64,000 bases of DNA, from NCBI GenBank assembly GCA_965250085.1, contig OZ252287.1, positions 832,001 through 896,000 on the forward strand. The letters run 5' to 3'. Made by a program: the position numbers and the translations under genes. Source of the DNA: Candidatus Altimarinota bacterium (GTDB lineage: Bacteria > Patescibacteriota > Gracilibacteria > CAIRYL01). This document shows positions 1 through 64,000 of the stretch, piece by piece (within the stretch, counting starts at the first letter, position 1; every line of letters begins with the position of its first letter). The notes below the pieces were generated by a model, which was not told where the DNA came from, did no database searches, and was given only the letters and a program-made list of their open reading frames with translations.

Positions 1-388
1 CCCAGTATTGTTCCAATTTCCAAGAAAAGAGAAGGAACCCCGTTCCCAGCGTGAAGATGAGGAGAACGATTGCTCGTGAGAAAAATATTTCTCTACGAAA
101 AAAGAAAAGGAGAACAAAAAGCATTGTGCCCCCAAGAGATGAAAGAGAGGCACTCCGCAATATGTCTCCCCAATTTTTTTCCCGTAAAGAGTATTTGCCT
201 CCCCATACCAAAAGGAATATCCATACGGGTGTGATCCATAAAGCATTTTCGAGATACGACCTAAAAGGAAAGTCTGGACGATCAAAACTTCCGAGGCGCA
301 AGTAAAACGCTCCTATAAATGCTGCAAGTATCAGAAAAATATCGAGAGCAAAGAAAAAGAGCTTTTGTTTGAGAAGAGGTTTGTACAT
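1..388 (-). CDS. N-terminal membrane domain of a WcaJ/WbaP-like sugar transferase (runs off window edge)
   Basis: Not in the ORF track. Manual translation from ATG 388: MYKPLLKQKLFFFALDIFLILAAFIGAFYLRLG...FFSRAIVLLIF, about four TM helices with the D..l...a..lR and SR motifs typical of these domains. Confidence 0.65.
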   Translation of the reverse strand, partial: MYKPLLKQKLFFFALDIFLILAAFIGAFYLRLGSFDRPDFPFRSYLENALWITPVWIFLLVWGGKYSLREKNWGDILRSASLSSLGGTMLFVLLFFFRREIFFSRAIVLLIFTLGTGFLLFSWKLEQYW

Positions 389-399
389 TCCAGAACTTT

Positions 400-2109
400 T
401 TAAGAGACTTCTGCTAAGTAGCACTCTTCGCAGTATACCGTCTTTGATCTCGTAGGGGAACCTGTCCGCCGCAATCCCACAATTCGGGACGAAGGCGGGT
501 ATGTGGTCTGTATCCCTTTCTGACACTTGTCACACGTCCCTGAGTAAAGCTTTCTAGAATTTCTGAGAACCATTCTTCTTTTATGTCGTGCGTCTGGATG
601 TAAATGAGGAACTGGCAAGTTCATTTTTCTATAGAATTCTAATTCTGATTTTTGGATTTTAAAAAGCTTTCCTGTTTTTTCACATTCGATTGCCCAGTTC
701 AAGATATTATCGGGGATATTGACTATACTCTCTGGAAGTTTTTGAGCAGGGATCTTTTGAGTGACATCTGAGAAATTTGTCTCTTCTTCCTCTTTCCATT
801 TCCATCCTTTCTGGAGAACTTCTTCCTGGGTAAGAGGAAAATATTCATGAGCAGTCGTTTCATTGTATCCAAATGGTGAAAGATGCTGAGGAAAAAATTC
901 TCCCCATTCCCTTGTTTGTTTCATATGTTCTATAATCTTCGGCACCAGCTTTTTATATTCTTCCTTCGTGTACTGTTTGTTCAGAATGCAGTGATCCTTA
1001 TGCCGCATACCAATACAACCGAAAAGATATGATGCACCTTGCGGGCAAATTTGAGAATAATAAATATCATGTGATTCCCACACATTTTCACAGAAAAAAG
1101 TACGATAAGCATTATACCCCCCCACAGAACACTCGTAAGATTCATCTATTCCCATTCCAAAATAGGTAACATCATAATTTCCAAAACTTACCTTATCGCC
1201 CTTTTTTAAATCAGAGCAATATCGGGAATTTTCCAAATATTCGCAGTCAAAACAAGAAAAGCAGTTTTTTGTTTGCACCAGATAATCACCCGTAGAATTT
1301 TCTGTGTTTTTTTCCTGCATCCATTTCATGAAGTGTTCTGAACGGAATTTTTGAAAGCCTTGCCAAATACCCTGAAGAGATTTCTCCTTTTTGATTTTCG
1401 AGACCTCCTCTCTATATTTTTCCGGAGAGAGTTTTTTGTTAAAGAAATGATGACTCTTGTTTCGCAAATTGACGCACCCAAAGCAATTTTTACAGCCAAT
1501 AAGATTTTCGGAAAAATGACATTCATCTGAATTATGAGAATCAACAAGAAACGTGCAAAAAGAACAATTCGTACAATTGAGACATTCATAGCATCCCTGA
1601 CAGTCATATATTTTAAATGAGTCCACTGAGTCAAAACACCTATTGACTCCTTTTCCATACAGGCATTGTTCAGATTCATCAGAATTTACAAGTAAATAAC
1701 AATTTTTAAGCCATCCGGCATGATTGCAATAGTCAGAATTTTCCATAGTGGAACTGAGCACTGCGAGAGAGAAATGAGGCACTTGGTTGCAAAGATCATT
1801 GAATTGATCAAAAAAAGAACGGGTAAAATCAAAATCTCTCCCATATTCAAGCGGATCCCATTTATCACTCCACCAGCAATCTGGGCAATACACTGGAAAC
1901 TGAACTTTTGCATCGTACATAGAAATTATTCTCTTTTTGCAAAGGTCACATGTTCGGTGATACATCTTCCTCTCATTTCGCCACACCATTCGCCGTTGCA
2001 TGCGACACGATGGACAATGAGTTGGCTCTGGAACGTTTGTTTTTCTATAAAACTCCTGATCTTCAGGAAAGATCTGAAAATCTTCTGAGCATTGGACACA
2101 CTTTTTCAT
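400..2109 (-). CDS. Cys-rich zinc-ribbon/repeat protein, paralog 1 (CPR multicopy family, function unknown)
   Basis: 569 aa; CxxC pairs at both termini, central Cys-rich repeats, two GCxxL/MRxK..xxNK.Y/L..EEY-like modules. Confidence 0.85.
   Translation of the reverse strand: MKKCVQCSEDFQIFPEDQEFYRKTNVPEPTHCPSCRMQRRMVWRNERKMYHRTCDLCKKRIISMYDAKVQFPVYCPDCWWSDKWDPLEYGRDFDFTRSFFDQFNDLCNQVPHFSLAVLSSTMENSDYCNHAGWLKNCYLLVNSDESEQCLYGKGVNRCFDSVDSFKIYDCQGCYECLNCTNCSFCTFLVDSHNSDECHFSENLIGCKNCFGCVNLRNKSHHFFNKKLSPEKYREEVSKIKKEKSLQGIWQGFQKFRSEHFMKWMQEKNTENSTGDYLVQTKNCFSCFDCEYLENSRYCSDLKKGDKVSFGNYDVTYFGMGIDESYECSVGGYNAYRTFFCENVWESHDIYYSQICPQGASYLFGCIGMRHKDHCILNKQYTKEEYKKLVPKIIEHMKQTREWGEFFPQHLSPFGYNETTAHEYFPLTQEEVLQKGWKWKEEEETNFSDVTQKIPAQKLPESIVNIPDNILNWAIECEKTGKLFKIQKSELEFYRKMNLPVPHLHPDARHKRRMVLRNSRKLYSGTCDKCQKGIQTTYPPSSRIVGLRRTGSPTRSKTVYCEECYLAEVS
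460..498. repeat. 39-bp nested palindromic element inserted in frame in paralog 1
   Basis: Outer ccgcc/ggcgg arms, inner tccc/ggga arms; encodes PPSSRIVGLRRTG, absent from paralogs 2 and 3. Confidence 0.75.
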
Positions 2110-2127
2110 ATGAGTACTGTACCTCTA

Positions 2128-2158
2128 TTAATATACTTCTTTCAAATAACACTCTTCG
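2128..2158 (-). pseudogene. Relic 3' end of a Cys-rich paralog (EECYLKEVY*)
   Basis: Reverse complement reads C GAA GAG TGT TAT TTG AAA GAA GTA TAT TAA; shares a 13-bp direct repeat with 2201-2213. Confidence 0.75.
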
Positions 2159-2181
2159 TCCTTCGACTTCGCTCAGGATGA
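2158..2181 (-). repeat. Short repeat TCATCCTGAGCGAAGTCGAAGGAC (TGAGC-N2/3-GTCGAA family)
   Basis: Same core as the in-frame insert at 2660-2707. Confidence 0.7.
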
Positions 2182-2182
2182 A

Positions 2183-3913
2183 TCAGTATACCTCTGCAAG
2201 ATAACACTCTTCGCAGTATATCGTCTCAGGTCTTTCTGGGGAATAGGTGGTTTGTATCGATTTTTGACACTTATCACATTTTCTTTCCCAAATTTTTGCA
2301 GGATTTCTCAGAGCAAGTCTTTTGTGATGCCGTATATCTGGATGAAGATGCGGAATAGGGAGGTCCATTTTTCTATAAAATTCGAGTTCGCCTTTTTGAA
2401 TCTTAAAAAATCTTCCTGATTCTTCGCATTCTATCGCCCAGTTCAGAATATCATCTGGGATATCTGCTATACTCTCTGGAAGTTTTTGAGCGGGAATATT
2501 TTTAGTGACATCTGAGAAGCCTGGCTCTTCTTCCTCTTTCCATTTCCATCCTTTCTGGAGAACTTCTTCCTTGGTAAGAGGAAAATATTCATGGGCAATA
2601 GTTTCGTTATACGCAAACGGCGATATGGATATCGGGAAATACTCTCCCCATTCCCCTGCCTGCCCTGAGTTTGCTTGCAGTGAGCTTGTCGAACCTGTCG
2701 AATGGATCTCCTGCATATGCTTTGCTATTTTTGCAGCGAGTTGATGGTATTCTTCTTTGGAATATTGTTTATTCAGAATACAATATTTTTGATTTTTGAG
2801 TCCTACGCAGGCAAAAAGATCATGACTGTGATGACAGTCTCGAGAGTAATAGATATTGTGGCAATACCATGTAAAAAAACAAGCGATACAGTCTTCTAGT
2901 CCTACAGCCGAACACACATTATAGCAAAATTTATTTCCATCTGGAGCACAAAAATTACAATCGTAACTTCTTACTGTTCTGGGCACAAATCCCATATATT
3001 TCGAATCTTCACACTCATTACAATCAAAACATTCAAGGCAATTTTTTGAGTTATAAATGCTTTCGCCTGTACAATTTTCACTATTATAAATATGTGAGGA
3101 CACATGAGGTAATTCCGCTTTGAGCTCATTAAGTCCGTTTTTTAAAGAGAATATCTTCTTTTGAGTAAGATTCACATACTCTTGTGCAAATCGTTTATAG
3201 TCTTGTTTTGAATATTGGGTATTAAAAACACAGTATTGCTTATTTCTCAGTCCAAAGCAGCCAATACAATTTTTACATGCTGAACAATCCTCCACCATAA
3301 GACACTCGCTGCAATTGCGACAATTGGTAAAGAATTTGCATCCATGGCACTTTTCTGAAGAAACTCCTTCGTAACTGAGTTCCGAAGAATATACTGCTAA
3401 CCCATCAAATACATCCTTTGAATCGACGATAAATTTTCCGTTCATACAGTCTTCATTATTTCCCGCTCCGAATATGAGATAGCAGTTTTTTTGATTGAGG
3501 GCAAAATTGGTGTAATAGCTATTTTCTACATTCGTCGTATAGAGAGAGGCATGTGGCACGTCTGCATAGAGTTCTTGTATCTGCTGGGTTGTTGTTTTTG
3601 AAAAATCAAAATTACGACCATAATCAAGTCCGCTCCATTCATCTCCCCACCACACCTCTTGATCATATACTATATATGGAGTATCTGGAGAATAAATGGA
3701 AATGATTGATCTTCCTGTAGCATCACACTTTCGTTGATAAAGTTTCCGTTCATTGCGAAAGGCTATTCTGTTTTGATATCGACATTCGGGGCATTTTTTG
3801 GGTGATAAAATATTAAATTTTTGACCAGCAAACACCGGAGAGATCTTGTCATAAAACTTCAGATCTTCTTTCGTGACCTCAAAATCTGCTGAGCACTGTG
3901 TACAGGTTTTCAT
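2183..3913 (-). CDS. Cys-rich zinc-ribbon/repeat protein, paralog 2
   Basis: 576 aa; same architecture as paralog 1, MKTCTQC...YCEECYLAEVY. Confidence 0.85.
   Translation of the reverse strand: MKTCTQCSADFEVTKEDLKFYDKISPVFAGQKFNILSPKKCPECRYQNRIAFRNERKLYQRKCDATGRSIISIYSPDTPYIVYDQEVWWGDEWSGLDYGRNFDFSKTTTQQIQELYADVPHASLYTTNVENSYYTNFALNQKNCYLIFGAGNNEDCMNGKFIVDSKDVFDGLAVYSSELSYEGVSSEKCHGCKFFTNCRNCSECLMVEDCSACKNCIGCFGLRNKQYCVFNTQYSKQDYKRFAQEYVNLTQKKIFSLKNGLNELKAELPHVSSHIYNSENCTGESIYNSKNCLECFDCNECEDSKYMGFVPRTVRSYDCNFCAPDGNKFCYNVCSAVGLEDCIACFFTWYCHNIYYSRDCHHSHDLFACVGLKNQKYCILNKQYSKEEYHQLAAKIAKHMQEIHSTGSTSSLQANSGQAGEWGEYFPISISPFAYNETIAHEYFPLTKEEVLQKGWKWKEEEEPGFSDVTKNIPAQKLPESIADIPDDILNWAIECEESGRFFKIQKGELEFYRKMDLPIPHLHPDIRHHKRLALRNPAKIWERKCDKCQKSIQTTYSPERPETIYCEECYLAEVY
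2660..2707 (+). repeat. 48-bp nested TGAGC..GTCGAA repeat inserted in frame in paralog 2
   Basis: ctgccctgagtt-[tgcttgcagtgagcttgtcgaacc]-tgtcgaatggat; encodes IHSTGSTSSLQANSGQ, absent from paralogs 1 and 3. Confidence 0.75.
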
Positions 3914-3934
3914 AGGATGAGAGTATCAAAGAAG

Positions 3935-4016
3935 CTCCTCCTTGAAAAGGAAGGTTGGGTGGGTTTATTTTTAAGAAAGGCCCAAAAAACCCTTAATCCC
4001 TCTTTGCCAGGGGGGA
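3935..4016. repeat. Paired CCCTCTTT..AAAGAGGG-type intergenic hairpin repeat
   Basis: ctcctccttgaaaaggaaggttgggtgggttt ... aaacccttaatccctctttgccagggggg; related to copies at 7589, 30752, 31576, 56773 and 62916. Confidence 0.6.
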
Positions 4017-4020
4017 AAGA

Positions 4021-5673
4021 TTAATACACTTCTTTCAGATACGCTTCCTCAGAATATACCTTTTCCGGTCGCTTAGGAGAGTATGTGGTCCAAATCTCTT
4101 TCCCTGTTTTTGTGCACTTTCGTTGCCAAAGCTTCCGTGGAGTTCTGAGTGCCATACGATGCTGATGCCGTATCTCTGGATGAAGATGTGGAATGGGAAG
4201 ATTCATTTTGCGATGAAATTCGAGTTCTTCTTTTTGAATCTTGAAGAGTCTTTGAGATTCTGAACATTCGAGTGCCCAATTTAAGATATCGTCAGGAATA
4301 TCTGAAATTTTATCGGGGAGTTTGGAGGCAGGAATACGTTTGGTAACATGAGAAAGTTCTTGCTCCGGAATATCTTTCCAAGTATATCCTTGCTCAGTAG
4401 CTTCTTTTTGAGAAATAGGAAAATACTCATGAGCAACTGTTTCATTATATCCCCAAGGGGAAAGTAATGCGGGGAAAAATTCTCCATATTCCTTTGTGTG
4501 CTTCATATACTCAATAATTTTTGGAAGAAGCTCTTCATATTCCTCTTTTGAATATTGTTTATTCAGAATGCAGTATTTTCCATGATTGAGACCAATGCAT
4601 CCAAATATATGATCAGAGTTGTTGCATTGATCTGAGTAGTAGGTTTCATGACAATAGTGGCTCGCCATACAAAATGCAGAAAATCGCATGTTGAGTGTAC
4701 TAATGAGCTCACATGCCATTTCTGGTTTGTAGAGGGAATAGTTGAGGTCATATGAGGTCTTGGCATCCAAAACATCATACAAATAACTGCAGTCTTCTGA
4801 ATTCGTAACATTGAATGCGTAATAACAATTTTTAGAATTCTGTATATTATTCCCCATACAGTTTTCTGAATTTAAGATATACATATCTCTATGGATTGCC
4901 TGTTGCATCTGCTCTTTCCAAATTTTGAGATATTTCTGAGTCTCAGAAAAAGATCCTGATTTCATCTCTTCTTGTCTTTTGTGATATTCCTCTTTTGAAT
5001 ACGGTTTATTCAAGATGTAATATTTCTTGTTTCTGAGATTTGTAGAAAAAAGACAGTCTTTGCATCCTTTGAGATCAAAACAAAACGAACAATCATTACA
5101 ATTTTCCATATGCATGCTGTACCGCACATTATAACAGGTATAACAGAGGAGGGATTCATAACACAGCTCCGAATGGTATGCAAATATGCAGTCTACACAG
5201 TTTTTAGAATACTTCGTAAACAGATTATAATAGCAGTCTTCATTTGCCTCTCCAGCAATATCGAGATAACAATTTTTATCATCTCCACAGTAATTGCAAT
5301 AATAACTGTTTTGACAATTGACAATATCAATCCCCAGACGGGGCACCTTCGTCATCAGATCTTTGAACTGCTCAAAGAAAGGACGGGAAAAATCAACGTC
5401 CTGTCCATAATCAAGTGGGTTCCACTTGTCTCCATACCATTCATCAGGATGGTACACCGGAAATACCGTGTGAGGTGGATATATAGATACAAAAGATTTT
5501 CCACTGAGGCTGCATTTTCGCTTAGAAAAACTGCGATCATTCCTCCATGCCATTCGTCTGCGTACGCGACATTCTGCGCAATGCGTTGGAGCAGAGATCT
5601 GCATTCGCTCGTAAAATTTCTGATCTTCAGAAGCAATATGAAACTCAGCCGAACACTGAACACAGGTTTTCAT
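4021..5673 (-). CDS. Cys-rich zinc-ribbon/repeat protein, paralog 3
   Basis: 550 aa; same architecture; C-terminal CxxC pairs degenerate (CTKT, SEEA). Confidence 0.85.
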   Translation of the reverse strand: MKTCVQCSAEFHIASEDQKFYERMQISAPTHCAECRVRRRMAWRNDRSFSKRKCSLSGKSFVSIYPPHTVFPVYHPDEWYGDKWNPLDYGQDVDFSRPFFEQFKDLMTKVPRLGIDIVNCQNSYYCNYCGDDKNCYLDIAGEANEDCYYNLFTKYSKNCVDCIFAYHSELCYESLLCYTCYNVRYSMHMENCNDCSFCFDLKGCKDCLFSTNLRNKKYYILNKPYSKEEYHKRQEEMKSGSFSETQKYLKIWKEQMQQAIHRDMYILNSENCMGNNIQNSKNCYYAFNVTNSEDCSYLYDVLDAKTSYDLNYSLYKPEMACELISTLNMRFSAFCMASHYCHETYYSDQCNNSDHIFGCIGLNHGKYCILNKQYSKEEYEELLPKIIEYMKHTKEYGEFFPALLSPWGYNETVAHEYFPISQKEATEQGYTWKDIPEQELSHVTKRIPASKLPDKISDIPDDILNWALECSESQRLFKIQKEELEFHRKMNLPIPHLHPEIRHQHRMALRTPRKLWQRKCTKTGKEIWTTYSPKRPEKVYSEEAYLKEVY

Positions 5674-5739
5674 GATTGGTTGCTTATGAAGCAGAGTATC
5701 AAAAGGATGTCCTTTCTGTCACTACGACCCTGAACTTGT

Positions 5740-7488
5740 TTACGATGAATCTGTCCTTGAATCGTCCACCATTTGTACCTGTATCTCTTCCGGAAAAAAC
5801 GTTTTCAAATGATCAACTACAGCCGCTACCTGTTCTTCTACTTGTTTTGCTGCCTCTGCTCCTTGATTTTGATGCACTTCTTTCTGCAATTCCAGGATTA
5901 CCTTCCCTTTGTCGATAACAATCCTGCTCACTCTGAATATTATGCCATTGGGTGGCAAAATCGAGCTTGTAACATAGTATTCTAAGACATTGGCGAATAA
6001 CTCTTGAGTATGCTCATCGTCCCTAGCCGTCTCGTGATGAAGGATCCAGTGCATGACTTTCTGCACATACATTTTACTATCATCCCCTTTTAGATATGTT
6101 GCGTGAATATTTAGACCTTCTGGGACAACCTCATTCGCTGGAATAATTTCAACCAATTCTGCAAGAGCAAGAAATGCTCGTGCAGCAATTCCACAAGCAA
6201 CATAGTGCCTTCCAAAACTCTCTCTTTTCTGGAGTAAAAGCGCAATCGCTGTTTGTATTTCTACTATTGCTTTATCAGTGTCCGAACCCCATTTGAGGCT
6301 CTCGTGGAGAACTTCATTGCTTCTGTCCCGAAAAATTGCAGAAGGCAAGTTTACTACGACATCAGCAGTCCAATGTCTGATGTTTTCGGCGGTTCTGATT
6401 TCATGATTCACGGCGAATGGAGCAATCTCTTCAACGCTTTCTACCTCCCAGTCTTCGCCATATGTAACTATATTGTGTTCAAATCTAATAGTGCGAATAT
6501 TTAATGCCTTACAATCGTCTCTATCGAGAGTGGCTAATAACTCCTCCTGTTCTGCCTTTTGCAATCTACTTATAACAACACCAAAAACTCTATATGGGTC
6601 AGGATGTTTGAAACACTCTTCCAATAAAGTTTTTACAAGATTTTCTTTGCTTCTTAGGAGAGCTCGGACAGAGCCTTGTGCTCTGCCTGATATTGCACTC
6701 TCGCCTGGAAGGCCATTTCTTTTGGCAAACGTGGGTCGACCTGATTCATCATCAGCTCCCTGTACATAGATTTTCCCAAGAGAGAATCTGCTAAGTGAGT
6801 CAGCAAGGCTTTCTACCGTTATTTGTAAGCTTCCATCCCCTTTATATTGTTCTACTCTGACCACAGCTCCCTCTGTATTCACTGATACACTTTTTACTTG
6901 TTCTTCATCAGCTAGATAGCCTTCTAGGGTATCCTGAAAAAGTATTCTGATTTCTCCTGACTGTAGAAGGTATAAATTTTGCAACATGAGCTTCATTACT
7001 TGGTCTTTCTTGTCTTTCCAAATAGCTACTATCATTTCTTGGCGGGTTTGTGCTGAAACTTCTAACTCTGGAAGGAGGTCGAAAAGGCCTGAAAGTGCTA
7101 TTTTTCCTAAGTGTTCTTGAAAGAGATGTCTGTAATTGTTTATGTCTGACATATCACAATATTCGTGAACAGCCTTTATTGCGTTTCCTACATCGTCTCT
7201 ATGTTGATCAAGAATAGCTTGTATTGCTTCCCTCTCACTTGACGCTTGTTTGATTTTCTCTCGCATCTCTGTAATAGCTTCAGAAGGTATTCCTGTTCCA
7301 CCTTTTTCTAATCCATAAGTTCCCATATCTCCTTGTGATGTAATCGTAGCTTCTAATTTAGCTATTTCTTCTGGATAAATTTCTTCAGTTGATTTTCTTG
7401 ATTCAATAAGCCCGTTAAGCATTTCTTTCGCCTTTGACACGTATGACAAATTATTTATTGTCCTCTTTTGTGTGGCGGTTTCTGACAT
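5740..7488 (-). CDS. Hypothetical protein, about 582 aa, acidic and helical
   Basis: Long ORF; start placed at ATG 7488 (MSETAT); no recognisable motif. Confidence 0.7.
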   Translation of the reverse strand: MSETATQKRTINNLSYVSKAKEMLNGLIESRKSTEEIYPEEIAKLEATITSQGDMGTYGLEKGGTGIPSEAITEMREKIKQASSEREAIQAILDQHRDDVGNAIKAVHEYCDMSDINNYRHLFQEHLGKIALSGLFDLLPELEVSAQTRQEMIVAIWKDKKDQVMKLMLQNLYLLQSGEIRILFQDTLEGYLADEEQVKSVSVNTEGAVVRVEQYKGDGSLQITVESLADSLSRFSLGKIYVQGADDESGRPTFAKRNGLPGESAISGRAQGSVRALLRSKENLVKTLLEECFKHPDPYRVFGVVISRLQKAEQEELLATLDRDDCKALNIRTIRFEHNIVTYGEDWEVESVEEIAPFAVNHEIRTAENIRHWTADVVVNLPSAIFRDRSNEVLHESLKWGSDTDKAIVEIQTAIALLLQKRESFGRHYVACGIAARAFLALAELVEIIPANEVVPEGLNIHATYLKGDDSKMYVQKVMHWILHHETARDDEHTQELFANVLEYYVTSSILPPNGIIFRVSRIVIDKGKVILELQKEVHQNQGAEAAKQVEEQVAAVVDHLKTFFPEEIQVQMVDDSRTDSS

Positions 7489-7588
7489 GTAATGTGTGGA
7501 TGAAATTGACAAAAGTGCTGCGAATATATAATGTATATAGAGAGTGGCAAATACCACCATATGGTGATAATTACCACCACTTATTTGT

Positions 7589-7623
7589 CCCCCTCTTTTT
7601 CAAAGAGGGGTTAGGGGAGATTT
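7589..7623. repeat. CCCCTCTTT..AAAGAGGGG hairpin repeat
   Basis: Reverse complement aaatctcccctaacccctctttgaaaaagagggg is nearly identical to 56773-56805. Confidence 0.75.
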
Positions 7624-7647
7624 CTTTGCTTTTGACTTTCAACTCTC

Positions 7648-8397
7648 GTGTATACTGAAATATTTCAACAAATCGGCTTGGCAAAAAATGAATCTCGTAT
7701 TTACGAGACCCTTCTCCGTGAGGGAGAGTCTTCTGTGGGTCATATTTCTACAAAATCAAAAGTGCATCGTCGCAATGTGTATGACTCCTTAAAAAGACTT
7801 ATAGAAAAAGGACTCGTGTTTGAAATCATTCAACGGAAAGAAAACCGCTATCAGGCGGTGGATCCTAATAAGCTTATGGAGCTTATTCAGGAAAAAGAAA
7901 TCAGGCTGGCAAAAGTAATGCCTCACTTGCAGGAATTGTATACAGGCACTCCCCATACAGAGGAGGTGTATATCTATCGGGGTCCTGAGGGATGGAAAAA
8001 CTATATGCGAGATATGCTCCGCATTGGCGAAGATGCATACTTTATTGGAGCCAAGGGAGGATGGTTGGACCACCGTGTGAAACATTTTTTTCCGCAGTTT
8101 ATCCGCCAGACCAAAAAGAAAAAAATGAAGTTCTATCACCTCTTTGATCATGAAGTAAAAACTCAGTGTCCAGAGATTATTCAGTATATCGGGAAGAACT
8201 ATAAATTCTTTCCTAAGGGATATTCAACTGGTGTAGCAGTCGATATCTTTGGCGATCATGTTAATATTATCTCCGAAATGAACTTGGGGGGCTTAGTCGA
8301 AGAGTTTTCTGTAACAGTTATTATAAACAAACATATTGCAGATGCATTTCGGACTTGGTTTCAGTTTATGTGGGATTTTTGCCCTGATATACAATAG
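7648..8397 (+). CDS. TrmB-family transcriptional regulator
   Basis: GL..NE..IY..LL..G.....S.VHRRNVYDSL.RL.EKGLV HTH followed by a C-terminal effector-type domain. Confidence 0.85.
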   Translation: MYTEIFQQIGLAKNESRIYETLLREGESSVGHISTKSKVHRRNVYDSLKRLIEKGLVFEIIQRKENRYQAVDPNKLMELIQEKEIRLAKVMPHLQELYTGTPHTEEVYIYRGPEGWKNYMRDMLRIGEDAYFIGAKGGWLDHRVKHFFPQFIRQTKKKKMKFYHLFDHEVKTQCPEIIQYIGKNYKFFPKGYSTGVAVDIFGDHVNIISEMNLGGLVEEFSVTVIINKHIADAFRTWFQFMWDFCPDIQ

Positions 8398-8419
8398 TTT
8401 TATTGCTTTTTTCTCTTCA

Positions 8420-8719
8420 TTAAAATGGATATATAGCAGGGTTTGCTCCGAGTTTTAAAAAGAGTTGACCGAGTAGGGAGTTAAGAAGTGCCAAGAACAA
8501 ATATGCCAAAATAGGAGAAAGGTCGAGCATTCCCAATCGTGAAAACCTGAGTTTTTGAATAGGTCTTAAAATAGGATTTGTGACATCAGTAAGGAACTGA
8601 GTGAATCTTCCACGAGGAATCGGAAACCATGAAAGAATCACTCTTAAAAAAAGAAAGAGAATGAGGAAATCTATAATATATCGACTGAAGATGGCAAGAA
8701 AATCTATAGGATTTTGCAT
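8420..8719 (-). CDS. yggT: YggT-family membrane protein
   Basis: RVILSWFP...T.PILRPI...G.LDLSP. Confidence 0.85.
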   Translation of the reverse strand: MQNPIDFLAIFSRYIIDFLILFLFLRVILSWFPIPRGRFTQFLTDVTNPILRPIQKLRFSRLGMLDLSPILAYLFLALLNSLLGQLFLKLGANPAIYPF

Positions 8720-8734
8720 GCCTGCAGTATAAAA

Positions 8735-10213
8735 CTATTTCAGTACTTGTGGAATCCGAATCAATGAATGCTTTGTTCCTACTGTAATAGTGACTCCATA
8801 TGGAGGGTCCGCATCCTTCTCTGTTTTTGGTACTGGAAGAGGAACCAGTTCCGAAAGAAAATATTTTCTCAGGAGTCTCGCCAGCTGACGATTGTCATGA
8901 GTGTCGACAAATTGTATTTCCGTTTGTTCCAATGTGACGTCACTATTGTTTACACGGGTAACAGGAATGCCAAATCGTTCCAAATAAACGGCTGTTTCTC
9001 CCGCGAGTCCGGTTATTTTGGTGCCATTAAAGATAGAAATTTTGAGATCTCTGGTGTGCCATCTTTTTCGAAAGATATTATCTGCAAATATACGAATACG
9101 TTCATATTTGTTGTTTGTGAGGTTTAAGAAAGGAACAAGAACAAATGCTCCTCCATAGAGCTCTCTATCAGGCGTTACCAAAAAACCTCCTGGTTTTGTT
9201 TCATCATTATTGAGCCCAAAAGAAATAACTTTTTCTGCTGAGAGAGTAGTTCCCAATTCTGCAAATGAGATCATTTCTCTAAGAGAAAAATCTGTTTTTA
9301 CATGTCCATCTACTAAAGAATACAGTTCTTTTATCTTTGAAGGTGATGTTAAAATTTCTCTGGAAAGTGCTTTGTTTTGAATAGCGGTAATAACCTTTCT
9401 CTGACGTTTGGATCGCTCGAAGTCAGAGCTCCCATGACGAGACCGTGCATATTTGAGTGCTGTTTCTCCATCAAGATGCTGAGCTCCTTCTTCGAGAAAA
9501 AAATGTTCATACCCCCAATCTTTATTTGGATAAAGCTCATCATCAATTGAGCTCTCCACAATAACATCTATTCCTCCAAGAGCGTCTACCCCTTTAGCAA
9601 AACCACTAAAGTCAACTTGTAGGTACCGATGAATATCAATATCAAATATCTCATTGAGCTCATCCTTTAACACTTGTACTCCTTCATTGTATCCCTCATC
9701 TTTTGCTTCTGCCTTGTAGGCCGTCATTACATCACGAATGACCTCGTTTATCCTGCCTTGTGTTACAGCCGTTTGTACATAGAAGTCACGTGGAATAGAA
9801 AGGAGGACCGCATTTTTTTGTTTCTGATCAACACTCGCAATCATAATGGTGTCTGTGAGTGTTCCACCGGAATGCTCGTCTCCTCCAACTCCCAGCAATA
9901 ATATGTTGGTGTGTCCATATTGATCTTCGGGTAAGTCACTGCCTACTAATCCCAGAAGGTCTGAGGTTTCAAAATGAGTAAAAAATTGAAAAGCACGAAT
10001 ACTTACTTCTCCTATCAAAATGAGAGCAAATATGATCCCTGCAATACTTAGCAATGCTCGTATTCTTCCTCTTCTCTGGCGTCGTTTTGCAAAAAATTGA
10101 AACGGCGCGGAAATGCTTTGCTTACACTTTTGAAAAAAAGAAAGACTCAAACGAGAAAATGCCTTTTTCCTCTGAGATGCTCGAATATTTCTCTTCTGAA
10201 ATGTCATGTCCAT
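8735..10213 (-). CDS. LCP (LytR-CpsA-Psr) family protein with LytR C-terminal domain
   Basis: NILLLGV, TDTIM, SIPRD, ALKYARSR..SSDFERSKRQ, NGT.ITGLA; start uncertain. Confidence 0.9.
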   Translation of the reverse strand: MDMTFQKRNIRASQRKKAFSRLSLSFFQKCKQSISAPFQFFAKRRQRRGRIRALLSIAGIIFALILIGEVSIRAFQFFTHFETSDLLGLVGSDLPEDQYGHTNILLLGVGGDEHSGGTLTDTIMIASVDQKQKNAVLLSIPRDFYVQTAVTQGRINEVIRDVMTAYKAEAKDEGYNEGVQVLKDELNEIFDIDIHRYLQVDFSGFAKGVDALGGIDVIVESSIDDELYPNKDWGYEHFFLEEGAQHLDGETALKYARSRHGSSDFERSKRQRKVITAIQNKALSREILTSPSKIKELYSLVDGHVKTDFSLREMISFAELGTTLSAEKVISFGLNNDETKPGGFLVTPDRELYGGAFVLVPFLNLTNNKYERIRIFADNIFRKRWHTRDLKISIFNGTKITGLAGETAVYLERFGIPVTRVNNSDVTLEQTEIQFVDTHDNRQLARLLRKYFLSELVPLPVPKTEKDADPPYGVTITVGTKHSLIRIPQVLK

Positions 10214-10246
10214 CAGAAAATCTTTCCAAGAGTAACACATGAAAAT

Positions 10247-10300
10247 TAATTTTCAATTTCCAATTTCTAATTTTCACATGAATTCAAATTTTTCTGAAAT
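10247..10300. repeat. Degenerate 7-mer array (aatttyy)
   Basis: aattttc aatttcc aatttct aattttc. Confidence 0.5.
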
Positions 10301-10301
10301 A

Positions 10302-10330
10302 TTGAACTCTTGCTTGTTTTCCAGTACCAT
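10302..10330 (+). promoter_or_regulatory. sigma70-like promoter of tRNA-Met
   Basis: TTGAAC-N17-TACCAT. Confidence 0.5.
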
Positions 10331-10350
10331 TTTCCAGCTCTTTTATCTTC

Positions 10351-10427
10351 GCCACGGTAGCTCAGTTGGTAAGAGCGCAGGATTCATAACCCTGAGGTCG
10401 GCAGTTCAAATCTGCCCCGTGGCACCA
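10351..10427 (+). tRNA. tRNA with CAT anticodon (probably elongator Met)
   Basis: Acceptor stem GCCACGG/CCGTGGC, D arm GCTC/GAGC, loop TTCATAA, T loop TTCAAAT, encoded CCA; paired position 1:72 argues against initiator. Confidence 0.93.
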
Positions 10428-10458
10428 AAAAAACTATTTTTCTTTTTCTTCAAATTTT

Positions 10459-11718
10459 ATGAAGTATGTTCTTTTCATCTTCTGTGCATTTATTTTTTTG
10501 AGTGCATGTTCTCATAGCAATACTCAGACCCCGAATGAAGACCAGAATGATCGAGAGAAAAATATCACCATGAAAGATGTAATGTATATGGAAGGAGAAA
10601 ACAGCGCCATGGGATATTTGGCAAAACCTGAGGGAGAAGGTCCATTCCCAGCAGTGCTTCTGATCCATGAATGGTGGGGGCTCAATGAAAATATTCGCCA
10701 AAACGCAGAGCGTTTTGCTGAAGAAGGTTATGCAGCTCTTGCCGTTGACTTGTATAATGGTTCATCTGCCACAGATCCTGATGATGCACGGAAATTGGCA
10801 ACGTCTGTCAGAGAGGATATGGACAGCGCATTTGAGAATCTTACAAGTGCCATCGCTTACCTTCAAGACCTTCCGTCTGTTGACGCAAACAGAATGGCAT
10901 CAGTAGGGTGGTGTTTTGGGGGAGGATGGTCATATGAAATTGCCAAAAATAATCTGGGGGTTCAGAGCTCTGTGATCTATTATGGACAGTTTAATCCCGA
11001 AGATGATTTGTCTCAGATGCGAGCTAAAATATTGGGGCATTTTGGAGAAGAAGACGCTTCTATCCAAGTAGATACGGTGAAGGAATTTCAAGCAACGCTT
11101 CAGACGCTCTCTGGTTACCATGAGGTCTATATTTATCCAAATTCCGGACATGCGTTTGCCAACCAGGACAATGATAATTACAACGAGCAGTCTGCAAATA
11201 CCGCTTGGGAGCGGACACTCAATTTTTTAAATCTCCATGTAAAAGCCAAAACACTTACTGTTGAAGCAGATAATACTTGGTATGGCTCGGTGCTGGTGAG
11301 AGGGTATCCAGAAGTGGTACAGATTATTGATCCTCAGTGCACAGAAGATTGTGAGAAAGAGGAAGTGCAATTTCACTTGCTCCAAACGAGTCGCCCTGAT
11401 TTTAAAGAAGTCTTGGAAACACATTCTGAACTTTTTGCTCAACCCAACACTCTTCGTCTTGGATGCGTATCCGAAGGCAAAATAAAATACTCTAACTTTT
11501 CAGACGACGGAGAAGGTGTGCCCATTTTGGAATCTGCACAAGACAGCCCTGTAGAGATAGTACAGGGCTTCTTTTTAAATAGTGAAACTTCTTCAGCAAT
11601 TTTGGATGCAACTCAGGAGAGTCCTATTGCCCTTAAACTCAAAAGACTTCGCCTTTCTGAAGAACCAGAGGAATATCCTGTCTGCTACTCGCATTTCACT
11701 ACAATGGGAGTGCTTTAG
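10459..11718 (+). CDS. Dienelactone hydrolase-family lipoprotein with an extra C-terminal domain
   Basis: Lipobox FLSAC; IHEWWGLN, GWCFGGG, HAF motifs. Confidence 0.85.
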   Translation: MKYVLFIFCAFIFLSACSHSNTQTPNEDQNDREKNITMKDVMYMEGENSAMGYLAKPEGEGPFPAVLLIHEWWGLNENIRQNAERFAEEGYAALAVDLYNGSSATDPDDARKLATSVREDMDSAFENLTSAIAYLQDLPSVDANRMASVGWCFGGGWSYEIAKNNLGVQSSVIYYGQFNPEDDLSQMRAKILGHFGEEDASIQVDTVKEFQATLQTLSGYHEVYIYPNSGHAFANQDNDNYNEQSANTAWERTLNFLNLHVKAKTLTVEADNTWYGSVLVRGYPEVVQIIDPQCTEDCEKEEVQFHLLQTSRPDFKEVLETHSELFAQPNTLRLGCVSEGKIKYSNFSDDGEGVPILESAQDSPVEIVQGFFLNSETSSAILDATQESPIALKLKRLRLSEEPEEYPVCYSHFTTMGVL

Positions 11719-12116
11719 CGGGGAAAAGAAGTGATTATGATCGCCATCACAATAATGCGAATGAGATCATATCCCATGTCAATCAGATATACTCTGAGGG
11801 ATTTTTTCGGCCAAATGAAATATGGAATACTTCCTATAATCATAAATCCCAGCCATATCCAGAAAGCAACTATAAGTGCATCAGGAATGACCGTCATATG
11901 AGCATAGTCCATCATGTATACCAAGATAAAAGCTACTACTAGAGCAGAGCAGAAGGAAATAAGGAGCCACCACCAAAAACTCGTAAGATCTTCTTCTTTT
12001 TTTCCAGTAAGTTGCATCCATGACTGCCCAAAAAGTGGTCCATACCAAGCCGACCCGAGTATAACGTCTGCCACTGCCGCAACAAAGAGGGCTAAAAAAG
12101 GGGGTTGAAAATCCAT
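11715..12116 (-). CDS. DUF1761-like membrane protein
   Basis: G.AWYGP.LFG..W motif; four TM helices. Confidence 0.75.
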   Translation of the reverse strand: MDFQPPFLALFVAAVADVILGSAWYGPLFGQSWMQLTGKKEEDLTSFWWWLLISFCSALVVAFILVYMMDYAHMTVIPDALIVAFWIWLGFMIIGSIPYFIWPKKSLRVYLIDMGYDLIRIIVMAIIITSFPR

Positions 12117-12243
12117 ATTTTTGTCAGAAAGGAAACAAAAACATGATACTTATTTTTCTCTGTTCTATAAAGCACTCCGAAAGAAATGCTCTCCTTTAGT
12201 TCTCTATTTTTCTCGAGTACAATACACTCATTGTCTTCTGAAT

Positions 12244-12993
12244 ATGACCCTGCAAAAAGAAAAGATTCGCCACGTAAAGCATATTCTGAAGATATCTCTT
12301 CTTGTTTTTTGGATGCTGTGTTTTGTGGCGGGTATTGTCGGAACTATTTATTTTTTACGAATCCATACTCCTGAAGAAGCTATTGTTCTTATGGAGGGGT
12401 TTATTCGTCAAAATACTCTTGGGATTATTTTTGGAGCATTCGTACTTTATTTTGTGCGTTCAATTATCTTTGTTCCGGTTTCTGTATTGGGAGCGGCACT
12501 TGGAATTGTGCTAAGTGACAACCCAATACTTGCCATCAGTATTGCAGGTATCGGAGCATTCTTATCGGCAATTCTTTCTTTTGGTATTGCAAGAGCTCTC
12601 GGACGAGAATGGGTTGCAGAGCACGAATCCGATCGATTGAGATATTTTGACGAAAAAGTAAAAAAACGTGGATTCTTTACTATTCTTATTCTCAGGCTTC
12701 TTCTGTTTATTCCGTTTGACCTTATTAATATTCTGAGTGGAGTCTCTGGCATTCGACTTGTCAGTTATGCTGCCGCAACATTTATTGGCATCTGGCCAGA
12801 AGTTGCCGTACAGGTGCTTATTGGCAGTGCCGTGCTCAATCCAAAAAACATTATATTTCTCATTGCCATAGCTCTCGCCATACTCGCTTTAACCTACTTT
12901 CTCAAAACTCATTCCCATTTTCGCGATATTTTGAATCCTAAAAAGCAATACAAAAAACTCAAAGAGAAAAGACAACAGAAAAAGTCTTTATAA
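12244..12993 (+). CDS. TVP38/TMEM64 (DedA/VTT) family membrane protein
   Basis: IARALGR..V, LRLL..IPFD..N..SG, Y..ATF.G..P; start placed at ATG 12244. Confidence 0.85.
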   Translation: MTLQKEKIRHVKHILKISLLVFWMLCFVAGIVGTIYFLRIHTPEEAIVLMEGFIRQNTLGIIFGAFVLYFVRSIIFVPVSVLGAALGIVLSDNPILAISIAGIGAFLSAILSFGIARALGREWVAEHESDRLRYFDEKVKKRGFFTILILRLLLFIPFDLINILSGVSGIRLVSYAAATFIGIWPEVAVQVLIGSAVLNPKNIIFLIAIALAILALTYFLKTHSHFRDILNPKKQYKKLKEKRQQKKSL

Positions 12994-13033
12994 CAAGTCT
13001 TCTCGTTCTGTCTCTGTTGAGCTTTGTCTTTTA

Positions 13034-13759
13034 TTAGTAGTACGCTTCCATAAAAATATGTTTTTTTGTAAAATTTTTCTCCTCTGTCAGAACACGGGTT
13101 ACGTCTTTTACCATGGGAGGAGATCCGCAAAGATATATATCTTTGCTCTGCAAATATTCTGCGGATTTTTGAGCAATATATTCAGTGACCATTCCTTTTT
13201 TTGCAACTACTTTTTTGAGATCTTCTTTTTCTGGATCAGAGAGGTAAAAAACATAATCAAAATTGGGGACCGTGTTTTTAAATTCAGAAATTTCATTCAT
13301 ATATGCAATATGGTCAGCCGTGTAGTTCCCAAATATCAATATATTTTCCCCAGAAGATGTTTCTTTTTTCAATTCTTCCAAAAATGCTTTTATAGGAGCT
13401 ATTCCACTTCCAGTTGCCATAAAAATTTTATCCCGCTTCGCATCCTGTAAGGCAAAGTGTCCAAATGGACCCCGAAACGTTATCACATCATCAACTTTCA
13501 GATTATCCAGATACGTGCTCCCTACTCCTTCTGGAATAATTTTGGCACAGATTTCAAAACAAGGGAGTGTCTTTGGCGAAGTCGCGAATGAATACGCTCG
13601 AAATACTTTTTCTTCAATTTTGAGAGAAAGAAATTGTCCAGCTTGAAAGTGAAATTTATGATCTTTATGAAGCTTCACTTCAAATTGAAATACTTTCATT
13701 TCTTTTGCTTCATTGCGCACATCCTGTAAAACCGCCTGAAATTCGGGAATAGAAATCAT
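13034..13759 (-). CDS. FAD/NAD(P)-dependent oxidoreductase, ferredoxin-NADP+ reductase family
   Basis: AGQF, RAYS, GSTYL, ATGSGIAP, YLCGSP.M. Confidence 0.88.
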   Translation of the reverse strand: MISIPEFQAVLQDVRNEAKEMKVFQFEVKLHKDHKFHFQAGQFLSLKIEEKVFRAYSFATSPKTLPCFEICAKIIPEGVGSTYLDNLKVDDVITFRGPFGHFALQDAKRDKIFMATGSGIAPIKAFLEELKKETSSGENILIFGNYTADHIAYMNEISEFKNTVPNFDYVFYLSDPEKEDLKKVVAKKGMVTEYIAQKSAEYLQSKDIYLCGSPPMVKDVTRVLTEEKNFTKKHIFMEAYY

Positions 13760-13880
13760 GATGTGAATGGAATGAAAAGTTGAAGGATTCGCGTTGTGCT
13801 CCTCCTCTCTTTAGAAAAAGAGAAACTGAGGAGAATCTTATCCTGAGAATTAGAGCGTGTACACCATAAGTTATTCTCTT

Positions 13881-14894
13881 TCATTCTTTCGCCTGCCATG
13901 ACAGCACAAAAACAAAAAGTCCTACAAAACTGAGAAATAGGAGTTTTCCTAACGTTTGTAAATACAGACCTGAAAGCCCTAATAAAGTAGAAATAAGAAG
14001 AAAAAGAAGGAGTGTTTGCCTTTCGGAAAACCCCCGCTTTTTGAGCTGGTCATGTAAATGTCTTCTGTCGCCTCCTTTGAAAGGCGATTGACCAGATTTC
14101 AAGCGATGAAAAATAACACAAAAGGCATCAAATACAGGAATTGCTAGAACTAAAAAAGCTGTTGCTATTTTTCCTCCGGAAAAAATAGAAAGTACTGCTA
14201 TTAAAAACCCTGAAAACATCGCTCCAGTATCACCATTCAGAATTTTCGGAGGAGCGATATTAAAAAATGTGAAGCCAAAATTTGCCGCAGCAAACGCAAA
14301 ACACATCGTCGCCAGAACTGGCTGATCTACAACTGGACTCAGAGACAAGGCGCCCAAAAATATTCCTGCCAGCACAGAGGTTCCTGAGGCTGCTCCGGGC
14401 ACTCCATCTAGCCAATTCACCGTATTCATGAGTCCTACACACCACAGTACGGTCGCAACTGCTGCAATCAATGGTGAAAGTTCAAATGCCATCTCTCCAA
14501 ATGGATTGGAGATATAGATTATTTCAGTTCCGGTTGAAACAAGAAGTATTCCCAATAGTATCTGTAATCCCAAACGAAAAACGGGGTGTACTCCTTTACG
14601 GTCATCCCAAAATGAAACGATTGCTAATAGTATAATTCCCCAAATAACTCCCCATAATTGAAGATCAATTGGAAAAAATAGTACCAGAGAGAGAAGAAAG
14701 CTTAGAACGATCGCGACTCCTCCTGGGTATGGAATGGGGTTACGATTGTGTCCGTACTTTTCTGGAAAATCCAAAATATTCCATGTGGGGAACAATTTGT
14801 ATACTCCTAGGCTCAACACAATACTCAGCGCTAATGTGCTCAGTGGTATTAGAATGAGCATATTGCCAAATTCGGAAAAAATCTCAGAGAACAT
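13881..14894 (-). CDS. Undecaprenyl-phosphate GlcNAc-1-phosphate transferase (WecA/TagO, MraY family)
   Basis: P.PGG.AI, DD, NTVNWLDG, GDTG, DRRHLH; start uncertain. Confidence 0.88.
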   Translation of the reverse strand: MFSEIFSEFGNMLILIPLSTLALSIVLSLGVYKLFPTWNILDFPEKYGHNRNPIPYPGGVAIVLSFLLSLVLFFPIDLQLWGVIWGIILLAIVSFWDDRKGVHPVFRLGLQILLGILLVSTGTEIIYISNPFGEMAFELSPLIAAVATVLWCVGLMNTVNWLDGVPGAASGTSVLAGIFLGALSLSPVVDQPVLATMCFAFAAANFGFTFFNIAPPKILNGDTGAMFSGFLIAVLSIFSGGKIATAFLVLAIPVFDAFCVIFHRLKSGQSPFKGGDRRHLHDQLKKRGFSERQTLLLFLLISTLLGLSGLYLQTLGKLLFLSFVGLFVFVLSWQAKE

Positions 14895-14931
14895 AATACT
14901 CCCAAAATCTTGCACAGATTTGTAGTTTTGT

Positions 14932-15585
14932 CTATGAAGACTCCTCGAGAATTCTGGATGCAAGCTCTGGATCTTGGTCTAAAAGAAGGGAAAGTGCTAA
15001 CTTGTTTCCTTCTATGGGCAATTTGAAAATAAGATTTTTTCTTAATTCTACTATTACGGATGTGATGCTTTCACTTTCTTCCACTGATCCACAAACTTTG
15101 CCGCCAAGAACCTTCTCTATGTCATCGACTTCATCAGGAAGTGTAATATCTGCTCTTACATAAAATATCTGCTCATTCGTTCCTCCTGGTGAAACATAAT
15201 TTTTTTCACCAGTATTTATTTCTCGCACTTGAGTAATCCATTCTCTTTGTATTGGAGTCTCCTCGCACAACTCATCTTTTGCCATCTCTAAGAGAGTTTT
15301 TTCTGGTTTCTCTAACGATCCAGCAGGAAATCCAAGGAACTCTTCTGCGGCACCAGAACGGTATTCATTTCCTAAAATGGTATAGATTTTTCCTCTGTGC
15401 TCGATAACAGGGATTATTATAACGCTATCTTGGCGAAGGAATAATAGTCGATCTCGTCCATTCGGAGCTTGCGTTACTACCACTTGCATGAGTAAATTAT
15501 CTCCTACTTTTACTTCCCTCAAGACTGTCGTAGGAAGTTTTTCTCCTTCTTTTCTTTGATACCATTCAGAGATTGCTTTCCTCAT
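14932..15585 (-). CDS. Nudix hydrolase (ADP-ribose/ADP-sugar pyrophosphatase-like)
   Basis: FPAGSLE.......AKDELCEET Nudix-box variant; SPG.TNE motif. Confidence 0.75.
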   Translation of the reverse strand: MRKAISEWYQRKEGEKLPTTVLREVKVGDNLLMQVVVTQAPNGRDRLLFLRQDSVIIIPVIEHRGKIYTILGNEYRSGAAEEFLGFPAGSLEKPEKTLLEMAKDELCEETPIQREWITQVREINTGEKNYVSPGGTNEQIFYVRADITLPDEVDDIEKVLGGKVCGSVEESESITSVIVELRKNLIFKLPIEGNKLALSLLLDQDPELASRILEESS

Positions 15586-15609
15586 TGCTCAAGTTTTTAA
15601 TTTAATCAA

Positions 15610-15637
15610 ATTTTAACCAATAAATATATTTTGTCAA
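15610..15637 (-). promoter_or_regulatory. sigma70-like promoter of the Nudix gene
   Basis: TTGACA-N16-TAAAAT on the minus strand. Confidence 0.5.
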
Positions 15638-15653
15638 TCGCTTCCGCATACTG

Positions 15654-15682
15654 TTGACTTCCCTGTATCTCCTTTGTAAACT
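15654..15682 (+). promoter_or_regulatory. sigma70-like promoter of the V/A-ATPase operon
   Basis: TTGACT-N17-TAAACT. Confidence 0.55.
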
Positions 15683-15732
15683 GCTCTGGCTCTCATTTCA
15701 GGATGAGAATATTTTTTTGAAAGTACGTTCCC

Positions 15733-16050
15733 ATGTCACAATCTCTTACTCAGATTCAAGAAGCTGAAAAAAAGGCAGCAAAAATAAAAGCTGCTGCAGA
15801 AGAAAAAACACATAGAATCATTGTCGATGCAGAAGAAAAATCGCATCAAGACTCCAGAAAACACAAGGAATCTCTCCATGAAAAACAACGTGCATCATTG
15901 ATGAAACACAAAGAAATATGCGCCGAGAAACTCGAAAAAACAGAAAAGCAAATGACTGCCTCCTTGATGTCTTCCAAAAAGAAGTGGGAAGGAAATGTTC
16001 AGAAGGGAGCGGACTTTTTGGTGAAATCATTCGTAGAATACTTTTCATAA
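15733..16050 (+). CDS. V/A-type ATPase subunit G/H (peripheral stalk)
   Basis: I.EAE..A..I...AEE coiled coil; first gene of the operon. Confidence 0.75.
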   Translation: MSQSLTQIQEAEKKAAKIKAAAEEKTHRIIVDAEEKSHQDSRKHKESLHEKQRASLMKHKEICAEKLEKTEKQMTASLMSSKKKWEGNVQKGADFLVKSFVEYFS

Positions 16051-16075
16051 AATTTGTAATCTGTAATACCTCTTC

Positions 16076-18022
16076 TTGGCTACTCAAATTTCTACAAAAA
16101 TTCGGCTCCTTTCTCACTCCGCGCTTGCAAAGCGGTTGCTTGCGTTTTTGCAGGAAAAAGAGATATTTCATCTGAGTGCTCAAAGTCAAACTCGTGAAAC
16201 CGCAATACATAAAGGAACTCACACTTGGGGAGAAATTGAGTCTGCACTTCGGTTTCTTGCTCCATATGAAGAAAAAAAAGGAGGCATTACTCGCATATTT
16301 GTAGGGAGCAAAGTACTTTCTTCTGAAAAAGAAATTCTTTCTTTGCAGAAAAAATTTCCACTCAAAAAGGTTTTGATGGAGATTCAAAAAGCAGAACATT
16401 CAAAAAACAAACAATCATCGCTTCTTCTGAAGCAAGAAGAACAGGGGATATTTTGGGATGAATGGAAAGACGTTTCTCTTTCTGCTGCTTTCAAAAGCAA
16501 AGAGTACTCTGTTATGTTTTGCAAATTCCAACGAATCGCTGAAGAATCATTGCACGATGGTCTTTCTTCACTTCCTCGGTTGAGTCACCTTGAAATATTG
16601 GGAACTACAAAACTTTCTGTTTTGGGAATGATTATTTTTCATCACGAAGAAAAAAAACTGCTCCATGAGTTTTTGAGTGCTCACGATGGAAGCGAAGTGC
16701 AATTGGAAACGAATGGATCTTCTCCTCAAAAAGTATTTGCTCGTATTCAAAAAGAAAAACTATCCGCTGAAAAAAGCTTAGCTCAAGTAGAACAATCTAT
16801 CATAAAACTATCAGAGCATACTGATGATCTCAAGCTTCTTTCTGATTATTATCTCTGGGAAAAACAAAAAGAGAATATGTTGCAAAATACTGGTGAAGTA
16901 GGAACATCTGTGCTGAGTTTGGAAGGATGGATTCCTCAAGATGCGATTGATGATTTCGAAAAAGAATTAAATAAAAAATTTCCTGAGACACACTTGGAAA
17001 AAATTGAGCCAGAAAAAGGCGAAGTGGCTCCAGTGGAACTGAAAAATAAAAGTGTCTTCAAGCCGTTCGAGATTATTACACGTTTATTTGGACTTCCATC
17101 TCCAACTGAACTGGATCCTACCCCATACCTCACTCCGTTTTTTATTATATTTTTTGCATTTTGTCTTACTGATGCCGGGTATGGCATTTTAATAACCATT
17201 ATGACTTTTCTTGTATTGAAATTTTTTAAAATGGAAAGTGGTACTCGAGAAATGTTTCGCCTTTTATTTGTAGGAGGAATAGCAACAATCGTTATGGGCG
17301 CTATTTTTGGTGGATGGTTCGGTATTCCTGTAGAAAACCTGCCTCCATTTTTACAAAAACTTCAAATATTTGACCCCATCGACGATTTGGTTTCCAAGGT
17401 AGGTCCTCTTGCTCTGGGACTTGGAGTGTTACAACTCTGGTTTGGAGTATTGCTCTCTGGCATTACGAAGGTAAAAAATGGACACATTTCTGAGGCATGG
17501 CAAACATCATTTCCCCTTGCTCTTCTGGTGCTTGCATCAATTGCATGGCCAGTGGTAGGTTCACTGGGCTTTGTGGAAGCGGCAAAAATATTAAAATATG
17601 TCTTTCTTGGTCTTCTTCTCTTTATGGTATGGGGATTTGGATATGGAACAAAAAACATTTTGGTGAGACCCATAATGGGGGTTTTTGGAATTTTGAATGA
17701 AGTAATGGGATGGCTTTCAAATGTGCTCTCTTATTCCAGGCTGTTTGCTCTGGGACTTGCCACAGGAATCATTGCTCAGGTATTTAATGAAGTTGCCTTT
17801 ACTATTGGTGGCATTCTTCCTGTCGGGCTCAATGTCATTATGATCGTGTTTATTATTTTGTTTGGACACACCCTCAATATAGGGCTCAATACTTTGGGAT
17901 CATTTATTCATTCTGGTCGTTTGCAGTTTGTGGAATTTTTTGGAAAATTTATGGAAGGAGGAGGAAGCCAGTTTCGCCCCTTCAAAAAAGAACGCCAATA
18001 TTTATTCTTAGAGTCCAGCTAA
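16076..18022 (+). CDS. ntpI: V/A-type ATPase subunit I (a)
   Basis: LEGWIP, P...ELDPTP, DAGYG, LSYSRLFALGL, GH.LN, IHS.RLQFVEFFGKF. Confidence 0.95.
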   Translation: MATQISTKIRLLSHSALAKRLLAFLQEKEIFHLSAQSQTRETAIHKGTHTWGEIESALRFLAPYEEKKGGITRIFVGSKVLSSEKEILSLQKKFPLKKVLMEIQKAEHSKNKQSSLLLKQEEQGIFWDEWKDVSLSAAFKSKEYSVMFCKFQRIAEESLHDGLSSLPRLSHLEILGTTKLSVLGMIIFHHEEKKLLHEFLSAHDGSEVQLETNGSSPQKVFARIQKEKLSAEKSLAQVEQSIIKLSEHTDDLKLLSDYYLWEKQKENMLQNTGEVGTSVLSLEGWIPQDAIDDFEKELNKKFPETHLEKIEPEKGEVAPVELKNKSVFKPFEIITRLFGLPSPTELDPTPYLTPFFIIFFAFCLTDAGYGILITIMTFLVLKFFKMESGTREMFRLLFVGGIATIVMGAIFGGWFGIPVENLPPFLQKLQIFDPIDDLVSKVGPLALGLGVLQLWFGVLLSGITKVKNGHISEAWQTSFPLALLVLASIAWPVVGSLGFVEAAKILKYVFLGLLLFMVWGFGYGTKNILVRPIMGVFGILNEVMGWLSNVLSYSRLFALGLATGIIAQVFNEVAFTIGGILPVGLNVIMIVFIILFGHTLNIGLNTLGSFIHSGRLQFVEFFGKFMEGGGSQFRPFKKERQYLFLESS

Positions 18023-18098
18023 GAACTTTGAGTGCTGAACTCTGAATATTATTACTTTCCTGATATTTAGAATTTAGAACTTAAAAAACTCATAACTT
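18021..18098. repeat. Degenerate 7-mer array between subunits I and K
   Basis: ctgaact ctgaata ... tttagaa tttagaa cttaaaa. Confidence 0.45.
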
Positions 18099-18127
18099 CC
18101 TTTTTCTATTCTTTTATTTTACTTTCT

Positions 18128-18622
18128 ATGGAAGAAACTATGGTTAATTTCGGGCCAGCACTGGCCATTATGGGCGCTGCGCTTGCTGCTGCTCTTGGGG
18201 GCATCGGTTCATGTTTTGGAGTCGGAGCTGTAGGACAAGCAGCTTCTGGCGTCACTGCTGAAAAACCCGAAGCTTTCGGAAAACTCCTCGTCCTTGGAGC
18301 TCTCCCTGGGTCACAGGGAATTTATGGTCTTGTTGGTGCCTTCTTGGTGCTCAACTTTTTTCCCAATATTGCAGAAATGGATATTGCAACTGGATGGAAA
18401 GTATTTGGTGCATGTCTTCCATTGGCCCTCACTGCTCTCTTCTCTGGAATTTTTCAGGGAAAAGTTGCTGCTGCTGGGACAAATATTATTGCTAAAAATC
18501 CAGCAGAAGGAGGAAAGGCTATTATTCTTGCAGCCATCGTAGAAACATTTGCGATCTTGGGTCTTCTGGCAACTTTCTTGCTTCTTAACAATGTGCGAGA
18601 GGCTATCGAGGTTGCTGCTTAG
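18128..18622 (+). CDS. ntpK: V/A-type ATPase subunit K (c), four-TM, Na+-binding signature
   Basis: LPGSQGIYG, SGIFQG, IVET. Confidence 0.95.
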   Translation: MEETMVNFGPALAIMGAALAAALGGIGSCFGVGAVGQAASGVTAEKPEAFGKLLVLGALPGSQGIYGLVGAFLVLNFFPNIAEMDIATGWKVFGACLPLALTALFSGIFQGKVAAAGTNIIAKNPAEGGKAIILAAIVETFAILGLLATFLLLNNVREAIEVAA

Positions 18623-18672
18623 TTTTTTGAAGACTTTCATTTTTTTTATTTCATATTTTTAAGCTCTTTTTC

Positions 18673-19233
18673 ATGGCTCTCACTGACATCCTGCAAAAAA
18701 TTATCGAAGATGCAGAAGCTTCTGTTCAGGAATCTCTGAAAGATGCAAAAGCAAAGACAAAAGAAATTTCCAAAAAACATGATGTTCTTACTGCAGAAAT
18801 TACTGCAGAAATGCAAGCAGAGACACTTCGAAAAAAAGCTTCTATGGAGCAAAAAATTGACGCTCATTTGAATATGGAGTCTAAATCTGAAGAAGCTTTG
18901 TTGAAAACAAAAATATTGAAAGAAGTACAAAAAAAGGCGTTGCAGGAGCTCGTGGCCCTCTCTCCAGAGGAGCATCAAAAGATCCTTACGCATCTTTTGA
19001 TGTCAGTTTCTGAGGCAGGAACGGTGCATCCGGCGAAAGGCCAACGCTCTACTTTAGAAAGGGCAATGCAAAGCTCAGGTGTGTCTTATTCACTTGGGGA
19101 AGAAGCAGATATTTCTGGTGGATTTCTTTTTGTGGGAGACACTGTTGACGTCGATGGAAGTTATGAAACTCTTCTCATGAAAGAAGTATTGCCCAAAATA
19201 GAAACTGAGCTTTCAAAAATTCTTTTTCATTAA
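18673..19233 (+). CDS. ntpE: V/A-type ATPase subunit E
   Basis: MAL..I..KI..DA, ISGGF motif; operon position. Confidence 0.88.
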   Translation: MALTDILQKIIEDAEASVQESLKDAKAKTKEISKKHDVLTAEITAEMQAETLRKKASMEQKIDAHLNMESKSEEALLKTKILKEVQKKALQELVALSPEEHQKILTHLLMSVSEAGTVHPAKGQRSTLERAMQSSGVSYSLGEEADISGGFLFVGDTVDVDGSYETLLMKEVLPKIETELSKILFH

Positions 19234-19238
19234 TCTAT

Positions 19239-20225
19239 TTGACTGCACATAATTACTTAGCGGCTATTGGCAGTGTTCGTGTCTTTGAAACAAAGCTCTT
19301 TTCGGAAGCGGAAAAAGAGAAGATGCTGGGCGCCTCTTCTTTTGGAGAAGCTTTTGGAATGCTCAATGATTTAGATTTTGCTCCTTTTTTAAATGAAGCG
19401 GAGAAAACAGAAGACTTTGAAAGTGTATTACAAAGTGGTCTCCACTCAGCAAAACAAGAGCTCCAGAGACTTGCTCCTCATTCAAAAGAAATGGATGTCT
19501 TATGGCTGCAATATGACTTACACAACGCAAAAGTTCTTCTCAAATCCGATTTCCTAAAAGAAAATATTGAAGATTTTGATGAACTCTTGCTTCCATATGG
19601 CTCACAAAGCCCCGCAAAGATGAAATCACTCCATAGGGGTGAGACTTCGGAGGAAAAAGATACTTGGATTCGAATGGCGTTCGCAAAAGCTCTGCAAATA
19701 TATAAATCGTCTCAAAGCCCTCTTGAAGCTGAGCATGTATTGGATGTTGCATTTTTTGAAGCAGCATCACGTATTGCTCAGAAACAAAAAAATCGTTTCG
19801 TACTTGATTTTGTAACATCATGTATTGATCGGCAGAATATTTTGATTGCATTCCGCTTTTTGTTACGAGATAAAAGCGCAGAAAGTGTTCCATTTCTTCC
19901 TGGAGGCACCATTTCTCAACATGCTTTGAGTGATGACATGGAGCATTTTGGCACCCATCTTCCATTTGTTTGGAAAGAAGCAGTGCTTGCAGGAAAGCAG
20001 GACTTTGAAAAGACAGGAAATCTAGCGATACTGGAAAACAAACTTTCAGAGGTCATCATGGATCTTTTGGGGGTTGCTAAAGTTGTTATTGATGGTCCAG
20101 AGCCGCTGATTGCATTTTTTTGGAAAAAGCATCACAACTCTCAAATCTTACGCACATTACTTGTTGGCAAACGAGCTGGTATATCTGAAGAAAATATTCG
20201 ACATATTTTGCCAAAAGTATATTAG
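19239..20225 (+). CDS. ntpC: V/A-type ATPase subunit C (d)
   Basis: VRV.ET.L, YDLHN.K, GPEPL, RT.LVGK..G. Confidence 0.88.
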   Translation: MTAHNYLAAIGSVRVFETKLFSEAEKEKMLGASSFGEAFGMLNDLDFAPFLNEAEKTEDFESVLQSGLHSAKQELQRLAPHSKEMDVLWLQYDLHNAKVLLKSDFLKENIEDFDELLLPYGSQSPAKMKSLHRGETSEEKDTWIRMAFAKALQIYKSSQSPLEAEHVLDVAFFEAASRIAQKQKNRFVLDFVTSCIDRQNILIAFRFLLRDKSAESVPFLPGGTISQHALSDDMEHFGTHLPFVWKEAVLAGKQDFEKTGNLAILENKLSEVIMDLLGVAKVVIDGPEPLIAFFWKKHHNSQILRTLLVGKRAGISEENIRHILPKVY

Positions 20226-20230
20226 GAAAA

Positions 20231-20362
20231 AATGTCCAATTTCTAATAACTAATTTCTAATCAAGTATCAATGACTAATGACCAAATCAGAAAACATAAA
20301 TTCTTAAGCATTTTGACATTTGTCATTATTTAGAAATTAGAGCAATTAGGCATTAGAAATTC
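20231..20362. repeat. Inverted 7-mer arrays between subunits C and F
   Basis: aatgtcc aatttct aataact aatttct ... aatgact aatgacc facing gtcatt ... agaaatt ... aggcatt agaaatt. Confidence 0.7.
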
Positions 20363-20408
20363 ATAACTCACTTTTATTCATAACTGACAACCCCACTAAA
20401 TTATCACT

Positions 20409-20750
20409 ATGAAATACCGCATTGCTATTGTCGGCCAAAAAGAGGAAATTCTCGGATTCAAAGGTCTTGGGCTAGAAGTACATGATGCGGAAACTCAGCA
20501 GGAAGTGGAAGATATTCTTTTTGATCTCAAAAAAATAACGAATTCTGAAGGTGCTTCTCGTAAATACGCTATTATTTATGTTTTAGAATCATTTATTGAA
20601 AACATGGAAAAAGAAAAATATGAGCGTCTCTCTGAAGGAGCGCTTCCGGCTATTATTCCTATTCCTGGGCACATGGGGTCCAGTGGATTTGGAGAAACAA
20701 AAATTCGACGAATTGTAGAAAAAGCTATTGGATCAGATATATTTGCCTGA
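20409..20750 (+). CDS. ntpF: V/A-type ATPase subunit F
   Basis: IAIVG....LGF..LG, PAIIPIP, VEKAIGSDI. Confidence 0.93.
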   Translation: MKYRIAIVGQKEEILGFKGLGLEVHDAETQQEVEDILFDLKKITNSEGASRKYAIIYVLESFIENMEKEKYERLSEGALPAIIPIPGHMGSSGFGETKIRRIVEKAIGSDIFA

Positions 20751-20858
20751 TGAGCTCTTAGCACTTGGCTATTAGCCTTTAGAAAAAATTTCATTCTTGT
20801 TTCAAACTTTACTTATAACATCGCTAATTGCTAAAGACTAATCGCTAACTGCTACTAC
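20751..20858. repeat. Inverted 7-mer arrays between subunits F and A
   Basis: ttagcac ttggcta ttagcct facing tcgctaa ttgctaa agactaa tcgctaa. Confidence 0.7.
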
Positions 20859-20900
20859 CAAAATTACTTTCTCACTTTATAAACTTTCTAACTTCTTCAT

Positions 20901-22667
20901 ATGACAGAACAAACAGGAACCATCATTAAAGTCTCCGGACCACTTGTGGTCGCAAGCGGTATGACCGGAGCAAAGATGTACGAAGTCGTACGGGTTTCTG
21001 AAGAGAAGCTTATGGGCGAAATTATTGAACTTTCCGGAGATGAGGCATCTATTCAGGTATACGAAGATACTACTGGTATCGGACCTGGGGAAAGCGTGCA
21101 TAGGACAGGAGAGACGATGTCAGTAGAACTGGCTCCTGGACTTTTGGAAAGCATCTACGATGGTGTCCAGCGTCCTCTTGATGCTATTGAAGAAGCGTCT
21201 GGATCTGCATTTATTGCTCGCGGTATTGATGTGCCAGGAGTAAGTCGAAAAAAAACATGGGAGTTTATCCCCGTTGCTGAAAAGGGATCAAAAGTCCAAG
21301 CAGGTGATGTTTTGGGAACAGTGCAGGAAACCACTTTGATTGAGCACAAAATAATGGTTCCTCCAGGAATGTCTGGAACGCTCTCTGCTCTCGAGAGTGG
21401 AAAAAAGAAGGTAGAAGAAGTGGTTGCTGTTATTGAGGATGCTCATGGGAAAAAACACAATATCACTATGCTCCAAAAATGGCCTATTAGAGTCCCAAGG
21501 CCTGTGCGAGGGAAAAAAGTACCGACTATTCCTCTTGTAACTGGTGGCCGATCTATCGATACATTTTTCCCAATGGTAAAAGGTGGTGCTGGATGTATTC
21601 CGGGTCCATTTGGAGCTGGAAAGACAGTAACACAGCAAGCTCTTGCAAAATTTTGTGACGCCGAAGTCATTGTCTATATTGGATGTGGAGAGCGTGGAAA
21701 TGAAATGACAGAAGTACTGACCGAATTTCCTCATCTGGAAGATCCCAACACAGGAGAGCCTCTCATGAAGCGAACTATTTTGATTGCCAATACTTCCAAT
21801 ATGCCAGTTGCTGCTCGTGAGGCGAGTATTTATACTGGAATTACTATTGCTGAATACTATCGCGATATGGGCTACTCAGTAGCACTCATGGCCGATTCGA
21901 CCAGTCGCTGGGCTGAAGCGATGCGTGAAATGTCTGGACGTCTGGAGGAAATGCCAGGAGAAGAAGGATACCCTGCTTATCTTGGTTCGAGAACTGCTCA
22001 GTTTTATGAACGCGCAGGATACGTAGATTGCCTCGGGTCAGACAATCGTGAAGGTGCTCTCACTGTAGTAGGAGCTGTTTCTCCTCCTGGAGGAGACCTT
22101 TCAGAACCCGTAACCCAAAATACACTTCGCGTGACCAAAACTTTCTGGGGTCTGGATTCTGCACTTGCCTATAAGCGTCACTTCCCAGCTATCAACTGGC
22201 TCACATCATATTCTCTCTATGTAGATAATATTGAAGACTATTGGAGAAAAAACATAGCAGAAGACTATCCAGATGTTCGAAGGAAGGCCCTGGGGGTACT
22301 CCAAGAAGAGGCTAAGCTCGAAGAGATTGTAAAGCTTGTGGGAATGGAATCGCTCTCGAGTAAGGAAAAGCTTACTCTCTTGGTAGCAAAGTCACTCAGA
22401 GAAGACTTTCTTTTTCAAAACGCATTTGATCGTGAAGATGCCTATACTCCACCAAAAAAACAATATGGTATTCTCAAGTCTATTATGACACTCTCCGAAT
22501 CTGGTATGGAGGTGGTAGAACAAGAAGATTTTGATTTTAGAGATCTGCAGGCTCTTCCAGTGATTGAGAAGCTCGCCAGTGCAAAAGATATTTCTGCCGA
22601 TGAGCTTGAAAAACTTGATGCTCTGCAAAAAGAAGTAGAAACTTCTGTTTTGGGCCTCAGAAAATAA
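20901..22667 (+). CDS. ntpA: V/A-type ATPase subunit A
   Basis: [25 protein letters not shown]. Confidence 0.98.
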
Positions 22668-22703
22668 TTTTTTCATTTGTATTCATAATTTTTTTTCATA
22701 AAC

Positions 22704-24077
22704 ATGCAAAAACAGTATAAAACCGTTACCGATGTCGCCGGACCGCTCCTAATTGTAGAGCTTCCAAAAGACGCCAGTGTAAAGTACGAAGAGCTGGTAG
22801 AAATCTCTCTCCCGAATGAAAAACGGGTAAGATTGGGAAAGGTCCTTGAGTCATCAGAAGGACGTGCTGTCGTACAGGTATTTGAGTCGACATCTGGCAT
22901 TCCTGTAGAAGGAACCAAGGTGCAGTTTCTCGGAGAATCTCTCAAGATAGGAGTATCTGATCAGATGCTCGGCAGAGTATTTAGTGGAATTGGACGACCT
23001 ATCGATGGAGGAGGAGATATCATTGCTGAGCAAAAAGTAGACATCAATGGGTCATCTATTAATCCAGCATCTCGTGAATTTCCAAATGACTTTATTCAGA
23101 CCGGTATTTCTTCACTTGATGCCATGAACACACTGGTACGTGGACAGAAGCTTCCGATCTTTTCTGGAGCAGGATTGCCTCACAATCGTTTGGCTACGCA
23201 AATCGCACGTCAGGCAAAAGTGCGTGATGGAAGCTCATTTGCCGTAGTGTTTGCTGCCATGGGAGTGACTTTTGAAGAAGCGCAGTATTTTCAAAAAGAA
23301 TTTGAAAAAACTGGTGCACTTGAAAACGCAGTGCTCTTTATCAACACTGCTGCTGACCCGGTAGTAGAACGTATTGCAACTCCTCGTATAGCCCTTTCCA
23401 CAGCTGAATATCTTGCTTTTGAAAAAGGAATGCACGTACTCGTAATTCTCACAGATCTCACCAACTATGCTGAAGCACTTCGTGAGGTATCTGCGGCGCG
23501 TAAAGAAGTCCCCGGTCGACGTGGATATCCAGGATATCTCTATACCGACCTTTCTACTCTCTATGAACGAGCAGGGCGAATCAAAGGAAAAGACGGATCT
23601 GTGACACAAATCCCTATTCTTACCATGCCAGAAGATGACATTACTCATCCTATTCCGGATTTGACGGGATATATCACCGAGGGGCAATTTGTAATCGATC
23701 GAGGATTGGCGAAGTCAGGACTGTTACCTCCTGTTGATGTGCTCAAATCTCTTTCCCGCCTTTGGTCTGCCGGAGTAGGAGAAGGGAAGACTCGTGAGGA
23801 TCATTCTGGAGTCAAAGACCAACTCTTTGCCAGCTATGCTCGTGGAAAAGATGTAAGAGAGTTGGCCGTAGTATTGGGAGAATCTGCACTGGATGAAAGC
23901 GACAAGGCTCATATGAAGTTTGCTGAGCAGTACGAAGAAAAATTCATCAACCAAGGAGAATATGAAGAACGAACCATCGAGGAAACACTCGAACTCGGTT
24001 GGGAACTCCTCAAAATGATCCCCAAGGCAGATATGAAACGGGTGAAGCCAGATATGGTGAAGAAGTATATGAAGTAG
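22704..24077 (+). CDS. ntpB: V/A-type ATPase subunit B
   Basis: [36 protein letters not shown]. Confidence 0.98.
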
Positions 24078-24117
24078 TTCGGAGTCTAGAGCTTGGACCG
24101 AGGAATAAGTCAGAATT

Positions 24118-24142
24118 GTAGGGACGTGCCACAACACGTCCT
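24118..24142 (+). repeat. GTAG-type REP-like hairpin
   Basis: GTAG GGACGTG ccacaa CACGTCC. Confidence 0.6.
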
Positions 24143-24173
24143 TTTTAGGATTATATTTTTTATGAGAATTTAC

Positions 24174-24205
24174 TTGACAATAAGATTTTTATAAGTTTAA
24201 ATAAT
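24174..24205 (+). promoter_or_regulatory. Putative promoter of the four-gene module
   Basis: Perfect TTGACA at 24174 followed by an AT-rich -10 region (ttaaataat). Confidence 0.4.
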
Positions 24206-24253
24206 CTCCTTTTTAAATATACCGTGAGCTGCGAAAATAGGGTATTTACTACA

Positions 24254-25084
24254 ATGGCAAATGTAAATAAATTCATTGTAAAAGAGCTTGGATCACCTGA
24301 GAGATTTAATGGTCATGAAACGGAGCTAATCCATGAATACCAAACCATGTCTCAGAGCTCTGAGTATGAGCTTCTTCTTTCCTCTTCTCAAGAAGCTATA
24401 TCTCAAATGCGATCAGGGGAATGGAGTGAGGTTTCTCTCACAGAATTTGGAGTAACTCTGACCCAAGTATTGAGAACATACTATTACGAACGTCATACTC
24501 AGGAGCAAATGCGCACACTTCAAAAAGAATTTGCTGAGAGGGCTATTGCAGCAAATAAATACTTTTTTGTACTTTGGGAACAACTTGCTAACAAAAAAAG
24601 AGCTCAACGAGAAAAGATACATGCTCTTTCAAAAGAAACTCGTGAAAAACTGGATCAAAATCCATACCTTCTCATAACTCTCAAAGCGGTGGTGGAAGAC
24701 TTAAAAAGTGAAGGTTTTGAGCTTTTAAATCCAGAAATATTAGAAATACCAGTATCACAGGTGCTCACAAAAGGGGTCCATGTTGTTGCTGAAAACACCG
24801 AAGGTGAACAAAGAGAAGTGTGGCTCTATCTTCCTGGAGGAAAGATAAAAACAGCAGTACATGCAGCTCCAGATAAAGACTATGAAATATGTAAAACCCT
24901 CGCAAGAACTTTTGCTGAAAGAGTCGCCGAAATAATCGGAGAAGGAAGTAGAAGCTTGGGAACGCCTTTCACGGTGAGCATTGGACCTGGTAATCCTATA
25001 GGTAAGAGTTTTCAAAGAAATGAAAAGTCTGTTGCAGTGCCTCAAGTGCCCCCAGATCCTTCTCCGTCTTCTTCATCTGTATAA
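24254..25084 (+). CDS. Hypothetical helical/coiled-coil protein with a small alpha/beta C-terminal domain
   Basis: ORF 24224..25084, start placed at ATG 24254; ends 3 bp before the radical SAM gene. Confidence 0.7.
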   Translation: MANVNKFIVKELGSPERFNGHETELIHEYQTMSQSSEYELLLSSSQEAISQMRSGEWSEVSLTEFGVTLTQVLRTYYYERHTQEQMRTLQKEFAERAIAANKYFFVLWEQLANKKRAQREKIHALSKETREKLDQNPYLLITLKAVVEDLKSEGFELLNPEILEIPVSQVLTKGVHVVAENTEGEQREVWLYLPGGKIKTAVHAAPDKDYEICKTLARTFAERVAEIIGEGSRSLGTPFTVSIGPGNPIGKSFQRNEKSVAVPQVPPDPSPSSSSV

Positions 25085-25087
25085 ATC

Positions 25088-25690
25088 ATGAAAGAACAAT
25101 TTTTGAATGTAGCGGCATTTGAACCATGCACCAAAGTGCATGGTCCTGGAACAAGATTTGCTCTTTGGCTGCAGGGATGTCCTTTGAGATGTACTGGCTG
25201 CACAAATCCTGAAATGCTTGATGTGGACAAAGAAGCTCAGAGGGTATCACCTCGAGAAGTGAATGTACTCATCAGGAAAGCGATGGAATGTGTGCTTCCT
25301 ATGGAAGGAATTACTGTTATGGGAGGGGAGCCAACATCTCAAGCCGAGGCTCTCTTTCCTGTTTTAAAATATGCACAACAAGCAGGGTTGAACTCGCTTG
25401 TTTTTAGTGGATTTACACTAGGGCAATTGCGGAACAGGAGAGATCCAGCCATAGAAGATCTCTTGGGCCTCACGGACACTCTTATTGATGGTCCGTATAT
25501 TGCAGCTCTTCAAGATCCAGAGCTTATTCGTGGATCAACTAATCAGCAAATTATTCACCTTACAGATGCCTTAGAAAGAAGAGATTTTTCTCGGAGAAAT
25601 GGAGAACATTCTATCCAGATGGGGATAGGTGGTGTGAGTGTCAGTCAAAGCGGATTTTTTCCCGGCGATCTTTCTCCATCTGCCACATGA
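25088..25690 (+). CDS. Radical SAM protein, NrdG/activating-enzyme-like
   Basis: GPG.R..LW.QGCPLRCTGC.NP, GIT..GGEP, SG.T, LIDGPY, RGS.NQ. Confidence 0.9.
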   Translation: MKEQFLNVAAFEPCTKVHGPGTRFALWLQGCPLRCTGCTNPEMLDVDKEAQRVSPREVNVLIRKAMECVLPMEGITVMGGEPTSQAEALFPVLKYAQQAGLNSLVFSGFTLGQLRNRRDPAIEDLLGLTDTLIDGPYIAALQDPELIRGSTNQQIIHLTDALERRDFSRRNGEHSIQMGIGGVSVSQSGFFPGDLSPSAT

Positions 25691-28600
25691 ACCAAGCAGA
25701 AGTAACTCGGCGAGATCAGTTTGTACCAGTTGTAATTGACACACTTACTGCGTTTGATCCTGCGCTCTGTATGCATGGCGATCTGGAAGATGGAATTTTT
25801 CATGGAAATGCGAGAAGTGATGTGCGCGATTCTCTTCTCAAAAACATTGTCCGTACAGAAAGTGATGAGGCAAAGAAGTATGACTATGTGCTCGTATATA
25901 ACGCTGCTACAAAGCGTATCGAGTTTGGTGATGAACTTTGTGATTTTGAGGATGTAGATCAATACATGAGAGAGGATTTTATGAAAGAAGAAATAGTTCT
26001 CAGTAATGGAAGTCAAGATGAGGTGGGAGTTATAAATCGTCTTATTGATCCAGATATTGTGTCTCCTAGTATGAGTTCTATTCCTGACAAATCGGTTCTT
26101 CGTATGGTGGAGATGCTTTTGAAAAAAGGAAAAACAATATGCCTGGTGATAGATGAAGCGAATGAATTTATCCCCCAAGAAAACAAACAGGTATCTGCTT
26201 CGGAAAGCGTCCATAACGAGGCTCTGGTAGTTGATTTGGTACGAAAACTCAAACAACATGAAAATGCCCACCTGATATTGCTCGACAGAGCCAACACTGT
26301 GAATGGAAGATTGCAACGTGAAATACCATTCCATGCAATGCCAGCAAGTACTCGAGCAGACGTAGAAGATATTTTGAGAGATCATATTTCACCAGGGAAC
26401 CTTTCCACAGCAATTGCACTCTCAACAAGAACTCGAATTTCTGATTTGGTGAGACTCGTGGATAGAAAAGGAGGAGATGAGGAAGAGCTCTTGGATTCAC
26501 TTATTTCATTTCGTGCTCAGCAAATTGTAAAGATGGGGGGCGGAATACTTGAATCTTCAGTATCAGGTGTCGCCGATAAAGAAATCGCAATACAACTTGA
26601 AGCGAGAGAGTATTGGGAACGACTTGGAGAATCTTTTTTAAAAAATCCAGACCTCATTCCCAATGGAGTGATTATCATAGGACCTCCAGGAACCGGAAAA
26701 AGTATCATTCCCAAATGGATTGCTTCTCGACTCAAGGTTCCGTATATCAAGCTCAAAGAAATAGGTACCGAAGGACTTGCTGGCAGAAAGCTTCAAAAGA
26801 TAAAGCAAGCGCTTGAAACAATACGATCCCAAAGACCATGTGTAGTGCACATAGATGAAATAGATAAAATGTTTCCAAAAAAACAAGACCTTCAAAGCAA
26901 CAATGATGATGAAGCACGAGCGTATTTGCAAGACAGAATTTCCGACGATGAATTTATGAGTGGGGTTATACTCATTGGAACGAGTAATGACCCTGACCAT
27001 ATGGATTTTCCCATGCTCAGAAGTGGTCGATTTGGAGATATGGTAGCCATGATGCCTCCCCAAACGCTGGAGGAGAAAATACTTCATTTTAAGGCAGTAT
27101 GGCATCAGCTTCCCTCTATTGAGAAAAATGAAATACTGCTCCCTGGTGATGAGTTTATTAGAGCTCTTGTGAGCCAAACTCCTGAACATGCTACTGGTGC
27201 AAATTTTAAAGCTTTCCTCCAAGAATGTCTCAGAGAGTTCCTTCAAGATAGTTCTGATTATGCTACCTTCAACGAAGTCCTTATAAGAAAAATCTCTCAT
27301 TTTGAAAATCGATTTCCAAGAGATCCACGATATAAAGATCAGTGTGAAAAAGCTTTGAGAATGCATAACGCATTTTCTTTTCGAGAAAATAGTGAAGATG
27401 ATGAAGTTAGTACAGAAACTTTACAAATGTTAGCACTCGAAGCTGCTCAAACAGGATTAACTGATGGAGCTGAAGAGCTTCAAACCTTACTTCAGAAAAC
27501 AGATAAAGTAAGAACAGATATTCTTACAGGTGCACCAGAGTTAGAAGCACTTATTGCAAAGAAGACCTGTCTTTTGGAAGAACAAGAAGTAGCTGTAGAT
27601 GTTGCCAAAAAAGAAGAAAGTAAGCTCAAAAAAATTGTGAGCAAACTTCAAGGATCGAAAAAACAATTAGAGAAAACTCTCGCAGGCCTTAACGATGAAA
27701 TTGCCAAAAGAGTAGAAGCAGATACCGCAGAAGCAAGATCAGCAATAGAAGAGCAAGTTCGTGAAAGGATTGCTGAAGAGATGGAAAAAGTGGAGTTTGC
27801 TGAAACAGAACTTTCTGCCCTCAGAGATGAAGTCCAGGAAAAAGAGTGTGATGTTCGAGAGCTTATAGCTGACCTGGAAGCGAGATCAAAGCAACTCCAA
27901 AGTGAAGCGCAAAGATTGCAGTCTCTGTTGTCCCAAAGCGCCTATCTAGGAGAAGAACCAGATGGACTTGCAGATATTTTGGACACTATTGAAAGACTAC
28001 TTGCCGACCAAGTCGCAGGTTTGCAGCAAGCGAGAGAGGTTCAAGCATCTCTCAGGAGTGATGAAGAACAAAGAGCAGCAGATTTTTTGCTCCGAGTAGT
28101 AGAAACTGGGCAATACCTTCAGCAATCTTCAGGTGCTATGCGGAAAATATTGGATAAGATTGCCGATATCAATACTGTACGAGATACCAAAGGTAAAAAC
28201 CTTCTTATGATTGCATTGGACAGAGAAAAAAGTGATGATGATAAGCAAATTTTAGAATTTGCAAATGTTCTTTGCGAGAGGGGGCTTGAAGTGGATACCA
28301 AAGACAACAACGGAAGAACAGTTCTGATGTTAGCAGCTCGAAATTTTTTGGAAGTTACAAATTATTTACTGCTTGATCAAAACGCTTCGATAGATGCACA
28401 GGACAAATTAGGGAATACTGCTCTTATGTACGCCTCCTTATCTATGAATGCGGAAACAATTAACTTTTTAAGAAGTCACAATGCTGATATAAATAAGATA
28501 CACACTTCTGGAGACACCGCTCTTATGATATTACTAAAAAGAAAAAACGATAAAAAATTATTAATTTGTATGGACGCCTTTTTTGCATCACATGAAACAA

Positions 28601-29130
28601 TAGATGTTCTTCGCAAAGCTTTAGGTACAAGTGATATAGCCTCCTATTATGATCACATATATCAAGAAGCATCCAAATTTGGCATCAATCTATACAGATA
28701 CTGTAACGAGATTACCAGCAGAAGATCCATAGAAGATCTTTCAAATGCAAAGGAGGATACACTCTTGCAACTTTGGGACAAGAGATTTCATGTGGAAGAA
28801 CTCCCTGTTTTGGATCTGAGTATAAGAGATGGCGACAATGAATCTTGCTTTACCATTGCTCTAAGAAAACTCTCTGGTAGTAAGAAGAATGCTTATGAAT
28901 CGCTATGGCGAAGGACAGTACATGATTTAATAGATCAAGGAGCTCTAGAATTTGTACAAGCTGACCTCAGGCAACTAGTGCAAAATAATGAGTTGACAGT
29001 GATTGAATGTCTAGATAAAGAGATGCCTATTGATAGCGATGTTATACTTTCTATTTCCTCTGATCCCGATCTTGAGGAACACCTGGATGATTCAATGATG
29101 ACCGCATTAGATAATATCACATTAGCATAA
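25687..29130 (+). CDS. AAA+ ATPase fused to a coiled coil and ankyrin repeats
   Basis: Walker A GPPGTGKS, Walker B HIDEID, arginine finger LRSGRF; earlier Walker-B-like LVIDEA; ankyrin units GKNLLMIA, GRTVLMLA, GNTALMYA, GDTALMIL; ATGA overlap with the radical SAM gene. Confidence 0.9.
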   Translation: MNQAEVTRRDQFVPVVIDTLTAFDPALCMHGDLEDGIFHGNARSDVRDSLLKNIVRTESDEAKKYDYVLVYNAATKRIEFGDELCDFEDVDQYMREDFMKEEIVLSNGSQDEVGVINRLIDPDIVSPSMSSIPDKSVLRMVEMLLKKGKTICLVIDEANEFIPQENKQVSASESVHNEALVVDLVRKLKQHENAHLILLDRANTVNGRLQREIPFHAMPASTRADVEDILRDHISPGNLSTAIALSTRTRISDLVRLVDRKGGDEEELLDSLISFRAQQIVKMGGGILESSVSGVADKEIAIQLEAREYWERLGESFLKNPDLIPNGVIIIGPPGTGKSIIPKWIASRLKVPYIKLKEIGTEGLAGRKLQKIKQALETIRSQRPCVVHIDEIDKMFPKKQDLQSNNDDEARAYLQDRISDDEFMSGVILIGTSNDPDHMDFPMLRSGRFGDMVAMMPPQTLEEKILHFKAVWHQLPSIEKNEILLPGDEFIRALVSQTPEHATGANFKAFLQECLREFLQDSSDYATFNEVLIRKISHFENRFPRDPRYKDQCEKALRMHNAFSFRENSEDDEVSTETLQMLALEAAQTGLTDGAEELQTLLQKTDKVRTDILTGAPELEALIAKKTCLLEEQEVAVDVAKKEESKLKKIVSKLQGSKKQLEKTLAGLNDEIAKRVEADTAEARSAIEEQVRERIAEEMEKVEFAETELSALRDEVQEKECDVRELIADLEARSKQLQSEAQRLQSLLSQSAYLGEEPDGLADILDTIERLLADQVAGLQQAREVQASLRSDEEQRAADFLLRVVETGQYLQQSSGAMRKILDKIADINTVRDTKGKNLLMIALDREKSDDDKQILEFANVLCERGLEVDTKDNNGRTVLMLAARNFLEVTNYLLLDQNASIDAQDKLGNTALMYASLSMNAETINFLRSHNADINKIHTSGDTALMILLKRKNDKKLLICMDAFFASHETIDVLRKALGTSDIASYYDHIYQEASKFGINLYRYCNEITSRRSIEDLSNAKEDTLLQLWDKRFHVEELPVLDLSIRDGDNESCFTIALRKLSGSKKNAYESLWRRTVHDLIDQGALEFVQADLRQLVQNNELTVIECLDKEMPIDSDVILSISSDPDLEEHLDDSMMTALDNITLA

Positions 29131-29149
29131 AACACTTTTTTAAACTCCC

Positions 29150-29608
29150 ATGACCACTGATACATACACTCCTGAAAGAACTAGAGACTTGCTTGAACCA
29201 GATGTACTTGCAGAAGTAACGAGGCCTCACCTGCCCGTAACAAAAATATCTCATCAGTCTATAATGGCTTTTCTGCAAAGCAAACTGGGAACAGAAGTGA
29301 GAGAATCTATTTCTGAGTTTTCATCTGCGCAACTACGAAAAAGCTCCTCATTTGAACCGGGGATAGAACTCGTTGCTCAAGATTCCACTCCCTTCGGTGA
29401 AATGATATTTTATGATGCCGGCACAACCGATGCTCCAGAATTACCTTTTTACACCCAGGTAATTGATATTCCCAGTGGGGAGGTAAATGCTGCAATAATA
29501 TTTTTGCTGTTGAGAGAAAAATTGGATGAATTTTTAGCATCTTCTCAAAATCCAGATATCGGTGATATTTCTTATCTCGTAAGAAAAGTTCGAGCGTTTT
29601 TGTCTTAA
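29150..29608 (+). CDS. Hypothetical protein, 152 aa
   Basis: ATG ORF 19 bp after the AAA gene, same strand. Confidence 0.65.
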   Translation: MTTDTYTPERTRDLLEPDVLAEVTRPHLPVTKISHQSIMAFLQSKLGTEVRESISEFSSAQLRKSSSFEPGIELVAQDSTPFGEMIFYDAGTTDAPELPFYTQVIDIPSGEVNAAIIFLLLREKLDEFLASSQNPDIGDISYLVRKVRAFLS

Positions 29609-29700
29609 TTATTTAGTAATTAAAAAAATTCTGTAATCCCAGAAGATTTAGTTAGAATTGATGTTTTTTTGTGTATTTCATTTATTTCTGCCGCATATTT

Positions 29701-29709
29701 TGGTATAAT
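29701..29709 (+). promoter_or_regulatory. Extended -10 element
   Basis: TGGTATAAT 23 nt upstream of the ATG at 29733. Confidence 0.5.
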
Positions 29710-29732
29710 GAGGAGAATATAAATATACAAAT

Positions 29733-30749
29733 ATGTCACATAAACATAAAGATTGGACAAGATATGGGATCAAGCCCAAGTATGCGGATAAAAAATATCC
29801 CAAAGTTTTTGATACCATCATCATTGGTGCTGGGCCCGCTGGAATGACCTCTGCAGTGTACGCAGCACGGCGAAAAATGAAGATTTTGCTTATCTGCGGA
29901 GACAAGATAGGAGGACAAATGCAATGGTCATCTGATATTGAGAATTATACTGGAGTAAAAAAAATAACCGGTCCAGGACTTACGGATCGATTTTTTCATC
30001 ATGTGCATCATATAGAAAAAGATATAGAAAATTTTGATCTCTGGGTTCGAAAAAAGGAGCTCGTGACAGGTGTAAAGAAAAATTCAGACAATACTTTCAC
30101 CGTTACTACTTCTGCTGGAAAATCATTTGAGACAAAAACGCTCATTATCACAGCGGGAAAAGTGCCACGAACACTTGGAATTTCTGGAGAAGAAGTTGCC
30201 ATGCAGGGGAATGGACTTTCTTTTTGTGCCACATGTGATGCCCCACTGTATAAGGACAAAAAAATGGCAATCATTGGAGGGGGCAATTCTGCTATGGATG
30301 TCGCATTGCAACTCAATACTCTGACAGATGACATTACACTTTTTACAGATATCGGTCACTTAACGGGAGAGGAAGTTCTTGAAGAAAAACTGCTCAATAA
30401 TTCACATATAGATATAAAATATAATGTTGATGTCAAAGAGATATTGCTGGATGAAAAATATCAAGTGCGTGGTCTCCGATATTCTGAAAAAGGATCGAAA
30501 GAAAAAGAATTTGTGTGCGAAGGTATCTTTGAGGAGATCGGACAATTGCCTGCTACAAATTTTCTCAGCGAATTTATTGAGCTCAACAAAAAAGGAGAAA
30601 TTCCTATTGATAAAAAGTGTAAAACCTCTCTCTCAGGCGTATTTGCCGCAGGAGATGTCACCGATGAAATTCATAAGCAGATTGTCGTTGCAGCTGGACA
30701 AGGAGCCATCGCTGCGCTGGAGGCCCATGAGTATGTGTTGAAGTTGTAA
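29733..30749 (+). CDS. trxB: Thioredoxin reductase / AhpF C-terminal-like disulfide reductase
   Basis: GAGPAG, GGQ, CATCD, GGGNSA, FAAGDVT. Confidence 0.88.
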   Translation: MSHKHKDWTRYGIKPKYADKKYPKVFDTIIIGAGPAGMTSAVYAARRKMKILLICGDKIGGQMQWSSDIENYTGVKKITGPGLTDRFFHHVHHIEKDIENFDLWVRKKELVTGVKKNSDNTFTVTTSAGKSFETKTLIITAGKVPRTLGISGEEVAMQGNGLSFCATCDAPLYKDKKMAIIGGGNSAMDVALQLNTLTDDITLFTDIGHLTGEEVLEEKLLNNSHIDIKYNVDVKEILLDEKYQVRGLRYSEKGSKEKEFVCEGIFEEIGQLPATNFLSEFIELNKKGEIPIDKKCKTSLSGVFAAGDVTDEIHKQIVVAAGQGAIAALEAHEYVLKL

Positions 30750-30751
30750 TT

Positions 30752-30824
30752 AAACCCACCTAACCTCCCTTGGTAAGGGAGGAATAAATAACTTCCCCCT
30801 TGAAAAGGGGGATTGAGGGGGTTT
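30752..30824. repeat. Paired hairpin repeat between convergent genes (possible terminator)
   Basis: aaacccacctaacctcccttggtaagggagg ... ccccttgaaaagggggattgagggggttt. Confidence 0.7.
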
Positions 30825-30830
30825 ATTTTT

Positions 30831-31541
30831 TTACACCTCAAATACATATCCTTCTCCCCGAAAAGTGTGAATGGCATCTTTTCCGAGTTTTTTCCGTATT
30901 TTTCCCAAGTATACGTCAAGTGTGTTGGGAGAAATATTTTTTTGTTCTTGACCCCACACCGCATCAAGAATTTCTTTGCGACTTACTTTTTTCCCTTCAT
31001 TCTCAAAAAAGAATTGTATGAGAAGAAATTCTTTTGGGGATAAAAACCACTTTTTATTTTTGATAACAAGTTTTTGTAATCGAGTATCAAGAGTACATTT
31101 TCCGCATTTTATTTCTTCCGTAAGATGATTTTTTTCTTCTTCCCTCTTTTTTATAAGGGCCTGAAGGAGAGAAAGAAACTCTTCCCTCTCAAATGGCTTG
31201 GCAAGATACGCATCTGCACCAGAGGGAATAGATAGCACCCTTGTGATTTCATCTCCACGACGAGGCAAGAGCAAAATGCCTCCTACAAACCCCTGTCTTC
31301 TCAGTTTTGCGCAACACTCAATTCCATCTATGTCACCAGTAATTCCCACACCAATAATAATCGTTTCAAATTTTCCTGTATTTAATGAAGTAAAGACTTC
31401 CTCTGCATTTTCTACATGAACAATGTGTAAATCATATGCGGCAAGTCCTTCTAAAATCACTTTTGCGGATTCAGTATCATTCTCTACGAGAAGAATGTGA
31501 TATGGCTTGGGAAATTCAAGAGGAATGGGAGAAATTTTCAA
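30831..31541 (-). CDS. OmpR-family response regulator with an atypical receiver domain
   Basis: GADAYLAKPF and winged helix LSPKEF..SR.EIL..VWG..NTLDVY..IRKKL..RG.GY. Confidence 0.88.
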   Translation of the reverse strand: MKISPIPLEFPKPYHILLVENDTESAKVILEGLAAYDLHIVHVENAEEVFTSLNTGKFETIIIGVGITGDIDGIECCAKLRRQGFVGGILLLPRRGDEITRVLSIPSGADAYLAKPFEREEFLSLLQALIKKREEEKNHLTEEIKCGKCTLDTRLQKLVIKNKKWFLSPKEFLLIQFFFENEGKKVSRKEILDAVWGQEQKNISPNTLDVYLGKIRKKLGKDAIHTFRGEGYVFEV

Positions 31542-31575
31542 TGCGATGCGGAAAGAAGGAAACTTCTTTTATTGC

Positions 31576-31608
31576 CACTCTTTAGCAAAGAGGGGAAAGG
31601 GGAGATTT
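31576..31608. repeat. CCCCTCTTT..AAAGAGGGG hairpin repeat
   Basis: ccactctttagcaaagaggggaaaggggagattt. Confidence 0.7.
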
Positions 31609-31618
31609 ATAATTATTA

Positions 31619-32620
31619 CTAGAATTGTTCCAAAAATCTCAAATCATTTTCAAAAAAGAGTCTCAGGTCACTGATACCGTGCTTGAGCATAATTTGTCTC
31701 TCTATTCCCATGCCAAATGCAAATCCATTCCATTCGTTGGGATCAAGTCCTCCATTTGTAATAACATTTGGATGAACCATTCCCATTCCTGCCAGTTCCA
31801 ACCATCGCTCTTTTCCATCCACCTTGAGGAGTCCATCTACTTCTACAGACGGCTCAGTAAAGGGAAAAAATGAGATTCGATATCTGAGCTCTATGTTTGG
31901 AGCAATAAGCTCTCTGAGCGCTGAGGATACCACAAATTTTAAATGTGATAGTGAAATATGCCTGTCTACCATGAGTCCTTCGTATTGATGAAACATAGGA
32001 GAATGCGTCGCGTCAGAATCTTTTCGGAATACCTTCCCAGGGGCTATTATTCGAATCGGTGGCTTGTGAGATTCCATATATCGAATTTGAATCCCTGATG
32101 TCTGAGTCCTGAGAACATGATCTTCCAATGGTTTTTTGAGCCAAAATGTATCCTGCATTTCCCGTGCAGGATGATGCTCAGGAATATTAAGCGCGTTGAA
32201 GTTGTACCATTCATTTTCAATTTCCGGCCCTTCCGCTATTTCAAATCCCATGCGAGCAAACACTTCTTCGAGATGTTCAATATACGCATGAATGGGGTGC
32301 CTCTTTGCATGCGTCACTTTTGGAGCCGGAAGCGTGACATCCATCCATTCTTTTTCTGCTAAATCATCTCCTGAGCCCTTTTCGAGCGCAAAAAATTGTT
32401 CTGCAAGGAATCCTTCCAGTTCTTTTTTTGCCTCATTAGCGGCCTTCCCTGCTGCCGCCCGATCTTTTTGTGGAAGTGCAGAAACATTTCTCAAAAGTCC
32501 CGTCAGCTCTCCTTTTCGTCCTAAATATTTCTTCTCCAAAATTTTGAGTTCTTCTTTTTCCGAAGCACCGGAAATCTCTTTCTTTGCTTTGCTGACTATT
32601 GATTTAATATCGTCGAGCAT
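31619..32620 (-). CDS. pheS: Phenylalanine-tRNA ligase alpha subunit
   Basis: HPAREMQDTF, LRTQTS, FPFTEPS, FAFGMGIER. Confidence 0.97.
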   Translation of the reverse strand: MLDDIKSIVSKAKKEISGASEKEELKILEKKYLGRKGELTGLLRNVSALPQKDRAAAGKAANEAKKELEGFLAEQFFALEKGSGDDLAEKEWMDVTLPAPKVTHAKRHPIHAYIEHLEEVFARMGFEIAEGPEIENEWYNFNALNIPEHHPAREMQDTFWLKKPLEDHVLRTQTSGIQIRYMESHKPPIRIIAPGKVFRKDSDATHSPMFHQYEGLMVDRHISLSHLKFVVSSALRELIAPNIELRYRISFFPFTEPSVEVDGLLKVDGKERWLELAGMGMVHPNVITNGGLDPNEWNGFAFGMGIERQIMLKHGISDLRLFFENDLRFLEQF

Positions 32621-32697
32621 GTGTCTCCTTCAAAAAAGTTCTCTGGAATTTTCTCAAAAAAAGAAGAGAAGGGAAATGAGGAATATTTGAAAAATAT

Positions 32698-32985
32698 TTA
32701 GAAAAATAAATGGAAAATGGTATAGGCATAAGCAAAATATCCTGCCACATCAATGAGAATATTCAGTATCCAAAAATTAGGATTCAAGTTTTTCTCTATT
32801 TTGTACTGTAAAGGCATAAACAAAACAGCAACTGCCCCACTTATTGCATAACCAAGTAGGAAATACAGAATTGTTTTGAACTGGAGAAATTCGGCAGAGG
32901 TAGTAAAGAAAAGAATTGCAGAATAAATCGTAAAATAAATTACTCCTTTTTTGTATGCCCCGTATCTTGTTTGTAAATCGTACAT
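32698..32985 (-). CDS. Small membrane protein, hypothetical
   Basis: 95 aa, three hydrophobic segments. Confidence 0.55.
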   Translation of the reverse strand: MYDLQTRYGAYKKGVIYFTIYSAILFFTTSAEFLQFKTILYFLLGYAISGAVAVLFMPLQYKIEKNLNPNFWILNILIDVAGYFAYAYTIFHLFF

Positions 32986-33043
32986 AACCTAACTGATAAA
33001 CTCGTCAACGCTAGCATCACAATTCTTCTTAAGTCAACCCTGT

Positions 33044-33847
33044 CTAGCTAAAATACTTCACCGCATTCTCAAATATTTTTATACACGGATTGAGCTTTGG
33101 AAGATCTTTTCCTGCGCGCAGCAATTTCTCTTTTTCCAGTCCAAAATCGGGACGATTATAAAAAAACATACCGCGCTCTGGATGAGGCATCAGTCCCATA
33201 ATGCGTCCAGTTGGATCACACACTCCGGCAATATCCAGGAGTGATCCATTGGGATTGTGTGGTTCTTCCCCCTCTGCAGGAGAGCCGTCTTCTCTTACAT
33301 ATGTGAAAGCAATCTGATCATTCTTTTTGAGTTCCTTAAGGCTCTCTTCTTCCATATAAAAATTTCCTTCTCCGTGCGCGATGGGAACATAAAGTGTATC
33401 GATTCCTTGAGTAAAAATACACTTCTGAGATACAGGCTTGATATGCACCCAGCGACACGTATATCTTGCGTTTGTATTCGCCAGAAGTGCTGCCTGGCGT
33501 TCTCCATATTTTTGATCAAGTGCCGGCACGAGTCCCAGAGCTGTAATCATTTGAAATCCATTGCAAATTGCAAGCGTGAGCGTGTCTCGTGCCACGAACT
33601 CCAGAAGTTCCTCTCGCAAATTATTATATATTTTATTTGCCATCGCTTTCCCAGCACCAGTATCATCTCCATGAGCAAAGCCTCCAGGGACTGCAAGGAT
33701 CTGGTAGTCACTAAGCTTCCTCCGCCTATCAATGAGATCATTTACATGCACAATCTCTGCACTAGCCCCCTGCATATTAAATGCATATGCCGTTTCCTCT
33801 TCACAATTGATACCGTAGCCAGCAAGGACGAGTACACGAGGTTTCAT
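33044..33847 (-). CDS. purQ: FGAM synthase glutaminase subunit
   Basis: GINC, PGGF..GD, ICNGFQ, AHGEG, MPHPER. Confidence 0.96.
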   Translation of the reverse strand: MKPRVLVLAGYGINCEEETAYAFNMQGASAEIVHVNDLIDRRRKLSDYQILAVPGGFAHGDDTGAGKAMANKIYNNLREELLEFVARDTLTLAICNGFQMITALGLVPALDQKYGERQAALLANTNARYTCRWVHIKPVSQKCIFTQGIDTLYVPIAHGEGNFYMEEESLKELKKNDQIAFTYVREDGSPAEGEEPHNPNGSLLDIAGVCDPTGRIMGLMPHPERGMFFYNRPDFGLEKEKLLRAGKDLPKLNPCIKIFENAVKYFS

Positions 33848-33855
33848 AGAAGTTT

Positions 33856-33888
33856 TAATTACGAATGGGCAATTACGAATTACGAATG
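33856..33888. repeat. 7-mer array (aattacg)
   Basis: aattacg aatgggc aattacg aattacg aatg between purL and purQ. Confidence 0.55.
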
Positions 33889-33892
33889 AAAA

Positions 33893-36859
33893 TTAAACAT
33901 AAGATTGGAAAGGAGAGCGATAGGCTTGGGTCATCTGATCTACATTTGAATCAATAGCTTTTTCTCCGCTGAGTCCGGTGATCGTTATCTTTTGATCATC
34001 AGTTACCTTCCCCACCAGTTTTGCTTCCGGAAGTGCGGACTCAAATTCTTTTTGCTTCTTCGGATCTACCGAAACCGCAAAACGACTCTGTGACTCTGAA
34101 AATATCAGATAGTCATCTCGAGGACGCGTTGTCGCGTCTGGGCGATATGGCACTTCTCTCAAGTCAATTTCCATGCCAAGCTGTCCGCCAATCGCCATTT
34201 TCATAAGAGCCGTTCCCAAGCCTCCAATTGCGGGAGTGATGGCTGCAGATATAAGTCCTTTTTGACCCGCTGCATAAAAAAATTTATACCGCTTTAAAGC
34301 TTGCTCTGTATTTACCTGTGGAGCCTTCTCTCCAATTTGTTCATGCATTGCTGCATATTCACTTCCTCCCAGTTCATTTTTTGTTTCTCCAATGATATAC
34401 ATCAGATCGCCAGGAAATTTCACATCAAGTGAAATACATTTCTGTACGTCTTCTATGACTCCAATAGAGGAAATAAGAAGCGTAGGTGGTACTGAAATTG
34501 TTACTGGATTTTCGTTTTCATCAAATCCCTTAAAGTCATTAAACATGGAGTCTTTCCCGGAGATAAATGGAGTGCCGTACGCCGTCGCAGATTCATAGCA
34601 TCCGCGCGCTGCTTCTTTGAGTTGACCGAGTCTCTTGGGGTCATGAGAAGAGCACCAGCAAAAATTATCAAGTAGTGCGAGATACTCTGGATTTGCCCCT
34701 ACTGCAACAGATTGTCTTATGGCGGTATCGATGGCACAAGTTGCCATGTGATAGGTGTCGAGATCACTATATTTTGGATTCAGTGCCTGAGAGAGTACTA
34801 CCCCTCGGGAATTTCCAAGTACTGGCGCGCTCACAGAGGCAGAGCCATTCACCCTTCCCTTTCCTTGTAATGGTCCGATGACACCACTGCCTTGCACATT
34901 ATGATCATAGTGGAGAGAGATAAACTCATAGCTCGCAATATTTTTTCTTCCTATCATCTGAAGCATCTCCTGAGTAAGATCTGTAGGCATTGAGAGTTTC
35001 AAGACTCTCGATTGAACGTTTGGGACTTCCGTTTTTTGATGTTCCTGAGGCAATCCATTGTGGAGAAACTCCATGTCAAGATCTACAATCATTTCGCCAT
35101 TATGTTTTACTTGGCAACGAGGTTCTTTGGTAAATTTTCCAATGACCCATGCGTTTACTCCGCGCCGCAAAAAAAGCTCTAAGAGTTCGTCTGCTTTTTC
35201 TGGTAGCACTGACATGGTCATTCGTTCTTGTGACTCACTGATCCAAATTTCCCAAGGAGAAATATTAGGATATTTGAGCGGTACTTTTTCAAGGTCCACT
35301 ACGCACCCTCCACACTCACGTGCCATCTCTGCCACCGAACATGAGATCCCACCAGCTCCACAATCGGTAATGCTGTTATACAGCCCCAGATCACGAGCTT
35401 CTTTTACGAGGGCATCGCTCATTTTTTTCTGTGTAATGGGATCACCAATTTGTACCGCTGTCGCTGGAGATCCCGTATCAAGTGCTTCAGAAGAAAATGT
35501 TGCTCCATGGATTCCATCAAGTCCCACCTTTCCTCCTGACATGACGATCAAGTCCCCTGGATTGGCCGATTTTTCTGCACTTGGCAAGCATCCTACCTTC
35601 TGGGGAATCAGTCCCACAGTCCCAGCAAACACCAATGGCTTTCCTCGATATCGACTTTCAAAATAGATTCCTCCTTGAGGAGTGGGTATTCCTGATTCAT
35701 TACCACCGGTATATACACCCTCTACCACTCCCTCCATAATCTGTCGTGAACTGAGCGCTGGATTTTTTTTATTTTTTCCGCGATACAAAGGTCTTTCGTC
35801 ATCTATGTCTCCAAAGCAAAAAAAGTATCGGTTGAGTATTGGCTTTGCCCCCTTTCCAAACCCAAGCACATCACGATTGACCCCTACTATTCCAGTAATT
35901 GCTCCGCCAAAGGGATCGAGTGCAGAAGGACTATTATGCGTTTCTACTTTATCCGCTACCAAGTATTCATCATCAAAAATAATTCCTCCTGCGTTATCAC
36001 TAAATACTGAAATACAAAAATCATTTTCTCCTTTTTGTTTTCTTACTTCCTGAGTCGCTCTCTTTATATAGTGCCTATAAATTCCATCTTCAATTTCATC
36101 CATAGGATCAGCAAAGATAGTATGCTTGCAATGTTCAGACCAGGTCTGAGCGATTGCCTCGAGCTCAACATCAGTTGGATTTCTTCCTTCCTTTCTGAAA
36201 TACTCACGAATCACTGTGAGATAGTTCAAGCTGAGCGCAAGGGGTCCGCGAAATGTTCCATCTGTATTTTTGATTCCTTTTTTCCCCAGTTCAATCAGCT
36301 CCTTATCAGATATTTCCAGATTCACTTCATCTGCTCTTGGGGTGTGATGCAGATCAACTTTTGGAATGAGGAGATCCATGCCTCCATCTTTTTCAAACTC
36401 TTCTCGAGATTTGATATGGATCCTTTGAATGAGAGAATTCGCCATTGAATTAGCAATTATTTCCACATTTTTTCGATCTAAATTTCCACGAAGAAATGTA
36501 ATTTGTGAAAAATACACCGCTTCATCCGGATGATGAAGTTTTGTTTTTAAAAGATCTTCAATACTTTCGGTCACGGTATGGGCAACGTTATCAGTTACTC
36601 CGGGTAAAAATCCAATTTCTATCGCATAGTCAAAATCATCTATTTTGACTGAGTCAAAAGTATATTCCTCAAAAAGAGGGTTGGTGAGCATCGTACCAAT
36701 TTTATTTTTTTGTGTATCAGAAAAGTTCCTTGTAATTGTATAAACATCTACTATTTGAGCTTTTTGCACGTTGTACCCGCTTGCTTGAAGTCGTTTGAGA
36801 CGCATGAGAGCTCTGGTGTCCTTGACCGTATTTTTGATCTCAAGACGAAATGCACTCAT
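33893..36859 (-). CDS. purL: FGAM synthase subunit PurL with a PurS-like N-terminal extension
   Basis: QTWSEHCKH, ETHNSPS, DCGAGG, SESQERM, SGKDSM. Confidence 0.96.
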   Translation of the reverse strand: MSAFRLEIKNTVKDTRALMRLKRLQASGYNVQKAQIVDVYTITRNFSDTQKNKIGTMLTNPLFEEYTFDSVKIDDFDYAIEIGFLPGVTDNVAHTVTESIEDLLKTKLHHPDEAVYFSQITFLRGNLDRKNVEIIANSMANSLIQRIHIKSREEFEKDGGMDLLIPKVDLHHTPRADEVNLEISDKELIELGKKGIKNTDGTFRGPLALSLNYLTVIREYFRKEGRNPTDVELEAIAQTWSEHCKHTIFADPMDEIEDGIYRHYIKRATQEVRKQKGENDFCISVFSDNAGGIIFDDEYLVADKVETHNSPSALDPFGGAITGIVGVNRDVLGFGKGAKPILNRYFFCFGDIDDERPLYRGKNKKNPALSSRQIMEGVVEGVYTGGNESGIPTPQGGIYFESRYRGKPLVFAGTVGLIPQKVGCLPSAEKSANPGDLIVMSGGKVGLDGIHGATFSSEALDTGSPATAVQIGDPITQKKMSDALVKEARDLGLYNSITDCGAGGISCSVAEMARECGGCVVDLEKVPLKYPNISPWEIWISESQERMTMSVLPEKADELLELFLRRGVNAWVIGKFTKEPRCQVKHNGEMIVDLDMEFLHNGLPQEHQKTEVPNVQSRVLKLSMPTDLTQEMLQMIGRKNIASYEFISLHYDHNVQGSGVIGPLQGKGRVNGSASVSAPVLGNSRGVVLSQALNPKYSDLDTYHMATCAIDTAIRQSVAVGANPEYLALLDNFCWCSSHDPKRLGQLKEAARGCYESATAYGTPFISGKDSMFNDFKGFDENENPVTISVPPTLLISSIGVIEDVQKCISLDVKFPGDLMYIIGETKNELGGSEYAAMHEQIGEKAPQVNTEQALKRYKFFYAAGQKGLISAAITPAIGGLGTALMKMAIGGQLGMEIDLREVPYRPDATTRPRDDYLIFSESQSRFAVSVDPKKQKEFESALPEAKLVGKVTDDQKITITGLSGEKAIDSNVDQMTQAYRSPFQSYV

Positions 36860-36954
36860 GTATCAAAATTATCAAAAAGCCCCTGCATTTCTATCGTATC
36901 AAACATACGATATTGGGAAAGAGATTTTTATTTTTTTTTACTCTTTTTGCTTCT

Positions 36955-38232
36955 CTACAAAAAATCTTCGAAGGAATTTCTTGAAACTGCATCTTCTGGG
37001 AAAAAAATTATTCTTTCTGCAACTCTCCTTCTAAGAGTTCCTTTTTGTGTCAAAAGAAGCTTTTTTATTTCCTCATTTTGTACTCCGAGATCATAAAAAA
37101 ATCTCTCAAATTTCTCTCGTGTAGATTCATAATCTGATCCTGTTATACCAAAAAATCCTCCATTTTGAAGTGCTTGTATCCCCATTGGGGAATCATTTGA
37201 AGGACTGTCTCCAAATACAATTTTGAGTTTTTTTCCAGTTTCTATCTGTACACTCTCCAACTTCTTAACCTTCTGATTTCCCAGCAATGGAGAACCCTTT
37301 GTTCTTGCCTGAAGTCGCTGTGTTCTTTTCTTTTTTTGCATTGTACCAAGAACTGCGTTTTTTCTTCCTTCTTTAATCCAAAAGTAGGGGCTCATCTTTA
37401 ATGCTGTGGTGGCAATCCTTTGCAAATTAGTGGTGACCACTCGTATATCAGACCCACGAAACAAACCTAGCTCTGTTAATGCATGATGAATGCTCGCATT
37501 AATGCGAATAACTCTTGTCACCACAAGATCTGGAAGTTCTATTATTTGATCTGCGTGTTTCTTATTTTTTTCATGTGTTTTAAGAGTTATCTGATCTCCT
37601 TCGTCTCGTGTTTTTTCCATTACTTTTCGTGTAATATCTCGCACCATATCTAAATTCTTTCCTGCAAAAAATCGTGTTCTGAGGAGTAATTCTTTATTCA
37701 GGAGAGAGGAAAGTATATCGTCTAAGTGAAATACAAGGTTGTCGAATTCAATCATCTTCCGGGCAAATTCATTAACTATTGCATTGTTTGCTAGTTGATT
37801 ATTTCCGTTCAATCCTTGTTTCTGAGCCTGTTTTTTTGCCGTGTAAAGGCAAACAATATCTTCCCAAAGAAGGAGTATTGTTAAACATATATCTTTATTA
37901 AGCGCATTGATATCAATCACTTTTCCCCCATTTATTCGAACAGTTCCTTGATTATTAAGCCTTGCTCTAATGATTTTCTCATATGTAATTGGTAATAACA
38001 GCCTCTTGAATTTTTCAACGGAAAACGTCCAAAAGGAAGGGTCTCCAAGTTTTTCTAAAAATACATGCCTCCCAATGTCTTCGGGAAACATGGTGCCGTC
38101 CATATCACTTGCTACAAGGCTTTTTCTGAGCTCATCAGAGGAAAAATACTCTAAGAGAAGTTCAGAAAAATTAGATTCTCCATCAGTTTGATGTTCATCA
38201 GCAAAGGTTCGTATCTCCAAATATGCAGACAT
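36955..38232 (-). CDS. HAD-superfamily hydrolase with a large cap insertion
   Basis: Motif I DMDGT, motif II VVTT, motif IV GDS..ND. Confidence 0.7.
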   Translation of the reverse strand: MSAYLEIRTFADEHQTDGESNFSELLLEYFSSDELRKSLVASDMDGTMFPEDIGRHVFLEKLGDPSFWTFSVEKFKRLLLPITYEKIIRARLNNQGTVRINGGKVIDINALNKDICLTILLLWEDIVCLYTAKKQAQKQGLNGNNQLANNAIVNEFARKMIEFDNLVFHLDDILSSLLNKELLLRTRFFAGKNLDMVRDITRKVMEKTRDEGDQITLKTHEKNKKHADQIIELPDLVVTRVIRINASIHHALTELGLFRGSDIRVVTTNLQRIATTALKMSPYFWIKEGRKNAVLGTMQKKKRTQRLQARTKGSPLLGNQKVKKLESVQIETGKKLKIVFGDSPSNDSPMGIQALQNGGFFGITGSDYESTREKFERFFYDLGVQNEEIKKLLLTQKGTLRRRVAERIIFFPEDAVSRNSFEDFL

Positions 38233-38326
38233 TGTAGATATAATATTTATTACATTATTAATATATTTTTTTATTTTGTCAATCTAAACTCCCCCCTCAA
38301 CACCAGACGAACAAGGTGACTTCGTT

Positions 38327-40240
38327 TTACTCCATAAAATTATTTATTTTTTCAGCAATGTGTTTTGCAGAAATACCTGCCGAATCATACAGCTCCAACG
38401 GTTTTCCCGAGAGCTGGTATTCTCTGGGGCCCATCGTTAAAAATGTGTCGACTTCAAGATTATTCTCAGCAATATATCGAGCTATTTGAGATCCAAATCC
38501 AGAAAGAATATTGTGATCTTCCGTAGTGATTACCTTCTTGGTTTTCTGAATCGATTTTTTGAGGGTGTCATCAAATTGTTTTAGGCTACTGACAATTATG
38601 ATCTCAACAGAGATTCCTTCCTTTTTAAGTTTTTCACGCGCACTGAATGCTTCGTGCACCAAAGGTCCACTGGCCACAATGGTGATATCTGTTCCTTCTC
38701 TCAGGAGATCACATTTGCCGTGTTCATATATATAGTTTTCATCAAAAAAGAGTTCTCCGTTTTCTTTGGTGAGAGGCGAGAGTTTATGTCGCCCCATGCG
38801 CACGTAAAAGTTTCCGTAGTGAGAAACTATATATCGAATAATACGATCGCAATGATTTGGATCTGCTGGTTCAATCACGTATGTGTGAAACATTCCCAAA
38901 AATGATCCCATGTCATCAATCGCCTGATGAGTTGGTCCATCTTCTCCAACCGAAAGTCCACAATGGGTCGATACCATTTTAACATTTGTGTGGTTGATAT
39001 CATTCACTCGTGCCTGATCTTTTGCCCGCGAGGAAGCAAATGCACCAAATGTGGAAGAGAACGGAATATATCCTGCAAGCGAAAGTCCTCCAGCGCATGA
39101 CACCATGTGCTGCTCAGCGATACCGACTTCTATATGTTGATTGGGGAGTTCTGCTTTGACAAACTTGGTCATAACCGATCCTCCCAGATCTGCCGTCATG
39201 GCAATAATATTTTTGTTTCTTTTTGCCAGATCAAGGAGCGCTTTTCCATAGGACCCTCGGCAATCGGTAATCTCATCGTAGAGAAAAGGCTCCCCTACTT
39301 CTATATCTGAAATAGGACTCAGGTCATCAGGAAAATCAGCATGTTTTGGAGTATAAGAAACTTCCTTGCGAAATGCATCGAGAGTAGCTTGTTCTTCTTC
39401 AGAAGTCTCAAGTGATTTGAGGATTTCATCACACTCTTCTGGCTTTGGCGCTTTTCCATGCCAAGTAGCTTTATGATCCTGTCCATCCGGCTCCATGAAA
39501 CCTACCCCTTTTCCCATAATGGTATTTCCGACCAAAACAACAGGTTTGCTCGTGATTTCATATGCTTGTCCAAGTGCTTCCCACATATTTTCATAGTCAT
39601 GACCATCCACCTCTATTACATGCCATCCAGCGGCAGCGAATACCTTGGAAATATCAATCGGCATGATCTCTTCTAAGCTGTCAGTGAGTTGTACTTTGTT
39701 ATAATCCACAAATGTAATCAGATTTTTCAGTCTGTATTTATGTGCAAAATGAATCATTTCGTGAACAATTCCTTCCTGACACTCTCCATCACCCAGAAGT
39801 GCAAATACCTTTTCTCCAGAATTTTTATATTCCTCTGCCATCGCAAATCCTGTTGCTACAGATCCTCCAATACCGAGTGGTCCGGTACCATACCAAATCC
39901 CTGGCACGTGCCTGGTTACATGTCCTTCATAGATTTTTCCTATTTTTCGAAAATCACGAATGACTTCTTCTTTTGGGATCCATCCCATCTCCGCAAGCAC
40001 GGAGTATACCCCTGGCGAAATATGCCCATTGGACACCACTACTTTTTCTCCGGTGGCACCAATAATTCCTGCGTACAACAGTGTTAAGTAATCTAAGGAA
40101 GAAAGCGATCCGCCTGGATGACCACTCTGCGAATTTTTGAGCATAGCAATAATGCTGTGTCGGCAAGAAGTGGTAAATGATTTTAGGAACTGAAGATCTT
40201 CTTCTGAGAGTTTGTGACCGAGCTTTGGAGAGAAGGACAT
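38327..40240 (-). CDS. tkt: Transketolase (single chain)
   Basis: SGHPGGS, GDGE..EG, GIAEQ, GEDGPTHQ. Confidence 0.95.
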   Translation of the reverse strand: MSFSPKLGHKLSEEDLQFLKSFTTSCRHSIIAMLKNSQSGHPGGSLSSLDYLTLLYAGIIGATGEKVVVSNGHISPGVYSVLAEMGWIPKEEVIRDFRKIGKIYEGHVTRHVPGIWYGTGPLGIGGSVATGFAMAEEYKNSGEKVFALLGDGECQEGIVHEMIHFAHKYRLKNLITFVDYNKVQLTDSLEEIMPIDISKVFAAAGWHVIEVDGHDYENMWEALGQAYEITSKPVVLVGNTIMGKGVGFMEPDGQDHKATWHGKAPKPEECDEILKSLETSEEEQATLDAFRKEVSYTPKHADFPDDLSPISDIEVGEPFLYDEITDCRGSYGKALLDLAKRNKNIIAMTADLGGSVMTKFVKAELPNQHIEVGIAEQHMVSCAGGLSLAGYIPFSSTFGAFASSRAKDQARVNDINHTNVKMVSTHCGLSVGEDGPTHQAIDDMGSFLGMFHTYVIEPADPNHCDRIIRYIVSHYGNFYVRMGRHKLSPLTKENGELFFDENYIYEHGKCDLLREGTDITIVASGPLVHEAFSAREKLKKEGISVEIIIVSSLKQFDDTLKKSIQKTKKVITTEDHNILSGFGSQIARYIAENNLEVDTFLTMGPREYQLSGKPLELYDSAGISAKHIAEKINNFME

Positions 40241-40246
40241 AAAAAA

Positions 40247-40290
40247 GAATTTTAAATGAATATTGAATTATGAATTTTGAATTGTTGATT
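40247..40290. repeat. 7-mer array (tgaattw)
   Basis: tgaatat tgaatta tgaattt tgaattg. Confidence 0.5.
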
Positions 40291-40356
40291 GTATTTTCCG
40301 GATTTTAGGAGCAAAAAGAAAGTATTTTCTCATAGTTTTGTTATTTTTTTTCTTCC

Positions 40357-40386
40357 TGTAGGGGCTGAAGATTTTCAGCCTCTACA
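40357..40386. repeat. GTAG-type REP-like palindrome
   Basis: TGTAGGGGCTGAA gatt TTCAGCCTCTACA. Confidence 0.7.
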
Positions 40387-40468
40387 ATTTTAGGAAACTT
40401 TCGACTTTTGACTTTTGACTTTCACCTTGCTTCTCCGGCACAATATTCACGATTTTTTTACTCTGGAC

Positions 40469-41242
40469 GTGTCAAAAAAAAGAGCAATTGTCAAAGTCGG
40501 CACCGCCCTTACTACTATGAAGGACGGAAGGCTCAATCTTCCCTTTCTTGCCAATCTTACTGAAGAGCTCAGTCATATTCATGGAGAACATTATGAAATA
40601 GTGCTGGTAAGCTCTGGTGCCGTGGCAGCAGGAAGAAGGAGTCTCTACCACTCTGTACATGAAGTCACTAATCGACAAGCTCTCTCTTGTCTCGGGCAAC
40701 CGCTTCTCATGGACTATTATCGAGATTTTTTTGGTGTTCATGACAAGCATGTAGGGCAGTGCCTCTTTACTACTCGCGATTTCGAGAGTGATGACGCTCT
40801 ACGAATCATGAAAAATGTCTTAAATGAACTTTTGGAAGCGGGTGTAATCCCCGTTCTCAACGAAAACGATGCGGCTTCTGACATTGAGATGAAGTATGGG
40901 GATAACGATCAGCTCGCTTCACGAATAGCTATTTTAATTGATGCTGATGTGATGATTCTCCTCTCTGACGTAGAGGGTTTCTATGACAAAGATCCTCAAA
41001 CTAACGACAATGCTCAAATTGTTACAGAAGTTACTAAAATTACTCCAGAAATTGAACAAATGGCGGGAGACAAGGTTTCTGAGCATTCTATGGGCGGCAT
41101 GAAATCAAAAATGAGAGCGATTAAGCGAGCAGTTGGAGCTGGCATTCCGGCATATCTTGCCTCTGGAAGAAAGCCAGGTGTTTTGACAAACATCCTTCTC
41201 GAGGAGAAAAAGGAAGGATCATATTTTCATGCACAAAAGTAA
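40469..41242 (+). CDS. proB: Glutamate 5-kinase (no PUA domain)
   Basis: VKVGT, VSSGAVAAG, GQ, NEND, GDNDQL, GGM.SK; start placed at GTG 40469. Confidence 0.93.
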   Translation: MSKKRAIVKVGTALTTMKDGRLNLPFLANLTEELSHIHGEHYEIVLVSSGAVAAGRRSLYHSVHEVTNRQALSCLGQPLLMDYYRDFFGVHDKHVGQCLFTTRDFESDDALRIMKNVLNELLEAGVIPVLNENDAASDIEMKYGDNDQLASRIAILIDADVMILLSDVEGFYDKDPQTNDNAQIVTEVTKITPEIEQMAGDKVSEHSMGGMKSKMRAIKRAVGAGIPAYLASGRKPGVLTNILLEEKKEGSYFHAQK

Positions 41243-41732
41243 CGTGGCGATACGACTTTTTGTCACTGGCGGAACATTTGATAAAAAATATGATGAGCTC
41301 ACTGGAAAGCTTATTTTTCAAGGCACTCATGTGGATAAAATTTTGCAAAAAGGCCGTTCATCGCTTGATGTACATATTACTACCTTGATGATGATTGATA
41401 GCTTGGACATGAAAGAAACAGAACGACATGCAATTGCGAATAATTGCGAAAACGCTCAGGAAGATAAAATTATTATTACTCATGGCACTGATACTATGGT
41501 AGAAACTGCAAAAATAATTGCTAAAACTGTTTCCGATAAAACCATTATTTTGACAGGCGCTATGATCCCTTATGCATTTGGACATTCTGATGGATTTTTT
41601 AACCTGGGATGTGCTCTCGCTTTTGTCCAAACCCTTCCCAATGGCGTGTATATTGCTATGAACGGGGAATATTTTTCTTGGGACGATGTGCAAAAGGATA
41701 AAGAAAAAGGTATATTCAAAAGAGTGAAATAA
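41229..41732 (+). CDS. Short-chain asparaginase-domain protein
   Basis: TGGT, DS, HGTDT, TGAM.P; N-terminal domain only. Confidence 0.85.
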   Translation: MHKSNVAIRLFVTGGTFDKKYDELTGKLIFQGTHVDKILQKGRSSLDVHITTLMMIDSLDMKETERHAIANNCENAQEDKIIITHGTDTMVETAKIIAKTVSDKTIILTGAMIPYAFGHSDGFFNLGCALAFVQTLPNGVYIAMNGEYFSWDDVQKDKEKGIFKRVK

Positions 41733-41752
41733 GGTGTGTATTTAGTTTTTAT

Positions 41753-42307
41753 ATGATCGCTTTCCTTTCTGGAACCATCACAGCCAAAGAAGCACATGCA
41801 CTTCTTCTTAATGTGCAGGGGGTGGGATATCGAGTGTTTTGTTCACTCGAAGTAATTGCAAGTGCCAAGAAGGGTCAGGAGATATTCGTCCACATACATC
41901 ATCACATCACCGAGAGTGACATGTCACTCTATGGATTTGCCAAAAAAGAAGATCTCGAGTTTTTTGAAAAACTGATCTCTATCTCTGGCATCGGCCCCAA
42001 GATCGCATTGGGAATTTTGGAGTCTCCCAGCAATTTGGTAAAAAGAGCATTGGAAGATGGAGATGTGAGCTTTCTGAAATCACTCAAGGGAATTGGCAAA
42101 AAAACGGCTGAGCGAATGGTGGTGGAACTTCGCGGCAATCTTCCTCTTTCTGATGAAGCAAGTGCTCTCCCCTCAGAAGTGGTTGAAGCTCTTTCGGACC
42201 TTGGATTTGAGCGCATGCATATCCAAAAAGCATTTCAGAACCTTCCGGGCACCCTTAATTCTTCTGAGGAAATGGTAAAATGGTTTTTGCAAAATCATGC
42301 CCTCTAG
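41753..42307 (+). CDS. ruvA: Holliday junction branch migration protein A
   Basis: GVGY, LYGF, ISGIGPK.A, GIGKKTAER. Confidence 0.95.
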   Translation: MIAFLSGTITAKEAHALLLNVQGVGYRVFCSLEVIASAKKGQEIFVHIHHHITESDMSLYGFAKKEDLEFFEKLISISGIGPKIALGILESPSNLVKRALEDGDVSFLKSLKGIGKKTAERMVVELRGNLPLSDEASALPSEVVEALSDLGFERMHIQKAFQNLPGTLNSSEEMVKWFLQNHAL

Positions 42308-42338
42308 CGTATAACAAGCATGTACCTTTTTTCATTGC

Positions 42339-42992
42339 TTGAGATTTGCACAGAGTAAGACCAAAGGCTTCACACTTGTGGAAATAATTGTTGCCGTACT
42401 TATTATCGGATTTTTGGCGGTCGCTACTTCAAGATATATATTTTCAAAACAATACGCCATCCAGCAAGCAGAAAATCTTTCTTTAGAACTGATTACTGCT
42501 CTTCGTGATGCGCGAGGATTTGCTATGTCGGGAAGACAAACCATCAATGAAGGAACAGGAGGGGAAGAAATTCCGGAAGGGGGATATGGAGTGTTTTTTG
42601 ATGCCACTGATAACCATGCTGTTGTCTTTGCAGATATTAATTCTAGCGGCACATATGATCCTTCTGAAGATACTTTGATATATGAAACTCAAGAACATTA
42701 TCCTCTGCTTCGCATCATGGTGTATAGAGTAAATATTGATGAAAATTCAGACCACTCAGCTGGGCTTGTTTCAGATTCTGAGGTTTCTACAGAAAGCTAT
42801 TCACAGAAAAATTTTTGGATCATCTTTGCTTCCAACACAGGCGAGTCTATTCTCGGAAGTGAAATAGAAGGAGTTATCACCGATGAAACCAAGGCATTTT
42901 TTATTGATATTATTCTCCCCGATACAAAGCATTATCATGTGCACTTCCACAAAATTTCTCGATTTTTTAATATAGAAACCGTAATCTTATAA
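42339..42992 (+). CDS. Type IV minor pilin (FimT/GspH-like)
   Basis: KGFTLVE prepilin cleavage motif followed by a hydrophobic helix; TTG start uncertain. Confidence 0.8.
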   Translation: MRFAQSKTKGFTLVEIIVAVLIIGFLAVATSRYIFSKQYAIQQAENLSLELITALRDARGFAMSGRQTINEGTGGEEIPEGGYGVFFDATDNHAVVFADINSSGTYDPSEDTLIYETQEHYPLLRIMVYRVNIDENSDHSAGLVSDSEVSTESYSQKNFWIIFASNTGESILGSEIEGVITDETKAFFIDIILPDTKHYHVHFHKISRFFNIETVIL

Positions 42993-42996
42993 ACAG

Positions 42997-43824
42997 ATGC
43001 CTGACATGAAATATATGTACGCCACACCAAAGGGAGCCATTTTGGTAGAAGTTCTCATTTCTTTTCTCATCTTTGTAGTGGGAATTACCGGTTCGCTTGC
43101 CCTTCTTATGCAATCTGCTCGTGTAAATACCCTCAATATTAATCGTCTCACAGCGCTCAATATTGCAGAAGATGCTCTGGAAGGCGTCAAGAATATTCGC
43201 GATACTAATTGGCTTATCCACTCATCTAATCTGAGAGAATGTTGGAATTTTTCTCCCGATACGAATGAAGATGGAACTTTGGACTCTAATGATGATGCCT
43301 GTACAGCAGATAGCTATGGTCAAAATAATTTTCCTCTCGGAATGTGGGATAAAAATGGGAGTAATAATCGCCTTAGATCATTTTTGGTGGATTTTGATGC
43401 GGCTTCATCTCGGTGGCTTCTTCTTCCTTCCCCGGAATATCTTGATACAAATACTATGGCCTTTACTGTATATTCTGGATCACACCTCAATGGAGAAGCT
43501 CCCAATGTCTCCTCTATACGAGACCCTCAACTCTATCTCACCCCTGATGGTCGGTATACACATGATTCTTCTGGAAATACTCCTTCTATGTTTTATCGCA
43601 CTGTAGATTTTTATTACATTGATAACACAGGAGTTGGTGAATCTCAGCTCTTTCCCAAAGGGGCTGACTTTGCAGATCCCACAGAAGCCAAAGGAAAAGA
43701 TAATCGCATTCGGATAGTGGCAACGGTCTCTTGGAAACACCATTTTCAAAATTCGGATTTCGTATCTTTGGAGCTCGAAACCATTATTACCGATTATTTA
43801 GATCGAACCAATTGGACAGATTAA
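42997..43824 (+). CDS. Type IV minor pilin (PilV-like)
   Basis: KG.ILVEVL, A..IAE..LE..KNIRD.N. Confidence 0.78.
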   Translation: MPDMKYMYATPKGAILVEVLISFLIFVVGITGSLALLMQSARVNTLNINRLTALNIAEDALEGVKNIRDTNWLIHSSNLRECWNFSPDTNEDGTLDSNDDACTADSYGQNNFPLGMWDKNGSNNRLRSFLVDFDAASSRWLLLPSPEYLDTNTMAFTVYSGSHLNGEAPNVSSIRDPQLYLTPDGRYTHDSSGNTPSMFYRTVDFYYIDNTGVGESQLFPKGADFADPTEAKGKDNRIRIVATVSWKHHFQNSDFVSLELETIITDYLDRTNWTD

Positions 43825-43856
43825 ATGCATCTTTGACATCCACTCATATCTGATAT

Positions 43857-45599
43857 ATGAACTTTTCTCGCAGTAAAAACAAGAAAGCGTTTGGGTTTAC
43901 CCTTATAGAGGTGACGATTGCGAGTATCATCTTTGGCATGTCAATGATCGTGATTTCGTATGCAACGATCAGTTTCTACCAGGGGAAAAAACGCCAAATT
44001 GCTCGCAACGCATTGATGGAAGAAACCAAGGCGCTTATGGAGCGAATGGTGCAAGAAGTCAGAACCAAGACCATTGATTATGATGAATACTTTAACCAAC
44101 TCCCCACAACGACCCTTGGTGGCCCAGAGCCTTCTACAGCAACTGCCGGAGGAGATTATGGTCAATTTTATCGTCAATACTATCATCATTTTTGGTATAT
44201 AGATCCTGCTCAAGATGATACGACGTGCGGTGAATACGGTGTGAATGATCCAAGCAGATATGAATTTGATCCTTTGGATCCTTGCTACGATCAGCATGTA
44301 AATGAAGGGTATTTTTCTACTCGTGCAGATAATAACACCAGTACTGATGATGCCACACTCTCTGCATTGGATGATGATCCAGCTCCAGGGGTAGATACAG
44401 AAAAAGCAGAGCTCTATTTGATCAGCAGTGATGGCAAACAAAAAACCATTTTGAAGCGAATCGCAAATGGTATTGATGATGATTATGACGGCACTATAGA
44501 TGAAAGCGATGCAGAGGATACAGGGGTAGAACAAATAGGGATTATTATGCTGGATCTGAAAGATCAATATGATAATACGACTATCAAAGACAATAATGTA
44601 GTATTCACAACAGGTGAAGATGGATATTACGACTGCTGGGCACCAAATAATGATTTTGAGTGGACGACAAATGAAGTTATTCCGATCCCTATTTCTCCAC
44701 CCAATATGGAAATATTGGAACTCAAGTTCTTTATCACTCCCATAGAAGACCCTCGCAAAGCATTTAATGAAGCGGATATAGAAGTGCAAATGCATCCGAG
44801 TATTACTATTTTGTTGACCACCCAAATTTCTTCTCGGTCTTCCCGCCAGTTTAGAGGAGCGCTTCCTCAGCCGATTACCTTGCAAACGACCGTTTCATCT
44901 CGCGTGTATGAAAGTGTGGGAATCCCCTTTGAATTTTCTGGAACCAATCCAATACAAGCTTGTCTTATTCCTGCATCAGCTGGGGGGGGGGTGGGTGGGT
45001 GTCCAAATGATATTTTGGAAGGAACAGAGCAATGTGACACCAGTCAATTTGGCGGAGCCACGTGTACTTCACTTGGATTTCTTTGGGGTACCCTTGCCTG
45101 TAATGGAGGCTGCACCTTTGATACCAATGGATGTAGCAATGTTTCTCCTGCTGATTGCAACGCTGCAGGTGCTCCTACATGCGATGGTCAAACCGCTACT
45201 ATTTGCATCGTCGATCTTGGGGGCACTCCTATCATTATAGGTGGTAGTCATGATGGTGAAGTGTATGCAGGATTAATCACTGAAGAGAATGGGTCAGATG
45301 TTATTGTGGGCACTGATACAGACGATAAACTTTACGGTGGAAATGGAGCAGATGTCATTTGTGGACTTGGTGGTATTGATCATATCTATGGTGGAAATGC
45401 TCAAAATACTATCTATGGAGGAGAGGGTAATGATTTTCTTTTTGGTGGAAATGGGAAAGATGAGCTCTATGGGGAAGGGGGGGACGATCTCGTTAATGGG
45501 GAAATTGGGAAAGATGATGTCATTGATGGTGGATCTGGCACAGGTGATACTTGTGAAGATGAAGGAGCAAATACTATAAATTGTGAAACGCTTCTCTAG
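43857..45599 (+). CDS. Type IV minor pilin (PilW-like) with a Cys-rich module and RTX Ca-binding repeats
   Basis: GFTLIE; EQCD...GATC.SLGF..GTLAC..C.FD..C; multiple GGxGxD nonapeptides. Confidence 0.85.
   Translation: MNFSRSKNKKAFGFTLIEVTIASIIFGMSMIVISYATISFYQGKKRQIARNALMEETKALMERMVQEVRTKTIDYDEYFNQLPTTTLGGPEPSTATAGGDYGQFYRQYYHHFWYIDPAQDDTTCGEYGVNDPSRYEFDPLDPCYDQHVNEGYFSTRADNNTSTDDATLSALDDDPAPGVDTEKAELYLISSDGKQKTILKRIANGIDDDYDGTIDESDAEDTGVEQIGIIMLDLKDQYDNTTIKDNNVVFTTGEDGYYDCWAPNNDFEWTTNEVIPIPISPPNMEILELKFFITPIEDPRKAFNEADIEVQMHPSITILLTTQISSRSSRQFRGALPQPITLQTTVSSRVYESVGIPFEFSGTNPIQACLIPASAGGGVGGCPNDILEGTEQCDTSQFGGATCTSLGFLWGTLACNGGCTFDTNGCSNVSPADCNAAGAPTCDGQTATICIVDLGGTPIIIGGSHDGEVYAGLITEENGSDVIVGTDTDDKLYGGNGADVICGLGGIDHIYGGNAQNTIYGGEGNDFLFGGNGKDELYGEGGDDLVNGEIGKDDVIDGGSGTGDTCEDEGANTINCETLL
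44982..44999 (+). repeat. G10 homopolymer plus TGGGTGGG
   Basis: gggggggggg tggg tggg read directly from the sequence. Confidence 0.9.
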
Positions 45600-45700
45600 G
45601 AGCCATAATTCCTTGTCCGTCCAAGTCTTTTTCATCACAGCGGACAGGTTGGACTTGGATGCTTGTGACTGTAAAAGGTTTCAGTCCAAAAAATCTTCGT

Positions 45701-45725
45701 TGGTTCAGGTTTGCAACCTGAACCA
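45701..45725. repeat. Perfect 11-bp-stem palindrome
   Basis: TGGTTCAGGTT tgc AACCTGAACCA. Confidence 0.7.
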
Positions 45726-45829
45726 TTATGGTTGAATTGCTTCTAATTCTAAAAGATCATCATGAAAAGAGCGTGTGCAATACTCCTTTACTGACTACTT
45801 GTTCACTGATTCACTTGCCCTCTTTCCTC

Positions 45830-45859
45830 TTGAGAAAAAGCCGTGTTTTATGCTATAAT
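45830..45859 (+). promoter_or_regulatory. Promoter of the pilin array
   Basis: TTGAGA-N18-TATAAT with extended TG (tgctataat). Confidence 0.6.
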
Positions 45860-45881
45860 AAGAGGATATTTTGCACTTTCT

Positions 45882-46475
45882 ATGACTGAATTTAGAATTT
45901 TCTGGAAATACGCCATGATTCTTCTTTTGTGCTGCACTGTTTGGGGAACAAGTGATGATTTACAGAATTCAGCATTTGCTCAGTCTGAAAGTGACACCTC
46001 TACATCTGATACGAGTGGGAACGAAAGTGGTTGTGGTACCTCTACATCTGATACGAGTGGGAACGAAAGTGGTTGTGATACCTCTACTCCAGATACAAGC
46101 GCAAAAGAAGATAAAAGCCTTCCCTCCAACTCTGGTGATAAAATATACAAATATGAACCTGGAGAAATCATTCTTAACGAATCAGTAGACAACTGCTCTG
46201 GAAGGCACTGCATTGATATTCAACAGGGAAATATTCTTACATTTGAACAAGTTGGAGAACGATTTATCCGTACTCTCACCGGAACAGTGGTATTGGTTGC
46301 CATTTTAGTATTTATGATTGGTGGAGGATTTTGGATTTTCTCTGCTGGCAATGAATCACTGGTTGAACGGGGAAAAGATATGATGATTTATTCCATCATT
46401 GGAGTTCTCCTCGTATTGGGAGCCTATGTTATTATCAAGCTCGTACAGGTTGTCCTCTTTGCACTTGGAACATAA
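45882..46475 (+). CDS. VirB2/TrbC-like pilin 1 with Ser/Thr-rich repeat
   Basis: Signal peptide; TM, GG..I.SAGNE...E.GK..I..I.G, TM. Confidence 0.8.
   Translation: MTEFRIFWKYAMILLLCCTVWGTSDDLQNSAFAQSESDTSTSDTSGNESGCGTSTSDTSGNESGCDTSTPDTSAKEDKSLPSNSGDKIYKYEPGEIILNESVDNCSGRHCIDIQQGNILTFEQVGERFIRTLTGTVVLVAILVFMIGGGFWIFSAGNESLVERGKDMMIYSIIGVLLVLGAYVIIKLVQVVLFALGT
45996..46099 (+). repeat. 42-bp in-frame tandem repeat (2 copies plus a partial third)
   Basis: acctctacatctgatacgagtgggaacgaaagtggttgtg(g/a)t; TSTSDTSGNESGC. Confidence 0.9.
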
Positions 46476-46482
46476 CTTTTTG

Positions 46483-46935
46483 ATGAAATTCATACGAATT
46501 TTTTTGATGGCGTCTTTTTTCTTCCTCTTCCTGGGGGTCGGGAATTATAACGCATCAGCCGAGCATCAACATTGCGGGCCGCCACTTACGACCGAAGCGA
46601 TTGAAAAATGCGAAGCGGAGCATGGTGTGGACTCCTTGACCCTTCAGGCCCCATTTCAAAAAGGAAAAGAAACCATTGATACCAGTGGAGATGCTATTTC
46701 CATTTTAGGACAATATGTGGAGCAGATTTTCTCCTTTGGTATGGCCCTTATCGTTATATTTGCAGTGCTCATGATCATGGTCGCGGGATATGAATATATG
46801 TTTGCCGGCGGCGACAGTGGCAAGACGGATAATGCTAAGAAGCGAATCATGCAGGCTCTCTTGGGGGTAGTGCTCGTGTTACTGGCGGCATTACTGCTCA
46901 ATATTATTAATCCAAATTTTTTCAAATTCGCATAA
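46483..46935 (+). CDS. VirB2/TrbC-like pilin 2
   Basis: AG..Y..AGGD......AK..I..A..G...LL..INP. Confidence 0.82.
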   Translation: MKFIRIFLMASFFFLFLGVGNYNASAEHQHCGPPLTTEAIEKCEAEHGVDSLTLQAPFQKGKETIDTSGDAISILGQYVEQIFSFGMALIVIFAVLMIMVAGYEYMFAGGDSGKTDNAKKRIMQALLGVVLVLLAALLLNIINPNFFKFA

Positions 46936-47501
46936 TGAATAGCCCTCAAAAACAGCATGAAGAAAAAGCCCGGCAAGAGATGTTTCTTCGTATTTTTCTG
47001 CCAGGGTTTTTATATGCACTTGGAGTTTTGATTGTCATGCTCCTCAGCGGACAAGTCATAGGGTCAGTTCTCATGGCACAAAATGCTGGATCCACAGCGC
47101 CTCCACTCCTGAGATCCACTATGGATGATTGCAATCTGGGTTTTTTTGGCGCCTGCAATGACAACACAGGAGAATATGTCGCGGGTCCCGAAGCAATTTT
47201 AAATACGTGGATATTTTCTGAGGCGATTCCCTGGTGGGTTTCATTTTTTATCGCCTTTACCGCCGGAGTAGCGGTGCTCATGCTCATGCTGGGAGGTATC
47301 TTTCTTCTGGTTTCCGGAGACAAAGATGAAATGAAGCAAAAAGGCATCAAAACAATTATTTGGGCTATCTCTGGACTCTTAATTGTCCTGTTTGCCTTTG
47401 TCATTGTCTCCATTATTGAAAATCTTCCACTTCCCGGAAGCACCGCAGAGCAACTCATAGAAAATACTGATTCTGGCGGAGCTGCCCGTACTCGTTCATA
47501 A
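46935..47501 (+). CDS. VirB2/TrbC-like pilin 3
   Basis: GG...VSGD..E..QKG.KTI.WA..GL. Confidence 0.75.
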   Translation: MNSPQKQHEEKARQEMFLRIFLPGFLYALGVLIVMLLSGQVIGSVLMAQNAGSTAPPLLRSTMDDCNLGFFGACNDNTGEYVAGPEAILNTWIFSEAIPWWVSFFIAFTAGVAVLMLMLGGIFLLVSGDKDEMKQKGIKTIIWAISGLLIVLFAFVIVSIIENLPLPGSTAEQLIENTDSGGAARTRS

Positions 47502-47506
47502 AAAAT

Positions 47507-47965
47507 ATGAAATCGAAACCTTCTTTTTTCTCGGCATTTTCTCGAATCTTTCTCCAGGTTCCCGTTCTGGCAGGAATTGCTTTGGCATTGATCTTACTCA
47601 CTGCTACAGAAGCATTCCAACACCTCTACGTCGCCCAAATGCTCTCCGATATCTCATTGCTGACAGCAGATGTTTTTCCTGATCCGGACAAAATCCCTGA
47701 TGGCAATCTGCCTCAGGGATCTGTGGAGAGTGAATTTCTGCTCGCAGTGATCAACATTATTCTCGCTCTCACCAGTACGATCATGCTTGGTGCCATGCTC
47801 TTTGCGGGAGCTCTGTTTGTCATCCACTTTGGTGATGAGGAAAAAATAAGTCTCGCCAAAGGAATTTTTAAGTGGTCTATTGCTGGTATTATTGTCATTC
47901 TCGTCGCGTATTCTATTATTCAGGGAATTACTCAACTCACCTTTACCAACCCTCCTGCTGCATGA
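47507..47965 (+). CDS. VirB2/TrbC-like pilin 4
   Basis: AG...I.FGDEEK...AK....W.I.G...AYSII. Confidence 0.75.
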   Translation: MKSKPSFFSAFSRIFLQVPVLAGIALALILLTATEAFQHLYVAQMLSDISLLTADVFPDPDKIPDGNLPQGSVESEFLLAVINIILALTSTIMLGAMLFAGALFVIHFGDEEKISLAKGIFKWSIAGIIVILVAYSIIQGITQLTFTNPPAA

Positions 47966-48534
47966 CACGAAAACATATCACTCTCTGTCTTTTTTCTTTT
48001 TTTGGAATTAGCATTCTGCTTTTTTTCGGTACTTCTGGTTTTGCAGCAAATATCGGGGAAATTGTTGAAAGTGGAAGCGGCATATCTGTTCTGCCCGAAG
48101 ATCTCCCCGCGCCTGAAATTCCCGGCTCAACTGGTGAAGAAAAAATCGATCGCGCTGTACTCATGCTGATAAATGTCATTCTGTATATCTGTGGAACGGC
48201 CGCAGGGATTATGATTCTTGTAGGTGGCATCCGATACGTGCTTTCTCTGGGGAATGACGACGCTTTGCAGGCTGCAAAAAAAACAATCCTCTGGGCCATG
48301 GGAGGACTTATAATGGTGATTCTGGCATGGATGGTGATCCTGAATGTCGTCAGAGTCGGATCACTTGAGCAACGCCTTGATAGTAGTGAAAATCCTATCG
48401 GAGATCAATGTGGCCCCAATCTTACTATAGGGTGCAAAGGGAGATGTTGTGGCTGTGGAGGTCCTCTTGATTGTGATGAAGAACTCACTTGTGGAGGACC
48501 GCTTGATGTCAGCGGTATTAAAGTGTGTCAGTGA
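47962..48534 (+). CDS. VirB2/TrbC-like pilin 5 with Cys-rich C-terminal tail
   Basis: GG.RY..S.GND....AKKTI.WA..GL; tail with CGGPLD twice; ATGA overlap. Confidence 0.8.
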   Translation: MTRKHITLCLFSFFGISILLFFGTSGFAANIGEIVESGSGISVLPEDLPAPEIPGSTGEEKIDRAVLMLINVILYICGTAAGIMILVGGIRYVLSLGNDDALQAAKKTILWAMGGLIMVILAWMVILNVVRVGSLEQRLDSSENPIGDQCGPNLTIGCKGRCCGCGGPLDCDEELTCGGPLDVSGIKVCQ

Positions 48535-48610
48535 AATTGAACAAAAAACTCCTTCCTTGCTCCCTTCTCCTTGCCCCTTGTATACTGCAGGAGCTTTTGA
48601 GGTGAGATAT

Positions 48611-48976
48611 ATGCCAGAAAAATTTGATTCACATGTAGAAGTCATCGCAGAGGATGAGATAGAAGTTCTCGATGCTTCTGGCGACTCTCCAGAAGAAATC
48701 GTTCGCATTTCTGCTGACGAAGAAACTTCTGACACGAATGTCGATCCCCTGCGGAAGCTTCTCGAACATGCTAATGAGTTTCGGAAGATTAAATTTTTCG
48801 GACCATTGGCGCTTCTTCTCAGTATTGTGGGAATTCTTCTCTATCCACTCTATCTTTCTTCTGCTGCTATCTGTTTCGCACTTCTTGATCTCTGGAAAGG
48901 CAGCAAATTTACACACAAGATTTCATATGTAGCTCTTGTTTTAGGAATTCTTTCTCTTCTGAATACTTGGACATAA
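48611..48976 (+). CDS. Small membrane protein with an acidic N-terminus
   Basis: ATG 48611 with TATACT upstream; C-terminal hydrophobic segments. Confidence 0.65.
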   Translation: MPEKFDSHVEVIAEDEIEVLDASGDSPEEIVRISADEETSDTNVDPLRKLLEHANEFRKIKFFGPLALLLSIVGILLYPLYLSSAAICFALLDLWKGSKFTHKISYVALVLGILSLLNTWT

Positions 48977-48980
48977 ACAT

Positions 48981-51026
48981 ATGAAAAAAATATTTAACAC
49001 TTTTGTAGAGCAAGATCCTTCTGAAAAAAATAATATCGTTATTCTGCCCGACGCAACTGAGAGCAGAAAAGCTCCCGCATTTGAAAAATCAAAAAATTCG
49101 CACCTGGATGATCCGTTCACGCCTTATTCTCAAAAATCAAAACCCTTAAAAGATAAAGGGAAGATGGTATTTCTTGGAAGTATTTTTTTGACATTTCTTT
49201 TTGGAATGAGCATGATTCAAAATGTTCGCTCTATAGAACACGATGTTTTTCAAAAAGAAAAAGATGCTCTTTTGCAAAGTATTACTGAAACCCAGAAAGG
49301 TATTCAGGAGCAAGAAGTGTATGCTGTTCGCAAGGGATTTGATGCTCTGCAAGAACAATTTGAGAGTATTCAAATGCTTCTAGAGCCACGTTTATCTTTG
49401 GAGTCAGAAGGCGTAGTGACCGGATTTCAAAGTGCCCACTATTTTCTTGATCTCGGAACGCTTTTGGCACAAATAGGTGATGAGCTTTTGGTATTACAGG
49501 GAAAAAAATCCCAAATACACAAATCCCTGTTTTTGGATTCTCCGAACTACCTCTCTGTTTTTGAGGAACTTTCTCCTCATGTAATACTCATAGCCGAGAG
49601 AACTCAGCAAATCGCTGATCTTTTGCAAAAACTTCAATCGAATCTACTATCAGATACAGTTCTAGAAGAAATCCAAGAGATTCAGAATCTTGTTGGACAA
49701 GCAAATACTCTTCTTTCGAAGTGGATTTCATTTTTTCCCGCTATAGAAACAATATTGGGCAAAGAGTATCCTCATACGATCTTTGTTCTCTTGCAAAATA
49801 AAAATGAACTCAGGGCGACTGGAGGCTTTATGGGGAGTATTCTCGAAGTTACGTTGGATCAAGGAATTATTACCCAGCAAGATCTTACTGATATTTTTCA
49901 CTATAGTGGTCAATTTTCTGAAGATATTCCGGCACCAAAACAATTCTCTCATTTGACCGGTGGATTTTTTCCACATGATGGAAATATTTATCCGGATTTT
50001 TCACGGTCTGCAGAGCAAGTCCAGTGGCTTTTAGAACATGCTACTGCAGACACTCCTGATACTATTATTGCTATTCATCAGGGCATTTTGGAAGACGTGT
50101 TGAAAATCACAGGCCCTCTTACTCTCCCTGACGGAAATGGTTTGGAACTCACTGCCGAAAATGCTTCTTTTTTACTTTCATACGTTGTCGAGGCCAAAAT
50201 ATTTGGAGCCGGAGGGCCAGAGTCACCAAAAGGAGTATTAGAGACTCTCTTACCCCTGATCAGAGAAAAAATATCTGATACAGATATCGCTGCATTTATT
50301 CCTCTGGGAGAAAAATGGATTCAGCAGAAATATATACAGGCTTTTTCTCGTGATCAGGATATTCAAAAGCTCTGGAGTCATTTACAAGCAGAAGGAGCAT
50401 TTCTTCCTGAGCAAAGTAAAAAAATTGATTTTCTGGGCATCACTCAAGAAAATGTAGGGGGAAATAAAAGCGATGCATTTCTGACGCAACATATCGATCA
50501 AAAGAGTTTTCTGAATCTCAGCGGAGAGATGTTTCACACTATTCACATTCAAAGAGATCATTCTTGGGGGAAAAAAGAGAACGAGCAATTTGAATCTTTA
50601 CACAAGATATTTGGGGCTTCATATCTAGAACGAGAGCAATTGAGGGATATTATGGGGGCGGGAATCAATCGTATGTTTACAACCGTGTATCTTCCAAAAG
50701 GATCACGACTCTTGAGCACGAGTGCAAATATTCCTCTTGAGAAAGTAGTGCACACAGAAGAAAATGAAGCGACTTTATTTCAATTCTTTTTTCCTCCTGT
50801 GGGTCCTGGCCAAAGCGAAGAAGTAGAGCTTTTTGTCGCTTCTCCTTATGAACTCGATACAGAAAATGGAGATGTCCTTCCATTTTCTGCCCTTCTGCAA
50901 GCTGGCTCCGGCACTCAGTATTTTACCAAAAAATTTCTTACGGAATCTGGAATAGAAATTGAAGGACAAGAATTTGAAAAAGCGTTATTCGTTACTGATT
51001 TGCACTCTGTATATTTGATTCAATAG
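48981..51026 (+). CDS. DUF4012-like membrane-anchored protein
   Basis: LLQN.NELRATGGF.GS, D.N..PDF, N.GGNKSD. Confidence 0.8.
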   Translation: MKKIFNTFVEQDPSEKNNIVILPDATESRKAPAFEKSKNSHLDDPFTPYSQKSKPLKDKGKMVFLGSIFLTFLFGMSMIQNVRSIEHDVFQKEKDALLQSITETQKGIQEQEVYAVRKGFDALQEQFESIQMLLEPRLSLESEGVVTGFQSAHYFLDLGTLLAQIGDELLVLQGKKSQIHKSLFLDSPNYLSVFEELSPHVILIAERTQQIADLLQKLQSNLLSDTVLEEIQEIQNLVGQANTLLSKWISFFPAIETILGKEYPHTIFVLLQNKNELRATGGFMGSILEVTLDQGIITQQDLTDIFHYSGQFSEDIPAPKQFSHLTGGFFPHDGNIYPDFSRSAEQVQWLLEHATADTPDTIIAIHQGILEDVLKITGPLTLPDGNGLELTAENASFLLSYVVEAKIFGAGGPESPKGVLETLLPLIREKISDTDIAAFIPLGEKWIQQKYIQAFSRDQDIQKLWSHLQAEGAFLPEQSKKIDFLGITQENVGGNKSDAFLTQHIDQKSFLNLSGEMFHTIHIQRDHSWGKKENEQFESLHKIFGASYLEREQLRDIMGAGINRMFTTVYLPKGSRLLSTSANIPLEKVVHTEENEATLFQFFFPPVGPGQSEEVELFVASPYELDTENGDVLPFSALLQAGSGTQYFTKKFLTESGIEIEGQEFEKALFVTDLHSVYLIQ

Positions 51027-51035
51027 CTCCAGTTT

Positions 51036-51893
51036 CTATCGTGGTGAACGTTCTGGAGAAAGGATGACAAACGCATCATTCCCAACTGGTCGATTCGCGC
51101 TTAAAAATCTCTCCCATTCATACGGATATTGTTCTCCTCGTTTAGTTCCCACATCGTTCGTGATGACCACATCTTCTGAATATCCAATCACTGTGAGCAT
51201 GTGGTATCCAGGATGCGGGTAAAATGGATTTTTGAGAAGTTCTCCTTTTATGGGAACTATAATTGGATATCCCGTATGTATTACCTTTTGAATGATCTTT
51301 TTATTCAAATCAAACAGGTGAACCACTTGCTCACTTGAGAGATCATAATACCCCTCAATAAATCGCTTCATGTCTTTTCCATACAGATCTTTGTGCTCAC
51401 CAAAATTTTCTTTTTCCTCTTGCCAATTGATCATGTCACGAAAGATCTGATCTGCTTGCTCAGCTGTAACAGTTTCTCCAGAAAGAAAAAGATATGATTG
51501 TAAAAGCGCTGCTTCTTCACAGCTTTCGTCATGAAAATCCCAGCCTCCTTCGTTTCGAAACGGATTTTGACAAATATAGGGAACATCTAAGAGTTTTTCA
51601 GAAGGGATTTTACGTATGTCAACATTCTGGATCTTCTCTTCAAAAGAAACTGTTTTTTCTTGGGAATCTGCACTTCGTTGCTCTTGTAAAGTTGTTTCAA
51701 AATTCACTGCAGAAGAATCAAGAAGTTCTTGTCGATGCTTTTGCACCCGCTGTGTTTCTTGCCACACATAGAGCTTAGATAAAACCTTGGGGCCTACGAG
51801 TATTCCGAAGATGAGAAGACCAAGGATTATCCAGTAATACACTCGTCGGCTCCTTCGCTTCTCATGCAATGATGAAAAAGAAGTGTGATTCAT
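51036..51893 (-). CDS. C39-like peptidase family protein, membrane-anchored
   Basis: VPY..Q.P, CEEA, L.NP, YHML.VIGY, TND.GT..G. Confidence 0.78.
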   Translation of the reverse strand: MNHTSFSSLHEKRRSRRVYYWIILGLLIFGILVGPKVLSKLYVWQETQRVQKHRQELLDSSAVNFETTLQEQRSADSQEKTVSFEEKIQNVDIRKIPSEKLLDVPYICQNPFRNEGGWDFHDESCEEAALLQSYLFLSGETVTAEQADQIFRDMINWQEEKENFGEHKDLYGKDMKRFIEGYYDLSSEQVVHLFDLNKKIIQKVIHTGYPIIVPIKGELLKNPFYPHPGYHMLTVIGYSEDVVITNDVGTKRGEQYPYEWERFLSANRPVGNDAFVILSPERSPR

Positions 51894-51929
51894 GGCGGAA
51901 GAGTATTATTTTTTATAAAAATTAAGATC

Positions 51930-53471
51930 TTAATGTTTTTTTTCACTCCAAAAGGGAAGATGATGTATTTCTTCACATCTCCAAAGATATGCTCCTCCCA
52001 AAAACAGAAGAGCCCCTGTAAACGCTGGTAAAAAAATACGAAGCATGAAATGCATGTCTTGAACTCCCATTTGAACAGTTAAAACTCCCAATATCATTCC
52101 CAATGTTAAAATACATGTTTTGGAAAACCGCTTCCAGAAATGCTTCCAGGGAAACGGGCCTGAAAGCTGTGGAAGAAATATAAAAAGAAATATTGTCTGC
52201 ACAACAAAGGCAATAGTGTAGGCAATCCCAAATGAAGCGACTCCCCACGAAGAAGATTGTATCAACATCACAGAACTCGCAATAAGCAATATGAGAAAAA
52301 GAATTCGCGAAATCATCGGATACAGAGTATCTCCGAGAACATGAAACCCTCGAACGAGCAAGTGATTAATGCTTTCAAATGGAATTGAGAGTGCGAGGGG
52401 AATGAGCACTGCGATCGTTAGATCAGATCGTTCCTGTAGTCCGTACACCAGTCGTACAATCGCGGGGGCCAAGAGCACCATGCCTGCTGCTGCGGGCAAA
52501 GCCAAAAATAAAATCTGACGTGTGGATTTTTCAAGTCTTCTCACAAATTTTGCTGTATTTTTTTCTGCAATAAAATCAGAAAGGAAGGGGAAAACAGCCG
52601 TGGCTAAAGAAATTCCAAAGAGAGATACGGCAAAGCTTTGCAAATTACGTGCGTACTGGAATGCAGAGTAATTTCCTGCTCCCAAAATTCCATCTCCTAA
52701 GCGAGCAAATACATAGAATCCTATTTGGAGAGAAACCAGTGCAATGACCTTGGGCCACATATTCCAAAAGAGTTCTCGAAAATATTGATTGTGGATATCA
52801 AAGGAAAATTGAAACCGATGTGACGATGCATAAAAATCAAATATCCGAAGCAAAAGATGGAAGAGCGCTCCAAAAAGTGCTCCCCATGCAGCTGCAAAAA
52901 CTCCTATTTCTTTTCCAAAAAATACGATAAATAAAATAATGCCAATATTGTACAAAAGGGGTGCGAGTGAGTATGAAAGAAATCGTTTATGAGAAAGGAG
53001 AAAGCTTCCTATAAAATTTGAAAATGCAAAGAGAAGATTAGACCCCAGTAAAATACGACTCAGAGAAAGAAGGATCTCTCTCTGATCGAGTGGTGTTTCT
53101 GGAAAGAGTATGGTCAGAAGTGATGGCAACAGAACAAACAGTATGCCAGATGCTATGAGATACAATGTATTGAGCACCGTAAAAAATGTGCCAAAAGCTC
53201 TTTCTCCTTCTTCTTGAGATACCTTTTGTGCCTTGGTGTACAGCGGAATAACAAGGCTGAGCAAAGCTCCTGTTATAAAAATAGTCAGAAGAGTGTCCGG
53301 CAACAAAAATGCTTTGAAATATGAGTCTGTAAACGCAGTGGTGCCAAAACTCCGTACAAAAATAGCATCTCTCAGCCACCCCAAAAGATAACTTCCCGTA
53401 GAAGCAATAGCCAAAACGAGAGCCCCCGCTCCTGCGCCAAGAGGCCCAAAAAGTTTTTTTCGAACAGACAC
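51930..53471 (-). CDS. murJ: Lipid II flippase MurJ/MviN
   Basis: LG..RD....FG, AF.LPD, P..YN.GII, A..L......FG..LATA.FP; start placed at GTG 53471. Confidence 0.9.
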   Translation of the reverse strand: MSVRKKLFGPLGAGAGALVLAIASTGSYLLGWLRDAIFVRSFGTTAFTDSYFKAFLLPDTLLTIFITGALLSLVIPLYTKAQKVSQEEGERAFGTFFTVLNTLYLIASGILFVLLPSLLTILFPETPLDQREILLSLSRILLGSNLLFAFSNFIGSFLLSHKRFLSYSLAPLLYNIGIILFIVFFGKEIGVFAAAWGALFGALFHLLLRIFDFYASSHRFQFSFDIHNQYFRELFWNMWPKVIALVSLQIGFYVFARLGDGILGAGNYSAFQYARNLQSFAVSLFGISLATAVFPFLSDFIAEKNTAKFVRRLEKSTRQILFLALPAAAGMVLLAPAIVRLVYGLQERSDLTIAVLIPLALSIPFESINHLLVRGFHVLGDTLYPMISRILFLILLIASSVMLIQSSSWGVASFGIAYTIAFVVQTIFLFIFLPQLSGPFPWKHFWKRFSKTCILTLGMILGVLTVQMGVQDMHFMLRIFLPAFTGALLFLGGAYLWRCEEIHHLPFWSEKKH

Positions 53472-53560
53472 GTGTTGCACAAAAAAATCTTCAAAAGAGT
53501 ACTGCTGAAGTGGAAAGGAAAACAAGCTGAGTTGAAGCGATTCTCCCAAAAATAGCTTCA

Positions 53561-53590
53561 AAAACCCTATCGTTCCAGGGGGCTTTTTTT
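53561..53590. terminator. Hairpin with A and T tails (terminator-like)
   Basis: aaaaccct atcgttcc aggggg cttttttt. Confidence 0.4.
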
Positions 53591-53681
53591 GCAAAGCGGA
53601 GGAACAAGAGGATTCAAGAGGCCTTTATATCTGTTTTGTTAGGCGAGAAAGCCCATAAGAAATATTTTTATATTTCATTAC

Positions 53682-53710
53682 ATTTTACCAAATATTTCTT
53701 TATTTTGCAA
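53682..53710 (-). promoter_or_regulatory. sigma70 promoter upstream of the murJ leader
   Basis: TTGCAA-N17-TAAAAT with extended TG on the minus strand. Confidence 0.6.
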
Positions 53711-53862
53711 TGTTTTTTTCTTGTAAAAAACGTCAGGCATCTCTGGATGCCAGAGCGCTTTTTTTATGTATAAATATTTTTCATAGAGAGATCGTTTTTC
53801 CCAAATTCAAAAGAAGCCCTCATCACATTGAGAAGACTTCTTTGTGCTTCAGGAATACAAAA

Positions 53863-54192
53863 CTATACTTCTTCTCCTTCGGCAGAAGGTGCATTTTCCA
53901 TTACAGATGCAATTCCATTTTCACAGGCATCATCAGAGCTATACATTTCGCTTGTGCCAATGATTTGACCATTGCCTGCTTTAAGGACAAAGTAGGGAGA
54001 ATCGTCACTGGCCGTTCTTTTTTCAAAATTATCTTTGTTTTGAGAATTTTCTCGAACAGATGAGATACCATTCTCACATCCATCTTTGCTTTCGTATCCC
54101 TCACTCGCGAGAATTTTTTCACCATTGCCTGCTTTGAGACAAAAATAATAGTCACCATTTGATCCGGTGGAGATTTCAAATTTTCCTGCCAT
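53863..54192 (-). CDS. yegP: YegP/DUF1508 family protein
   Basis: Two F.LKAGNG..I..SE.Y....CENGI.SV..N repeats. Confidence 0.93.
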   Translation of the reverse strand: MAGKFEISTGSNGDYYFCLKAGNGEKILASEGYESKDGCENGISSVRENSQNKDNFEKRTASDDSPYFVLKAGNGQIIGTSEMYSSDDACENGIASVMENAPSAEGEEV

Positions 54193-54310
54193 AAAAAGTG
54201 CATAAAAGAATAAAGGACACTTATTATGAAGAAATTTTTAAAAAACTCAAGGTTTTGGCAAGTATTCTTCATGAAAGAATGCATACTAGACTGCTTTTTT
54301 GTATGAAATA

Positions 54311-55318
54311 TATACTAAGCCCCAGTTTATCCGACACATTTATAGAATGGATAAACTAAAGCTATGAATACATACCTTAGTGAACGACAAATCATCCAAC
54401 ATCGGCAGAGGGTATTGAAGGATACAAAGAAGTATGGAGCGACAAAAGCAGCGAGAATATATGGGATACATAGGTCAACCATCTATGAATGGAAGAATAA
54501 TATTGTGCCGCAAAAGAAAGGTCCTCAAGAGAAGGTACCATGGCAGACATCTCAGGAGATGGAAGAAAAGATTATCAAGATGAAGAAAGGGACCAACTAT
54601 GGACCAAAACGAATTAAACAGGAATTGAAGATCATTGGAATTGAACTGGGAGAGAAGGCAATACGAGGAGTTTTAGAAAGAAATGGATTGGTAAAGAAGC
54701 AAAAGAAGAAGAGACAAAAGAAACAGAAGAAATTCTACGCTCCGTATCCTGGATATAGAATCCAAGTAGACACCAAAGTAGTACCAGATGAAGGAATAGA
54801 TCTTCGATCAGGAAAAAGGTATCAATTCACTGCCATAGATACAGCGAGCAAGATACGACTCCTTATGATTTATGAAGAACTTTCTAACTTCACCACCATA
54901 GACTTCCTCAAGAGAGTTATTGAGTTTTATACAGAGATAGGAATCTCTATAGAAACTATTCAGACAGACAATCACATTCCCTTCACCAATCTTTACGCTG
55001 GAGGAAACAAGAAGAAAGATCATCAACTCCTGAGAGTTCATCCATTTACTCAATACTGTCTCAACAAGAACATAGAACATCTTCTCTCTAGACCAGGCAC
55101 TCCTCAGGATAATTGCTTCGTAGAAAGATCTCATCGTACTGACGGTGAAGAATTCTATTCCTTCCTTAATCTCTCTCAAATGAATATTCAACAACTTCAA
55201 CAAGCTATCCAAGACTGGACCTTTACCTATAACTTCCTCAGACTTCACTCTTCCTGCAACTATCAACCTCCTTTTAAATATCTTAACTCAACTGTCTGGA
55301 CTACTGGGGCTTAGTACA
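54311..55318 (+). mobile_element. IS481-family insertion sequence, 1008 bp, 15-bp direct repeats
   Basis: IRL TATACTAAGCCCCAGT and IRR ACTGGGGCTTAGTACA; TTTTTGTATGAAATA at 54296-54310 and 55319-55333. Confidence 0.9.
54364..55314 (+). CDS. IS481-family DDE transposase
   Basis: HTH AARIYGIHRSTIY.W; IQVDTK, IQTDN, PQDN..VERSHRT, YN..R.HS; stop codon lies inside IRR. Confidence 0.93.
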   Translation: MNTYLSERQIIQHRQRVLKDTKKYGATKAARIYGIHRSTIYEWKNNIVPQKKGPQEKVPWQTSQEMEEKIIKMKKGTNYGPKRIKQELKIIGIELGEKAIRGVLERNGLVKKQKKKRQKKQKKFYAPYPGYRIQVDTKVVPDEGIDLRSGKRYQFTAIDTASKIRLLMIYEELSNFTTIDFLKRVIEFYTEIGISIETIQTDNHIPFTNLYAGGNKKKDHQLLRVHPFTQYCLNKNIEHLLSRPGTPQDNCFVERSHRTDGEEFYSFLNLSQMNIQQLQQAIQDWTFTYNFLRLHSSCNYQPPFKYLNSTVWTTGA

Positions 55319-55453
55319 TTTTTGTATGAAATACACGAGATGTTTCTGAGCAATACTATCGCCTTGTAATGTCAATACAAAACAATTTTGATATTTTATC
55401 TATTATGTTATATTTTACTATGAATCTTAATTTTTCCACCTTACAAAACACAC

Positions 55454-56497
55454 ATGGTCTCCCCTGAAAAAATGTCTTCTGCCAACACCGTAAACGTGGG
55501 AATAAACGGATTCGGTCGTATTGGGAAATGCTTTGTGAGAGCGCTTCACAAAGGGGGTGCTGGCGATACCTTAAAGGTGGCAGCTATCAACGATCTCGGA
55601 TCTCCTGAAGATCTTGCACATCTCCTGAGGCATGATTCAGTTCATGGAAACTTTTCTGGTGAAGTAGAGAGTGGGAAAGACTGGATACGTGTCAATGGGG
55701 TAGAAATTCCTGTCACCAACCATAAATCTCCAAAAAATTTGCCTTGGGCTGATCAAAATGTTCGCATTGCACTTGAATCGACAGGAATATTCCGCGATCA
55801 AAAAGGAATGGATTATCATTTGGACGCAGGGGCTGAGAAAGTTGTCATTTCCGCTCCAGATAAAGATGGGAGTGCTAAAATGATTGTCATGGGCGTCAAT
55901 GACGAGGAATATGATCCAGAAAAACATGATAAAATTTCAAATGCATCCTGTACCACAAATGCCATCGCTCCTATTGCAAAAGTCTTACATGAAAAATTTG
56001 GCATTGTTCGTTGTCATGCTGATACAGTTCATGCATGTACTGCTGGCCAGTTGGCTGTCGATGGTCCTCATAAAGACCCACGACAGTCAAGATCTGTCCT
56101 CGGGAATATAATTCCTACTACGACTGGGGCCGCGAAGGCAGTAGAACGCGTTTTTCCTGAACTCGCTGGTAAATTCACAGGAGATGCGGCAAGAGTCCCA
56201 GTTCCAGATGGCTCTTATGTGCTCCTTCATTGTTTCCTGGAAAAGGAAGTCACAACTGCAGAATTACGTGCGGCTCTTGCTCATGCCGCAGGAGGAGAAA
56301 TGCAGGGGATTTTAAGGCATAGTACAGATGAATTGGTTTCATCGGATGCTCTAGGCGATCCTCACTCTTCAATTATTGATGCAAAATTTACTAAAATGTT
56401 AAATCCCAACTGGGCGAAGGTTGGCGCTTTCTATGATAACGAAATGGGATATTCTCATCGCCTTGTGGACCTCATAAATATGATGGGTTCTCAGTAG
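55454..56497 (+). CDS. gap: Glyceraldehyde-3-phosphate dehydrogenase type I
   Basis: INGFGRIG, ESTG, NASCTTN, PTTTGAAKA, RVP, YDNE.GY. Confidence 0.95.
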   Translation: MVSPEKMSSANTVNVGINGFGRIGKCFVRALHKGGAGDTLKVAAINDLGSPEDLAHLLRHDSVHGNFSGEVESGKDWIRVNGVEIPVTNHKSPKNLPWADQNVRIALESTGIFRDQKGMDYHLDAGAEKVVISAPDKDGSAKMIVMGVNDEEYDPEKHDKISNASCTTNAIAPIAKVLHEKFGIVRCHADTVHACTAGQLAVDGPHKDPRQSRSVLGNIIPTTTGAAKAVERVFPELAGKFTGDAARVPVPDGSYVLLHCFLEKEVTTAELRAALAHAAGGEMQGILRHSTDELVSSDALGDPHSSIIDAKFTKMLNPNWAKVGAFYDNEMGYSHRLVDLINMMGSQ

Positions 56498-56519
56498 TCT
56501 CCTCAAAGAAAGTCGTTGC

Positions 56520-56609
<90 letters not shown>

Positions 56610-56666
56610 ATAAAAAATGAGGAAACGATGATGTAAAAACTGCAATCTTCTGAATTCACACCCTCA

Positions 56667-56705
56667 TCCGCCTTAGGCGGACTAACATATTCCGCCACTT
56701 GCCCA
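56667..56705. repeat. TCCGCC-TTA-GGCGGA palindrome plus a 17-bp copy of the tRNA-Leu 5' end
   Basis: attccgccacttgccca at 56594-56610 and 56689-56705. Confidence 0.8.
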
Positions 56706-56772
56706 CAAGGAAGGGTGCTGAGAGCTGGTGTATTGTGAATATTTCAGAAAGAAATATCAATAGTTTTCAAAA

Positions 56773-56856
56773 AATCTCCCCTAACCCCTCTTTATGAAAG
56801 AGGGGAAATACACCTTTTGCTCCTTCCTTTGTAAAAGGGAGGCTGGGAGGGATTTT
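56773..56856. repeat. Paired CCCCTCTTT..AAAGAGGGG hairpin repeat
   Basis: aaatctcccc ctaacccctctttatgaaagagggg ... ctccttcctttgtaaaagggaggctgggagggatttt. Confidence 0.78.
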
Positions 56857-56857
56857 A

Positions 56858-57877
56858 TTAGTTCTCCAAGTCTTCATTATACTCACCGATGGTGGCGACA
56901 GAATTCATTTTTGATCGATGTGCCAGTATTTTTTGAGCCTCAGTAATGTTCTTTGGATCCGCAATATCTTCTGCCCATTTATTCAGTGCCGGCACCTGAA
57001 TGCCGCGACCGTATGAGAAGCTCAATTTCCAAGGCATATCTTTATACAGTGCATTCATAGCATTGAGACGAAGAGTCGAGTCAGCACCAGATTGCCCTCC
57101 AGAGAGAAACACAATTCCAGGAAGTTCTGCTGGCACTGATTTTTTAAAACAATCTACCGTCATTTCCGCAACTGTATCGAGATCTGCTTGGTCCGCACAA
57201 TCCTTTCCTGAGAGCACCATAGATGTTTTGAGAATGGTTCCCTCTACGTCCACATTTTGACGATTGAGTTCCTCAAAGAGAATTTCAAGAGCGCGACTAC
57301 TGACTTCATAACATTTTTCAATGGTGTGATTCCCATTTAGGAGCACTTCTGGTTCCACCATGGGCACCATGCCTGCTTCCTGAGAAAGTGCTGCATTACG
57401 CGCAAGTGCATGGGCATTGGCATACATGCACGCTTCTGTAGGAATGCCATCACCAATAGTAATAACGGCCCTCCATTTGGTAAACTTGGCCCCAAGTGTT
57501 GAGTATTCTGCAAGCCTTTCTCTGAGACCATCAAGCCCCTCTGTCACCTTTTCTCCTAAGTGGAGGGCGAGATCTTTGGCCCCCATGTCAGTTTTTATCC
57601 CTGGGAGGATTCCTTTATCAGAAAGAGCTTTCGGGAATGGAATACCATCATCTGTTTTTTGACGAAGTGTTTCGTCAAAAAAAATCATTCCGCTGAGGTA
57701 TTTCTCTACCTCTGGGGCAGTCACGAGGAGCTGGCGGTATTGACGTCTGTTTTCTTCATTGCATTCCACGCCTACTCCCTCAAATCGCTTTTGACACGTG
57801 GGAGAACTTTCATCAATAGCCAAAATCCCCTTCGGGGATACTACCATTTGCTGAGCTATGTCATGCAGAACACTCAT
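56858..57877 (-). CDS. Fructose-bisphosphate aldolase class I
   Basis: KGILA.DES, GIK.D.G, KWRAV, P.VEPEV, FLSGGQ, SFSYGR; start at ATG 57877. Confidence 0.95.
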   Translation of the reverse strand: MSVLHDIAQQMVVSPKGILAIDESSPTCQKRFEGVGVECNEENRRQYRQLLVTAPEVEKYLSGMIFFDETLRQKTDDGIPFPKALSDKGILPGIKTDMGAKDLALHLGEKVTEGLDGLRERLAEYSTLGAKFTKWRAVITIGDGIPTEACMYANAHALARNAALSQEAGMVPMVEPEVLLNGNHTIEKCYEVSSRALEILFEELNRQNVDVEGTILKTSMVLSGKDCADQADLDTVAEMTVDCFKKSVPAELPGIVFLSGGQSGADSTLRLNAMNALYKDMPWKLSFSYGRGIQVPALNKWAEDIADPKNITEAQKILAHRSKMNSVATIGEYNEDLEN

Positions 57878-57972
57878 TTGTATATGGATAAAAGACTTTT
57901 GAATTTTCCCAAAAAGACCTGCACGGGGCAATGGAAATATGGGAAAATAATGACAAATACACTGATCTGTCT

Positions 57973-58638
57973 ATGCGAGAATCATTTTCTGACAAGAAAA
58001 CAAGGGCTAAACACATTCTTCAGATTTTAGAAAAAACATATCCTGATGCCAAATGTGCGCTCAAGCATGAAACAGTATTTCAGTTACTGGTAGCAGTGAT
58101 ACTCTCGGCGCAATGTACTGATAAACAGGTGAACAAAATCACCCCAAATCTTTTTTCTCTTCTCCCAGATGCCACAGCTTTTATAAAAGCCCCCCTCAAT
58201 CAAATAGAAAGACTTATCTATTCCACGGGATTTTATAAAAATAAGGCGAAAAATATAAAAGCAACAGCAGAAAAAATAGAAAAGAATTTTAAAGGAAAAG
58301 TGCCGAATACTATGGAGCAGCTTGTACGGCTCCCAGGCGTGGGAAGAAAGACAGGAAATGTGATTTTAGAAACCGGATATGATAAGAATGAGGGCGTCGT
58401 GGTGGACACGCATATGATTCGTATTTCGCATCTCCTTTCACTGGTACATAAATCGAGCAAAGAGAATGCGGTCAAAATAGAACAGCAGCTGATGAAACTT
58501 TTGCCACAAAAAAAATGGGGAAGTTTTTCTCACTCTATTGTTTTTCACGGACGAGAAATATGTATTGCTCGTAGGCCACAATGCCATAAATGTCCTCTGG
58601 TAAAATTTTGTCCTGGAAAAAAGATAGAGTGTTCTTAA
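57973..58638 (+). CDS. nth: Endonuclease III
   Basis: LSAQCTD, LPGVGRKT, VDTH, C-x6-C-x2-C-x5-C. Confidence 0.95.
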   Translation: MRESFSDKKTRAKHILQILEKTYPDAKCALKHETVFQLLVAVILSAQCTDKQVNKITPNLFSLLPDATAFIKAPLNQIERLIYSTGFYKNKAKNIKATAEKIEKNFKGKVPNTMEQLVRLPGVGRKTGNVILETGYDKNEGVVVDTHMIRISHLLSLVHKSSKENAVKIEQQLMKLLPQKKWGSFSHSIVFHGREICIARRPQCHKCPLVKFCPGKKIECS

Positions 58639-58755
58639 AAAATTTCTTTCTTCTCATCTGACATTTGTTACAATCTTCAGAGCCTATATTTTTAGGTTTT
58701 GAAGGGAGAGATTTACCTCTTCCTTCGGCTTTAGAAACTTTTCCACTTTTAACTT

Positions 58756-61700
58756 TTGACTGACTTCGTTCATCTACATGTACACTCACACTATTCCCTG
58801 CTTGATGGACTGGGAAAAGTAGAAGAGTACGTTCAAAAAGCCAAATCACACGGCATGAAAGCACTTGCTCTTACCGACAAAGCCAATACTCATGGCCTCG
58901 TTGATCTGTACAAAGCATGTCAAAAAGAAGGTATCAAAGCTCTTCTGGGATGTGAGATGTACATTGCTCTTCGAAGTCGTTTTGATAAGGAAGCTGGTAT
59001 CGACAATAGAAGACACCATATTGTGCTGCTTGCAAAAAATCAGACTGGGTACGAGAATCTTCTGAGACTTTCTTCCGAAGCATTTTTGACTGGCATGTAC
59101 TATAAGCCTCGCATCGATATAGAACTCTTGCAGGAATATTCTGAAGGGCTCATTTCTATCTTGCCGCGAGTAAACGGAGAGGTCGCAAGGCATATTTTAA
59201 ATCAGGAGGCCAAAGAAGCTGAGACGACCCTTTCCAAATATAAAGAAATTTTTGGGGATGATCTCTATATGGAAATGGTCCACCGGCCCCAGTTTGAAGA
59301 ACATGCATTTTTACATCAAAATCTTAAAGATCTTTCCGAAACCTCAGGCGTACCACTGGTGGCTACAAACGATGTGTACTATGTAGAGGAAAATGACAGT
59401 GATGCGCATGACACTCTCCTTTGTTTACAATTTAATACTATTAAATCAGATCCCAATCGATTTCACCTCAGGGATTATAATCTTTCCTTTGTAGAAGAAT
59501 CTCAAATGAGAGAATGGTTTTCAGACCTCCCAGCAGCAGTCGAAAATACCAAGCTTATAGCAGACAAGTGTAGTGTGGACTTCGAATTTGGAGTCCACAG
59601 AATTCCTAAGTTTCCTCTTCCGAAGGACCAAAAAAATGAATATGAGTATTTAAAGCATCTCTGTCATGAAGGAGGAGAAAAGCGATATCAATTTGATCTC
59701 TCCTCTCCAAACACTGAAGAACAAAAAGCTATTGTTGAAAGACTTTATTTTGAGCTAGATGTCATCCATAAGATGGGTTTTGATGGATATTTTCTTATCG
59801 TGTGGGATCTCATGCTATGGGCACGTACTCAAGACATTGCTGTTGGTCCCGGCCGTGGGTCTGCTGCCGGATCATTGGTTTCATATCTTCTGTATGTTAC
59901 CAATTTGGATCCACTTGAATACAATCTTCTGTTTGAACGATTTTTAAATCCAGAGAGGATTTCTATGCCTGATATCGATCTCGATTTTGCTGATGATAGG
60001 CGAGATGAAATTCTTGAGTATGTCGCTGAAAAATATGGTCGTGATCATGTCGCACAAATTTGCACATTTGGAACTATGGCGGCACGCGCAGCCGTCAAAG
60101 ATGTAGGACGTGTTATGGGGCTCCCTTTTACAGAAATGAATGCATTTGGAAAATTGATTCCTTCTCTTCCCGGCACAACTCTTGCGGAAGCTGAAAAAAA
60201 ATCTCCAGAGCTCAAGGAAAAATTGGAGAAAGATGAAATAGCGCGAAGTATTTATGAAAATGCAAAAAAATTTGAAGGAAATGTGAGACATATTTCCGTG
60301 CACGCTTGTGCCGTGGTCATCGCTCCTGATCCTATTCGCAAATACACTGCTATTCAGCATCCCCCTAAAGATGATGATGCTATTATTACGCAATATTCAG
60401 CAAAACCTCTTGAGGCTTTGGGGCTTCTCAAAATGGATTTTTTGGGACTGAGAAATCTCACTATTTTAAAAAAAACATGTGAAATTGTCGCCCGCACCAA
60501 GCAGCAACATATCGACCTGGAAACACTTCCAATGGATGATGCTACAACATATGAGCTCCTCTCAAAAGCACTGACAACAGGAGTCTTTCAATTGGAATCT
60601 GCCGGAATGAGACGATATCTCAAAGACCTCAAGCCTACGCGTTTTGAAGATATTATTGCGATGGTATCCCTTTTTCGTCCAGGACCGATGCAGTTTATTC
60701 CTGACTACATTGAACGAAAGCATGGAAAAAAACACGTCCAATATGTACACAAAAATTTGGAAGACATCTTGAGGTCTACGTATGGAATTGCCATCTACCA
60801 GGAGCAAATTCTGCAAATGGCGCAGGTGTTTGCCGGATTTACTCTAGGAGAGGCCGACCTTTTGAGACGCGCGATTGGGAAAAAAATCGCAAAAGAACTC
60901 AAAGCTCAAAGACAAAAATTTATTGATGGCGCTCAGAAACAAGGGTACGAAGAAAAACTAGCAGTGTATATCTTTGACGACGTCATAGAGCCATTTGCCA
61001 ATTATGGATTCAATCGTTCTCATGGGGCATGTTATGCCATGCTTGCCTATCAGACTGCGTATCTCAAAGCCAATTATCCTACAGAATTTTTCGCAGCTCT
61101 TCTTTCATGTGACAAGGAAAACACCGACCGCGTTATTCTTGATATTCAGGAAGCTCGCCAGTTTGGCATTCATGTATTACCACCAAATATTAACGAATCA
61201 TTTTCAAATTTTACTGTTACCAATGAAAATGAAATTAGATTTGGCCTCACGGCTATCAAGGGAATTGGCCAGGGCGTTGTGGATAATATTTCAGAAGTTC
61301 GACAACAGGAAAAATTTGCGACCTTTGCTGACTTTTTGGCGCGAGTACCGTCAAAAGTACTCAATAAAAAGTCACTTGAAGCTCTTGCAAAATCTGGAGC
61401 TTTTTCAGAATTTATCGACCCTGGCATCATGGTGGGACACATGGGAACCATTCTCAAATTTACGCGTGCCGAATCTGTGACCCCGGATAAGCAGCAAGAT
61501 TCTCTTTTTGGTGGACAAAAGATAGAAAAAGCAGAGCTTTCTCTTCCTCGTGCCGAACCGGCCAAGCTTTCCGAGCGCCTCAAATGGGAAAAGGAAGTAT
61601 TGGGAATCTATGTTTCTGCCCACCCCTTACAGGGAATGGGGCAATTTTTCGCTAAAAAGGGAGTTTTGATTTCAGAGATTCCTGATACCATGCGATTTAC

Positions 61701-62298
61701 GACAAAAGAAATTACCGTGCACGGACTTTGCACCGATATTCGCAAGTTGATAACCAAAAAAAATGATGTAATGGCAATTATCACCCTTGAGGATTTGAGT
61801 GGAAAAATTGAAGCAGTTCTTTTTCCAAAAACATATATGAGTTTTATTCCTTTTTTAAAAGAGGATTCTTTTATGACCATAAAAGGAAAGGCTGACAAAA
61901 GAAATGGCGAGTGGCAGATCATAGTTTCGTCGCTCACTTCTCAGGAATTAGAAACCATTCGCCAATCTGCTGAGCAAGAGGGCCTTTTGAGTGCTGATGA
62001 AGAGGTTGTAAATATTGTGGAACATGAAGAGGAGGAACTTCCGAGCGATGCTGATGGGAAGAATATTTCCGAGAATATTATGGAAGAGCACCAACAGCAA
62101 AATTCCAAATCCCCTTACTCCATCGAGCTTCCAGAGAAATTCTCTCGAGACCAGATGCAATCCCTACACTCGCTCCTCTCTCAGCATCCAGGCAATACAA
62201 AAGTGCAGCTTCTTTTTCAGGGGCACAAACTTACCTTTCCACATTCCGTTGCCATTTCAAAAAACTTAGAGGGCTTGGTTTCCAAGCTCATAGATTGA
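58756..62298 (+). CDS. dnaE: DNA polymerase III alpha subunit
   Basis: HLHVHS.YSLLDG, GPGRGSAAGS, PDIDLDF, KMDFLGL, YGFNRSH. Confidence 0.98.
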   Translation: MTDFVHLHVHSHYSLLDGLGKVEEYVQKAKSHGMKALALTDKANTHGLVDLYKACQKEGIKALLGCEMYIALRSRFDKEAGIDNRRHHIVLLAKNQTGYENLLRLSSEAFLTGMYYKPRIDIELLQEYSEGLISILPRVNGEVARHILNQEAKEAETTLSKYKEIFGDDLYMEMVHRPQFEEHAFLHQNLKDLSETSGVPLVATNDVYYVEENDSDAHDTLLCLQFNTIKSDPNRFHLRDYNLSFVEESQMREWFSDLPAAVENTKLIADKCSVDFEFGVHRIPKFPLPKDQKNEYEYLKHLCHEGGEKRYQFDLSSPNTEEQKAIVERLYFELDVIHKMGFDGYFLIVWDLMLWARTQDIAVGPGRGSAAGSLVSYLLYVTNLDPLEYNLLFERFLNPERISMPDIDLDFADDRRDEILEYVAEKYGRDHVAQICTFGTMAARAAVKDVGRVMGLPFTEMNAFGKLIPSLPGTTLAEAEKKSPELKEKLEKDEIARSIYENAKKFEGNVRHISVHACAVVIAPDPIRKYTAIQHPPKDDDAIITQYSAKPLEALGLLKMDFLGLRNLTILKKTCEIVARTKQQHIDLETLPMDDATTYELLSKALTTGVFQLESAGMRRYLKDLKPTRFEDIIAMVSLFRPGPMQFIPDYIERKHGKKHVQYVHKNLEDILRSTYGIAIYQEQILQMAQVFAGFTLGEADLLRRAIGKKIAKELKAQRQKFIDGAQKQGYEEKLAVYIFDDVIEPFANYGFNRSHGACYAMLAYQTAYLKANYPTEFFAALLSCDKENTDRVILDIQEARQFGIHVLPPNINESFSNFTVTNENEIRFGLTAIKGIGQGVVDNISEVRQQEKFATFADFLARVPSKVLNKKSLEALAKSGAFSEFIDPGIMVGHMGTILKFTRAESVTPDKQQDSLFGGQKIEKAELSLPRAEPAKLSERLKWEKEVLGIYVSAHPLQGMGQFFAKKGVLISEIPDTMRFTTKEITVHGLCTDIRKLITKKNDVMAIITLEDLSGKIEAVLFPKTYMSFIPFLKEDSFMTIKGKADKRNGEWQIIVSSLTSQELETIRQSAEQEGLLSADEEVVNIVEHEEEELPSDADGKNISENIMEEHQQQNSKSPYSIELPEKFSRDQMQSLHSLLSQHPGNTKVQLLFQGHKLTFPHSVAISKNLEGLVSKLID

Positions 62299-62336
62299 GT
62301 TTTCTTCCACAAATAAAGAGGAGTCCGCTTGCGTTC

Positions 62337-62876
62337 TTAAAGAAGGGAAGAGGTCGCGATATCTTCATTGTTCTCAAATGATAGCGCGCTTTTCTTTTGC
62401 ACGCTGTTTTTTTCCTGTTGCCCCAATTTTTTCCAGTATTCTTTGGCAGAAATATTGTTTGGGAACAGGATCTCTGGATTCATTTCTAAGAGTGGAGCCA
62501 GGACAAAAGCTCTTTTGTGCGCGAGTGGATGCGGAATTTGTAATATGTCCAAATCAATTATGTTTTCATTCCAAAAAAGAATATCTATGTCGATAGTTCG
62601 TGATCCCCATTTTTCTGTTCGTCTTCTCCCCAGATTATTTTCAATTTTCTGAATGCTCTGCAAAAATTTGAGCGGACTGAAGTCTGTCTCCATTCGCACA
62701 CCCGTATTGAAAAAATCATTCTGATGTGTCTTTCCCCAAGCCTTTGTTTCCCAGATTGAAGAGGTTTGTAAAATTTCCCCTAGGGTTTTTAGTTCTGCAA
62801 TCGCTGCGTCGAGAAATTTTGCGCGATCGCCCTGATTGGAGCCAAGAGAAAGAAAAACAGTACTCATGTTTGTCAT
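62337..62876 (-). CDS. folK: HPPK (dihydropterin pyrophosphokinase)
   Basis: LGSN.GD, W.SRTIDIDIL, PHP...RAFVL.PL. Confidence 0.95.
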   Translation of the reverse strand: MTNMSTVFLSLGSNQGDRAKFLDAAIAELKTLGEILQTSSIWETKAWGKTHQNDFFNTGVRMETDFSPLKFLQSIQKIENNLGRRRTEKWGSRTIDIDILFWNENIIDLDILQIPHPLAHKRAFVLAPLLEMNPEILFPNNISAKEYWKKLGQQEKNSVQKKSALSFENNEDIATSSLL

Positions 62877-62915
62877 CCGAAGAGGAAGATAAGAAGAAGT
62901 GTTTGCTACAACTAT

Positions 62916-62947
62916 AAATCCCTTAAACCTCCTTTATCAAGGGGGCT
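62916..62947. repeat. Degenerate copy of the CCCTCTTT..AAAGGGG hairpin repeat
   Basis: aaatcccttaaacctcctttatcaagggggc. Confidence 0.55.
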
Positions 62948-63007
62948 TTTGGTTTGCCTTTTCCTCCAAATCTTGAAAAAATCTGTCCGTTGCTTTTATA
63001 AAATTCT

Positions 63008-63475
63008 ATGGAACGTACACTTGTCATTATAAAACCAGATGGAATACAGCGTGGCCTTATCGGAGAAGTCACTCGACGATTTGAGCGCAAGGGGCTTAAA
63101 CTTTTAGGAATAAAAATGATGACTCTCGAAGAAGCTCTTCTTAAAGAGCATTATGAGCATATCGCCGATAAGCCATTTTTTTCAGGAATTTCAGAATTTA
63201 TGCAAAGTTCTCCTGTTATCGTGCAATGCTGGGAAGGGGTAGAAGCCGTACATGCAGTCCGCCTTATTTGTGGTATTACCAAGGCTCGGGAAGCTGATGC
63301 AGGGACTATCCGCGGTGATTTGGCAATGAGCATTCAATGTAATGTGGTTCATGCTTCTGATTCTTTAGAAACAGCACAAAAAGAGGTCCCTCGATTTTTT
63401 GAAGAAGAAGAACTCTTTCACTATGACAAATCAGAGTACCTTCACGTATACTCTGAGGACGAACACCCCAGATAA
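63008..63475 (+). CDS. ndk: Nucleoside diphosphate kinase
   Basis: IKPDG, KPFF, GTIRGD, NVVHASDS. Confidence 0.97.
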   Translation: MERTLVIIKPDGIQRGLIGEVTRRFERKGLKLLGIKMMTLEEALLKEHYEHIADKPFFSGISEFMQSSPVIVQCWEGVEAVHAVRLICGITKAREADAGTIRGDLAMSIQCNVVHASDSLETAQKEVPRFFEEEELFHYDKSEYLHVYSEDEHPR

Positions 63476-63486
63476 TTTTTTCAGAT

Positions 63487-64000
63487 ATGCGAAATGATGT
63501 TCCTCAGGCGGTTGTAATACAAAAAATTTCTGATATTGCGCACCGTGTCAGACTTTTTGTACTCGAGGCCGAATTGAATTCTCAACCGGGACAGTTTGTA
63601 ATGCTTTGGATTCCCGAGATAGACGAAAAGCCATTTTCCATTGCTGGAGACATGAATGGCAAAATTTCATTTGCAATCTCTGATGTCGGACCATTTTCAC
63701 ATGCTTTATTTCAGAAAAAAGAAGGTGACATGATCGGAATGAGGGGGCCATTTGGACATGGGTACTCCCTTCCACAAAAGCAGAATGTAGTACTCGTCGG
63801 TGGTGGATATGGCATGGCTCCACTTCACAATACTGGAATTCATCATCAAAAAAATGGCTGCATGGTAACCGCTGTAACTGGTGCTCGATCAGCAAAAAAT
63901 GTTCTCTTTGAACAAGAGTGTAAAGATTCGGGATTTCAAACGTTTGTGACCACTGATGATGGCAGTGTTGGTGAGAAAGGATTTGTCACTATGGCACTCC
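63487..64000 (+). CDS. pyrK: Dihydroorotate dehydrogenase electron transfer subunit (runs off window edge)
   Basis: Not in the ORF track. Manual translation MRNDVPQ...PGQFVMLWIP..DEKPFSI...RGPFG.G...GGGYG.APL...TDDGS.G.KGFVT. Confidence 0.85.
   Translation, partial: MRNDVPQAVVIQKISDIAHRVRLFVLEAELNSQPGQFVMLWIPEIDEKPFSIAGDMNGKISFAISDVGPFSHALFQKKEGDMIGMRGPFGHGYSLPQKQNVVLVGGGYGMAPLHNTGIHHQKNGCMVTAVTGARSAKNVLFEQECKDSGFQTFVTTDDGSVGEKGFVTMAL

Follow-up and report, generated by a model that had tools for sequence, protein, structure and literature searches.

A conserved gene triad pairing an NrdG-like radical SAM enzyme with an AAA+ ATPase: a possible relative of FtsH-type ternary conflict systems

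Three adjacent genes in a 64,000-nucleotide stretch of DNA from a Candidatus Altimarinota bacterium (hereafter, the window) encode a small protein of an unnamed family (g1), a radical SAM enzyme (rSAM) of the NrdG/PflA type (g2), and a large AAA+ ATPase (g3). At the level of gene order and sequence, we show that the three are co-inherited in a fixed order, and that the clade to which the rSAM belongs never adjoins NrdD and repeatedly pairs with AAA+ ATPases. Our preferred explanation, in which we place middling confidence, is that this triad is a stand-alone relative of the radical-SAM FtsH-type ternary conflict systems, one that appears to dispense with MoxR and vWA components, and that g1 is the likely protein substrate.

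The triad and a fourth ORF, g4, are co-directional (Table 1). The gap between g1 and g2 is 3 bp, g2 and g3 overlap by 4 bp (ATGA), and 19 bp lie between g3 and g4. Upstream is the gene for a V-ATPase B subunit (22704–24077), and downstream is a trxB-like gene (29733–30749). The ORF coordinates thus bear out an earlier note on this DNA, which described four tightly spaced, co-directional genes between ntpB and trxB. That note started g1 at an ATG (24254); we have corrected the start to a GTG at 24224, because the N-terminal “MS” is near-invariant across the family (present in 90% or more of 31 members, with “MSC” common to several close homologues). The codon-usage scores of the four ORFs are 0.25–0.31, with the called frame scoring best; the reference, the genome’s long ORFs, has a mean of 0.298 (sd 0.071). 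The lowest of the four belongs to g4 (0.247, vs. 0.203 in one antisense frame), a value compatible with coding. The source genome is closed (a single contig of 1.37 Mb, 97.14% complete). The composition of the module is that of the genome (GC 0.40), and no tRNA, integrase signature or flanking repeat was found around it.

A GC-rich hairpin between the V-ATPase gene and g1 (GGGACGTG-CCACAA-CACGTCC, then TTTTT) has a 9-bp stem followed by the T-run according to RNAfold. It had been described as REP-like. A genome-wide search that allowed up to four mismatches returned the hairpin itself and one other match, and hence no repeat family; the sequence suggests an intrinsic terminator that closes the ntp operon upstream, although a terminator scan of the locus did not include it in its list. 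Read in this way, it appears to mark the 5′ boundary of the module. The TTGACA hexamer that had been taken for the module’s own promoter is indeed present, with TTTAAA or TAAATA 17–18 nt 3′ of it, but a promoter role gained no statistical support: a scan found 11 promoter-like sites vs. 13.8 ± 3.8 in shuffled sequences, and the hexamer was not among them.

Table 1. Features of the locus, in window coordinates
Feature	Position	Strand	Basis
GC-rich hairpin + T-run, putative intrinsic terminator of the ntp operon	24120..24146	+	sequence, RNAfold
TTGACA hexamer, possible -35 box	24174..24179	+	sequence
g1, 286 aa, small unnamed family	24224..25084	+	ORF
g2, 200-aa NrdG/PflA-type radical SAM enzyme	25088..25690	+	Fer4_12 3e-27
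g2 CxxxCxxC [4Fe-4S] cluster motif, C31/C35/C38	25178..25201	+	family alignment
g3, 1147-aa AAA+ ATPase, start overlapping the g2 stop	25687..29130	+	ORF, Pfam/NCBIfam
g3 N-terminal domain, residues ~1-320, specific to the triad system	25687..26646	+	alignments
g3 classical-clade AAA domain	26668..27039	+	Pfam AAA 5.7e-26 (residues 328-451)
g3 charged helical, coiled-coil-like linker, residues ~575-800	27409..28086	+	weak matches + sequence
g3 ankyrin repeats, residues ~817-955	28135..28551	+	Ank_2 4.9e-13, Ank 3.6e-11
g4, 152-aa ORFan, co-directional	29150..29608	+	ORF

The sequence of g2 identifies it as a paralogue of the NrdG/PflA-type activases that is not NrdG. The protein scores 96 bits against the Fer4_12 profile (cut-off 22). 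Its three cluster cysteines and its GGEP motif (G79 G80 E81 P82) are invariant across 20 family members, and it carries a C-terminal extension of about 40 residues with conserved D166, F167, R169 and G189. PflA is the closest solved structure (3c8f; E = 2.6e-17), and the best-matching families are NrdG (5e-25) and PFLA (7e-19), with QueE far behind (~3e-3). Against the NrdG equivalog model TIGR02491, g2 scores 88.1 bits, below the curated cut-off of 126.1; two rSAMs from NrdD-holding records, used as positive controls, reached 140.4 and 132.1. The other triad rSAMs scored 94.7–102.3 bits, and all 12 other NrdD-less rSAMs that were scored fell between 62 and 119 bits.

The context of g2 agrees with these scores. 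The closed genome has no match to the NrdD profile PF13597, which did find matches in 6 of 14 control genomes, nor to Gly_radical (PF01228); the orphan activase of the earlier note therefore lacks a canonical glycyl-radical partner throughout the genome, although a non-canonical radical-bearing protein is conceivable. Across the wider family, an NrdD-like ORF was present at none of 136 cellular loci vs. 59 of 80 viral loci. In the NrdG tree (FastTree, 102 rows, midpoint root, no bootstrap), a split with a support of 91 separates all 44 NrdD-linked rows from all of the triad (n = 7), FtsH-type and type-D rows (the latter two types are described below). All seven triad rSAM rows fall into a single clade (SH-aLRT 93, and local support 93 in the FastTree tree). 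This clade and the FtsH-type clade share a group with a support of 99, and type D lies outside it. The note had asked whether g2 groups with the NrdD-linked NrdGs; in the tree it does not, and this result, the sub-cut-off score and the absence of nrdD are our reasons for setting g2 apart from NrdG. It is scarcely credible that g2 simply serves an anaerobic ribonucleotide reductase as any NrdG does, with neighbours that are accidental. NrdG is the top-scoring named family of g2, and source annotations give its homologues that name, but the reading is refuted by the score, the missing NrdD, the separate clade, the lack of NrdD-like ORFs at the cellular family loci and the synteny with g1 and g3, which is kept in 7–8 loci.

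This synteny was found by comparing loci. The order g1-rSAM-AAA occurs at seven of them (the window, L097 in genome G097, L096 in G372, L098, L100, L101 and L099), and at an eighth (L115) the contig ends after the start of the rSAM gene; the co-occurrence in other genomes that the earlier note had called for is thus present. A g1 homologue stands directly upstream of the rSAM in all eight loci that carry one, and g3 homologues lie directly downstream of it in seven. Identity to the window’s proteins is about 20–38% for g1, 41–49% for the rSAM and 27–39% for g3. The proposed module of four genes holds up as a conserved unit of three; g4 is an ORFan absent from the other loci. A search of 5.8 billion proteins returned g4 itself as the sole match, tblastn found it at none of the related loci, and it has no Pfam, NCBIfam, PADLOC or PHROG match.

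The neighbours at the triad loci are the V-ATPase operon, trxB, an ABC-transporter binding protein and an SLH protein, and neither a recognisable defence island nor a nucleic-acid enzyme adjoining the module was found at any of these loci. In PADLOC-DB 2.0 there was no system whose core proteins all match. g1 and g4 had no match in this collection, and the matches of the other two proteins were at the domain level: IetA (AAA domain), PDC-M72A (Ank repeats) and pVip (g2, E = 0.0048). Housekeeping neighbours, the lack of a PADLOC system, genome-like composition and the lack of mobile-element marks count against a conflict function. A rival reading is a housekeeping maturation pathway, with chaperone-assisted rSAM activation or modification of g1 for the cell’s own anaerobic metabolism; g1 would then be a small protein of a new sort that carries a glycyl radical or some other modification. 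In its favour, the module is its own terminator-bounded unit among housekeeping genes, has the codon usage and GC content of the genome, bears no marks of mobile elements and has no defence neighbours at the triad loci. We nevertheless regard this pathway as distinctly unlikely. The module is rare: the N-domain of g3 is found in 3 of 401 genomes of the class and in none of 19 of the same family or order, and g1 in 1 of 401 genomes of the phylum. Between copies, divergence is rapid in the tail of g1 and in the C-terminal modules of g3, and the sister clades of the rSAM occur where a defence function is predicted or known (FtsH ternary systems, Mokosh neighbours).

The family of g1 is tiny, with 36 representatives in 1.84 billion proteins; neither g1 nor g4 matches a family at family cut-offs. 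The AF2 model of g1 (pLDDT 90.1, pTM 0.73) is helical in its N-terminal part, where one helix spans 50 residues; a C-terminal domain of the alpha+beta type follows, and the C-terminal tail is disordered. The near-invariant residues of g1 are M1, S2, A55, L72, G76, F114, W118, G164, G184 and C223, and an invariant Gly sits in the turn of a beta-hairpin. Against our preferred reading, g1 bears no mark of a glycyl-radical protein. The Gly_radical domain (PF01228) was not detected in g1, g3 or g4 at E ≤ 0.1; only some half of the family has the SGxGxG motif in its C-tail, and the window’s g1 carries a degenerate form of it; and the fold search was uninformative, with no Foldseek match at E ≤ 0.001, a best VIA Z of 6.8 and no clear fold match.

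g3 combines a conserved motor with parts that are specific to the system or to the copy. Its N-domain has Walker-B-like (CLVIDEA) and sensor-1-like (HLILLDRxNxVNG) remnants and lacks a P-loop, and may be a degenerate AAA domain. It had no Pfam, PHROG or PDB match, and hhalign gave it a probability of 0.2 against D1 of the FtsH-ternary ATPase and 1.7 against g3’s own D2. The AAA domain that follows is predicted to be active: Walker A (GPPGTGKS, 332–339), Walker B (DE, 390–391), sensor-1 (N434) and the SRH arginines (R445/R448) are intact in g3 and invariant in 6 homologues. This domain aligns with D2 of the FtsH-ternary ATPase at an hhalign probability of 99.6 (E = 4e-24). Sequence features and weak SMC/ASRP-type matches (E = 0.0038 and 0.00028) suggest that the linker is coiled-coil-like. 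The ankyrin repeats, in which the earlier note saw a specificity device, are confined to the window’s copy; no Ank match was found in the g3 homologues of L013/L097, L096, L098, L100 and L101, and the repeats therefore cannot serve this purpose generally. They are also the main attraction of the note’s alternative of a host-interaction effector, an ankyrin protein acting on a host cell, along with matches to Legionella Ank effectors that are far below threshold (22–27 bits vs. cut-offs of 500–600). We judge such an effector very improbable: none of the five other g3 homologues that are full or nearly full has Ank, and what is conserved is a cytoplasmic-type rSAM with an ATPase.

The rSAM family without an NrdD partner is large: a single scan of species-representative genomes yielded more than 550 loci. 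Of 136 family loci, 65 carry an AAA+M41 ATPase together with domains that Pfam labels “FtsH ternary system” (fvmX5/6/7, X3-analog), and we term these FtsH-type; the type D operon is present at 33 of the 136. Of the 48 loci flanked on either side by 4.5 kb or more of sequence, 29 have a classical AAA gene on the same strand within 5 kb of the rSAM (triad 3/3, type D 7/7, FtsH-type 19/26), and 12 have none nearby. Two loci (L042, L087) hold a ClpB-like ATPase next to Mokosh-like genes. Besides the triad, at least two further operon types place a member of the rSAM family next to an AAA+ ATPase.

The pairing of this rSAM family with FtsH-type AAA+ proteins has been predicted in silico under the name of “simple FtsH ternary systems”, made up of MoxR-vWA-FtsH and a stand-alone, “distinctive” radical SAM protein (Kaur, Burroughs, Iyer & Aravind, eLife 2020; PMC7159879). 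In the passages of that paper on these systems, their vWA domains are described as highly divergent and the rSAM is called a likely modifier of a peptide effector. The claim of the earlier note that the system was undescribed consequently does not extend to the family and its FtsH-type pairing, which these passages already predict; it survives for the triad as a stand-alone variant.

The contexts of certain relatives point to a nucleotide or RNA substrate instead of a protein. At 26 of 80 genome loci, the gene directly upstream of the rSAM encodes RtcA, an RNA 3′-phosphate cyclase; at L043, an RtcA-rSAM pair stands without an FtsH-type or any other AAA+ gene. The rSAM of L034 is fused to a calcineurin-like metallophosphoesterase, and that of L123 is followed by a DEDDh exonuclease. 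Viperin-like enzymes act on a nucleotide substrate and make a modified nucleotide or lesion. An rSAM that acted in this manner on a nucleotide or RNA end, with the ATPase and g1 as the sensor or regulator of a conflict system, would fit these contexts and the weak QueE and pVip matches of g2 (E = 0.003–0.005). We consider this unlikely, if well worth weighing. By a wide margin, g2 is nearest to the protein activases NrdG and PflA rather than to QueE, and beside its cluster it has the N-terminal GPGxRF motif common to PflA. This motif would contact the peptide substrate. Moreover, RtcA was not found in the window’s genome, and no nucleic-acid enzyme is next to the module at any triad locus.

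We thus return to the reading of the triad as a relative of the FtsH-type ternary systems, and infer that the rSAM modifies a partner protein, with g1 as its substrate. With SAM and its [4Fe-4S] cluster, g2 would abstract a hydrogen atom from a protein or peptide, like NrdG and PflA. The best candidate for this target would be g1, which is co-translated and structured and has flexible ends, an invariant Gly and a near-invariant Cys. As a hexameric remodelling motor, g3 would gate, deliver or unfold the substrate, and its variable C-terminus (the ankyrin repeats in the window) could be the sensing or target-binding part. The triad as a whole would act in conflict or defence, in an abortive or anti-invader role. 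Such a role is the most likely one from the contexts of the relatives rather than from the window’s locus. A bolder proposal, which we offer as speculative and of low likelihood, is that a clade of NrdG-derived activases has left the service of ribonucleotide reductase and, together with AAA+ unfoldases (FtsH-like, ClpB-like and the two-domain g3), equips dedicated small proteins, g1 among them, with a radical or with a modification derived from one. In that case, the triad would be the most reduced member of a new radical-based, protein-modifying class of conflict systems, and g1 a protein of a new kind that bears a radical or has been altered by radical chemistry, with no relationship to the glycyl-radical enzymes and their ten-stranded barrel.

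To our knowledge, all characterised enzymes as near to NrdG/PflA as this one install a glycyl radical on a large enzyme of metabolism. The activase-like clade described here has no glycyl-radical partner at all and is tied instead to AAA+ ATPases in several operon types. The only description of this clade in the searchable literature is one sentence of in silico prediction in the text on these systems in PMC7159879. The triad is the smallest and cleanest version, with three genes and without recognisable MoxR, vWA, RtcA or peptidase; the role of an activase-type rSAM and an unfoldase in conflict is therefore directly testable in E. coli. The answer would bring to light either a radical SAM reaction or a type of protein radical that is new, and would open a first way into the function of the FtsH-type ternary systems.

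Among known systems, the remoter likenesses are confined to domains. The AAA domain of g3 matches the models of IetA (1.4e-11), but the triad has no counterpart of the IetS protease that accompanies this ATPase in IetAS. The likeness of g2 to pVip is equally limited to a domain, and g2 is not viperin-like (NCBIfam viperin E = 0.0074, 15.5 bits vs. a cut-off of 180). The NrdG/PflA activases share a fold family with g2, which aligns along its full length to the NrdG model (positions 2–153 of 154) and has their CxxxCxxC, GGE and, before the cluster, the GPGxRF seen in the PflA alignment; g2 differs from them in its sub-cut-off scores, its separate clade, its C-terminal extension and a genome devoid of glycyl-radical enzymes. 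The type D operon (an AAA protein of 535 aa, a 621-aa protein, a 253-aa protein and the rSAM) is unnamed and absent from PADLOC 2.0. Like the triad, it joins an NrdG-derived rSAM and a classical AAA ATPase with proteins of unknown family, two in its case; its gene order and accessory proteins are different, and its rSAMs form a separate clade (support 99). Across the system types, the accessory proteins have no detectable homology to g1 or the g3 N-domain.

The genome does not appear to encode a full FtsH ternary system. MoxR (PF07726) has no match above the cut-off, with one sub-threshold match (23.9 bits) about 110 kb away and no MoxR likeness among the four genes of the locus, and VWA_2 has no match at all. 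fvmX5/6/7 and RtcA are missing as well, although the fvmX7 profile, with no match in the genome, matched no control genome either. In the FtsH ternary systems, the ATPase bears an M41 peptidase, where g3 has a coiled-coil-like linker and a variable C-terminus, and the fvmX proteins and the ATPase D1 show no detectable homology to g1 or the g3 N-domain. The triad is found in small-genome organisms of the Gracilibacteria class, and the FtsH ternary systems in Planctomycetota or Myxococcota. The simple FtsH ternary systems nonetheless resemble the triad in several respects. Their rSAMs belong to the same family and form the sister clade, with full-length identities of 37–48% between g2 and the rSAMs of fvmX operons; an active classical-clade AAA domain follows an N-terminal region of ~300 residues; system-specific small proteins are encoded beside the rSAM; and the distribution is patchy.

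The four genes under study, of which g2 encodes the radical SAM enzyme (rSAM) and g3 an AAA+ ATPase, are read in the same direction and are as tightly packed as the earlier note had reported: g1 and g2 lie 3 bp apart, g2 and g3 overlap by ATGA, and g4 starts after a gap of 19 bp. The called frames score best in codon usage, and their scores (0.25–0.31) lie in the usual range for long ORFs in this genome (mean 0.298, SD 0.071). With GC contents of 0.39–0.44 against 0.401 for the genome, the composition of the set is fully host-like. The start codon of g1 is the GTG at 24224; the N-terminal “MS” of its product is near-invariant (at least 90% of 31 family members), and “MSC” is common to several close homologues.

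Features of the gene set and its flanks, in window positions
Feature	Positions	Strand	Product length	Remark
ntpB (V-ATPase B subunit gene)	22704-24077			upstream flank of g1-g4
hairpin	24120-24146			GC stem then TTTTT, directly 3' of the ntpB stop
g1	24224-25084	+	286 aa	
g2	25088-25690	+	200 aa	
g3	25687-29130	+	1147 aa	
g4	29150-29608	+	152 aa	
trxB-like gene	29733-30749			downstream flank of g1-g4

The hairpin had been called REP-like. Given its structure and position, and a genome in which no repeat family of this element was found (up to four mismatches allowed), we reject that reading and read it as the terminator of the ntp operon. The TTGACA said to precede the genes is indeed present (24174–24179), but the promoter scan lent it no statistical support. 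No tRNA adjoins the module, and neither flanking direct repeats nor tandem repeats were found. Because homologues of ntpB and trxB are never neighbours in relatives (adjacent in 0 of 20), a clean insertion site is not demonstrable. Four runs contain the stretch, all from one sample in one study, perhaps the one from which the genome itself came, and no RNA run is listed among them. The trxB-like gene has its own extended −10-like element, TGGTATAAT. A second trxB-like paralogue, 35% identical, is found elsewhere in the genome (G000:C1:398276-399175, where G000 is the window's genome), and close homologues of the window's trxB-like protein (58–64% identity) are restricted to some relatives.

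Is this arrangement conserved? The g2 family is large (107 matches in a word-index search), and a scan of species-representative genomes yielded 557 confirmed stretches. Planctomycetota and Myxococcota predominate among the best 80 of these (loci L013 to L092), and only one of the 80, L013, is accompanied by homologues of both g1 and g3; it belongs to a Candidatus Gracilibacteria MAG (genome G097) of the window's own class. The N-terminal domain of g3 was found in three of 401 genomes of the class (G000, G097 and G372) and in none of 19 from the same family or order; g1 was found in one of 401 genomes of the phylum. Five more loci (L098, L099, L100, L101 and L115) came from scanning metagenomes with the rSAM subclade; a scan with the g3 N-domain alignment gave 273 pattern matches, none of which was confirmed. 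Everywhere the order is the same: a g1-like gene, the rSAM and a g3-like gene, on a single strand with tiny gaps. Both g1 and the N-domain of g3 are present at seven loci, and the contig of L115 stops inside the rSAM. The g1 copy of G372 is too diverged to be matched by the window's g1 in tblastn; that of L098 bridges the two, matching the G372 copy at 1e-43 and also the window's g1. The rSAMs of these loci form one clade (7 rows, SH-aLRT 93). The check that the earlier note had proposed, co-occurrence of the genes in other genomes, thus came out in its favor, and g1, the rSAM and the ATPase constitute a co-inherited, translationally coupled unit, albeit a rare and patchy one.

That unit is smaller than the four genes originally proposed. 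No relative of g4 was found at any locus or anywhere else, the word-index search returning g4 alone. Nor do the ankyrin repeats, to which specificity had been ascribed, recur: they are present in the window's g3 and absent from the five other g3 homologues (729 to 1340 aa), so we set that role aside as a general one. What is conserved is thus a triad (g1, rSAM, g3) with a variable ATPase C-terminus.

The triad is one of several operon types in which the rSAM family occurs. In a census of 136 loci, 65 were FtsH-type (rSAM loci with “FtsH ternary system” Pfam domains), 33 were of a second type, which we call type D, eight were triads and 30 were none of these, some of them being short contigs. 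The FtsH-type operon of Planctomycetota and Myxococcota has a conserved order: RtcA (in 26 of the 80 loci), rSAM, fvmX6, fvmX5, an AAA + M41 peptidase protein (~730 aa), an fvmX3 analog and fvmX7 (~1080 aa). Type D comprises a ~535-aa classical AAA ATPase, 621-aa and 253-aa proteins without a known family, and an rSAM derived from NrdG; its metagenome loci include L139 (2549–7534), L123 (2614–7591), L131, L116 and about 29 more. The rSAMs of type D group together in a separate clade (support 99), and PADLOC 2.0 recognized no system in type D, only AAA matches at the level of IetA/TRIP13. At L117 and L135 the ATPases are larger (921 and 872 aa) and are directly followed by a ~255-aa protein and the rSAM; the L117 ATPase bears LRR repeats. 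No homology was detected among the accessory proteins of the different operon types. Of the 48 loci flanked on either side by 4.5 kb or more, 29 had a same-strand classical AAA gene within 5 kb.

Other arrangements were also encountered. At L042 (153–8561) and L087 (18–8582) a ClpB-like AAA_2 ATPase precedes the rSAM, which is directly downstream of a Mokosh-like MkoA (E 5.5e-105) and a weakly MkoB-like gene; either these loci lie in a defence island or the genes make up a composite system. L112 (3–7597) encodes, co-directionally, a Tubulin_2 tubulin-like protein of 969 aa, 884- and 471-aa unknowns and a divergent member of the rSAM family. An RtcA, rSAM and alpha/beta-hydrolase set, free of FtsH-type genes, is found at L043 (6918–8636), L023 and L050. 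On four IMG/VR contigs, classed as viral or in some cases proviral (L154, L160, L173 and L174), rSAMs of the NrdD-less branch directly adjoin classical AAA ATPase genes; because of these, the rSAM–AAA pairing may also be borne by mobile elements.

The claim that g2 is an orphan activase would fall if it were a true NrdG serving an NrdD. The protein has a Fer4_12 domain (3e-27) with CxxxCxxC and GGEP motifs, and among solved structures E. coli PflA comes closest (E 2.6e-17). Of the named families, it scores best against NrdG (88.1 bits; cut-off 126.1) and PflA (68.2 bits; cut-off 231.75). Two viral rSAMs from NrdD-containing records scored 140.4 and 132.1 bits, above the NrdG cut-off; 12 other rSAMs, in none of whose records or loci NrdD was seen and most of which adjoin an AAA+ ATPase, scored 62–119 bits. 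The window's genome (one contig of 1,368,807 bp, 97.14% complete) contains neither NrdD (PF13597) nor Gly_radical (PF01228), although control searches were positive, and g2 is its sole match to the g2-family HMM. Of 80 viral loci that the family profile retrieved, 59 had an NrdD-like ORF within their flanks, versus 0 of 136 cellular loci. In a midpoint-rooted FastTree phylogeny of 102 rows, made without bootstrapping, all 44 NrdD-linked rows split from all triad, FtsH-type and type-D rows (branch support 91). From the scores, the absence of NrdD, the locus counts and the tree, we reject NrdG as an identity for g2 and conclude that it is a paralogue which arose from NrdG and does not act for an anaerobic ribonucleotide reductase; the orphan claim stands.

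The ATPase, g3, begins with a system-specific region of ~320 residues. Its AAA domain is classical and intact, with Walker A GPPGTGKS at 332–339, DE at 390–391, N434, R445 and R448; these motifs are invariant across six homologues, and g3 is thus an ATPase with its catalytic motifs in place. A charged helical linker probably follows, judging by weak SMC-type matches, and then come the ankyrin repeats (residues 817–955) and 190 final residues with no annotation. The C-terminus diverges rapidly between copies. PHROGs gave no match for either the N-domain or the C-terminus, and the N-domain profile found nothing meaningful among PDB sequences. This domain retains Walker-B-like and sensor-1-like remnants, which two insignificant hhalign alignments set opposite the matching motifs of D1 (of the FtsH-ternary ATPase) and D2 (the active AAA domain of g3 itself), no more than a hint that the N-domain may be a degenerate AAA domain. 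Compared with FtsH-ternary D1 and D2, its own D2, and the type-D and fvmX proteins, the N-domain gave hhalign probabilities of 0.1–3.0; with the full g3 profile, the AAA domain alone aligned to the FtsH-ternary ATPase.

Neither g1 nor g4 belongs to a Pfam, NCBIfam, PADLOC or PHROG family, and g4 resembled neither fvmX5 nor the long g3 homologue of L013 in profile comparisons. The word-index search with g1 returned only itself; an eight-sequence profile run against 1.84 billion representatives gathered a family of 36 proteins (33 at E ≤ 1e-10), nearly all of 244–349 aa and none bearing a family name. A confident AlphaFold2 model from 31 sequences (pLDDT 90.1, pTM 0.73) predicts a flexible N-terminus and then helices, a beta-hairpin (70–79) whose turn holds near-invariant L72 and G76, a helix of 50 residues (93–144), an alpha+beta domain (147–244) containing the near-invariant C223, and a tail disordered from about residue 250. 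Foldseek found no PDB match to this fold at E ≤ 0.001, the top hit of an exhaustive VIA search (Z 6.8 over 85 residues) was within the common background, and the g1 profile had no meaningful match among PDB sequences. Profiles of 2 and 31 sequences compared with fvmX6, fvmX5, the type-D 253-aa and 621-aa proteins and FtsH-ternary D1 gave hhalign probabilities of 0.2–3.1. The tail diverges rapidly: about half of the family has the motif SG[VLF]G[RKH]G, and the window's copy has only IGPGNPIG. One family member, P0120, has W at many conserved-G columns (e.g., G76, G164 and G184) and a tail reading SWIWRW against the family's SGxGxG, as expected if TGA encodes glycine in that organism and the translation used TGA = W. 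In-frame TGA also occurs in the rSAM matches of some relatives in the class (G030).

How might the triad work? An activase-type rSAM is present in a genome without any glycyl-radical enzyme. We propose that g2 would take hydrogen from a protein, for which g1 is the candidate, and that g3 would gate or deliver the substrate, its C-terminus possibly acting as a sensor. The role of the whole would presumably be in conflict or defence. There are hints of a different substrate in relatives, namely a nucleotide or RNA, in keeping with a nucleic-acid or nucleotide link of the family: RtcA, an RNA 3'-phosphate cyclase, precedes the rSAM in 26 of the best 80 of 557 loci, and does so very often in Planctomycetota even where FtsH-type genes are absent, and the rSAM of L034 (7956–9311) is fused to a calcineurin-like metallophosphoesterase. 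Three further observations count against the proposal as a whole: a quarter of the well-flanked loci (12 of 48) have no AAA gene nearby, the genes around the triads are ordinary ones with no sign of mobile elements, and the composition of g1–g4 is that of the host.

The closest known relative is the FtsH ternary system, which PMC7159879 presents as a MoxR-vWA-FtsH conflict system, its account being prediction only. Among the literature searched, this paper alone treats such systems, and none addresses a MoxR/vWA-less rSAM–AAA+ triad or rSAM–AAA+ pairing in general. Its supplementary text, in the part available, contains none of the terms radical, rSAM, FtsH, ankyrin and Gracilibacteria; its figure source data may list related neighbourhoods. 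The description of the triad as an undescribed system therefore holds insofar as no paper on it was found, but must be tempered, as the rSAM and the classical AAA motor are common to it and the predicted FtsH ternary system. On the defining components the two appear to part ways: in the window's genome no MoxR scored above cut-off and no match to VWA_2 was found (nor to fvmX5, fvmX6, fvmX7 or RtcA), and g3 is without the M41 peptidase that the FtsH-type ATPase carries. The vWA domains of the ternary systems are highly divergent according to the paper, and the fvmX7 search was negative in its controls as well. As a minimal system, the triad lends itself to an enzymological question that still awaits an answer.
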